64,000 nucleotides of DNA from positions 23,374,001-23,438,000 of the forward strand of contig NW_027266264.1 in NCBI RefSeq assembly GCF_022045235.1, in the 5' to 3' direction. This document shows, one piece after another, positions 1-64,000 of this stretch; the stretch's first letter is position 1, and the number at the start of each line of letters is the position of its first letter. The translations under genes were made by a program, and so were the position numbers. This DNA comes from Haliotis cracherodii. Lineage: Eukaryota. Below the pieces are notes generated by a model. The model was not told where the DNA came from. It made no database searches and saw nothing but the letters and a program-made list of their open reading frames with translations.

Positions 1-190
1 TGTTACTCTCGCCTAATTCACTGCTTGGAATATGAAAGATTTTCATTTGAGTGATTTTTTGTGATTCGTTTTAGTTCATCAAGTTAGGAAACGGTGCACA
101 TATTTGCCAATTGTGTACAGTTACCAATCCAACCATGATGTATTTTCTACAAACATATGACGAAGACCTAAGTAATAGTAAGCATCTTTT

Positions 191-438
191 GACCCTTGAA
201 GATCCGGGATGTAACAGGCCTTCAGCAACCGATGATGGCTATGCTTGTCGTAAGAGGCGACTAACGGGATCGGGTGGTCAGGCTCGCTGACTTGGTTGAT
301 GCATGTCATCGTATCCCAATTGCGTGGATCGATGCTCATGATGTCAATCACTGGATCGTCTAGTCCACATTTGATTATTTCCAGAACGCCGCCATACAGC
401 TGGAATATTGCTAAGTTAAACAAAAGCAAACAAACAAA
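191..438 (+). mobile_element. SINE-like short retroelement, family A (non-tRNA structured head, (CAAA)n tail)
   Basis: GACCCTTGAAGATCCGGG...CTTGTCGTAAGAGGCGACTAACGGGATCGGGTGGTCAGGCTCGCTGACTTGG...GCTGGAATATTGCT...(CAAA)n; at least 10 further copies in the window. Confidence 0.85.
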
Positions 439-467
439 TATATGCATCTCTTGAATTCGTCACAGTA

Positions 468-642
468 CAGTAAACTACGGTTATAACGAACTCAAAGGGA
501 CTACTAATTTTAGTTCGTTATAGCCGTAATTCGTTATAAGCATAAATACATCATAACTACAGCAAATAGTCGGGACTAAAAAGTTAGTTCGTTATATCCG
601 TCAGTTCGTTATAAGCGTGTTCGTTATAACCGTAGTTTACTG
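468..642. mobile_element. Tc1/mariner(pogo)-type MITE
   Basis: Perfect 24-bp TIR CAGTAAACTACGGTTATAACGAAC / GTTCGTTATAACCGTAGTTTACTG, TA target duplication at 466-467 and 643-644. Confidence 0.92.
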
Positions 643-1385
643 TATATACATTGTTGTAAAATACAACAAGTATGCACACTTTGTGGTCATAAATAGCATT
701 TTATGCTTCACGTTCGCGATATGAAATCAACACATGAACACCGTCTGCAAATGGAGATGCTCAGCTGAGATCTTCATGTTACTTGAGGGCGTATCACTGT
801 GTTGATATTTGGATAAGCCAAGGAAGTCTAGTTGTCGGCTCAGTAAGAGATAGTTTTGTTGACAAAAATGTGCACTGGTTAGGTTTACTCCACCCTTTAA
901 AAATGCAGACGTACCTCACTTGTGTGTAACTTCCGTGTTGCATTGTATTTATCCCTCTTTTTATGTTTTTACCTCTTCAGTATAGGGTCGCACAGTAAAC
1001 ATGAACTTCAATGGCGACTGCACTGAATTGCCTACTTCTCCTTTTCAGATGGTACGAAGAGGATAGAACTCCTTCCCATAGATCAAACAAACCGAATCAT
1101 TTTGATAGCACGGCCGGGATTCCGGCTAGCGTGATTTAATACTTGTATACATTTTTATAATGTAAATAAGAGCGAGAAACCTATTCCCTCTTCATGAGAT
1201 ATCTCCGCAACACGTAGAGTCCCTTGTACGATTCCGGCAATATCACCCGTCACAAACATGCAAAGGCAAGTAAACTGTTCATCCGGAAAGTGCTGAGGGG
1301 ATAATTAAACATAACTAAACAGTCTTTCTTTCCTGGTGCACAACCCCTATCCTATCCACCTCATTATTGTGTCATTACTATAGAA

Positions 1386-1606
1386 GGTTGGTTGATTTGT
1401 TGTTTAACGCCACACTCAGCAATAGTCCAGCTATATGACGGTGGTCTGTAAATATATCGACTATGGATCAAACAATCCTGTGATTGACATCATGAGCTTC
1501 GATCTATTCAATTTCGATTACATGGCATGCATCAACCACGTCAGCGAGTCTGACTATCCAATCCCGTTGATCGCCGTTTGTTGCTGAATACCAATTCTAA
1601 CCCGGG
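1386..1606 (-). mobile_element. SINE family A copy (diverged)
   Basis: Reverse complement of the family A body and tail. Confidence 0.8.
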
Positions 1607-1749
1607 TGACCAACATGGGAATATGCTAGTGTAGTGCAAGTGTAGAGAGAGGATGTAGGAACGAGATGCGACCATAGATGATGGCAAATAATCATTAGGA
1701 CAGGTGTGGTGCAGTCGTCCCAGGAATATACATGTGATTGAGAATATGA

Positions 1750-2762
1750 ATGAGTATATGAATGTGTCTATGAATGTGCCTATGGATGTCTCAATGGATG
1801 TGTCAGTAGATGTGTATGTGGTTGTGTCAATGGCTGTGTATATGGATGTGTCAATGGATGTCTCTATGGATGTGTATATGGATGTTCTATGAATGTGTCT
1901 ATGGATGTCTCTATGGATGTGTCAGTGGATGTGTATATGGATGTGTCAATGGGTGTGTATATGGATCTATCAATGGATGTGAATATGGATGCGTATATGG
2001 ATGCGTATATCGACGTGTCTATGGATCTGTCTATAGATGTGTCTATGGATGTGTCTATGGATGTGTATATGGATGTGTATATGGATGTGTATATGGATGT
2101 GTCTATGGATGTGTATATGGATGTGTCTATGGATGTGTATATGGATATGTCTATAGATGTGTATATGGATGTGTCTATGGATATGTATATGGATGTGTCT
2201 ATGGATGTGTATATGGATGTGTCTATGGATGTGTCTAAGGATGTCTCTATAGATGTGTATATGGATGTGTATATGGATGTGTATATGGTTGTGTCTAAGG
2301 ATGTCTCTATAGATGTGTATATGGATGTGTATATGGATGTGTCTATGGATGTGTTTATGGATGTGTATATGGATGTGAATATGGATGTGTATATAGGTGT
2401 GTATATGAATGTGTATATGGATGTGTATATGGATGTGTATATAGGTGTATATGGATGTGTATATGGATGTGTATATAGGTGTGTATATGAATGTGTATAT
2501 GAATGTGTATATGGATGTGTCAATGGGTGTGTATATGGATGTGTATTTAGGTGTGTATATGGATGTGTATATGGATGTGTCAATGGGTGTGTCAATGGAT
2601 GTGTATATGGATGAGTATATTATGTGTCAATGGATGTGTACATTGATGTGTCTATGGATGTGTCTATGGATGTGTATATGAATGTGTATATGGATGTGTC
2701 TATGGAGGTGTATATGGATGTGTCAATGGATGTGTCAATCGATGTGTCAATGGATGTGTATA
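1750..2762. repeat. 12-bp minisatellite (GGATGTGTATAT / GGATGTGTCTAT)n
   Basis: About 1 kb of degenerate 12-mers; explains the MDVY/MDVS, CVYG and TSIY pseudo-ORFs. Confidence 0.97.
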
Positions 2763-2784
2763 AGAATGTTTTTCTTAAATCAAG

Positions 2785-3122
2785 TCCGAATCCGAAGTGT
2801 AGTGGATAAAGCGTCTGCCTGTAGAGCAGAAGGTTGGTAGTTCTATTCCATGGTCGCGTCATACCAAAAAGACGTTAAAAGATTGTACTTGTTACCTTGC
2901 CCGTTGCTCGGCATTCAGGAGATAAAACATGGACTTGTCGGCTCGGACCAAGTTTATTTAACCATGTTTAACTGCGGCATGGTATATCAGTGGGCTGAAA
3001 CACTAAACCCGGCATTAGTCCGGACTAGTACAAACATCCACACACGCGCGCGCGCGCATGCACATCTCTACATAAGAAAAATATTCTTGAACGCCACGTT
3101 AAACACCGTGTCACCCCCACAT
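2785..3122 (+). mobile_element. tRNA-derived SINE family D (Meta/MESC-like central domain)
   Basis: Degenerate A/B boxes, then CGTCATACCAAAAGACGTTAAAAG...GCTCGGCATT...GTCGGCTCGGA; matches 47096-47458. Confidence 0.75.
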
Positions 3123-3620
3123 TACCTCCTAAAAACTAAAATGTGTCATGTGAATATATGTCCTGACATGTAACAATGTAAAAAGAACACTCATACAGAT
3201 AATCAACACTTACTTCCAAAACTCTATTAGTATTTGCTAGTCCAGTGAACACCGTTCAGTGTGTGATCCGTACTCACACACCCTTTCTACCTAACCCCTT
3301 TCTACACCACCCCTTTCTACCCTACCACCCTCTTCTCCACCCCTTTCTACCTACCCCTTTCTACCCCATCCCACCCAAACCTATCTACAGTGGACGCCGA
3401 ACTGTTTCGGGTGCATTCCTGCAGTGAATACATACATCGACGAAGGGACCCTTGAATGTGGAGGTACGGGGGTTCACTGCCCATACATACAACACAAACA
3501 GCAAATATATGTATGTCCGTTCCGAGGTGCAGAAACAGACGGAAAAGAGTGACCATTTTGTCCTGTGCTATGTTATGTGAATCGCCGCGGTTCTATATTT
3601 AACCGTCGCATATTGATGTC

Positions 3621-3723
3621 TATATAAGTCACACAGTGCACAGGGCGGGCCTGATCAAGTTGTGGAGCGACACACGGCAATCGGCTCCTGGTTACCTCGG
3701 AGTGAAGACGCGGCTACACTAAG
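3621..3723 (+). promoter_or_regulatory. Putative TATA box, initiator and non-coding first exon of the GAREM-like gene
   Basis: TATATAAG at 3621, Inr-like TCAAGTT ~34 bp downstream, strong donor AAG|GTAAGA at 3723/3724; the first coding exon has only 6 nt of UTR after an acceptor, so an upstream exon is required. Confidence 0.5.
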
Positions 3724-4897
3724 GTAAGATACATGTTTCCCGCTCATGTCCAGGTGATGTTAGGTAAAAGTCAATATAGTCGCAAGAGTCACTGACGATC
3801 CTCCCTACCAGGCTAACATGACGAATGGGTAGCACATTCAGTCTGGAGACAGTAATAATGGGTATATGGAACCAGTATGTCCTCTACATGCATCCATGTC
3901 ACCAATATATCTACGTTCAAGGCTCGTCTTATAACTTGTTTCTCAGTGAATCTAATAATACTTCCAATGCACTAGATAAATGCTCGTAATACGTAGGCTA
4001 CGGAGAACCCGGAAGTTATTCTCTCAATATGGAGAACGTGTTGGCTTTCATGTCATTGCCACTATGTTTTATTTATTCTGTGGCGTTGACGTGCTATCAT
4101 TATACGATAGATATGGATACAGGTAAAATGGTTTAGTATAGATTGACACCTTCCTCGTTCTGTATAACAGTTAAAACTGCCGGGTCATATTTCAGTCCTT
4201 GAATTCCTGTAGATATACACAAAACACTGTATTGTATATTGATAATCAAAGGTTAAGCATAGCCAATTTTGTACGTGCTAACTTCGGCAAAATACCATTT
4301 GGCAGCTCAACGGGCATACAATTCTGGGAACATATTGTGTGGAGATGATCATGTCATTTCTCTCGATCATTACCTGCACAACGCGGTTAGGAGCCTACCA
4401 AGGCATAATAGAGAGGCTTTGAATGCTAACGGGGACATATCATTCTCATTATTGACTATTCAAATTATGACTTTTAAAAAAAGGAAGAGGATAAAACGAT
4501 CCTTGCTGAGGAATAATGGACTACCCAGGTCGTAATTTGTACACAACCCATATATTTACACTGTGTAAATACACCGATATTACGCCTCGCCCAATATTTT
4601 TCTGCCAGCATAATATGACACCGTATACGGCAACTAAAGTAAAGACACCATTTTGCCGAAATGTTTACACTATCTGGTACCTTTATCGCATATGTCATGT
4701 CAACATGAAAACTTGACACTTACAAACGGTATAAATGACAGGACCAATACATTCCCCATACAACGCTTTAATGTAAACACAAACGTTAACAATGGAATAA
4801 ATAATGCACTAAATGTGGACGTTTTAACAAGTATTATAGCTAAAATGAATAGAATTATAAAACGAAATGCCCAAATGTTATCAGAAATCTTAATAGC

Positions 4898-4988
4898 AGT
4901 GTGAAGCCCATGTCTGGTGTTCCCCGCAGTGATATTACTGGAATATTGCTAAAAGCGGTGTAAAACAACACACACTCACTCACTCACT
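4898..4988 (+). mobile_element. SINE family B, 3' half
   Basis: GTGTGAAGCCCAT...GGAATATTGCTAAAAGCGGTGTAAAA + (ACTC)n. Confidence 0.8.
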
Positions 4989-6126
4989 TACTGCAAACGA
5001 TATGGAGCAAGACTACATAAGTATGGGTTAATTAAAAGTAAATATGATTAGAAATAAGCACACCGTGAAATTTAATATGGTTATCTAAATCATTACATGT
5101 AACATAGTAGGACATGGTTACATAAAAAAATGTCAAATGTATATCGAATATACGGAAACAAACGGAATTATGCATCGGAGCTTTATGATAAATACGTTGC
5201 ATTCAAAAGCAAACATACAGATAATGCGCAACCATGTGATGAATCTAAATGCAGTATAATTATAATGACGATCATTTCTCAATCACGTTATTTTATTATA
5301 TGTGTACATAACGAACTGAACATAATCTTACGTTAATAAATTGTAATCTTAGGAAATATCTACTTGGTTCCATTGCATTCAAACACGTGAGGATTCCAGG
5401 TTGGGATACAGGTTCCCAGCAAGCCATGCTTCTTGTAAGAGATGAACAAATGGATTGAATGGTTAGGCCCAGTGACTTGGTTAATGGTAAATTATCATAT
5501 CCCAACTGCGTGTATGTGAGCTCCTTATATCAATCACTGGACAGTCTGTCTGGACCGCCATCAATAATCTTGAATACTGCTGAGTGCGGCATTTTTAACA
5601 ACAAACAGACACAGCACAACTGCATTCTACACAGTACATATAGTAAAAAGGTGACTACAATCTAAGGGTAACACACTACCTTTTTACACTACACACTACA
5701 CACAACAGTATTTTACAGTGAAAACTTTAATGTTCGCATTATAGTTTGCAATATTAGTTTTGCAATAAATAAATAATTTAATTTTCTTTCATTGCAATGA
5801 GACTAGAAACCTAATTTAAAAAATCATTTACTGGTATGAAGAAAGAACTTCTAAGACCCTGTGTTTTATTTTGAAAATAAATATATAAACACTTGCCGCT
5901 TTAGATATTGAAATAGAAGCCAGGTATTATATCTGATAAAGAATTTTTTTCAACATAGAAAAATGTATATGTATACCTCAGATAGTGTTAAGATAAACGG
6001 AAAATGGTCACTTTTTAACTTAGATTAGATACTGCCATCATATCTCTTCCTCTGCACCCTTCTTCTTTCCTGGTGCACAACCCCTACCCTATCAACCTCA
6101 TTATTGTGTCATTTACACATTTAGAC

Positions 6127-6370
6127 GGTTGGTTGGTTTGTTGTTTAACGCCGCACTCAGCAATATTCAAGCTATGTGATGGCGGTCTGTAAATAAATCA
6201 GTCTGGACCAGACAATCCAGTGATCAATATCGTGTGCATCAATACATGCAATTGGGATCGATGACATGCATCAAATAAGTCAGAGAGCCTGACCTCGGAT
6301 CGCGTTAGTCGCCTCTTACGACAAGCATGGGTTGCTGAAGACCTATTCTACCCCGGATCTTCATTGGTCC
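6127..6370 (-). mobile_element. SINE family A, full length (single-hairpin form)
   Basis: Reverse complement reads GGACCAATGAAGATCCGGGGTAGAATAGGTCTTCAGCAACCCATGCTTGTCGTAAGAGGCGACTAAC...GGCGTTAAACAACAAACCAACC. Confidence 0.9.
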
Positions 6371-6623
6371 TATAGAAGGAAATTCTTACCATCTCAGTAA
6401 CCGTTAACCACATGGTTATGTAAGGGAATACTGTCAATAAAGGTGACAAAATGTTTCACTTTTCAATTAATGATATTCACTACACAAAGCAACACTTTAC
6501 GACTACATAACTATACAATATGTTGATAATATACACACTATAGGCTTTTTGTTTCCCTATATGATGCATATTTGTGAATATTATTCATACGTTGTGCTAT
6601 CTTTTTCACTCTAATAATGTTTG

Positions 6624-6730
6624 GGCCAGTAGGGTAGCCTAGTGGTTAAAGCTTTCGCTCGTCACGTCGAAGGCCCGGGTTCGTACCTAACATGGGTACA
6701 ATGTGTGAAGCCCTTTACTGGCGCACCCCC
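6624..6730 (+). mobile_element. SINE family B, 5' part (tRNA-derived head)
   Basis: GGGTAGCCTAGTGGTTAAAGC (A box)...GGGTTCG (B box)...ATGGGTACAATGTGTGAAGCCC. Confidence 0.8.
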
Positions 6731-7010
6731 TTTTTAATTATTCCTTATGGAATCTGCATAGCCATTTCATGAAATGTCTGGTAATATATTTCAGTCATTT
6801 AATGAAAGTACTACCCCACTAGTCATTTCGCGAAATCACAGAAAGTTTTAGTCATTTCTTGAAATGACTGATTCCACAGTCTATAGCTAACTGCAACACA
6901 TATACTAAAAATCATATCCTATTTCGTTCAAGACATAACAGCTGTCAAGGTTCAAAGTAATGCCTTTCAACGATTTTGGAGACACTTTTTGTCTTTTTGC
7001 ACAGGAAAAC

Positions 7011-7178
7011 ATGGCTTCGAAGAAATTCTTGTATAAGGTAGTACAGTTTGAAACATATGAAGAGGACTACTCCATGCCAGAGTTCTTTGACCGGTACTCG
7101 GAGAATATGCCGATATTCGCTATAGTGACACAAGGGTGCTATGGGTTCACCGATCTCGAGACCTTCTCCGCAGAACAG
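7011..7178 (+). CDS. GAREM-like coding exon 1 (MASKKFLY...ETFSAEQ)
   Basis: Acceptor TTTTTGCACAG| at 7004, ATG at 7011, donor CAG|GTAAGG. Confidence 0.88.
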
Positions 7179-10100
7179 GTAAGGCGTCTATTCATTCTCT
7201 GTTGAACATGTTAGACGTGTATACATTCTGTGTTGAACACGTTCGAAGCCTAACCATTCTGTGTTGAACAGGCAAGGCGTCTATACATTCCGTGTTGAAC
7301 ACGTTTGATGTCTGCACATTCTGTGGCGAACACGTTTGACGGGCATACATTCTGAAAAAATATGTTTGACGTCTGTACATTCTGTGGTGAACTCGTTTGA
7401 CGTCTATGCATTCTATGTGGCATAGATAAGGGGCGGACCATTTGATATTTATGGGGGTATGTGTTTGGGGTAGAGTCATGTTGGGTTTTTTATTAATTTT
7501 TAGGGGCTGAGATTGTTATTTTTCTGTAAAGAGAGCTGGAATTATTTTACAGGACATTTTAGATTCAACCTATGGAAAGAATGTTAAAAGTTTCTCACTG
7601 TTCACTAAAACATAATAACTGTACAGATGTAGGTGATTTTTAAACAGGGATTAAGGGTCCTGCCTGGAGGGGGCTTATGATTAGACACAATAGTTCTTAT
7701 CGGTTTGCCGTCGATTATAGACGCCTCAATGCAGTTACCAAACTTACATATTTTCCCCTCTGTCACCTATTGAAGATGTCGTTAATGCCATATATAGTTG
7801 ACAGCCATGGCAACATTTTTAGTGTCCTTGATTATTGTTGTGGCTTTTGGCAAATACCACTCAATCCAGATACAAAACACAAGTTGCCTTCATTACATGG
7901 TGTTTATGAATGGAATCGCCTCCCTTTCGTCCTCAAAAATGCTCCTATGGCATTTTAGCAAACCATTTCAGGCACTAGAAGAAATTAATTGGCCTTCATA
8001 TTAATACATGTAGATGACATCATAATATTTTCTGAAACGTTTTCAGAACATTTGAATCACCTCAAGGCAGTATTCTAAAAGATAAAAGAAGCAGGACTCG
8101 CTCTAACACCAAGCAAATGTAAGCGCCTCTCCTCCTGAAAAATGATGCATCATTCGATTGAGCCTCTTAGGTTTGGCCCGCGTATTACCGCAAATTTGTT
8201 TTTAAAAATTCTGGCATCGCCTCCCCTCTATAAAACCTTCTGAAATACAACCTTTCGAATGGTCCAACAATTGCCAACAGGCAATCGAAAAGCTAAAGCA
8301 AGCCCTTACAATAGTCCCCCATCCTTGCATACCTGACCAAAACAAACCCTTCATCCTCACAACTGAGGCATCTCAAACTGCAATAGGGTACATTTTAGGC
8401 CAACTTGATTCTCATGGCGTAACTTGTTAATTCATGTCTTTTGACCATACAAGTATCTTCCTGTTCTCTTTTTGAAACAAACAATAGTGACTGGTAACAT
8501 TGCTTTTGCTTGTCAGTTTAGGTTATTGCAGTAAACTATTTTTATTCATATATATGTTTATATTGCATTTTTTTCGAGTAAGGGTGTATGATGCTCAATG
8601 GTCATTTCCTATCACAGTCAACAACTGTTATGGACTTCTGAAAAGGAAGATTTGAAATGATTATTAATAAATAAGGATCACAGGCATACTGTCTCTCATG
8701 GTCATGTCTCTCTGTCAAAGATCAAGGCTTTGCTCACGAAATACTCACAATGGCCATATTGTGGTCGAGTAAATTGTGCACCCGAAAAAATCACAGAAAC
8801 ATATGGTACAAGTCTTAATAAGGAATTACAAAGGACGTCATTTTTGTGACTCATGCGTCAAATTTGGAAATGTCCTTCACATATATACCATAAAACGTTT
8901 GAAAGCTTTACTGAGTCCTTAAATGTTGTAGCCACGTCTTTACATTCTCTGTTTAACAGGCATGGCGTTTATACATTCTGTGGAACGGGTAAGACGTCTA
9001 TTAATTCCGTGTTGAACAGGTTATGCAGATAAATCCACAGATTGAAGCCTCAACTAAATAGTTGAAATCAGTTCTTAAAATGTTGTCAAGTAATATACAG
9101 ATGATCAGTGTTTATTACACAAAACAGGAAATATTGCACAGGTAGTTATACGTTTATTAGATGATTATAGATCTTGCTCATTGTTGACGCATCATCACAA
9201 AGTAGATTAGTGACAATCATTTTTGGACGACCTAACGAATATTCACGTAGTTTACACCAGTAAGCAACCACGTTCTATTTAACGATTTTGTTTTACATAT
9301 TCATGATGCAAGACTGTATGGCAAGATGGATGACTTCTACTTTCCAATTGTCAACTATCTCTTAATGTATGTTTATCCCGGAAGTGGAATCAAACCTCCT
9401 TCCTGAATTAACAGATTAGAGTTATTTCTCCAACTTTGACCATGTTATGGTTGATATATAATTTCTCTATAACTTTGCAATGTGACTTATATTCGCGTCA
9501 GTTTTACTTGTTTAAATTTTGTTCAGTGAATCCCTGGCCCAGCCGCATCAACAATAGCAGAATATCACCATAATGGTTAAGTCGTGCAATAGTCCAGCTG
9601 CTCCTGCCTTTGATATCTGCATTCCACAACTTGGCGGTACAACATAGCATGCTCTTTCTGCAAAGATTTTAAAGAGCTTCATACAATCCTTGCTCAATTG
9701 TTGTTTAATCACGCCATAGCATTCAAGGCCCTAATAATTTAAAAGCTTCAATGATGCATGAGTGATGCCCGAGACCTTATTTTGATTTGTGTCCTATTTT
9801 CCCGTGTCTTGCTTACAGATAGTTAGATCAGAGTCACAATATGCAAGGCCTCACCAAAGCTTTCAAAACGTTTAAGCTTATGTGAGGACATTTCCAAAGT
9901 TAACATATCAGGAACCATCAACTATCTCCGATGAAATTCCTTGGTTTGACTTGAATCATATGTTTGTTCAGGTCAATACTTGACTTGCCTCTACATGTGC
10001 TTGTGTCGGGTGCCACTGGTGGGTCTGGAAACGCTCGCGTGTTTGCGAACACCTAGTATCATCACTATCTGATATCGATTCATAAACACATGCTTATGTT

Positions 10101-13100
10101 TCCTATGAATATGGAAAATGTTTCAATTAAACATACTGGAATTAGAAGATCCAAGCGTTTTGTGCTAATTCATCCTTTAAAAGACACGATGTGATCAACC
10201 ATTTTCTGCCCTTCCTTCTGGAGATCTACAAAATAGGTTGTTAACAGAAGCACATGTCGCGTTTGTTAACATCTCACGGCACTCGAAGCCGCGTTATTGT
10301 GTTACATGCTTCTTTGTTCTGTGACAGCGAGACTATTGTTCATGTAAGTACGCTTATCTGTTCTTTCCCTCCCCAGGCTCTTTTCTGCCACGGCTACACC
10401 AAGCAGAGACGGGTGGTCGCTCGTGACTCAAGAGGCAGGACAATCAGCATACCCGAGGAGTACCCCATGAAGTTCAAGATTGTCATATCAAGACAAAAGA
10501 GTATGTAGTGGACGGTGGATGTATGGCAGGCAGTTTAATTAATTGACCACAGGTTTCACCAGGTGGGAATCTATTTAGGTGCGTAATGTCTATGAATAAT
10601 AGTCATGGTTTGAATAGCTCAGTGCACCGACTCGATAATTCAATGACCTGGATTTTTTGGATTCTGGTTTGGTTTGGTTTATTTGTTGTTTAACCCCGCA
10701 CTCAGCAATATTCCAGCTATATGGCGGCGGTCTGTAAATAATCGAGTCTGGAGCAAACAATCCAGTGATTGACATCATGAGCATCGATCCATGCAATTGG
10801 GATCGATGACATGCATCAACCAAATCAGCGAGCCTGACCACCCACACTTACAAGAATCTAGGTCTTCTCCGGGTATACAAGGCTTCTATGTAAAAATCAA
10901 TATAAATATCTCATAATCATAATGATATTGAGTGAGGAGTGATCTGGGTTTAATGCCGCTTTGAACAGAGTTCCAGTTATATCAAAGCGTGTCAGCTCAA
11001 TGTGGGAGGAACGTATTAATAGTTTTTCACATGAGCCTTTAGCCTTGTAGCTGTAACATCCACAACATACCATCCACATTCCCCACATCCATATCCATAC
11101 CAATCGCACCACAGCCATGTCACCACCACAAGTTCCTAACAACCCGAACCCGCACACTGCACACACATAAACACCTACTTCCTCACAAATGCGCACACAC
11201 ACCACACCACACCACGCCACACCACACCACACCACACCACACCACACCACACCACACCACACCACATATAATCATACACATATAATCACACTCACTCGAT
11301 TATTTGCATACTGCTGCAATATTGCTGAGTGCGGCGTGTCTTAAAGCTTTTATTATCGATCTTTTTAGGAGTGGCTCATAAGTGGTTCAGGTATATGTAT
11401 ATGAGGTGGGACTGGAATATATTGTCTGTCTGTCTGTCCCGCGACTACATCCCTATGCCCACGGTCTAGCCCTAACCCAAGCCCACGCCCTAACCTTTAC
11501 CCTTACCCTACGTCCACGTCCACGTCCACGTCTATCACACAGACACCCTTCAAATTAAATGTGGAAGTATACATGCATCACAAAGTTCTGTCAAATGATT
11601 TATCAATCAAAACAATGGTTGTTTCAGTGGGACCAGAACAGACAATGAAACAGATCCTACTTGAGAACAAACTGCCAGTGCAGGTCAGGTTTTCCGCCCC
11701 CGCAAACGTTGCCTTTTATATGGGATCTGATCGACAGAAGGCCAAGGACCTCAGTAATCTCGCTCTGTCACATATCTACGAGGAGACCTTCATCCTAGCT
11801 AATGGAGTATATGGGCGTAAGTCTTCATGCTATGTTAAGAAATAAGGGATCGCTTAAATTTACTTAAGTCAATAAACAGATAAAGAATAGACACTTGTGT
11901 CCCCAGCAGATCCTGGCCGGCAAATCCTGGCCGGCAACATCGTGGTACTCTCTGGATGAGGGCCATGATATTAGCCTTGGGACCCCGAGCCAATGATTCA
12001 AAGTTATGATCAAGCCTACCAGCAAAGCACACCACGCCTGGCCTCGTAACATCATCGAGATAACAAACCAATAACTTTTGTTTTGAGAACAATATTAGCA
12101 TGAATAGAGAGGACCCTCCCAGCCAAAGGAGATAATATCAGGATTACCCTGCCACTTAAGAGTATCCTGAATGTTCACATCGAGCTTCAGTGTACTGTGT
12201 CACACCATCAGCAAATGAATATGTCCTTTTGAAATCATTCCCCAGGGTCGCTCGACATGAGCCCGATGGTGGTTCCACTGTACATTGATGACTTGCACGT
12301 GTCCACGGTGAAGGGCGTCGTTGGTATGGAGGAGGAGGAGTGGAAGACTCTGTATGCTAAACTGAAGGAGTCTTTGAAAGACGTAAAGGTCCCTCCCAAC
12401 ATGGGGAATAAAGGTAAGACCCTATGTCATTAACTCAACGTGTCGCCGATAGAAGCCAAACTCCAAATTAACATGTGCAAGACACGCAATTCAGTACAAC
12501 AAAAGTAGTTGAACACCACATTTGATCAATTAATGGAAACAAGAATAATCCGTTTGAAGACATTATGATGATAATGTTATAGAGTCTTTGTGGGTGTTTA
12601 GAAGTCAAGACAACTTCTGTTGGTTCACAGTAGTTCACTTCGACTGATTTTCAGTGATCCATTCATGTAATTTACACGGCTATTTTGCCCTTTACGCCAA
12701 ATGGGATAGACTGGTTATTCTCTTGCATTGAAATTTATATATACCTAGATATCATGTATTAAATAATGTGTGTAGTAATATGTCGAGATACGATATTGAG
12801 GTTTTATGTACATTTCAGAGATAGCGGTGTTTTCGGACAGCTCTGTGGTAGATAAAGAGGATCACATCTATTCCTACATAGAGCCTTCTGAATACATTAC
12901 CTTTGCACTGCTGTCTCAGGACAACGTCACTGATGATGAAAAGTATGCCACTCCGTATTTCCACAAGAGACGTCCACCTAAAGGAGCCTTGGTGAACGAG
13001 TTACAGGAAAAACTAAAGATCACTGGCACCGAAGACAAACCACAGAAAACGAGTGTAACAAAACTCACAAAGATTGTCAGTACAACCAGTCAGGATACCA

Positions 13101-13450
13101 GCTTCAGACCGAAACTTCCGTCAAGATCGAGTTCATCTTCTGAGGATACAAGCACCAAAAAAGTGAGCCAGGTACAGGGGAAAGAAAGTGATGATGTTCC
13201 TGCGCCTCCGCTGCCACCACGCAGTAAACTGGTGCCCAGTCATCTCAAATACCTCACAATAGAGGGTTTGGCAAAAACTCTCATGGCACTAAAACTGGAC
13301 AAACATGTTTCAAAATTTGAAAAGAAGCAAGTAGATGGGCTACTCCTTAACGATTTCACAGAGGAATTGTTAAAAAGAGAATTTAAATTTACAGACTTTG
13401 AAATTATCAAACTTATGAAATTCATCATAAGTGGTCACGTTCCACGGTGA
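7011..13450 (+). CDS. GAREM-like adaptor: N-terminal CABIT-like domain, Tyr/Pro-rich linker, C-terminal SAM domain (426 aa); join(7011..7178,10377..10500,11628..11816,12246..12413,12819..13450)
   Basis: All introns GT-AG with consistent phases (0,1,1,1); total 1281 nt open. RTISIPEEYPMKFKIV resembles the CABIT IxIPxxYxxxF motif; PAPPLPPR is a PxxPxR SH3 ligand; FEKKQVDGLLLNDFTEELLKREFKFTDFEIIKLMKFIISGHVPR* matches the GAREM-type terminal SAM. Confidence 0.88.
7171..7425 (+). repeat. 31-bp tandem repeat derived from the exon end and splice donor
   Basis: Units like GTTGAACAGGCAAGGCGTCTATACATTCCGT; the array resumes at ~8930-9025. Confidence 0.85.
7660..8420 (+). mobile_element. Degenerate Ty3/Gypsy pol fragment (RT-RNase H), intronic
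   Basis: YRFAVDYRRLNAVT, FSVLD..GFWQIPL, YEWNRLPF.LKNAP, VDDIIIFS, PFILTTEAS..AIGYILGQ, with frameshifts and stops. Confidence 0.9.
9300..10105 (+). mobile_element. Penelope-like element relic (RT C-terminus and 3' tail)
   Basis: LYGKMDDFYFPIVNY and NSPAAPAF..CIPQL correspond to the PLE LYDKRDDFNFPIVN / SNIPAAPAYG motifs; tail GGGTGCCACTGGTGGG...GAACACCT. Confidence 0.65.
10377..10500 (+). CDS. GAREM-like coding exon 2 (ALFCHGY...ISRQK)
   Basis: Acceptor CCCTCCCCAG|, donor AGA|GTATGT. Confidence 0.88.
10665..10846 (-). mobile_element. SINE family A, 5'-truncated
   Basis: Family A body with a (TTTGG)n tail on the + strand. Confidence 0.85.
11195..11266. repeat. (CACAC)n microsatellite
   Basis: ACCAC tandem run; explains the VVWCG pseudo-ORF. 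Confidence 0.95.
11628..11816 (+). CDS. GAREM-like coding exon 3 (GPEQTMKQ...ANGVYG)
   Basis: Acceptor GTTTCAG|, donor C|GTAAGT; LPVQVRF is a second CABIT-like repeat. Confidence 0.88.
12246..12413 (+). CDS. GAREM-like coding exon 4 (SLDMSPMVVPLY...NMGNK)
   Basis: Acceptor TTCCCCAG|, donor AAG|GTAAGA; open in the required phase (not in the ORF track). Confidence 0.85.
12819..13450 (+). CDS. GAREM-like terminal coding exon (Tyr motifs, PxxPxR, SAM)
   Basis: Acceptor ATTTCAG|; lies within ORF 12806..13450; stop TGA. Confidence 0.92.
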
Positions 13451-13805
13451 GTTTTGACGTCTGTCAAGTAGATATTTTAGTCTTTCAAATACATACGTCT
13501 GATCTGATGAGATGGCAGTGTGAGCAAGGCATATTTCATCAGAACCATGTAAGATATACGAGCCAATCTCCTTCTCTATGGTGCATAGTGTGAACTTCCA
13601 ATTCTCTTGGCTGGGACAAGATGGAATTGATATTACCAACATAACCCGGTCTCTCCCTTCCTTCTAGATGCAGTTTAGCCTGTTTGGTGACATTTTAATC
13701 CACATCTTCTTTGAAGCGTAAACGAAATTTTACTTATAGTGTATGTGTCTTTATTCAGCTAATGCACCGGAAATATATTACTGGTTTGTTCAAAAGAATT
13801 AAATG

Positions 13806-14087
13806 GGTGAGTGAGTGAGTTGGGTTTTAACGCTGCTTTTAACATTATTCCAGTCATATCACGGCGTGTCAGCTTAATGTGGGAGGAAAGCCCCAAGTGA
13901 TGCAGGTCTCAGACGGTTACCACTTCGGTGAAACCCACGAGCACAGGTATGGTGCTGACAAACCTAGAAACATAATCGGGTCGAACCGGGATTCGAACCC
14001 ACAATCATAGGTTTCTGGCGTGCCAAAGGGACGCAACACTGCACAGCGAATCGCGGCGCCTTAGACGACTGGGCCACCCCTGCCCTC
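13806..14087 (-). mobile_element. SINE family C (tRNA-Leu-like head, (ACTC)n tail), full length
   Basis: A box TGGCCCAGTCGTCTAAGGCG, B box GGTTCGAATCC; 15-bp TSD CAAAAGAATTAAATG at 13791-13805 and 14088-14102. Confidence 0.92.
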
Positions 14088-14850
14088 CAAAAGAATTAAA
14101 TGTATGAAACCTTTATAACATTGTAACCGGGTTTTGTGATGGCAAATACAAGGTCCAACACAGGCTACGGGTGTGAGTCTTTATTGCCTTAGTAGATAAC
14201 AATGACACCCTGTAATGTACAAACAATTAGATTATAAAAACAGTACTACACAGGTTTCATACACACATATATTAATACAATACAAAGCGACCTTTCATTT
14301 AATATAAACATAGTCTATATTCATTACATCAACATGAACTTAATAATCAATGATATATAAAATCATTATCTTACCCTGAAGTAAACAAACGATTTATCAA
14401 GGGCGATAACTCGATCCCGACATTACTGATAAGATTACAATATATAGATGGTCCACGGTCCTAACATACAATGAACATTACAAATACAATTACCACTTTG
14501 TTGAAACTACTATTAATTCATTACCTGATCATACATTTGGTATGATACACTATTTACAAGATATATTTCATGACACAACAAACATGTAAATTGTGCGTAC
14601 CCTGTGGGTGACACTGGGGTGTTTGTCCTCTCCAGGCAGCCGCCGTGCATGGATGCTAAGAAGCTGTCAACACGCTCCTAATTACAGAATCAAATATGAA
14701 TAAATGTAACACACAGAATACAATTGAGGAAATAAAACTAAATCCAACTATCAAACAATGATTGACATTGCATACAAATTCAGTATTTACACAATGATAA
14801 AAATCAACGCATTCATTCAAACATTCACACACAGAAGGAAGAAAAGCATT

Positions 14851-14855
<5 letters not shown>
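13920..14855 (+). repeat. Left copy of the ~1-kb direct duplication flanking the LINE
   Basis: Near-identical to 20375-21391 apart from a 79-bp and a 2-bp deletion and a few substitutions. Confidence 0.95.
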
Positions 14856-14884
<29 letters not shown>

Positions 14885-15025
14885 CTTTATTTCCTCCAGA
14901 AATTAATCCAAAGATTATACATAATTAATCAAACGTATTCACACAAGCTCATATTACCTGTACATATATACAATAAAAGACAGTAGCACCAGTGTCATGC
15001 CATTCACACAGTACAAAAGGTTAGA

Positions 15026-18000
15026 TCAGATGACATAATCAAGGTAAGGCTTTAGTGTAAGTACATAAGCAGAAAATATCAATATAACAGATTCCCATGT
15101 AACTATATCAATACATTGTGAGAAGTGAGTATCAGCACCAAAGAAAAATGACAACATATCTTCTTCATCTTGTAATTCCAACTGGACATAGGTTTCAACA
15201 TCAAGCAGATCAATAAAGGTTGAAAACAGTTCATTTCTTTCCTGCAGTAGAGCTTCACAATGTAATATGATGTGATCATCATAATCAAAGGCATGTTTGT
15301 TACACAATAAACAGTCCCTGGAAGTTTTGTTACGTGATGAAACTCTAACACAAAATGTTAAACTTGACCTCTGTTCTGGGTACTGATATGCTAGTTGCCA
15401 TAATATATGGTGAGTAAGCTTTGTGTGTATTAGCATGAAGCGTGAAAGACCTGTATTGACAGAAACTTTTCTGCGCCACATATTTTCTTCATATTCATGA
15501 ATGGTTTTATTAACCAGCTGCTTCCAGTTTCTCTTTGTAGGAAATACACCACAGCTTATATATGTACAAAGGTTGTTTCGTAGGTTATACTTGTTAAGAA
15601 CTGATAATAAATCTCCACATATAGATTTAGGATTAGTTGGATTTGCAATGTATGCGCAAAAAAGATGTTTAACAAGACTGTTACAGGTTACGTTACATAA
15701 GCGGCCAAGCAGCTGAAGTTTACAGTTATCGATATAGCCGATCATTGTCCACAGCCCAAGATTAGCAATAGTGGATTCTGATGGAGATCTTTTATCAAGT
15801 CCTTGTATAGTTCGCGCGAAATAGCGTTGAGTATTTTCAATGACATTAATGTTTTGACCCTTAATATCAAAGAGCAGTTCGCAGCCGTAAAAACTTGTTT
15901 TTAATATCATTCTTAACCAGATTTTTACACTGGTAGCTGGATGTAGCTCAGAACTGTTGAGTCCCACAGATTTTAACGAATTAATACTTTGTCTTGCTTT
16001 TTGGCAACATTTTTCAATACTTGATTTACATGACAGGTTATGCGTTAGTAGTATGCCACCATACATGACAGAGTCAGATGTTGTTATTTTTATATCACCA
16101 AGTTTGCAATTAATATCTAACCCCTTTTGTTTTGTCTTAGAGAAGACAACAACATTACCTTTTGAAGGGTTATACGTTAGTCGCCACTTTGAGGCATATG
16201 AATGTACTGTATCAAGTGCGTTTTGAAGCCCTCGTGGCGATGTGCTCACAAGAGTTGTGTCGTCTGCAAGCAAAACAGTTGGAATATCTAGACCAAATAC
16301 ACAAATACCACTATTTGCTTGTCTAAGGGCTGTTATAAGGTCATTAATGAAGACTAAGAAGAACCAAGCAGAGAGAACTCTTCCTTGTCCGACACCTTGT
16401 CTTACATGGTATATATCTGACTGTTCACCCTGATAAGTAACGAAAGCATGGCTATTTGTATAGCTATGGTGTAATAACTTCCATGTATTTCCTCTGATAC
16501 CCATTTGGTGTAATTTATAAAAAAGGCCGTCCTGCCATATTCTGTCGAAAGCCTTTTCATTGTCTAAGAAAGCAGCATATACTGTAGAATCTCGATGTAA
16601 GTAAAATTGAATACTTTCAATTAGGGTGAAAACAGACATTATTGCCCCATGTTCTTTCCTAAAGCCGAACTGGAGCATGTCGGGGAAGTCAGGATTTGAC
16701 TTTATCATTTTTAGTTCAATGCGCTTAACAATAAGTTTTTCAAACAGCTTTCCAATGCATGAAGTTAAGGTTATACCTCTATAGTTTCGGGGATCCGATT
16801 TGTCATTCTTACCCTTGTATATAGGAATGACCATTCCTAGTCTATAATTAAAAGGAATGTATTGTAGTCTTAACATAGCATTAAACAGGGCACACAGATA
16901 TCTTATCAAAGATTCACCCCCGTGAATTATATGCTCGTTTGTAACTTTATCAGGCCCAGGGGACTTGTTTCTACTCAGTGTTTTAACAGTTTCATTTACT
17001 TCTACAGTGGAAAATTGTCTTTCTAGTTCCTCATCATGTGCCCCTATCTCTTCGTGAATACGTTCTAGGGAAGAAGATATATCTTTTCGAAAATTTTCAT
17101 CAAAAGTGTCTGAGCAATATGGCTGAGCTAGATCAGAGTAATATTTTCCCCACAATCTACAAATGTCCGAGGGTGTTGTGACACTCTCTCCCTCATAGTT
17201 GAGTTTTGTTATATCTGTAGTTTTTGACCTTTGCTTTCTTACAGTTTTGTAAAAGGAATGTATATCAAGTTCAGATGATTTTTCTATTTCTGTAAGGACT
17301 TGCTTCCTTTTACCTTTTTTGGATTTGCGATAAAGGCGTCTAAAACACCTTTTTTCATTTTTGTAAGATATACGTTCGTTTGAATCTTTATCTCTCGATC
17401 TACCATTTTGAATCCAAGTTCTTCGAGCCACCCTCATGCGATAGTGTGCGTTATCAAGACCATCTTGTCTCCAAAATGGTTTAAGAAAGGGCTTAAACAC
17501 ACTTTGTGGGATACATTTGTTAGCTGCATGTATAAGAGTTTCATTTATGATGTCACATTGGATTTCTAAACTTTGTGGATCTAAGGAGTGGGGATTTGGA
17601 TTGCCATCATATGCACATTTAATATATCTATCAACTTCTGCTTGAAACATAGAAATATTAGTCTTATTTGCTTTATCCCACTTAGGGATAACTCGCTTTA
17701 TATTTTGATCGTGGCTAGTTAGCCCTTCTTGTGATATAGAAATATGACAAGGAAAGTGATCAGATATTTCATAAGGACAGCTTGCTATAATGTAACAGTC
17801 TGTAATGAAGTTACGTAGCCATGACGGTACAAGAATATAGTCTATAAGGCTTCGTGACGTGTTATCTTTTGATCTGCATGTATATCCTAGTCCTCCGAAT
17901 TGTACCATATTTACTGCATGTAATAGATGTCTATTTTCTATAACGTTTCTAAGTAGCTTATCCCGTGCTGTTAGATTGGCCTTACAAACATCAGCATTTA

Positions 18001-18562
18001 AATCATCCAAGATAAAAACTGTTCCTAACTCACACAGATTATCATATATGTCCATCAGTTCATCAAGGGCATTACAGTATACAGAGTTTAACACATTTGT
18101 AGATGGTAGTCGACTGGCTATTACATATACATCACAGTAGCCTGTTTGTGACAATTTAACACTTATTGCATAATCCGAGCTTATAGCTATTGGAATAGCT
18201 TTCCACTTGGTGTGGGTATTAGTTAAGATAGCTAACCCATCTGACCCTCGTGCACAACTCGCATTTGGGGGTAATGCTCTGTATGTGATTAAATTTAGGT
18301 TTTGAAATGATCTTAAACAGTCTACTTTATCAGACGATAGCCAGTGCTCTTGTAAGGCAACAAGGTCAACTGGCATTGATAAGGTGTTACAAATATAATC
18401 TGTACCATGGAGGATCCCACGTACATTCCATGTTAATAAGGACAGAGTCATTTGAACAAATGTGGATAGAGACATGAAATTAAGCATTCTGAATATAATA
18501 TCACAACTTCTAATATTTGTACGAGTCAGTCTGGTCATAGCCCATTCTGTTTTTAGGTACAT
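15026..18562 (-). CDS. LINE ORF2: APE endonuclease, reverse transcriptase and C-terminal CCHC zinc knuckle
   Basis: TWNVRG, LQEHW, IDYI, SDHFP; KSPGPD, YRGITL, QFGFR, FLDNEKAFD, GVGQGRVLS, LLADD; CLLC..HIILHC. The true start is probably a downstream Met such as 18451. Confidence 0.95.
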   Translation of the reverse strand: MYLKTEWAMTRLTRTNIRSCDIIFRMLNFMSLSTFVQMTLSLLTWNVRGILHGTDYICNTLSMPVDLVALQEHWLSSDKVDCLRSFQNLNLITYRALPPNASCARGSDGLAILTNTHTKWKAIPIAISSDYAISVKLSQTGYCDVYVIASRLPSTNVLNSVYCNALDELMDIYDNLCELGTVFILDDLNADVCKANLTARDKLLRNVIENRHLLHAVNMVQFGGLGYTCRSKDNTSRSLIDYILVPSWLRNFITDCYIIASCPYEISDHFPCHISISQEGLTSHDQNIKRVIPKWDKANKTNISMFQAEVDRYIKCAYDGNPNPHSLDPQSLEIQCDIINETLIHAANKCIPQSVFKPFLKPFWRQDGLDNAHYRMRVARRTWIQNGRSRDKDSNERISYKNEKRCFRRLYRKSKKGKRKQVLTEIEKSSELDIHSFYKTVRKQRSKTTDITKLNYEGESVTTPSDICRLWGKYYSDLAQPYCSDTFDENFRKDISSSLERIHEEIGAHDEELERQFSTVEVNETVKTLSRNKSPGPDKVTNEHIIHGGESLIRYLCALFNAMLRLQYIPFNYRLGMVIPIYKGKNDKSDPRNYRGITLTSCIGKLFEKLIVKRIELKMIKSNPDFPDMLQFGFRKEHGAIMSVFTLIESIQFYLHRDSTVYAAFLDNEKAFDRIWQDGLFYKLHQMGIRGNTWKLLHHSYTNSHAFVTYQGEQSDIYHVRQGVGQGRVLSAWFFLVFINDLITALRQANSGICVFGLDIPTVLLADDTTLVSTSPRGLQNALDTVHSYASKWRLTYNPSKGNVVVFSKTKQKGLDINCKLGDIKITTSDSVMYGGILLTHNLSCKSSIEKCCQKARQSINSLKSVGLNSSELHPATSVKIWLRMILKTSFYGCELLFDIKGQNINVIENTQRYFARTIQGLDKRSPSESTIANLGLWTMIGYIDNCKLQLLGRLCNVTCNSLVKHLFCAYIANPTNPKSICGDLLSVLNKYNLRNNLCTYISCGVFPTKRNWKQLVNKTIHEYEENMWRRKVSVNTGLSRFMLIHTKLTHHILWQLAYQYPEQRSSLTFCVRVSSRNKTSRDCLLCNKHAFDYDDHIILHCEALLQERNELFSTFIDLLDVETYVQLELQDEEDMLSFFFGADTHFSQCIDIVTWESVILIFSAYVLTLKPYLDYVI

Positions 18563-20120
18563 AGTCTCTACTTCTGATGTCAGGGGGCCAAAAATCTGAC
18601 TTACCAGCTATGTTATTTTCATAGTCATCAACGTCCATGTTAACTTGCACAGTATACGTATCCTGATGGTTATAGTTCATTTTCTTCTTCATGAGTCGCA
18701 CAAATGTCACGCGAACATGTTTGTCCTGGGCACAGTTGTATATCAGATCTTTCACAGTCTCAAAAGGTTCATCTGCTCTAATGTTATACAGCACAATCCG
18801 TTTGGTCCGCATTCTTGGTACACCTTCAAGAGTTCGATAGGTTTTAGCTAAGGATTTAATAGGATAAGATTCATATCCAGCTTGTTTACTTCCAGATTCA
18901 CGTGCATCATTGTCTTTGCTTCGTTGTCTTCGTCTCACAGAGTTCCAAGAATCATTATCACTGTGTTCACCATTATAAGTAAAGTCGTACAGATAGGTTT
19001 TGTTGGTAAGATCAAGGCAGTTGTCACCTTTATCTGACAATGTTGATATTCCAGGATTTGATGATATATAAACTTCATTTGTCTGCTGTCTATTTTCTGT
19101 AGGTATCATATGGGCGTCTTTATTTGGTTTGTCATTATTTACTTTTTGTTGGGCACCTGCATTAGGATCCGGTAAAGTTTCTCTGGTTCTTGGTCCAGGT
19201 TCAGCTTGCATTTCAATTGGTTGGACTTCATTTATTGTGGAAATGGTTCCATTTGATTTAGGTCTATTAGGGGTATGTGAAGTATTCAGTTTAGACGCCA
19301 TATTGCTGACCTTCGTTTCTATGAACTTTAGTTTAGTATCAATTGAGTAGTTCATGCGTAATGCTTCGCTTTCCAGTTCATGGATATGGTCCCGGAAGCA
19401 TTTGTTTTCCTGGCCACTAATTTTAAGTTCAGCTCTGAGTTCAGCTCGTCGATTTTCTGATTCATTTAGTCTATCTTTTAACTCATTCACTTGTACTTCC
19501 TTCTCGTAGATAGTTTTTTTCAATGTCAAAACTTCATCTTCGAATTTCTTCTCCAGTTTCTTAATCCTGTTGTCTATTGCATCATTCCCCTGGTTAAAAC
19601 ACTGTTTAAGTTGGATCACATGACTTAAAATCAAGGGTAACGAGTCACTTTCACTGTGTGTGATGTTCTCCTCCACTGCGTTGTCGTCTCCGTCGTCTCC
19701 TCCATGGCTGTCTTCGTCACCGAGAATCGAATGGTTACCAACAGATTTGATACTTGCCCGGCTGAGCACTTTCGTCTGTAAAACGTGATCTGGTATTCCT
19801 CCCTCCACATATTGGAATATATAATACACATCTTGAGCGTATTTGTTGAGAATAGATTGCTTGTTGTTGTTTTTATATCGTCGTGATACAAGTCTTCCAG
19901 CAGGAAATTCGTCACAAGTAGCCTTAGCATAGTCATACACACTTTCACGAATGTGGTTAAGTTCCTTGGGGTCACTTTTGTAGATACCAATCAGGCCTTG
20001 TTGAAAAGAGTCTTTGTCTTTGTGTCCAAGCTTGAGCTTGAGTTCGTCATATATCGCTTTGTCCTGGCTGTCGCTGGGTTGAGTATTATACAACACATCC
20101 TCCTCTCCCCTGTCACTCAT
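18510..20120 (-). CDS. LINE ORF1: coiled coil and C-terminal RRM-like domain
   Basis: 536-aa open frame upstream of ORF2; heptad-rich segment; RIVLYNI...FWPPDIRSRDY C-terminus typical of LINE ORF1. Confidence 0.88.
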   Translation of the reverse strand: MSDRGEEDVLYNTQPSDSQDKAIYDELKLKLGHKDKDSFQQGLIGIYKSDPKELNHIRESVYDYAKATCDEFPAGRLVSRRYKNNNKQSILNKYAQDVYYIFQYVEGGIPDHVLQTKVLSRASIKSVGNHSILGDEDSHGGDDGDDNAVEENITHSESDSLPLILSHVIQLKQCFNQGNDAIDNRIKKLEKKFEDEVLTLKKTIYEKEVQVNELKDRLNESENRRAELRAELKISGQENKCFRDHIHELESEALRMNYSIDTKLKFIETKVSNMASKLNTSHTPNRPKSNGTISTINEVQPIEMQAEPGPRTRETLPDPNAGAQQKVNNDKPNKDAHMIPTENRQQTNEVYISSNPGISTLSDKGDNCLDLTNKTYLYDFTYNGEHSDNDSWNSVRRRQRSKDNDARESGSKQAGYESYPIKSLAKTYRTLEGVPRMRTKRIVLYNIRADEPFETVKDLIYNCAQDKHVRVTFVRLMKKKMNYNHQDTYTVQVNMDVDDYENNIAGKSDFWPPDIRSRDYVPKNRMGYDQTDSYKY

Positions 20121-20374
20121 TGTTGTTCAATCAAGATAAAAGCCTAGGTACACTAGCTAGGTCTTGTCAGGTTTACACTCTATACAGTTTGTGTGAAGGG
20201 TTTGGGTTTTAAGATTTGTAATGTCATGTTTTCAACAAAAGGCTTCAAATAATGATAGAAAATCTTCTTACAAACTCAATGTTTGTTTTGAGGTTTTTCT
20301 ACATTTCTATAAAGTGTGTTAAAACTCACTTTTTGTAGGAGCGATGTCACAGGCCATCCACACTTTAGCGCATG

Positions 20375-21391
20375 CCACTTCGGTGAAACCCACGAGCACA
20401 GGTATGGTGCTGACAAACCTAGAAACATAATCGGGTCGAACCGGGATTCGAACCCACAATCATAGGTTTCTGGCGTGCCAAAGGGACGCAACACTGCACA
20501 GCGAATCGCGGCGCCTTAGACGACTGGGCCACCCCTGCCCTCCAAAAGAATTAAATGTATGTTTGGTGGTACAAATAAACAAACACATATACACACACAG
20601 AAAAAGGTTAAGCACCCCCTGTATATTCTACAGGGCATTGAAACCTTTATAACATTGTAACCGGGTTTTGTGATGGCAAATACAAGGTCCAACACAGGCT
20701 ACGGGTGTGAGTCTTTATTGCCTTAGTAGATAACAATGACACCCTGTAATGTACAAACAATTAGATTATAAAAACAGTAGTACACAGGTTTCATACACAC
20801 ATATATTAATACAATACAAAGCGACCTTTCATTTAATATAAACATAGTCTATATTCATTACATCAACATGAACTTAATAATCAATGATATATAAAATCAT
20901 TATCTTACCCTGAAGTAAACAAACGATTTATCAAGGGCGATAACTCGATCCCGACATTACTGATAAGATTACAATATATAGATGGTCCACGGTTCTAACA
21001 TACAATGAACATTACAAATACAATTACCACTTTGTTGAAACTACTATATTAATTCATTACCTGATCATACATTTGGTATGATACACTATTTACAAGATAT
21101 ATTTCATGACACAACAAACATGTAAATTGTGCGTACCCTGTGGGTGACACTGGGGTGTTTGTCCTCTCCAGGCAGCCGCCGTGCGTGGATGCTAAGAAGC
21201 TGTCAACACGCTCCTAATTACAGAATCAAATATGAATAAATGTAACACACAGAATACAATTGAGGAAATAAAACTAAATCCAACTATCAAACAATGATTG
21301 ACATTGCATACAAATTCAGTATTTACACAATGATAAAAATCAACGCATTCATTCAAACATTCACACACAGAAGGAAGAAAAGCATTTATAG
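20375..21391 (+). repeat. Right copy of the ~1-kb direct duplication (starts inside SINE C)
   Basis: Begins CCACTTCGGTG (=13920), ends GCATTTATAG (=14855). Confidence 0.95.
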
Positions 21392-22039
21392 TGTTTACTT
21401 AGCCTTATTTTATTATTAACTTAGTAATATGGTGACACAATCACCATACCAAAGATAAGCATGTTAATAATACTGAAACAACATTCCACATAACTTGGAT
21501 AACATAAGTTATATTATCATTTAAATACATACATAGAGATTAGCTAGCAATTTTATAGATTACTAACCTTAATAATCGAATTATTTATCCCAGATCTGTC
21601 CATGTCCAAATTGTTGACTGACTTCTGAATTGGTGTATTGTCAAGTGCAAGATGGATGAAAAGTGCACAGTTTGAACAAGCCAATGAAAACAAGGCTTGG
21701 GTTAGAACAAAGAGGAGAAACAATGACACAAACATAGACCAACCCAACCACCCTCTACATTATAAGTAAACTCATCCAGAAGCCCATAATAGATATTGAA
21801 CTAAGAACCTACTTTCCTAACAACTTAAAATAATATTACAAACCTAAAGGACCTCAAATAGATAAAACATATGTACAACAAAACTGTATGTTAATACTTG
21901 TGTCTGCCACAACATAACCTCGGAAAAAAACGAATATGGTTTGCAATACCTCTGACAATAAGAAAACATAAAACGTTTATCCTGTTTTGCGATTTTTATC
22001 ATGATTCTAACAAAAACTCAGAGATGATTCAAACACTTA

Positions 22040-22960
22040 GTTACATCCTGCCTTCCTCTGTGGAAGCGATCATTTCCCCACCATTCTTAAAGCAATCTTC
22101 ATCTAGATGACAGTTTAACATGGCCATTTGGTCAATGTATGAACTATTAAGAACTGCAAACTTAACCCCTGAACAAATAAATAAAATGAAGATCCGATTC
22201 AGTTGTTTTCAGATCCGTTCAATGAAATAACAGATGAAATAATTCCAAAGTCCTCTGCAAATTGTTACATTCGTAAACCATGGTTTAGTAATGAATGCAA
22301 AAAGGTACCAAAGTGTAGGAAGAAAGCGGTAATGTATTTCTGCCGCCATCAAAATCTTCTGTTCATCATCTTAAAGAAGGTGATAAATTATTAACTGATA
22401 AAAGTGACATCCCCCGTAAACTTGGTCAAACACTTGCCAAACATTCTTCAGCACCAAGGGGTGATTATAAACGAACAAACAAACAAAACAAAACTAAATT
22501 AAAATCAAATCAATCCAAACCAGCGTATGATTGCGTTTTAATCCTCCTTTTGGGGAATTATTCCAAACTAAACCGAAGCTGGTTCCACCTCTGGTGATCA
22601 GAATAAAACCAGATATAACAGTAGCAAATTTGGATCTTGATATTATTGCAACATACCGACTAATGTCTACACCTCATTGGTAATTAGTCAATTGGTAATT
22701 AGAAACAGACCTTACACTAACTAATTATTAATAATCTGCTACAAACCAGCTATTCTTTCAGCACGAATATTAAATTATCCAATATCCAATTAAGATCAAA
22801 ATACGATTCTCACCGATCCATCATCACTGGTGGATCGAAGGATGGTGCCAAAGTAGCCACTGGATTAAAAAATATTTCTTCCAGATTACCAGACATTAGC
22901 TCACTATTTACTGCTGAAGCTAAGGTTAATCAAACAGCCTTGAAATATGTTCAGAAACAG
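22040..22960 (+). mobile_element. Decayed I/Nimb-group LINE fragments (endonuclease end, RNase H)
   Basis: SDHFP, IPKSS...KPWFSNECK, and TGGSKDG..VA...RLPD.SSLFTAEA (LINE RNase H), heavily deleted. Confidence 0.65.
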
Positions 22961-23533
22961 AATCCATGAAAACACTTCATCTTTTTATTAAATCGTGTTT
23001 TGGTATCATCACTTTTTGATAGTGATTCATAAACACATGCTTATGATATCCCCGGAGCCCAACAATAGACTCTGCTTTTAGTAGAGATTTCTTATGATTA
23101 TGGAAATGTCTTTGTCAATTGAATTTCTAGACATGGTCAATCCCCCGGGCACACCAGAAAGCTGTGATCGTGGGTTCGAATCCCGGTTGCCCTGGTATTG
23201 TTTCTAGGTTTGTCAGCACCATACCCGTGCTATTTGGTTTCATATTGTGCCTTTAACCATATGAGCTGAAACAAGAGGAACCATGGACGTTTCAGGACAC
23301 AAGGAAGACACGTGAGAGTTATACTGAAAGGATACCATGACATTGCCGTGTATCAAGCTCAAGCATCACAATGAATTCAATGCATATGCCCAACTCAATT
23401 TGTTGGTTTATATTATTAAGCTCTGAAGCAAGTTGCACGTGAACATGACGATAATATTCATAAAAGTGGATCAAGGATAATATTTCAGATGAATACATTT
23501 CAGAAGAATGAAAGTGATCTTTAACGTAAAACA

Positions 23534-23750
23534 ACTTTCTGACGATGAAGTCGCAATACATTCTCCATCTACATTAAATCTGTGCTGAACCTCCGTAGGA
23601 CGAAAGACTTTCTGACGATGAAGTCGCAATACATTCTCCATCTACATTAAATCTGTGCTGAACCTCCGTAGGACGAAAGACTTTCTGACGATGAAGTCGC
23701 AATACATTCTCCATCTACATTAAATCTGTGCTGAACCTCCGTAGGACGAA
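23534..23750. repeat. Perfect 73-bp tandem triplication
   Basis: Units start at 23534, 23607 and 23680. Confidence 0.97.
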
Positions 23751-23905
23751 GGATTGTTCTCACCTGCCGGGCAAAAGAAAGTATACACCCATGTTGATGC
23801 TGACTAAAATGAAACAAACAAGAAATGGTTATTCAATTGTGATGTATTTGATACGGGCATCATAGTTGTGGGTTGGGCCTTAGGTTTTCAGTGTTTCGGA
23901 AACTG

Positions 23906-24104
23906 GTAAGAGGCAACCAACGGGATCGGTTGGTCAGACTCGCTGACTTGGTTGATGCATATTATCGTATCCCAAATGCGTGGATCGATGCTCATTATGT
24001 CAATCACTGGATTGTCTGGTCCAGACTCGATTATTTACAGACCGTGGTCATATAGTTGGAATTTTGCTGAGTGTGGCGTTAAACAACAAACAAACAAACA
24101 ACAA
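23906..24104 (+). mobile_element. SINE family A, 5'-truncated
   Basis: Family A body with (CAAA)n. Confidence 0.85.
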
Positions 24105-24119
24105 ACGTAGTTATTGGGA

Positions 24120-24425
24120 CCGATTTCAGTTAGTCCACGTGAGGCTGTTATAGCCTCGAGCCAGTAGCTGTGCTCAGTCTTGGTGCGGCTGCTAGAACTA
24201 GTCCGGAATGCCAGTTTTATAGTGCATGCCAATTGAAATACCATGCCGCACATTAAGATGGATACCCTACACATTATACTGACTCCGAGCCGACAAGGTC
24301 GTTATTTTATCCCCCAAAGCCAGGCGGGATAAGAACAAGTATTTTAACTGTGTTTTGGTGTATCGCGGCCTGGGATCGAACCGCCGACCTTCTGCTCTCC
24401 GGGCAGACTACGCTATTTAACCATA
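24120..24425 (-). mobile_element. SINE family D copy
   Basis: ATACTGACTCCGAGCCGAC...GGATCGAACC on the + strand, matching 47096-47458. Confidence 0.7.
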
Positions 24426-24888
24426 GGGTACTACTGTTAGGAAAGCCAATGTTACTATCATATAAGAGACTTTGGGACTCGTCAGTTTTTATAGGGGAAG
24501 GTGGGTGTCAGATTCAGCGGGGATCATGAAAAAATTACACAGTCTTTCACTGTGTAATTTTTTCATGATCCCCGCTGAATCGGGGGTCGCCGAAATTTAT
24601 CAGAACACAACCGAGGACCAATAAAAAATGACCCCGTTCTAATTTATTTCAAATGAACAGTTACATGTATTTTGGGTAGGCCATGAAAAATACAATTTGG
24701 AGAGGGCAGCAAAATTCGGGACACCCCTCTCTGACCCCGGATACTAATTACTAGTCCCTTCGCTTAATTCGTAAACAACCGCCGTTATTTAGCTGGAATT
24801 TTGCCGAGTACGTCGATAACCAACAAACAAAGTAACAATAATGATTCGCAAACCTGTTTTCGTCCTCCATGTTGCAGGTGGATATGTA

Positions 24889-24989
24889 GGGATTCGAACC
24901 CACAATCATAGGTTTCTGGCGTGCCCAAGGGACGCAACTCTGCACAGAGAATCGCAGCGCCTTAGACGACTGGGCCACCCGTGCCCCCT
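24889..24989 (-). mobile_element. SINE family C head
   Basis: Reverse complement of the A/B-box head. Confidence 0.85.
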
Positions 24990-25752
24990 TAAAAGTATTG
25001 GGAGGCATAGCCAATAATGTATTTATCAAGCATACATTGAATTGATATATGTAGCTTAAAAGTAGTTCAAGATAGGTTACCTCATGTGCTTATTATCGGC
25101 CCGTGATATCAAGTTTAACGGACTGGTTCATCGCATCGCAGCTACATGATAAATCCACATGTCGATGGCCTTCATATCGATGCACATAACAATGGTTGCC
25201 GATAACCCATTACAACTGTCTACGTTCGATATCGGAACAGAATCAAATGGGGTTTTTTTCTCATTCACTGATTAGCCACTTTATAGTTTAGTGCTAACTT
25301 GTGGTAGGCTGTCGTATTTGGCCGCATCAGTGTGACATGGTTTCATACAAGGTATTCCTCGTAATAGTATACTAGGCCCCACAGCTTGATGCTCATTTCA
25401 AGCATGTGTGCATTTAAGAAAAAAGGTCTGTGTCATTGGGATAATTATTAACTGCTATGGACTCTCTTTTCACTCAAGGCCCTGATAGATACTACTCAAA
25501 GTGTTCTCAGGACCACCACTTTGAGAGGTAATATGTCAATTTGTATGCATCTGTTGAAATAGCCAAATAGCTCCCTCGTGTTTGCTGACGATGTCTCGAC
25601 TGCTGCTCGCAACACAACTGCAGAGAAAGATAACTGAACTAGAAAGTTTTTGTAAACATACTGGCATGAAAGTAAATTTGAATAAAACCAAGATTGTTGT
25701 GTTTTAAAATGGTGGTCTCTTAAAGTAATATGGAAAGCGGTTTTATGATGGT

Positions 25753-28347
25753 TACGCAACAAAAATAAAACAGAATGTAAAAGTTATTTAAAATCCCTTA
25801 AACTTACCAAATTAAATCGTCTTAATGCCTCATTATCAAACCCAAAACGGTTCTGGAGAGAAATTAATTCTCTACGCAGTCCATCATCAGTTCAGAATAA
25901 TATCACAGGCACAGAGTGGCTGACTCATTTTACGCATGTGTTTGGCAATGGTCTTATATTCCATGATGTTATTGAAAATGAGCATGATATTGCTGTTTAT
26001 AACCCATCAGATGTTGAGTTTGACAGTCTTGTGTCCGAAATAACAAGAAAGGAAATTCTCGATGCTATTGACTCACTTAAACCTGGAAAATCTCCAGGCC
26101 CTGACAATATCTTAGCGGATATGCTGAAGAGTTCCAAACACATAACTTTCCATTTTTGCATTCTTTCTTTAACGACATATTCAACAAAGGTATATTTCCG
26201 TCAACTTGGTCAAAATCTATCATTGTTCCTCTATTTAAGAAGGATGATACAAGAGATCCTGATAATTATAGAGCAATTTCATTGACAAGTAATTTAGGTA
26301 AAGTTTTTGCTATAGTTTTAAACAAGCGTTTAACGCTCTGGTCTAATGTTTATGATAAAATTCCAGAAAATCAGGCGGGCTTCAGACGATCATATTCACC
26401 TATCGACCATATTTTTACACTTTATTCTGTTGTACAAAAATATCTTGGATGCCGGAAACGAAAACTGTATGTTGCATTTGTGGACTTCAAAAAAGCTTTT
26501 GATACTGTTAATCGTTGAAAACTTTGGGATTGTTTGACAAAAACGGGCGTTGGGGGTAAAATGTATAATATGTTAAAGTCTATATATGCAAATGTCAAAT
26601 CATGTGTTCGTCACAAAAATGGTGTCACTGATTACTTTGATTGCCCTATCGGTGTGAAACAAGGCTGCATTTTAAGCCCTCTCCTTTTCTCTTTCTTTAT
26701 CAACGAATTGTCCCTTGAAATCCAACAAAACGGAAAACACGATGTCCAACTTTATCCAGATATGTATGAATTGCTAATATTACTTTTCGCAGACGATGTT
26801 ATACTAATTTCTGATACTGTTAATGGGCTTCAAACACAAATAGACATAATGTTTCTGTATACTTCCTCCTGGAAACTGACTGTTAATACAGAAAAAACGA
26901 AAATTGTTGTTTTTAGAAAGGGGGGTCCTCTTGCATCCAGGGAAAAATGGTATATAAATGGGCAACAAATTAATGTTGAAAAAAGTTATAAATACCTTGA
27001 TGTCATTTTTCCTTTTAATCTGAAACTAAATCACCTCGTCAACGATCTTGCGCTAGGAGCTAAGAGAGCCCTCATTACTTTATTTGTTGCTCTTGATAAA
27101 CTCGGTGTGTCTTCTCCGTCTGTTTTCTTCAAACTTTTTGATTCTCAAGTTAAACCAATTCTGTTATATGGTTCAGAGATTTGGGGTCTCGAAAAATATC
27201 ACATCTTGGAAAAAGATCACTTAACTGCATGTAAACGATTCTTAAATGTTGGCAAATCTACCCCAAATTGTATGGTGTATGGTAAATGTGGAAGACACCC
27301 CTTATATATCTGTTCTTATGTACGCGGTCTAAAATATTGGTTAAAGATTACAGAAATGTCACCTGATCGTATTCCACGTAAATGTTGTGAAATGCTAAAA
27401 CACCGCGACAGTGTTGGTTATATAACATGGGTCACTAAAATCAGACAACTTTTATTTCTTCATTGATTTGGATATGTTTGGATTTACCAAGGTGTTGGAT
27501 ATAAGACAGCAGTTCTTGCTGTGTATTTAGGGGCGGTCGGGCAGCCTAGTGGTTAAAGCGTTCGCTCGTCACGCCAAAGACCCGGGTTCGATTCCCGACA
27601 TGGGTACAATGTGTGAAGCCCATTTCTGGTGTCCCCCACCGTGATATTGCATGAATATTGCTAAAAGCGGCGTAAACCATACTCACTCTCTTAGTGTATT
27701 TAAACAAGTTGCATCTAATTTGTTTATCCAAGAATGGAGAGCTACATTGGAAAATAGTTCAAGATACGACCTTTATAAAACATTTAATTCCTGCTTATCC
27801 CCAGAACAGTACTTAACAGAAATAACAGACAGAAACTTAGAGTGTGTTTTACACGTTTTAGATTAGGTTTGAACAATTTAGTATGCAATACGGGTCGTTT
27901 TTCCTCAGTTTAAAAAAATATGCGTTTTGTCCTTTTTGCCCCACATTTATTGAAAACGAATACCATTGTATGCTTATCTGTCCATGTTATGAATCGCTCA
28001 GAACCAAATATTTCCAAGGTCTACCCCAAAACATCAATACACTAATCAAGCTCCTCCGTTTTGATGAAATATTTTACGAGCAACAAAAGAATACTATCCT
28101 ATACATTGATTATAGTTTACGACTTCGCAACCGTCTTTGTACAGATGATGTTTAATTATTTTTGAGGTTATTTGCCTTTATTAATCAAATGCTTTAATCT
28201 CCTCTTGTGATGCGATCTATTTTTCACAAAATTGTACACGTGCACATCTCTGTGCATATAAGTCTGCATGTTTATACTCGTATATATATATAATATTATT
28301 GTATGTATATGGGCCTATGGTCTGAATACAATACATGATGATGAAGA
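25753..28347 (+). mobile_element. 5'-truncated LINE ORF2 pseudogene (RT and zinc knuckle), (ATG)n tail
   Basis: KSPGPD, YRAISL, QAGFR, FVDFKKAFD, GVKQGCILSP, LFADD, CPFC..ENEYHC; frameshifts and stops; GATGGT duplicated at 25747-25752 and 28348-28353. Confidence 0.92.
27530..27690 (+). mobile_element. SINE family B, full length, inserted in the LINE
   Basis: GGGGCGGTCGGGCAGCCTAGTGGTTAAAGCG...GGTTCGATTCCC...CGGCGTAAACCATACTCAC; flanked by GTGTATTTA repeats. Confidence 0.92.
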
Positions 28348-28820
28348 GATGGTACACCTATAGTAACAGGATCTTTACATACATACCTGGGACTTGTATT
28401 CACCTCTTAGTTAATCTGGAGCAAAGCTCAGACATGTCTTGTTTCCCAAGCAAACAAGGCAATATATAATAGTTGTCCAGATCTATTTGAGATATTTAAT
28501 TCTGTGATAACACCAATTCTATGTTATGGTTCTGAAATATAGGCCACATCTTATTGTAATACTATTGAATATGTACATATCAAATTTTGCAAATCTAGTA
28601 TAAAGGTTGGTAAATCAACTTGTTATAACATGGTTCTAAGGGAATGTTGAAGAGTGCCTTTGCAGTTTGTACTTGTGACAAAGGCAATGAAATATTGGTG
28701 CAGAATATTACATTTAACAAACAATAGGCTACCAAAACAATGTTATATTATGTTAAAATCTTTGGATGATGTAGGCCGTTATAAATGGGCAACACAAATA
28801 AGAAATATTCTGTTTAAATT

Positions 28821-30179
28821 AGAAAACTTATAAGGGGGCGTAGCCCCCGAAATGAAAGTATAATTTTACGAAGAAGGCAAGGTAAACCAAAGTAAGACTT
28901 AAACAAATTATCTCCCTTGGTTCGCGTACAATTCAAGCCGTTCAAAGTGGGATCTCGCGTAACGAGCGAGAAACGCCATCTTTTCTGTAGGTAAAGCAAG
29001 GCAAGGCGTTTTCAGCATCAATCCCATCCTGGCGTTGTTGAACGTTGTTTTTCCAGTAGGTTATGTTCCGGGTGCAGGTTTTGATACCAGGATTAGTTTG
29101 GATGTGTTTGGTTATCTTGTGACAGAAATAACTTTTACTATTGATAGTATGAATAATTAACTGAGATTGTAAGTGGCTATATCCTCGAAGGGGGTTAAAG
29201 TAGTGTAAAATTATTGTCCCCCTGAGAGGATATGTAAGACCACGTCATTCAAAGTAATTTATCTATCACTGTTTTCAAACGCAGAATATTTGTATATTCA
29301 CTCACTCTTCTGACAGATCATGCCACTTTCCCAAGGAGAACTTAGCAATGAGCGATACCGCCGGGCACTGTCAGTCAACGGCCACACGGCACATGCAAGC
29401 AGCCAAGAAGGAAACGAAAGCCAAAAGCCAAGTGTAACTAACACAGTCAGGAAGAGAAAGTGAAAGTCACATCATGACAAAATTTTCCTCATGTATGTAA
29501 ACAGTCTAAGCCTTGCAAACATAATCTCAAACGGGATGACGTGGGGACATACTCGGAATATAGTGGTTCGTCATGTGGGACTCTTAATACAGTGAATATT
29601 ATGAACAAAGTAGGCACAAATTATGGATAACAACTTCTTTATTTACTGGAAATGCAACGTTTCGTGTTAGATGCTTAAACCGAAAAGTCGCCTTTACAGT
29701 AAAATGAGAAGTTGTTATCCTTAAATTGTGTCTACTTTGTCATTCGTCAACTCCGTAAAGTAATACCTATCATTTAATATTATCAACGTTTCAGACCAGA
29801 CAATGACAATGGCTTACAAATTACCTTCTGGCATGAAGCGTTATGTGGATAAACCGAGAATATATCAAGGTAGAGGACATACAATCCTCAGTTTTGACAG
29901 AAAACCCAGTGCCAGAGACTGATATTCTTAAAGCTCCTGAGCTGGATGACCAGTGGTCAGACATTCTTGAAACGAACCCAGGAACTAAGGCGCGTGATGT
30001 GTCTCAGGAGAATACAGGGTAAGGTCATCAATGTTATGAGACCTCTGGCCAAGCTCTAGAAGAGACTTGACAACATGTGTAAGAAAGGTGAACAAGACGT
30101 GATCTGTCTCTGACGACACAGAGACTACTCATGTTAGCACAGGCAAATATGACCATCTCTTACCACAGCGTTTATGAGT
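28821..30179 (+). mobile_element. 1.36-kb insertion carrying a degenerate DIRS-like gag fragment
   Basis: 16-bp TSD ATATTCTGTTTAAATT at 28805-28820 and 30180-30195; ~29810-30100 encodes YKLPSGMKRYVDK / VLTENPVPETDILKAPELDD / IQGKVINVMRPLAKL. Confidence 0.65.
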
Positions 30180-31151
30180 ATATTCTGTTTAAATTTGGAT
30201 TTGACTTTGCATGGATTAGTCTGGAAATGGGAGACCAAGCAGCCTTCATTGCACGTTTTAAGCAGAGATTACATGATAATCTCTTTCAGTCATGGCAACA
30301 TGATACATGCAAATGATAAGTATGTTCACTATGACCAGTTTAAATCACTTTTAAATACTGAAAAGTATTTAAGCATAGGTGTCTTTCCAACATTTGAGAA
30401 CATCTTGTTCTAGGTTTAGATGTTGCAATTTCAAGCATGCTGTTGAGACTGGCGGATATGAAAATATGATTTATAATGAAAGAGACTGTTTTGTCATGCA
30501 AGCATAAAGACTATTTTGATGTTGAAGACGAATTTTCTAAACAAATTCATTGTTAAACATTTCAGTAAATATCCTACAATTGACAATTTTATTTCTATCA
30601 TGCAGAGTAAGAACATTGATGTCATCAGAAATGTCAGTCTATTCCTGTATCATCAAAAATATTAAAAAAGACACATACAAATTGTAAATATGATATATAA
30701 TGCGCATGTATGATCATATTTTGTGTACATGTATTTTGGGCCGGGGGCCTTATACTGAATACAACAGTCTGTCTGTCTGTCTGTATCAGGAAATACGCTA
30801 ACATGTAACTTGATTTTCTGGTCAACACTTGATTTGTTTTGGTTTGTTTACAGGACGCTCTCAAACAACAAACACTTGCTTTTGATGCAAATCGTGAGTA
30901 GGCGGTTGCTACCGACAGGGCAGGCCATAATTCCATCGCTATTTTCCCTTTTACGCCCAATAGAATCTGTTTCGGCAGATGATTGAGGCTGATTATTCTC
31001 TGGCGTTGAAACTTTTCTCAGTTACCTCTGTGCCATGTACGTTCACCTTTTCGCAAGTACCTGGTATTATCACCATTTCTTATGATAACAGAAGTATGTT
31101 CTCGATTTTACTTATAGATATGTATGGGTCTCTTAATGCTATATGCGATAT

Positions 31152-31390
31152 GACCCGTGAAGATCCGGGATAGAATAGGTCTTCAGCAACCCATGCTTGC
31201 CGTAAAAGGCGACTATGCTTGTCGTAAGAGGCGAGTAACGGAATCGGGTGGTCAGGCTCGCAGACTTGGTTGATGCATGTCATCGTATCTCAATTGCGAA
31301 GGTCGATATTGGTGATGTGAATCACTGGATTGTCTTGTCCAGACTCGATTATTTACAGACCGCAGCCATATAGCTGGAATACTGCTGAGT
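31152..31390 (+). mobile_element. SINE family A, full length (double-hairpin form)
   Basis: GACCCGTGAAGATCCGGGATAGAATAGGTCTTCAGCAACCC, then the 22-nt hairpin unit twice. Confidence 0.9.
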
Positions 31391-33261
31391 TGCTGATATT
31401 AATTACCTATATGTATATTGTTAATTTCAACATGGAAGCAGGAAAGGCAGATTTTGTTAAAATTCGCTCAATTCAGATTTTAATTTTAGTTCATGAGGCT
31501 TATATTCAACACAAAGTAAATAGAACATACATTGTCCCTACAACCAAATGAGCCTGAACAAGAAGAACCATGGACGTTTCAGGACACAAGGGAGACACAT
31601 GAGAGCTGCAGAGGAACTATCTATATGCCCAATACTGAAACAAGCTCAAGTATCACAGATCACTCTATTCATATACACAACTCAATTCATGTATACGACT
31701 CAATTCATATAAACAACTCAATTCATATATACGACTCAATTTATTTAGTTGGTCATGAAATAACATTAATCAGTGAAAGTCTGAAACAGCAGATAATTTA
31801 AAAGGAAAACGTTCTAAGCTCTGAACGAACAGGACATGATATTTAAAATATTCATAGTGAATCGAGGATTATATTTCAAAGAGTTGTATTTTCGAAAAAA
31901 ATATAGTTAATTCGAATTTAACATAAATTTCCAATGATGAAATCGCCATACATTCTATATCTACAATAAACCTGTATCATAACTCCATAGTACGAAGAGT
32001 GTTCTAAACTGCCGGGTAAAGGAGAATATACGCCCATGTTAGATGGCGGATCAAATGAAACAAACAAGAAACGGTTATTTGATGCATTTGATACGGGAAT
32101 CACAGTTATGGTTTGGACCTTAAGTTTGCAGTGTTCCAGCTACTGGTTCAGCTCAGAAACATTTTGATAACGTTTGTAAATTGCTTCGTCAAATATAGTT
32201 TTCAAGTGTGTACTTTCTTTTGCCCTTCAGTTTATTTACTCAGTAATATTGTATGGGCTGTCTTACTGCTAGTGGCATCTCTCAGCGCCATATATATGTC
32301 TTGAATATAATAACTTTGACTGAATGAATGATAGAAATAGAGCCTTAAGTCTGATATGGATATTTCTGATTATTAATAACATTAAGATTACGATAACATT
32401 CTGGTAAACATGAATACATAATCAAGAAAAGGTTGGAAACAACAGAATTCATCTTTCTAAAACACAGAATGACTCAGTAATGATAACATAAAATGACATT
32501 TTCAGTTTGGCTTTACTGTATGAAAACGGAGTTCCATAGCACTCTTTGCCCTGTCAAGGTCAGAACGACCATATTTAAGTCAAAACGGTCATTGGTCAAA
32601 AGTCAGAAAGCCAAAACCGGTTTATTCTTATTTTTATTCCAAAATTTGTTTCGGGTTTTTTTTGCGACGGCTTCACAACTGAGGTATGTTGCTATTTATT
32701 CCAGACGTGCATGCAGTATTCACAATACATTGTTTGTCTCGATACTCCTCAGACTAGTTAACTTGAATAAAGAAAGTTACATGTGTCATATGAGTTAATC
32801 CTCAAACCTTTTACTGCAAAGGATGAGCTTGATATGTTTGGCTCACCTTTGTACATAAGTCAGCAACATCTAATAAAGATCTACTGGCATTGCTGCGTAA
32901 GACGCACGACTGTCAGACAACCAATGCCTTCTCACCAGGCAATTCACACACAAAAACACGCACCGAGGAAACTTGTATGTCTTTGTTGACCGTTTGACTT
33001 ATGCTCTTGGCAGTTTTGACTTTCTCTATTGGCTGTATTGACATTAATTGTCATGGCCGTTTTGACGTGTGGCCGTTGTGACTAATGACCGAAAATGCTT
33101 ACATAGTGGCTTGTGCGAGTCAAATCTCAAACTATGCAAAAAACGTGTCTTATGTTATTTTCCCTATGATATTCTAAACTTGCATCATGATACGAACCCG
33201 ACACCACTCAAGCTCACTGGAACTAACATTTCAGGTGAGCTAACATGTAAGCAAACAACGT

Positions 33262-33431
33262 CTATGCAACCTTATACACACACGTGCAACGACGCACCCC
33301 ATTCTGCTTTTCTACTACGTATTGCTTATCTACCAATTTCCACATCCCACGGTATTCCAGGTGAGCCAGATTTCCTTTGATGTCATCACTGTCAAAGATG
33401 TAGTCGTAGTGGTTAATCAGGATGTGGCCAC
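33262..33431 (-). CDS. METTL27: METTL27-like last coding exon (GHILINHY...VYKVA*)
   Basis: Acceptor GTGCAG|, stop TAG at 33264-33262. Confidence 0.82.
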
Positions 33432-45440: not shown

Positions 45441-47095
45441 TAAATTGTATGAGAACCAGCTGGCTATAGAAGGTGTTATAGTACCATCAAAGATACTATT
45501 TGTAGTCAAAAGTATTCATCCAAAAGGAAAGTCCGTTTGTATACAAGTTTTGTTGACTTTTCCAAAGCCTTTGACCCAGCACAGCATTTTCTGTTGTATT
45601 ATGTATTATTAAAAAGTGGTATATCAGTTAAAGTAGTTTTGAAGGCAATGTATTCGCCGCTACGTTCTTGTGTAAATACAAGTTATAGTTCAAGCGATTT
45701 TTACTGCAGTGTTGGAACAAGACAGGGTTGTATGGTAAGCCCTACGTTATTTTTTGTATTTAAATGACTTTACTGAAATGATCAAACAGTCTGACTGCAG
45801 ATGTATATATGTTGGCAATATATGATAAGCAAATATTTTGGTTTCTTTTTCTCAACGACTGAAAGATGTATCAAGTCAAATTTGACTTTGTTATCTACAT
45901 GGGAAAGTAAACTTAAGATTATGTGAACAGTGTAAATATGTGCTACAACCAGAACAGTTTGTTGTAAATAATAAGTGTCAGTTATGTAAATGCTTCAGGA
46001 CTAAGTTGATTGTACAAAGGCGGACCTCTCGTCAATATTTTGTTTGTAAATAGTTTGTTAATTATGGGCCGGATGGCCTACATTTCCGAAAAACAAAACA
46101 AAAAAAACCTGATCAATCAACTGTTGAGCAAGACTCGTATGGTGCTCTCTTAGATCTTCTTGGAAAGAGCATGCGACCATGAAAAAATGATCCTGTTACT
46201 TCTAAATAGAAAAAAGTCCTTCCTTTGTGGGCATTTCATCTGGTAAAGAATACTAACATTTAAAATTGACCTACAAACAGTTCATATAGCTTATTACTCG
46301 CGCCCGATAAAGATCGGTTATAATTACGTAACGCCAGAACCGGCATTCATTAGCACTGTTAACTATTGTGTTGTCTTTTGATACCGGCAAACTATTACAG
46401 TGCCGAATCCAGAAATCCATAGCTATTTGAAAATATTCCGATAATTCTCATTCACCATGTGTTTTTTTTTAAGTTTTATTTTAATTTTTTTTCTCAACTC
46501 CTGTCGGGTGATATTAGCTCTGTTCCTATTTTCCTATGCTAAACTAAACATTGAGCAAAGCATCCGCAAAATGTCTTCACGAATTTACCATGTAGTTATG
46601 TTGGAAGTTTGTCGATTTTAAACACCACAAAAAGGCAAACAGAAATATTTCCGGCGCAACGAAAGTTTTTTTTATCAATAAGCAAACCTTCTTGACAAAT
46701 TTATAAAAAAGGAATTGCACGCGTTCAATTGTATTTTCTTTCTATGCTAATACTAATGTGTTCAATTATTAAGAAAAGCGTGTCATTTAATACTTAATAC
46801 TTGTTTTAAAGTATTTATTAAATCTTACATTAGTCCAAATCTACCATAATGTAGGATGTACATATGGACTGAATTCTAAATATCAGTCAATTGACAGGTT
46901 TTGTTTGATTTCCATTCCCATAAAGCTCTGACTTGTAACCGTTCAAATAGAAAAACTAATCGTTAGGGTATGTGAAAAAATAATGCAGTATATATTCAAT
47001 GGGATAGCCACAAGCGCATGATTCGTTGTCTGAGGTGTGTGTTTCAAGCAGATGGAATTTTAAATCGCTACAACCGAGTTTGAGGCGATATGCAG

Positions 47096-47162
47096 GTGAG
47101 GTGAGGTGAAATTTGGTTTAACGTCGCGTCCAAGATTATTGCGCTTATATAGAGACGTGCAT

Positions 47163-47198
<36 letters not shown>

Positions 47199-47458
47199 CT
47201 GCTTGCACTAGTCCGGACTGATGCCGATGTATAGTGCTAGCACAGTGAGATACCATGCCGCAGTTTAACATGGATACCCCACTCAGACACAGTATACTGA
47301 CTCCGAGCCGACCAGTACTTGTTATAGCCCTTCAATGCCGAGCGCCAGGGTAACAACAAGTACCATCTTTTAACGTCTTTTGGTATGACGCGGCCGTGGA
47401 TCGAACCCCGGACCTTCCGATCTCCGGGCAGACGCTCTACCACTAGACCACGGAGGCG
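47096..47458 (-). mobile_element. tRNA-derived SINE family D (Meta/MESC-like), best copy, with internal (CA)n
   Basis: GTGGTCTAGTGGTAGAGCG (A box), GGTTCGATCC (B box), central CGTCATACCAAAAGACGTTAAAAGATGG...GGTCGGCTCGGAGTCAGTA, tail (CACCT)n. Confidence 0.88.
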
Positions 47459-47844
47459 GTCCATTATCTGACAGAATCTGGTACCATGGTTTATGTTCAA
47501 ATGTACATTTGTCACATTGACAATGCCATCGATGAAAACATTGAATGTTCGCTTAATGACCCAACACATATTCGTCCATATCGGCCATGTGGTTAGTCAA
47601 AACGGTCCTGCTAGCAGCGAGGAAAGCGAGGAAGATCTGCCGAGTGAAGACGATCAGTCTGATGTCAGCTCGGAAAGACTAAGGAACACAATCAGATGTT
47701 AAATGCTAACCTGACATTTCTAATTAAATAGACGATTATTAATTAAAAAATTCGTGTGGCAGTTATTCTTGTGTAAAAGCGACAAACCCCTTCCATATTC
47801 AGTAGAAATCTCTGCTAAAAGCAGAGTCGATTGTACGATTCCGA

Positions 47845-47990
47845 CAATTTTATGAGCATGTGTTTATGAATCACTATCAAATAGTGATGATACCAGGTGT
47901 TCGCGAAAAGATGAGCGTATCCTGCCCCACTGGTGGCACCATCACAAACACATGCAAAGGCAAGTCAATTGTTCACCTGAAATAACACGG
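47845..47990 (-). mobile_element. Penelope-like 3' tail fragment
   Basis: Reverse-complement homologue of ~9965-10100. Confidence 0.6.
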
Positions 47991-48260
47991 TGAACATGTG
48001 GTACAAGTCAAAACAGATAAAGCTAAACTTGTTTTACTGACAAATGAATGTTATGTATTTGTATTGTCTGGTGATGGTTGGTTCAGTTAATACTGCCGTG
48101 TATACGATTATAATATGTACATCACTGATCAATAGAGAGGTATTAGTGGCAGACATTTAGCCTACTACATGCACAGTGACTCTAATCGTCTTGTAAAAAA
48201 ACATCCATGATTATAACATGGACTACCATATATTAGAGAGAGACACAAACGAAGAATGAG

Positions 48261-48417
48261 TGAGTATGGTTTTACGCCGCCTTTAGCAATATTCCAGTAA
48301 TATCACGGCGGGGGACACCAGAAATGTGCTTCACACATTGTACCCATGTCGGGAATCGAACCCGGGTCTTAGGCGTGACGAGCGAACACTTTAACCACTA
48401 GGCTACCCGACCGCCCC
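48261..48417 (-). mobile_element. SINE family B, full length
   Basis: 14-bp TSD CAAACGAAGAATGA (48247-48260 and 48418-48431). Confidence 0.93.
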
Positions 48418-49272
48418 CAAACGAAGAATGAAATACATTTATTTAACAATAGATAAATGAAGTAAAACTGACAATATCCCATTAAAATACCTGTCGCATT
48501 ATACTTTCTCTGAAAAAGTCAAACAATAACTTATCCCAGATTTAGACAGATAATGACTGAAATAATCGCCGGTGGTGGATCCAGATTCAGGGGGTTAAAC
48601 ACCCCCCACCCCAAAACCCCAAACTTCATCCTTCTGAAATCCACAACCAGTGAAAACGTCACTCCCCACCAAGGGTAGAAACTGGATCTGGCTCTGATTA
48701 ATCATAATCGATAATAAACACGTATCCAATCAAACTGACACACAAATACTTTTTTCATATTTGATATTTATCCTAAAAGCATTCCCGAGGCAAATACATG
48801 TACTTGATATTTTGTTCTATTTTTCATCTTTATTTATATCATCTATCCGGTTTTCATACAAAAAGGCCTATATAATGTGCGTGTTGGTGAGAAGTAAGGT
48901 GTTTTAAATACTAGTTTAAAATGAGGACTCAATCAGTTTCAGGGCTTACATATACTGGGCATAGAGATTCTCAACTTTCAAGTCTGGATTATTAAAGGCG
49001 TCCCAAAAATGAGACTGCCAGACTCCTTTTGGTACGCGGGATTTAGGGGTGTATTTAGAGGCATGCATGGCATAACATATCTGTCATTATAAATCCTGTT
49101 GTCACGTCTGCCAGACACAACAGCAGGCTTGAAATTGCAACATCTTAATCTAGAATTGTATGTTCTCAAATGTTGACGAAGGTGACAGATGCTTAAATAC
49201 TAAGAAGGATTTAAACTGGTTGTAGTAAAAACACTTATGACTTGCATGGACGGATGATTGCCATGACAGAGA

Positions 49273-49539
49273 ATTGGTTGGTTTGTTGTTTAACGCCGCA
49301 CTCAGCAATATTCCAGCTATATGGCGGCGGTCTGTAAAATAATCGTGTCTGCGCCAGACAATCCAGTGATTGACCTCATGAGCATCGATCCACGCAATTG
49401 GGATCGATGACATGCATCAACCAAGTCAGCGAGCCTGACCACCCGATCCCGTTAGTCGCCTTTTACGATAAGCATAGTCGTCTTTTACGGCAAGTATGGG
49501 TTGCTGAAGACCTATTCTACCCCGGAATCTTCGCGGGTC
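49273..49539 (-). mobile_element. SINE family A, full length, inserted in a LINE 3' fragment (~49060-49700, -)
   Basis: Complete family A copy; the flanks read RQRFHDNLSQS|WQSSVHAS, homologous to 30260-30420. Confidence 0.9.
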
Positions 49540-49894
49540 TGACTGAGAGAGATTATCATGAAATCTTTGCCTAGAAAGTGCAACGAATGCTGCATGGTTT
49601 CCTATTTCTTGACTACTCGAGGCAATGGTAAAAAATCCAAACAGATTATTTTTATGTTTTGCACATGTCTTAAGGCTAAAATGATGATGTAGTGTGTCTC
49701 GCATCCTTAATACTTTCTACAGTACATGTAGTCAAATCAAATTAGGTACAGCCCTTTGGCTAATTACCATGGCCAGTGATTTGTTACTACACGTTTTTCA
49801 ACATTTCTCTGAAATCAAGTGTAGCTACAGACAATAAAGTACTATGTAAAGCCTGATAAACCTGTCAAAATATGTTGTTGATGTCACTCATGTA

Positions 49895-50870
49895 TACTCA
49901 CACGCAAAAGAAATGCAAGTCGAGTATGCAGTATACATGTTATTTATTTTCAACAGTAAAGACAAGAAATACTAATAGGGCAAGATTGACAAAAATTTGA
50001 CTGAAGACAGTTTAATGGATTAAAAGGCAGATGACATAATTGTTGTTTTTTTCAAATGTTAAGGGCTTACACAGTTTCGGGTCGATACCCAAAATGACAG
50101 TCAATACCTGGTGTGACCACCATTAGCATTGATTACTGCCACACATCTTCTGTACATTGAGTGGATAAGACGATTTGTGAAGGCCCTAGGGGTCCTCCTG
50201 CACACATCCAGAGCAGCTGTGCGTAGTTCATCGGCAGTTCATCGCACATTGTGCAGACGCCTTTGAACCTCATTCCACAAGTGTTCGATGGGTTCAGATC
50301 AGGGCTGAGGGCTGGCCACGGTAGAACACGGAGGTTGTGTTGTTGCAGAAAGACCATGGTAGCTCTTGCAACATGGGTACGAGCGTTGTCCTGCTGGAAA
50401 ATGTGTTGTTGATGTTGTGGAAAGAAATGGAACAAGGTGGGGTCTGATCACTTGGTCGATATACCGCTGAGCAGTGACGCCGTGTCCCCGACCTTAACCA
50501 ACATTCAGAAAGCACATGGGTCCATGTCTCGCATTAAGTCCAATCCCTGCCCATATCATGACGCTAGGTCCTCCCCATGGATCTCTTTTCCTAAACGTTT
50601 CTGTCAGCGAAACGATCACCTCGACGCCGCCAAATTCTGACTCTTCCGTCTGCATGGGAGACTTTCATCAGAGAAGATGACACGCCTCCACTCACGATGA
50701 CGCCAACTGCGATGACCCTGTGCCCACTGAAGTCGAGCTTGTTGATGCCGTGGTTGGAGAACAGGAAGGCGTGCTGGTCGGCGACATCTGAGGTTGTTGT
50801 AACGGAGACGTCGGTCCAAGAATCGGCCACAGTTTTATACCCACTACAGTTCGTGACAGTTCGTGCCCTG
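49895..50870 (-). mobile_element. Tc1-family transposon relic (frameshifted DDE transposase, 3' end)
   Basis: RCRRP...RLQWAQ.H..W...WRRVIFSDES; FQQDNARTH; VLPWPALSPDLNP. Confidence 0.9.
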
Positions 50871-51829
50871 AGTTCCTGTCCTGGCCACCTGACTCAAGTT
50901 AGTAATTAGAGTGCCTAGAACTTCTGTTCCCTGTCCCCACTGGGTCCAAGTGAAGGAATCTCATCCTGCTAAGTGGTTTTCTCTTTACCAGAGAGATACT
51001 TAGATGGAGGGTAAATATCGTCACCATGGACAGGACGATTGGCCTTGCTGTTTCACCTCTTCATAGTTGAATCTGAGACACATTGCAAAGTCACATCATG
51101 GCCTCGCAAAATAACTCACCATCTATCATAATTTGTAAATAAATTCGTTAAATTCTGTAAGGTGTATGGTCTTTGTTACACAGTGGTTTGCTCAGTGATA
51201 TGCTCTCCATTAGCTGTGCTCAAGATCAACTATTATCCCGACCCTCACTGCAGCCTCATGTGTCACATGCTGCATTCGTCACTTGTTCCAGTTGGTGAGC
51301 ATGTTGACCTGTGGAATTAAAGGACAAACATCCCTACTTTGGACAGTGGAAGCCACCAGCGTTACTTCCACGTGTTATATAGAATGAGACTATTTTATGG
51401 AGAATATAAAACCAAATTGAAGCTTAAAACGAACTGTAAAGGTTAAAATACAAGACAATTTAAAAAACAAAATCTCCTCGATGCAATATTAATGTGAGGT
51501 TTGTAATTCTTACTTTTATAATTATCGGAGGATTTATTTGTGCTAAGCTGTTTGTTTCTCTCTTCTGGAATTAAAAATGCTTCGTCCGTTCGGCGCGGCC
51601 GCTGGCCATTAATCATCAGCTGTCACCATTTTGCATGGTCCAGGAAAAGGGCCAGAGCTGACCCCGTAAATGAAATGGTGACTTCAAGCGGCGAACTCTC
51701 TGCTCAGACCGGAGCAAATTCGAACCACTGAAGGATATTGTGTATAAAGTGCAACACAACTAAAGTTATAACTTACAAAACATTTTGTTTACGTATCATA
51801 TCATAATTTACATAATTTAGATAACTACA

Positions 51830-51962
51830 GGCCTGTGAAGATCCGGTGTAGAATATATCTTCAACCCATGCTTGTCCTAAAAGGCGGCTAACGGGGTCGG
51901 GTGGTCAGACTCGCAGACTTGGTTGATGCATGTCATCGTATGCCAATTGCTTGGATCGATGG
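51830..51962 (+). mobile_element. SINE family A, 5' half
   Basis: CCTGTGAAGATCCGGTGTAGAATA...GGGTGGTCAGACTCGC. Confidence 0.8.
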
Positions 51963-52249
51963 TAAATGTTTCATTATTTACACGATATATCGTGCATATT
52001 ATGGTTAATGTTCTGTTATTTACACGATGTCGTGCATATTGTGATAAATTGTCTGTTATTTACACGATGTCGTCCACCCTTGCCACATGAAGCCCACTTT
52101 CCAGTGCTACATGTGATTGGTCTATCGTTAGTCCAATCAGAGAAGATTTAATAAAATCAACACACGGATGACGTCAACATGGCCGCTGCCATATAGCTTG
52201 TCGAATTTGTGCCTTTCAACAATTAAGTGAAGACAAGTATTTTGTAAGT

Positions 52250-55200
52250 CTTTCCAACTTTAAAATCAATTCACCCAAGTACTGTGCTTGTATGCGGTCC
52301 GATGAAGAGAGCAGTCGTTAAACACGACTTGTACGCATTCGTATGAAAGTGATTTACCTCTGCCTGTCTTTGATGACACGAATATTTCTTTTGTCTGTCA
52401 GGGATGAGCATGTACCTAGTGTGGTCTATCTGTATGGTGTGCAGAACCTAGGGACCCAAGTGGTGAGACCCTGAACGCTGCTGACTGAGATGTCACGTAG
52501 ATAGTGGAAAGCGAAAACAGTGTCAGAATACCAACAATAACCCTTACTGATGGCGGACATAGTGCAGTTGCCGTCTAAAGGCCATGGTAGAGGCGACGGC
52601 TCTAGTCTCATGTGGAGTGGTGAAGTGGGATGAAGGGTCATGCAACATCGAGGTAGATGCGGAAAGCCATAACCGAGGAGACGTCTTCATTGTCATCTGG
52701 GTTCAGGTGACATTGTGTATCCTGTGAATGTGTCTCGCTTGAACCAGAATGTGCAGGGAGTCGATAAACCGGTAGAAGTCGAGCGTTAGTGACAAGAGGG
52801 ACGCCGACAGGCTACTGATAGATTGTCCGACATGAGTTCGAAATGAGTCGTGACATGAGTCGTGATGCACGAAAGATCTTTGACCAGTTGGATACAGCCA
52901 AAATGACCACCTTGAAGTCGAGGGTGTTGACGTGGAGTCTCTTTTCATCGACGGACAAGCGCCCTGCCATCTGTAGATAATGGAAGTGAGCTGAACAGCC
53001 TACAGTCGAGGCGTCAACGAAGAGGTGTCTGGTCGTGATAAACGGTTGCCAAGAGGTTCAGGATGATATTGAAAGAAAGTATTGATAGCGATCTACTAAA
53101 CAGCCAGGAGAGGGATATAGGTAGAAGCAAAATCGACCTGCTGCAGAAATTCGAACCAAAGGGCTGTCAGTAGGGGAGGAATCTCGAGGATGAGAAATGG
53201 AAGTCGACTTCGATCCTGATGTCACTCACGAGGTGGCGTATAGCAATGATAATCAGACATAAAAAAGTAATCCGGGTATGATGGGTATCAATGGTGACGG
53301 TGGGCGATGCGTGAGCATAGACTCACATGTGACGGTATCGATCCATAGGGGAGGGGTACTTATACCAGCTGCAAAGACGATCCCTTTAAACGTCACGTTG
53401 ATGTCGATCCCCTGATGAATGTCAATAGCCATGTCGTTGTGGGTCTGAGTCAAAAGATTAAGAACGGTCCGACCTTGATGGTGATCGAAGCATCCTGTAG
53501 CGAAAGATCGATCTCGCTCTTAAATGTAGGATTGATCTGATGAACAATATGGATCCAGATCCTTGATGTATTGCGTTCAGCATTTTATCAGTCTTCAGAT
53601 CTTGAGATCGATGTAAATCTGTATGATGTCGATCCCTATACTATCTATCCCTCTAACGTTGAACCTTCGAATGCTGATGTCAATCCTGGTCAGAGGGATG
53701 TGATCTATTTCGACTAATCCTTTCTGTAGGTGAAGGGAGAGCGAAGATGTGGCATCGAAGTCTACCAGGGTCGATACTACAGCAGGCGTCTGGGGAGAGA
53801 CTGTGGCCTGATGGCCTATTAAGTGAGTACTAAATCATCTCTCAGGGGAGGAGCGGGGGGTGACGGACGACTCAAAGCTGAGGATCGGATTGGTGCATGG
53901 GGGGAATGCTGGATGGGTTGGAAGCAGGAGTTGTCGCAATTGTTGAGCAAATATCGGCTTAATAACAGGCATGCAGGTGACAGTGGACAGCTTAGTTTTG
54001 ACTGGAACATTGTGTAGAAAGTTGTAGATATATGTCATCTTCAGCTTGTGAGGTCATTCGTGAGAAGGTCGATCCCTTAAACATAGATCTTGTGAGTGTC
54101 GATCCCGAGAATGTCGACCCGTAGATCTGGAAAGTCGATCCCTTAAATGTTGATCCATTGATCTTTATCCTGAGATTGTTGAAGCTCCCATTAGATGAGG
54201 TGGGGGAATTCTGATGACATCTGGGCGACGCAGTAGAAACATCCGGTTGAATATCTGCTGCAGATCCAGGAGGAACAAACAGAGTGGATGTCGACGAGGG
54301 AGTCAAAGTGTCATGAGGCTGCACTATCGGCTGACCGGAACGGTGCTGTAGGGCAAAGTCACACCATGCATGAGCATTTCAAAGCCCGGATAAGAAATAC
54401 TAATCTGGTCACGAAGATGGAGGGACCTCCATAATAAGAGATGACACCGCTGGGACGGAGACGGAGCCTGCGACGTGGATCTACTGGGAGAGTCGACAAT
54501 CCATCTGCCGAAACTTGACAGTATTCATCCTCTGAATGATGGCAATCATCATGTCGAGGAGAAGTGGTCTGTGACGAATCTGTAGCTCCATTGCGAGGTC
54601 AATCAGTAAAGCGAGGATCCTGAATTCGGTCCCACAGACATTGATCATGTGAGTGTCGATGCCAAGAGCGGCAACCCGCAGATCTAGAACGTTGATCCTT
54701 GGAACGTCAATCCTGAGAGCTTCGATCCTTCATCTTTGAGGAATCACATAGATCCTTGTCTGGGGTACGACAGCGATCCTGGCTTCATCGTCCCTTACAT
54801 CGATATCGTCACCATCAAGTTTGGAGTGGCTCTGTCCTGAGACGAAGCCGTCAGTTCAGCAACGACTGGAACATCTTGTGGAGGAGCTGGGGATGATAAG
54901 CGGCTTGCAGTGGAGGGGAAAGCCGGCTTAGTGACCCATTTGCGCTCCTTGGTAGAGGAAGGCCCCTCTTCCACGTCTTTGCAGTTTGACAACAGGTTAA
55001 CATCACATTTGTTGCATTTGTATAGGCACTGGAAACATTTTTTGTCTATAGAGCAACGGCCGTGACAATCACAGTAGTGATGATGAGGATCAGCAGTTCA
55101 GTAGGTACGTCTGTAATGTGGACAACCTGGGCGTTTATCATGTCCTGTACCCATCCTCACAATTAGTTTCATAAAGGTTGATACGAATAAGAAGGTAGTC

Positions 55201-55410
55201 TATGCACACACAAAAATGTATTCTCTAAATTTCAAGACACATCTCCACAGTGTGGCAATAATAAGGAGAATGATGTGGTAGGGGTAGTCAGGTGATAAAA
55301 TCATGTAAGCTCACAACACAAGATTACAGTGGGTGACCCACTTGCTTTGGTGGTGACCATGGTGATGCTGAGATTTGTTCGGGTGAATTGTTTTTAGAAG
55401 CTGGAAACTT
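52250..55410 (-). mobile_element. Degenerate, internally deleted DIRS-type (tyrosine recombinase) retrotransposon
   Basis: Cys/His-rich gag start (~55100-55010); RNase H LFVDAS.VG.SAH...EKRLHVNTLDFK and LVQARHIH..HNV; YR C-terminus TPHETRAVAS.MAF...W.SDTVFAFHYLRD; inverted end repeats TTTCCA.CTT..AAA.CAATTCACCC at ~52251 and ~55381-55408. Confidence 0.8.
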
Positions 55411-55866
55411 TGTTAAAGCACATTCCCGTTCCACATAAGGATCAAAAGATGAAGGAAATTCATGCTGCTAACAGTATATCAAAGTTATGTTACAGTGTCT
55501 GGACAAAAAGGACAAAGTCCTCTACTCAAAATTGAAGAAAAAAAAATTCTGGAATTTCTAATGGATGGGTGAGATTTTGTGGCAGGATTTACCATGGGCT
55601 GTGGAAAGTCCCTGTTGATTATATTTACTTCACAAAGATCACAAATTTCCAGGCAAAATACAACTTTCTGACAAATGCAAACTAATAAATGGCTGTTTAA
55701 CAGTTATAGTATGATAACGAAGATCACAGAATTTACGTTTCATCTATTGTTTAAACATAATAATTGATAAAATTGAGTTCTCAGAACAAATTATGGTTTT
55801 ACGTTGATAAAATATTACATGTTACAACCAATGGTTGAACATCAACAACTGTAAGTATAAGGCTTG

Positions 55867-58565
55867 TGTCATAGCTTGTGTCTGAAGTACATTTGACTCA
55901 AAAGGCAAATTACCCTGTAGCCATGTCTCCATAACTTAATTGTCATTACGTTTTAGGCGCTAATCCCCGTTGTTAATCCTCACCAACATTTCATTGTATA
56001 GTGACTGTCATTCAGCCTGGACTACCATATCACTTCCCTTTAACTACTGCTTTTTATGGTATGGCATTTATTGCCCTAATTGATCATCCCATGAACTGTG
56101 TTGGTTAATCACGCCCATATGTCCAATGTCCAAAGCAATGTCATTGTCTCTTTGTCTGTCCATTGTTGTTCATTACTATATATGTGCTACCATTTCACTT
56201 TTACTTGGGTGTTAGTCAGGCTTGGTATTCCGAGTGCTGGCATCGGGACATCCTCGAGCAATTTCTTAGGAAACGCCCTGAGGTGAGCTGGAGCTCCACT
56301 CACCTCTTGTACGCCTGAGCTGGAAGGTCCGCTCATCGATGTGTTTGTGTTGTCAGAGCAGGTATTCCGCTCATTGTGCAGTTGTTGTTTATTGTTTACA
56401 TGTTGTGCATAAAGCGTTCCGGGACAGTGATGTTGAAGTTCTCCTTTATTCCCCCAAGAGCTAATTCCCCGTCAACATGCGCGTTGACAACTAGTGGAGA
56501 ATCCGGGTAGAGTAACTTTTGAGTTTACTCCCGATCCAGTTACCTCTTATATATGCCTACCATCCTGAAGAACAATCATCAACCCAAGCCCTGAAGAGCA
56601 AACAAACAAGATTGAAGAAAACAACAACAACTTCTCCGATGCCAACTTTCCTGATTAAATTTCCCATTCAGGATTTTGTTCATACACAGGACCAAAGAAG
56701 TATACACGGCTATCCCAAAGCCATCATCATGCAGACCCTGCACAATACAGAAGCCGCCTCACGGGCACCTACAAGATATTTCATTGGGACTTACTAATTT
56801 GTGTCTACTAACATGGACTCAATCAAGGATAAATATTGTGTGACTGTTGAATAGTGCAACCAGATATGTTTGATCAAAGCCAGTATATTAATGCCAAAAC
56901 GTGTCTTTCCAAAATTATTTTTTATATGTGCAATATACTCCAATTCCATGTTTAGTCAAGCTAGATCTTTGAAGTTATTGTGTAGGGAGTCTTGGAAATG
57001 TCTCAAGGCCACGCCAGACATATAGATACAGCTAGGGCCCAGACAAACCTCAGCTGTAGGGTTATCGAGTCACACCTGAAAGTTAGACTTGTAATTTCAA
57101 AAATCTAAACAACCAAATTTGTCATTTGTTACAAGTTTTTAATGTGCACAATTTGATAGAAAATTTAATGTATTGTCTTGGACTTTGAATTCAGATTAGG
57201 GATAATCTTAGGTAAGCCACCCTCACACATGTATATTGTATGTCAGTATTAAGTAATTATCAGCACAGCAGTATTCAGCATTTCAGAGTTTTGATGTCGG
57301 AATTAAGGATTATTATTTTCCTTGGGCATAGCACCCACAACATGGGCAAGCTCGGTAAAAGACACGGGAAGAGCACCCATTGTACTTAAAAGGGCAAACG
57401 TACCCACAAGTATCGCTTGAGTCGCGCGATAAGTTGGACTCCTGGTTTAAAATTTCTTTATGCGAAATAGTTGTTGAGATGTTTAATTCGTACTTTTTAT
57501 GACATTACTCATTAATATTATTTGGTACTGAGTCGCACTGCCAAGCCAGACTCCTGAATTCAAAGAACCTTCGGTGATATATTTATTGAATCTGTGCAAA
57601 GTTGCATTACCTCGTAGTGAAATTGCACATTACAAAGAATACTTGGTTGATGTAACAAATGCTATATTTGTTATATCGTTGTGTGTTCAATACTTGGTTA
57701 GTTTTCAAACTGGCACTAAATCAAACTGGCTAGATGATCACTTTCATACCGTCATTGGATAGGTACATGTGCACACGTATTTCAACAATATCCTGAACTC
57801 ATCTAACTGATTATGTTAACATTTTGCACTGTTGTTTTTGTTGGTAAAAACGTGTCACACATATCAATTTGGACTCATGAAAGCTTGGGGTCCAAGCTTC
57901 ACGGAACAGAGGGAAGTTGTCATAGAGACTGATTTATGACTACCATTGTCTGAAGTACATTTGACTCCAAAGGCAAATTACCCTGTAGCCATGTTTCCAT
58001 AACTTAATTGTCATTACGTTTTAGGCGCTAATCCCCGTTGTTAATCCTCACCAACATTTCATTGTATATTGACTGTCAGTCAGCCTGGACTACCATATCA
58101 CTTCCCTTTAACTACTTCTTTTTATAGTATGGCATTTATTGCCCTAATTGATCATCCCATGAACTGTGTTGGTTAATCACGTCCATATCTCCAGTGTCCA
58201 AAGCAATGTCATTGTGTCTTTGTCTGTCCATTGTTGTTCATTACTATATATTTGCTACCATTACACAGTTAATTGGGTGTTAGTCAGGCTTGGTATTCCG
58301 AGTGCTGGCATAGGGACGACCTCGAGCAGGATGTGCCGCTCGTAGGAAACGCCCTGAGGTGAGCTGGAGCTCCACTCACCTCTTGTACGCCTGAGCTGGA
58401 AGGTCCGCTCTTCGCTGTGTTTGTGTTGTCAGAACAGGTATTCCGCTCATTGTGCAGTTGTTGTTTATTTTTTACATGTTGTGCATAAAGCGTTCCGGGA
58501 CAGTGATGTCGAGGTTCTCCTTTATTCCCCCAAGAGCTAGTTCCCCGTCAACATGCGCGTTGACA
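55867..58565 (+). mobile_element. Complete non-autonomous LTR retrotransposon (TRIM/LARD-like)
   Basis: LTRs 55867-56489 and 57918-58565 (TGTCA...TGACA), 4-bp TSD CTTG, tRNA-Ala-like PBS TAGTGGAGAATCCGGGTA (~56492), PPT GGAACAGAGGGAAG (57903-57916), no gag/pol ORF inside. Confidence 0.92.
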
Positions 58566-59849
58566 CTTGTACCACACCACTGTGAGGTGATAAGAGAAAC
58601 AAGTTCCACAGAATGAAGCTTTTGATCAGGACTTGGTCCTGTTTATTCTTTGATTTACAGATATTTTTCATCAAAACCATGGAGTCGACAGTCCAAAATG
58701 TATTTAAAAAACTTATAGACATATAACACAAGAAACATGCTGCCTAAAGTGTGTCTTTTAAAGTCAAACAGATTATATATCCGTTCCAAACCGAGTGACA
58801 TGGAAGTTACCAGACTAACAGGAAGAGACAAAAATGTTCTCAACATTTTGATATTATACAATATATCAAACAATATATAGCAATTTTGTTCAAAATGTTT
58901 GTACAACAGGGAGTCATCAAACCTTTTCCAATGATAATGATAAAGATGTCACCATCCCTGACAGTTCATGTCTTCAACAGAAAGAGTCACTCAAGCATCT
59001 TCTGAGGTTCACATACAGATATCCAAATATATTCCAAGCAAGGCTTCAATACTTTGACAAGTCTGGATTTCTTCACTTTCTGGAAACTTAGATATTCTCT
59101 GGTCTCCTTTTTATTACCGGTATATAGTAAAAGGCAATTTAAGAAAAGAATCTTCACATCAGTCTGGTATCATCTCTGCAGTCAAAGTTCAAAGGCATAT
59201 GAGAAGGGTGACATAGCTGCCCATGATCTGGGTTTGATTCTATAATATAATGTGTATAAAGCTCATGCACTTTGGTGTCCCCTTCCCTGATTTGGCTGTA
59301 ATACTTAAGGGCGGAGCCAGCATTTTTAAAAGGCGGGGGTCCAAATATCAAAATCCTCTCTCAGATACTTTTACTGCCTCCAACATTTGGTTTTCAAAAA
59401 AGGAGGTCCTAATCCCCTCCTCATTTGCCTATGATATTGCTGACAGTTGTGTAAAAAACATATTCATTCATTCATTCGCAAAGGATAATTGTACATAATC
59501 GCATGTATGTCATTATAAATAAAAGTCATCGGTAACAAAATTAATTTGTATAGATCTAGTAGTCACAGCTGACATCCCACACTGCAACTGGCACAGCCCT
59601 GTATGGGGGAAAATATCACAGTTGTTTGTAAGAGGCTAGTATAAAAGTCATGCAGCTATTTCAACCTGCGTTTAAATATAACAATAATGCACATAATCAT
59701 AAACATATTCATAAACATATCAAATAGGCAAGGCCTAGTTTTGTTGTACAGATTTTCTGGAGAATTCATGGAGTCGGTAAACGAAACGTGAGGTGAGGTG
59801 AGGTGAAGGTTGAAGTGAAAAAAGGTCAAAGTGGCGTTCCAAGCAAAGA

Positions 59850-60003
59850 GGGGCGGTCGGGTAGCCTAGTGTCTAAAGTGTTCGCTCATCACACCGAGGA
59901 CCCAGGTTCAATTCCCGACATGGGTACACTGTGTCAAGCCCATTTCTGGTGTCCCCCGCCGTGATATTGCTGGAATGTTGCTAAAAGCGGCGTAAAACCA
60001 TAC
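59850..60003 (+). mobile_element. SINE family B, full length
   Basis: Same consensus as 27530-27690; AA(G/C)CAAAGA repeats on both flanks. Confidence 0.9.
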
Positions 60004-60621
60004 AACCAAAGAATCCAGAATGTTATCTTGAAGATGTCTGTTAATTAAATGGCTAGCCACTGTATTTTACTTGAAAAGCTCTTGAAAAAGATCAAGCAAG
60101 GTCATCTGCAACAATTAATTAGTAAGGCACCAAAATTCAAAAGAAAGTTCAGCTGAAACTGTACTAATGTCATCAAGTGTCCCGGACACCAGGTGTCATG
60201 GAGTTGGTGTGTGGCAGTCCAGGCACATTGAATGACAACAACACATAATCACACATAAACAACAAATAACAGTTTAACAGATATCTGACAATGTAATGAC
60301 ATAATGAAAAGGCTTTTGTTGCCATGACCTGCATCTCATCTGATCAACCCACACAACCATTAACACAGGAAACATCCATACAGTACAGTTCTCCACAGAA
60401 CTGTTATTAACCATTAAAGGAAAACAAACTTAAGAAAAACTTACCATTGTTCCTGAATATTTGGAGCAGCATCACTCTTTATTCCATAACTGTAATCATA
60501 ATGTTTTTGTAACAAATTGGGGCTTTAAATTATACTGCAGAAGATAAAAGCATATTAAATTGATTTCAAAAGACACATCATCTTCATAAAGCCGATATGA
60601 GGCATGGCTGGAGGATCCAGG

Positions 60622-60759
60622 CTACAGGACCGTACAGACTCTGGACTTGTTCCGTCTCTCAAGTTCCAGCATCTGCTTCTGTAGGGTCTGCAGCTCATTG
60701 GTCTTCTCCATCAGCTTCACCATTACTTCCTCCCGACCCTCCTGAGACTTCTCCAGTTT
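60622..60759 (-). CDS. Terminal coding exon of an unidentified coiled-coil protein ending in a CaaX box (CTVL*)
   Basis: Acceptor ATTTCCTCTCCAG|; KLEKSQEGREEVMVKLMEKTNELQTLQKQMLELERRNKSRVCTVL*; candidate AATAAA at 60483-60478 and 58647-58642; no upstream exons identified in the window. Confidence 0.72.
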   Translation of the reverse strand, partial: KLEKSQEGREEVMVKLMEKTNELQTLQKQMLELERRNKSRVCTVL

Positions 60760-60779
60760 CTGGAGAGGAAATACAGACA

Positions 60780-61926
60780 ATGAACACAACAGAACATTTC
60801 TGGGCAGTATGGCCAGACTGGGGAGGAACACATAGATGAACACAGCAGAACCTTTCTGGCATATATAGGGACAGTCTGGGGTGGAACACAGATAGATGAA
60901 CACAGCAGAACCTTTCTGGCATATATAGGGACAGTCTGATGTGGAACACAGATAGATGAACACAGCAGAACCTTTCTGGCATATATAGGGACAGTCTGGG
61001 GTGGAACACAGATAGATGAACACAGCAGAACCTTTCTGGCATATATAGGGACAGTCTGGGGTGGAACACAGATAGATGAACACAGCAGAACCTTTCTGGC
61101 ATATATAGGGACAGTCTGGGGTGGAACACAGATAGATGAACACAACAGAACATTTCTGGGCAGTATGGCCAGACTGGGGAGGAACACATAGATGAACACA
61201 GCAGAACCTTTCTGGCATATATAGGGACAGTCTGGGGTGGAACACAGATAGATGAACACAGCAGAACCTTTCTGGCATATATAGGGACAGTCTGATGTGG
61301 AACACAGATAGATGAACACAGCAGAACCTTTCTGGCATATATAGGGACAGTCTGGGGTGGAACACAGATAGATGAACACAGCAGAACCTTTCTGGCATAT
61401 ATAGGGACAGTCTGGGGTGGAACACAGATAGATGAACACAGCAGAACCTTTCTGGCATATATAGGGACAGTCTGGGGTGGAACACAGATAGATGAACACA
61501 GCAGAACCTTTCTGGCATATATAGGGACAGTCTGGGGTGGAACACAGATAGATGAACACAGCAGAACCTTTCTGGCATATATAGGGACAGTCTGGGGTGG
61601 AACACAGATAGATGAACACAGCAGAACCTTTCTGGCATATATAGGGACAGTCTGGGGTGGAACGCAGATAGATGAACACAGCAGAACCTTTCTGGCATAT
61701 ATAGGGACAGTCTGGGGTGGAACACAGATAGATGAACACAGCAGAACCTTTTTGGCATATATAGGGACAGTCTGGGGTGGAACGCAGATAGATGAACACA
61801 GCAGAACCTTTCTGGCATATATAGGGACAGTTTGGGGTGGAACACAGATAGATGAACACAGCAGAACCTTTCTGGCATATATAGGGACAGTTTGGGGTGG
61901 AACACAGATAGATGAACACAGCAGAA
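60780..61926. repeat. 60-bp minisatellite with shorter variant units (intronic); remnants at 62829-62870 and ~63120-63150
   Basis: GATGAACACAGCAGAACCTTTCTGGCATATATAGGGACAGTCTGGGGTGGAACACAGATA x~17 plus 2 variants. Confidence 0.98.
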
Positions 61927-62828
61927 TAGGGCTTCCAAGGGTCCAAATTTTTGGACTCGAGTACCCGAGGGGTGAAACTCGACTTGTACTTGAGTACCCG
62001 AAAATAGGACATTCTTTAAGAATATTGGTTCATTAGATCAAAATTGCCATCTAAAAGTATTAAAACATGTAATAAGTATAATTGAAATGTAAATAGAGAG
62101 GGTCCACGGAACTTTTTTATCTGTCAATGTGTATGGAAGCGTTCAGAGTTAATGTTTGCTTGTAACTGCACTAATCTTAATCACGACCTTCAAAAACATT
62201 ACGTCATGTCTACAAATGCTACAATACATATTGAACACAAACCAAGTTTTTTTCTGACGATCAGCGTTTCATTCGACACCTGCCAACAAGCACGAACAAT
62301 AATTCTCAGGAAGAAAATCGATAATGTGAATCACGTGACATACACGTATACACAGCTGCTGGGCTGCAAGACTAAGGCCGCGAAATATGGAAATGTAGTA
62401 CTATAAGTTCATTCATTAATGAGTTTTGTCACGTTTTCAAACTGTACCAAACTGTCGGCCTGTCGCTTGATTTGTAAGCACATATATATCAGCTAATCAG
62501 TTGTTAATCTGTGTAAGCGAATACACTTGGCATTTGAGTCCCGAGCAAAGAAGCAATAATCGCCTTGATACATTCAATTTCTTAAAGTCGTAAAGGAAAA
62601 CAATAATTACATCTAATTTATGTGACATTCTCAATTGTTCTAATGTACATCTACTTTCTACAAAGAATACATTATTCAAACAATATTTTTTGAAGCTTTA
62701 ATCAATATATTGATGAACAATTGAACATTGAAACAGAGTGATCTCCCCTTATCGAGTCCTTGATAACGGACTCGAGTCCCAGTAAAACCGACCCGGCCCC
62801 GAGTACTCGAGTACTCGTTGAAGCCCTA
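61927..62828. mobile_element. Non-autonomous hAT-type DNA transposon
   Basis: TIR TAGGGCTTC/GAAGCCCTA, 8-bp TSD CAGCAGAA (61919-61926 and 62829-62836), subterminal ACTCGAGT palindromes. Confidence 0.92.
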
Positions 62829-64000
62829 CAGCAGAACCTTTCTGGCATATATAGGGACAGTTTGGGGAAGGTGATGATGATGATGCAGTTTGAGATTTTA
62901 CGAATGCTTCTGGAACCTATACCAAAAGAAAGCCCCTCATGTCGAAATCGGGTGTTTCCTGATGGCGCTGTACTTATAATACAAGCCATCCACGGACAAT
63001 AAGGGATTCATTCTGATGACAAAATGATTGTCTCGCTGTAATATATAGTCCCTAATATTGTCCAATTATAGATCTGAAGTTTCTTCCACCTTACAATGAT
63101 CAATATCATAGGCCATTTTGATAGATGAACACAGCAGAACCTTTCTGGAATATTTACATTTTGTAAAGGGAGGTATCCCTATTGTCTGATCTACAGTTGT
63201 ACAGTGGAGGGTGATTATATGACACTGACGTGTGACTGACGTGCATAAATAAAGTACACGTGGAAATATTTATCTAGCTGACCACTAGTGTAATCAGATT
63301 GGGTGGTTTTGTTGAAAATTCTTTGAAATATGAGACATGAGCCTTCTAGAGGAAAGGCTGGTTCTCTGTTCACAGGGCCATGCACACTGACTGATGAAAG
63401 TGACTCTGTTAGAAACATTGATCGAGTGATCTTTCTGAAGAAAAATTATTTCTTGGCAAAATGGGTCCCCTGTATTTTCTCCTATCTTGCCCATCACAGT
63501 ACTTGGTAATTTATCACATGAACTGAACTATCTGACTTTCTTATAACTGGACAGTGCACCAATATGATCATGGTATAATTGATTCTGTACTATATCATTT
63601 CGCATATACGTGTAGTTTAAATATCTGCACATCGCATATTTATAAGCTGGTACTTTTAGATTTTTAGACTTTTAATTTACTTTCATACAAAGTCTTATAA
63701 TGTACTTGTGTTGTCTTAAAATAACATTTGTTGTCTTGAAATAACATTTGTTGTCTTAAATTGACAATTGACATCTAAAATAAAACTTTCAATAAAATCA
63801 TCTTTTCTTTACCCTTATCAAAATTATAACAACTTTAATCCAAATAAACCTGTTACAATAAGAATCATAGGGTCTACACATTTTTGAAAGTATCGATACG
63901 TATCATAATCGTATCATAGATAAAACTTATTATCGAGCATGACATAAAACTATATATTTGTTTCAGGTGTGACCTTCACCTTTCTCTCCCAGTGTTGTAT

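What the first reader, a model, noticed from the sequence alone, without database searches (positions are those of the whole stretch)
13920..21391. Intact LINE flanked by a ~1-kb target-site duplication
Seen: 13920-14855 and 20375-21391 are direct repeats that abut the LINE's (TC)n tail and its 5' end exactly. They differ only by a 79-bp indel, a 2-bp indel and about three substitutions. The target ends ...TTTATAG and runs straight into the (AG)n complement of the tail. Known: LINE TSDs are normally a few to tens of bp. Inference: TPRT was primed by tail microhomology at the AG, and second-strand cleavage or strand invasion occurred ~1 kb away. That duplicated host DNA and gave a pseudo-LTR structure whose two copies can date the insertion.
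Basis: partly seen in the sequence, partly recalled or inferred. Interest (0 to 1): 0.78.

Follow-up and report, generated by a model that had tools for sequence, protein, structure and literature searches.

The report
LINE with a one-kilobase target duplication
A full-length jumping gene (LINE) is flanked by two copies of about 1 kb of the DNA it landed in, and other copies of the same family often carry duplications of 34-413 bp, so this is the extreme of a family habit.

Summary
13920-14855 and 20375-21391 are direct repeats that differ by 3 substitutions in 936 aligned bases, a 79-bp indel and a 2-bp indel. They abut the (AG)14 tail and the 5' end of a 5,519-bp minus-strand LINE with open ORF1 and ORF2 (APE + RT).

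The repeat is not part of the LINE. It consists of part of a tRNA-type SINE, a short spacer, and the first 736 bp of a 1,256-bp solo Ty3/gypsy LTR. That LTR is uninterrupted at the insertion point in 15 of 15 paralogous copies.

I read both flanks of 31 other copies of this LINE family:
- 9 have junction-anchored duplications of 34-413 bp.
- 1 has a 180-bp duplication lying 679 bp beyond the LINE.
- Among 992 mismatched flank pairs used as a control, the longest anchored match was 14 bp.

A single target-primed insertion with a distant second-strand break is therefore the best reading (0.85).

Two sub-claims are not supported. Priming by AG microhomology does not fit the family nick site, which is AT^. 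Dating from the two copies is unsafe.

Reads could not confirm the assembly: the public contigs laid on it were too fragmented. Kilobase LINE duplications are already reported (Dualen in Chlamydomonas; L1 in repair-deficient cells), so this is a new member of a known kind. Two unchecked scan notes report similar duplications elsewhere in this genome.

The parts
13806..14088 (-). Complete tRNA-type SINE with its own 14-bp target duplication AAAAGAATTAAATG (13792-13805 and 14089-14102). The left boundary of the 1-kb repeat (13920) lies inside it.
   Evidence: Read directly. An inverted, related copy lies at 23141-23242. The depth spike at the homologous stretch shows it is highly repeated. ARAGORN calls no tRNA gene.
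13920..14855 (.). R1, the tail-side copy of the duplicated target (936 bp; 934 if the nick is after TTTAT).
14122..14855 (-). The part of R1 that copies the first 734-736 bp (plus-strand numbering) of the solo LTR.
14854..14882 (-). LINE 3' tail, (TC)n on the LINE strand, read as (AG)14.5 on the plus strand.
   Evidence: The same tail is seen in most other copies.
14883..15025 (-). LINE 3' UTR (143 nt).
15026..18562 (-). LINE ORF2, 1178 aa, open. It has an APE-type endonuclease (residues 43-269), a reverse transcriptase (588-811) and a C-terminal CX2CX9HX4C motif.
   Evidence: Its best solved relatives are L1 ORF2p chains (E 3e-26).
18510..20120 (-). LINE ORF1, 536 aa, open. It overlaps ORF2 by 53 nt and has no significant Pfam family.
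20121..20374 (-). LINE 5' UTR (254 nt). Its terminus is shared with three other copies.
20375..21391 (.). R2, the copy of the duplicated target on the LINE 5' side (1017 bp). It is continuous with the rest of the LTR.
20561..20639 (.). 79-bp segment present in R2 and absent from R1 (boundary ambiguous by 1 nt). About 48 bp of it resemble six other genomic places at 87-93%.
   Evidence: A 137-nt contig of run X7 covers 20532-20668 with no difference.
20656..21911 (-). Solo LTR (1,256 bp, TG...CA) of a Ty3/gypsy-type family, flanked by a 4-bp duplication ACAT (20652-20655 and 21912-21915). Its sense strand is the window's minus strand.
21385..21396 (+). First-nick site on the plus strand, ...TTTAT^AG^TGTTT. 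The nick position is ambiguous by 2 nt. On the LINE/LTR sense strand the tail is joined 1-3 nt upstream of CTATAAATG.

Best explanation
One target-primed reverse transcription event put a full-length LINE into a solo gypsy LTR and duplicated about 1 kb of the target. Shown: the structure X-R-[tail...LINE...5' end]-R-Y; that R is target DNA; and that this family often makes long duplications. Inferred mechanism: the element's APE endonuclease nicked the plus strand at ...TTTAT^, which matches the family's AT^ preference, and that 3' end primed cDNA synthesis from the (UC)n tail. The break in the other strand was not made next to the first nick. It lay 934-1017 bp away, inside a SINE, at a place that does not look like the element's own nick site, so it was probably a host-made or pre-existing 3' end. 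That end primed second-strand synthesis on the cDNA. Filling in both single-stranded copies of R then produced the direct repeat. In 5'-truncated copies the cDNA end is joined through 2-10 nt of microhomology. In this full-length copy it is joined with 0-1 nt.
For: The repeat is exact and ends at both LINE termini. The LINE 5' end at 20374 is shared with three other copies, and only 4 places in the genome hold the 5' region at 89% identity or more. R1 starts in the middle of a SINE that continues leftwards with its own 14-bp target duplication. R2 runs on into the rest of a 1,256-bp LTR that is uninterrupted across the insertion point in 15 of 15 paralogous loci. R1 and R2 share 21 of 752 alignment columns that none of the 12 other LTR copies aligned shares, so they are copies of each other. 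Family habit: of 31 other copies read on both sides, 9 carry junction-anchored duplications of 34, 41, 70, 83, 148, 167, 198, 206 and 413 bp, and 1 has a 180-bp duplication 679 bp beyond the LINE end. Among 992 mismatched flank pairs the longest anchored match was 14 bp. The 413-bp duplication is unique DNA found exactly twice in the genome, on either side of its LINE. The nick site fits the family: AT before the tail in 13 of 32 copies against 9.1% background. Microhomology of 2 nt or more at the 5' junction occurs in 6 of 10 long-duplication copies. Published precedents: Dualen-4b insertions with duplications of median 900 bp (PMC9977147, passages read); L1 duplications over 100 bp in under 10% of HeLa events and in most events in NER-deficient cells (PMC5223499, passages read).
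Against: No read-level confirmation. The four runs laid are short Logan contigs that collapse the LINE copies and are swamped by the SINE, so neither junction nor an empty allele was seen. No orthologous empty site was found; the uninterrupted state is shown only by paralogous LTR copies. 20 of 31 other copies show no duplication of 7 bp or more and 1 shows 8 bp, which is within the control range, so long duplications are a minority outcome and 1 kb is more than twice the next longest (413 bp). The two other full-length copies (L034/L019 and L058) show no duplication. The differences between R1 and R2 are odd for simple decay: 2 indels to 3 substitutions, and all 4 polarisable differences lie in R1. 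The distant-nick step is inferred, not shown.
Confidence: 0.85

Rival explanations
1. Same single insertion, but the duplication was made by repair synthesis and not by a distant nick. After an ordinary short-stagger break, the free 3' end on the Y side invaded the sister chromatid or the homologue, copied about 1 kb of R, and only then annealed to the cDNA end. If the homologue was used, R1 and R2 would be two alleles.
For: The differences between R1 and R2 (a 79-bp indel, a 2-bp indel and 3 substitutions) look more like allelic differences or copying errors than like decay of a very young repeat. The 79-bp version exists in an independent individual (X7 contig). The second-break sites lack the element's AT^ signature: 0 of 11 duplications start with AT, read.
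Against: In this model R2 is the newly made copy, yet all 4 polarisable changes are in R1 and R2 keeps the LTR family state. No data here separate this from a distant nick.
Confidence: 0.07
2. Unequal recombination between two independent insertions of the same LINE about 1 kb apart in the same orientation, one at 13919|13920 and one at 21391|21392. This would give X-R-LINE-R-Y.
For: It would produce exactly this structure without any short target duplication. It would make R1 and R2 two alleles, which fits the indels.
Against: At most 278 candidate copies were seen in 1.18 Gb, and only 4 places hold the 5' region at 89% or more. Two long copies within 1 kb in the same orientation are therefore very unlikely. 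It cannot explain the 9 anchored duplications around 5'-truncated copies of different lengths, which shows the family makes long duplications directly.
Confidence: 0.04
3. Assembly artefact: two haplotypes or overlapping contig ends were joined, so R is represented twice.
For: R1 and R2 differ by indels as haplotypes would. I could not confirm the join with reads.
Against: A false join would not place a complete LINE, from tail to true 5' end, exactly between the copies. Both novel junctions must exist in real molecules. There are no N runs in the window. Ten analogous structures lie on other contigs.
Confidence: 0.03
4. R was already tandemly duplicated and the LINE later inserted exactly at the R|R joint.
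For: None specific.
Against: It needs both LINE ends to coincide with the joint to the nucleotide, with no target duplication of its own. The family pattern makes it unnecessary.
Confidence: 0.01

Closest known systems
Dualen-4b_cRei insertions in Chlamydomonas mutation-accumulation lines (PMC9977147, passages read)
   Same: The LINE insertions are flanked on both sides by duplicated target DNA of kilobase scale. More than half of the insertions had duplications over 50 bp, with a median of 900 bp.
   Different: Dualen encodes both an RLE and an APE endonuclease, and the authors suggest the pair causes the long duplications. Here Pfam finds only APE + RT. The host is an animal. The copies are fixed or segregating genomic copies, not observed de novo events.
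Long target-site duplications (L-TSD) of human L1 in cultured cells, extreme in NER-deficient cells (PMC5223499, passages read; L-TSD category in PMC4245944, abstract and passages read)
   Same: An APE-type LINE in which a minority of insertions have duplications over 100 bp. The explanation is a second-strand break far from the first nick. Truncated copies show microhomology at the 5' junction.
   Different: In HeLa, duplications over 100 bp are under 10% of events and the mode is about 15 bp. Here 9-10 of 31 genomic copies have 34 bp or more, and almost none shows the usual 5-20 bp class. The tail is (TC)n, not poly(A).
R9 rDNA-specific LINEs of bdelloid rotifers (Gladyshev and Arkhipova 2009; seen only as cited in PMC9977147)
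   Same: A LINE family whose insertions carry an unusually long target duplication (126 bp).
   Different: R9 is site-specific with a fixed length. Here the sites are dispersed and the lengths vary from 34 to about 1,000 bp.
LTR retrotransposon or pseudo-LTR (Penelope-like) architecture
   Same: An internal coding region between two long direct repeats, which can recombine to remove the interior.
   Different: The repeats are not part of the element. They start inside a SINE and end inside an LTR of another family, and other copies of the LINE lack them.

Membership tests
APE-type LINE (non-LTR retrotransposon) | ORF2 with an apurinic-like endonuclease followed by a reverse transcriptase | tested here: met
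   Pfam Exo_endo_phos 43-269 (24.9 bits against a cut-off of 24.5, so barely above it) and RVT_1 588-811 (95.5 bits). The motifs WNVRG, LQEH, DLNAD, SDH and ADD are present; their assignment as catalytic motifs is recalled, not tested.
APE-type LINE (non-LTR retrotransposon) | Many 5'-truncated copies that share the 3' end, and few full-length ones | tested here: met
   3' end: 129 candidates, of which the 40 scored are all 95-100% identical. 5' end: 8 matches, only 4 at 89% or more. Truncation points are scattered.
APE-type LINE (non-LTR retrotransposon) | Simple-repeat or poly(A) 3' tail abutting the target, and no terminal repeats of its own | tested here: met
   An (AG)n tail is present in most of 32 copies. 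Flanks differ between copies.
Long target-site duplication (L-TSD) insertion | The same sequence lies directly before the tail and directly after the 5' end, and occurs once at the uninterrupted site | tested here: inconclusive
   Both abutments are met to the base. The uninterrupted state is shown only in paralogous LTR copies (15 of 15). No orthologous empty allele was seen.
Long target-site duplication (L-TSD) insertion | The first-nick site fits the element's own endonuclease preference | tested here: met
   ...TTTAT^ fits AT^, which is seen in 13 of 32 copies against 9.1% background, p about 2e-6.
Dualen clade | A restriction-like endonuclease in addition to APE | tested here: inconclusive
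   Pfam reports only APE and RT at E up to 0.01. Only about 95 residues follow the CCHC motif. I do not know whether Pfam has a model for the LINE RLE, so absence is not proven.
CR1/L2-like LINE group (a lean, not a filing) | Placement of the RT in that clade by phylogeny | not tested
   No reference RT set was available. The microsatellite tail, the C-terminal CCHC motif and the lack of a Pfam RNase H hit only suggest it, and the link of these traits to the clade is recalled.
LTR retrotransposon (rejected for the LINE plus repeats) | The terminal repeats belong to the element and recur with it at other loci | tested here: not met
   The 736-bp part recurs only as the LTR of a Ty3/gypsy element (RT-RNase H-integrase) and continues to 21911 there. 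None of the 31 other LINE copies is flanked by it.

The most novel reading that the evidence does not exclude
This LINE family completes integration without a coupled second-strand cut. It takes whatever 3' end is available downstream, for example at a replication fork or a repair nick. This would give a two-class spectrum, with nothing detectable in one class and 34 to about 1,000 bp in the other, in the germline of a repair-proficient animal. The long class makes insertions reversible by recombination. It can also hand the element an upstream promoter: here a complete LTR with its TATAAA and the head of a SINE end up upstream of an intact LINE in the same orientation. The one-sided changes in the tail-side copy (5 of 5 differences, 4 of them polarised) would then be scars of error-prone synthesis running on from the element into the target.
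Probability: 0.15. Interest if true: 0.7.

Novelty: new member of a known kind. Interest (0 to 1): 0.5.

Why it matters
How the second DNA strand is broken and primed is the least understood step of LINE integration. A natural, young family in which about a third of copies record a second break tens to hundreds of bases away, and one records about 1 kb, gives many junctions for studying that step. So far this has been possible mainly in repair-deficient human cells and in one algal element. Long duplications also copy host regulatory DNA. They create repeat pairs that can later delete the insertion, so they bear on how LINEs remodel genomes and on how insertion ages are estimated.

Tried and rejected
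Reads. The one read-laying run (runs X1, X5, X7 and X10 on 18500-22499) returned only short Logan contigs. The SINE part attracts enormous depth. The LINE 5' region is collapsed with its paralogues: every run shows non-window letters at several positions, and depth is 3-5 times that of the unique flank. No listed piece crosses 20374|20375 or 21391|21392. It therefore neither confirms nor refutes the join, and it cannot show an empty allele. The only useful items were an X7 contig (20532-20668, no differences) that carries the 79-bp segment, and an X5 contig that carries the R1-type A at 21185.

Element-borne repeat. I first suspected this because 736 bp of R has over 38 paralogues, some in pairs 7.8-8.3 kb apart. 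I rejected it because those are LTRs of a gypsy element that continue to 21911.

Polarity test. The idea of polarising differences in other long duplications failed, because the 413-bp one is unique DNA with no paralogue.

ORF1. It was not identified by Pfam or the Atlas (best score 0.89, unnamed clusters).

LINE clade. It was not resolved. I ran no further search on it because it would not change the verdict.

TATA targeting. This was suggested by scan notes on other families. In this family the site is AT^ next to the tail, and a TATAAA is adjacent only in the window copy and possibly in the (AT)n sites of two old copies.

Short duplications. Lengths under 7 bp, and target deletions, were not assessed in the 20 copies scored as 'none'.

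Literature. Searches found no report of long LINE duplications in molluscs. They cover only the held open-access library. Supplementary tables of PMC9977147 and PMC5223499, which hold the length lists, were not seen.
Full report
**1. The observation**

The repeat finder gives three collinear blocks at 100% identity. A global alignment gives 936 against 1017 bases, with three substitutions, a 79-bp segment present only in the right copy and a 2-bp TA indel. The bases just outside the two copies are unrelated.

The left copy (R1, 13920-14855) ends ...GCATTTATAG and is followed at once by (AG)14. The right copy (R2, 20375-21391) begins at the base after the end of the element. The window has no N.

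**2. What lies between**

On the minus strand there is a 5,519-bp element:
- a 254-nt leader;
- ORF1 (536 aa, 18510-20120);
- ORF2 (1178 aa, 15026-18562), which overlaps ORF1 by 53 nt and has an APE-type endonuclease and a reverse transcriptase;
- a C-terminal CX2CX9HX4C motif in ORF2;
- a 143-nt trailer and a (TC)n tail.

The best solved relatives of ORF2 are L1 ORF2p chains. In the genome the 3' 400 bp have 129 candidate matches; the 40 that were scored are 95-100% identical. The 5' 400 bp have 8 matches, only 4 of them at 89% or more. This is the usual picture of a LINE family with many 5'-truncated copies. The 5' terminus at 20374 is shared to within 1-6 nt with the three other long copies, so the element here is full length.

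**3. What the repeat is made of**

The repeat is not anonymous host DNA, and it is not part of the LINE.
- R1 starts in the middle of a complete tRNA-type SINE (13806-14088) that has its own 14-bp target duplication. R2 holds only the corresponding 169 bp of that SINE.
- From 14122 (R1) and 20656 (R2) onwards, the repeat is the beginning of an LTR. Used as a query, R2 finds over 38 other places that match from its base 281/282 onward at 82-96% identity, some in pairs 7.8-8.3 kb apart.
- In 15 of 15 loci fetched, the similarity runs without a break from window 20655/6 to 21911, straight across the LINE insertion point 21391|21392.
- The interior of one such pair encodes RT, RNase H and integrase in that order, on the strand that corresponds to the window's minus strand.
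- In the window the LTR is solo: 20656-21911, TG...CA, flanked by ACAT on both sides.
- R1 and R2 share 21 of 752 alignment columns that none of the 12 other LTR copies aligned shares. They are therefore copies of each other, not two members of the LTR family.

The order on the plus strand is X - R - [tail, LINE, 5' end] - R - Y. X|R is continuous within a SINE and R|Y is continuous within an LTR. That is the geometry of a target-site duplication.

**4. The family test**

I read both flanks of 31 other copies.
- Nine have a duplication that starts within 0-3 nt of the LINE's 5' end and ends within 0-22 nt of the tail. Their lengths are 34, 41, 70, 83, 148, 167, 198, 206 and 413 bp, at 92-100% identity.
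- One has a 180-bp duplication that ends at the tail but lies 679 bp beyond the apparent 5' end; SINE-like sequence lies between.
- One shows 8 bp.
- Twenty show nothing of 7 bp or more.
- As a control, the same search on 992 mismatched left/right flank pairs gave 16 anchored matches, all 7-14 bp. The 8-bp case is therefore within noise and the nine long ones are not.

The 413-bp duplication is unique DNA that occurs exactly twice in the genome, on either side of its LINE. The two other full-length copies show no duplication. The roughly 1-kb duplication in the window is thus the extreme of a family habit and not an isolated oddity. This also makes an assembly artefact, or a chance recombination, a poor explanation.

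**5. Junction anatomy**

- *First nick.* Across 32 copies the base before the tail is T in 21 and the last two bases are AT in 13, against an AT frequency of 9.1% in the flanks (p about 2e-6). The window site ...TTTAT^AG fits this.
- *Tail microhomology.* Among the 11 long-duplication cases, the last bases of the 5'-side copy match the tail register in about half. That is what chance gives for a purine (read).
- *Second break.* None of the 11 duplications begins with AT, which would be the mirror of the first-nick preference (read). The second break therefore does not look like a second cut by the same enzyme preference.
- *5' junction.* Six of ten truncated long-duplication copies have 2-10 nt that could come from either the LINE or the target (p about 1e-5). 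The full-length window copy has 0-1 nt. This matches the published split between annealing and direct joining (PMC4245944, abstract and passages read).

**6. Mechanism**

Shown: the structure, the target nature of R, the family spectrum, the nick preference and the microhomology.

Inferred: the plus strand was nicked at AT^ and primed cDNA from the (UC)n tail. The other strand was open about 1 kb away, at a site not chosen by the element, and that 3' end primed second-strand synthesis on the cDNA. Fill-in of the two single-stranded copies of R then produced the repeat.

A variant is that the Y-side end first copied R from a sister chromatid or homologue. I cannot exclude this. It predicts that R2 is the new copy, whereas the changes are in R1.

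**7. Differences between the copies**

Within the LTR part, all four differences (three substitutions and the TA deletion) are changes in R1. R2 has the state of all, or 11 of 12, other LTR copies. The 79-bp segment is also missing from R1. Its polarity is unknown, and about 48 bp of it resemble six other places at 87-93%.

Four of four, or five of five, on one side is not significant (two-sided 0.125 and 0.06). Together with two indels among five differences, however, it argues against reading 0.32% divergence as a clock. The changes may date from the event itself, or they may be allelic.

**8. Reads**

Public runs of four organism labels hold parts of the stretch. I laid contigs of three samples of organism A and one of organism B on 18500-22499. 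The contigs are short, the SINE part is saturated, and the LINE 5' part is collapsed with its paralogues. No listed piece bridges either boundary of R2, and nothing can be said about an empty allele. One X7 contig carries the 79-bp segment with no difference. One X5 contig carries the R1-type A at 21185. The assembly therefore remains unconfirmed at read level.

**9. Comparison with what is known**

- Long duplications are a recognised minority class for L1 (over 20 bp in PMC4245944). Those over 100 bp are under 10% of HeLa events and the majority in NER-deficient cells, where the authors also propose a distant second nick and note that such repeats may recombine and remove the insertion (PMC5223499, passages read).
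- Kilobase duplications were reported for de novo Dualen-4b insertions in Chlamydomonas, with a median of 900 bp, and were tentatively ascribed to that clade's two endonucleases. The same passage names 126 bp in rotifer R9 as the previous record (PMC9977147, passages read).
- The present family has only an APE domain by Pfam, sits in an animal genome that other scan notes call abalone (not verified by me), and shows the long class in roughly a third of genomic copies.
- My four literature searches found no mollusc report. They cover only the held library, and I could not see the supplementary length tables.
- Two unchecked notes of this scan report a 748-bp and a 153-bp LINE-flanking duplication elsewhere in this genome. 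I did not test them or assign them to a family.

**10. Verdict**

The phenomenon is of a known kind, and the family-wide spectrum is the more interesting result.

- Confidence in a single insertion with a long target duplication: 0.85.
- Interest: 0.5.

Noticed in passing
window 21383-21391 (minus-strand sense CTATAAATG) with 20375-21911: The LINE lies in the same orientation as the solo LTR, and its tail is joined 1-3 nt upstream of a TATAAA in the LTR. Because of the long duplication, a complete LTR (with that TATAAA) and then the 169-bp head of the tRNA-type SINE lie upstream of the intact LINE in sense orientation. Whether either drives LINE transcription is unknown.
   Followed up: partly
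window 14246, 14460, 14510/11, 14649 against 20780, 20994, 21045-6, 21185: All four polarisable differences between the two copies are derived in the tail-side copy R1. R2 keeps the LTR family state. The 79-bp segment is also missing from R1. Not significant on its own.
   Followed up: partly
L033/L063 (G000:C80:26271515-26277342): A 5'-truncated copy whose 180-bp duplication lies 679 bp beyond the LINE end. The intervening DNA starts with a SINE-like tail. It could be a later insertion or a co-inserted sequence.
   Followed up: no
L034/L019 (C12) and L058 (C80): The two older full-length copies both sit directly after an (AT)n run and share about 6 extra bases beyond the window copy's 5' end. 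No duplication was found for either.
   Followed up: partly
window 55879-58565: A small LTR-type element: 611-619-bp direct repeats (TG...CA, 94% identical) 2,068 bp apart, with no long ORF between them and a possible 4-bp duplication CTTG.
   Followed up: partly
window 23534-23750: Three perfect tandem copies of a 73-bp unit.
   Followed up: no
window about 1690-2700 and 60720-61975: A long array of a 12-bp unit, and a 60-bp tandem array that is open as ORFs of 429-438 aa on the minus strand.
   Followed up: no
window 23141-23242: An inverted partial copy of the same tRNA-type SINE, 80-85% complementary to the one in R1/R2.
   Followed up: no
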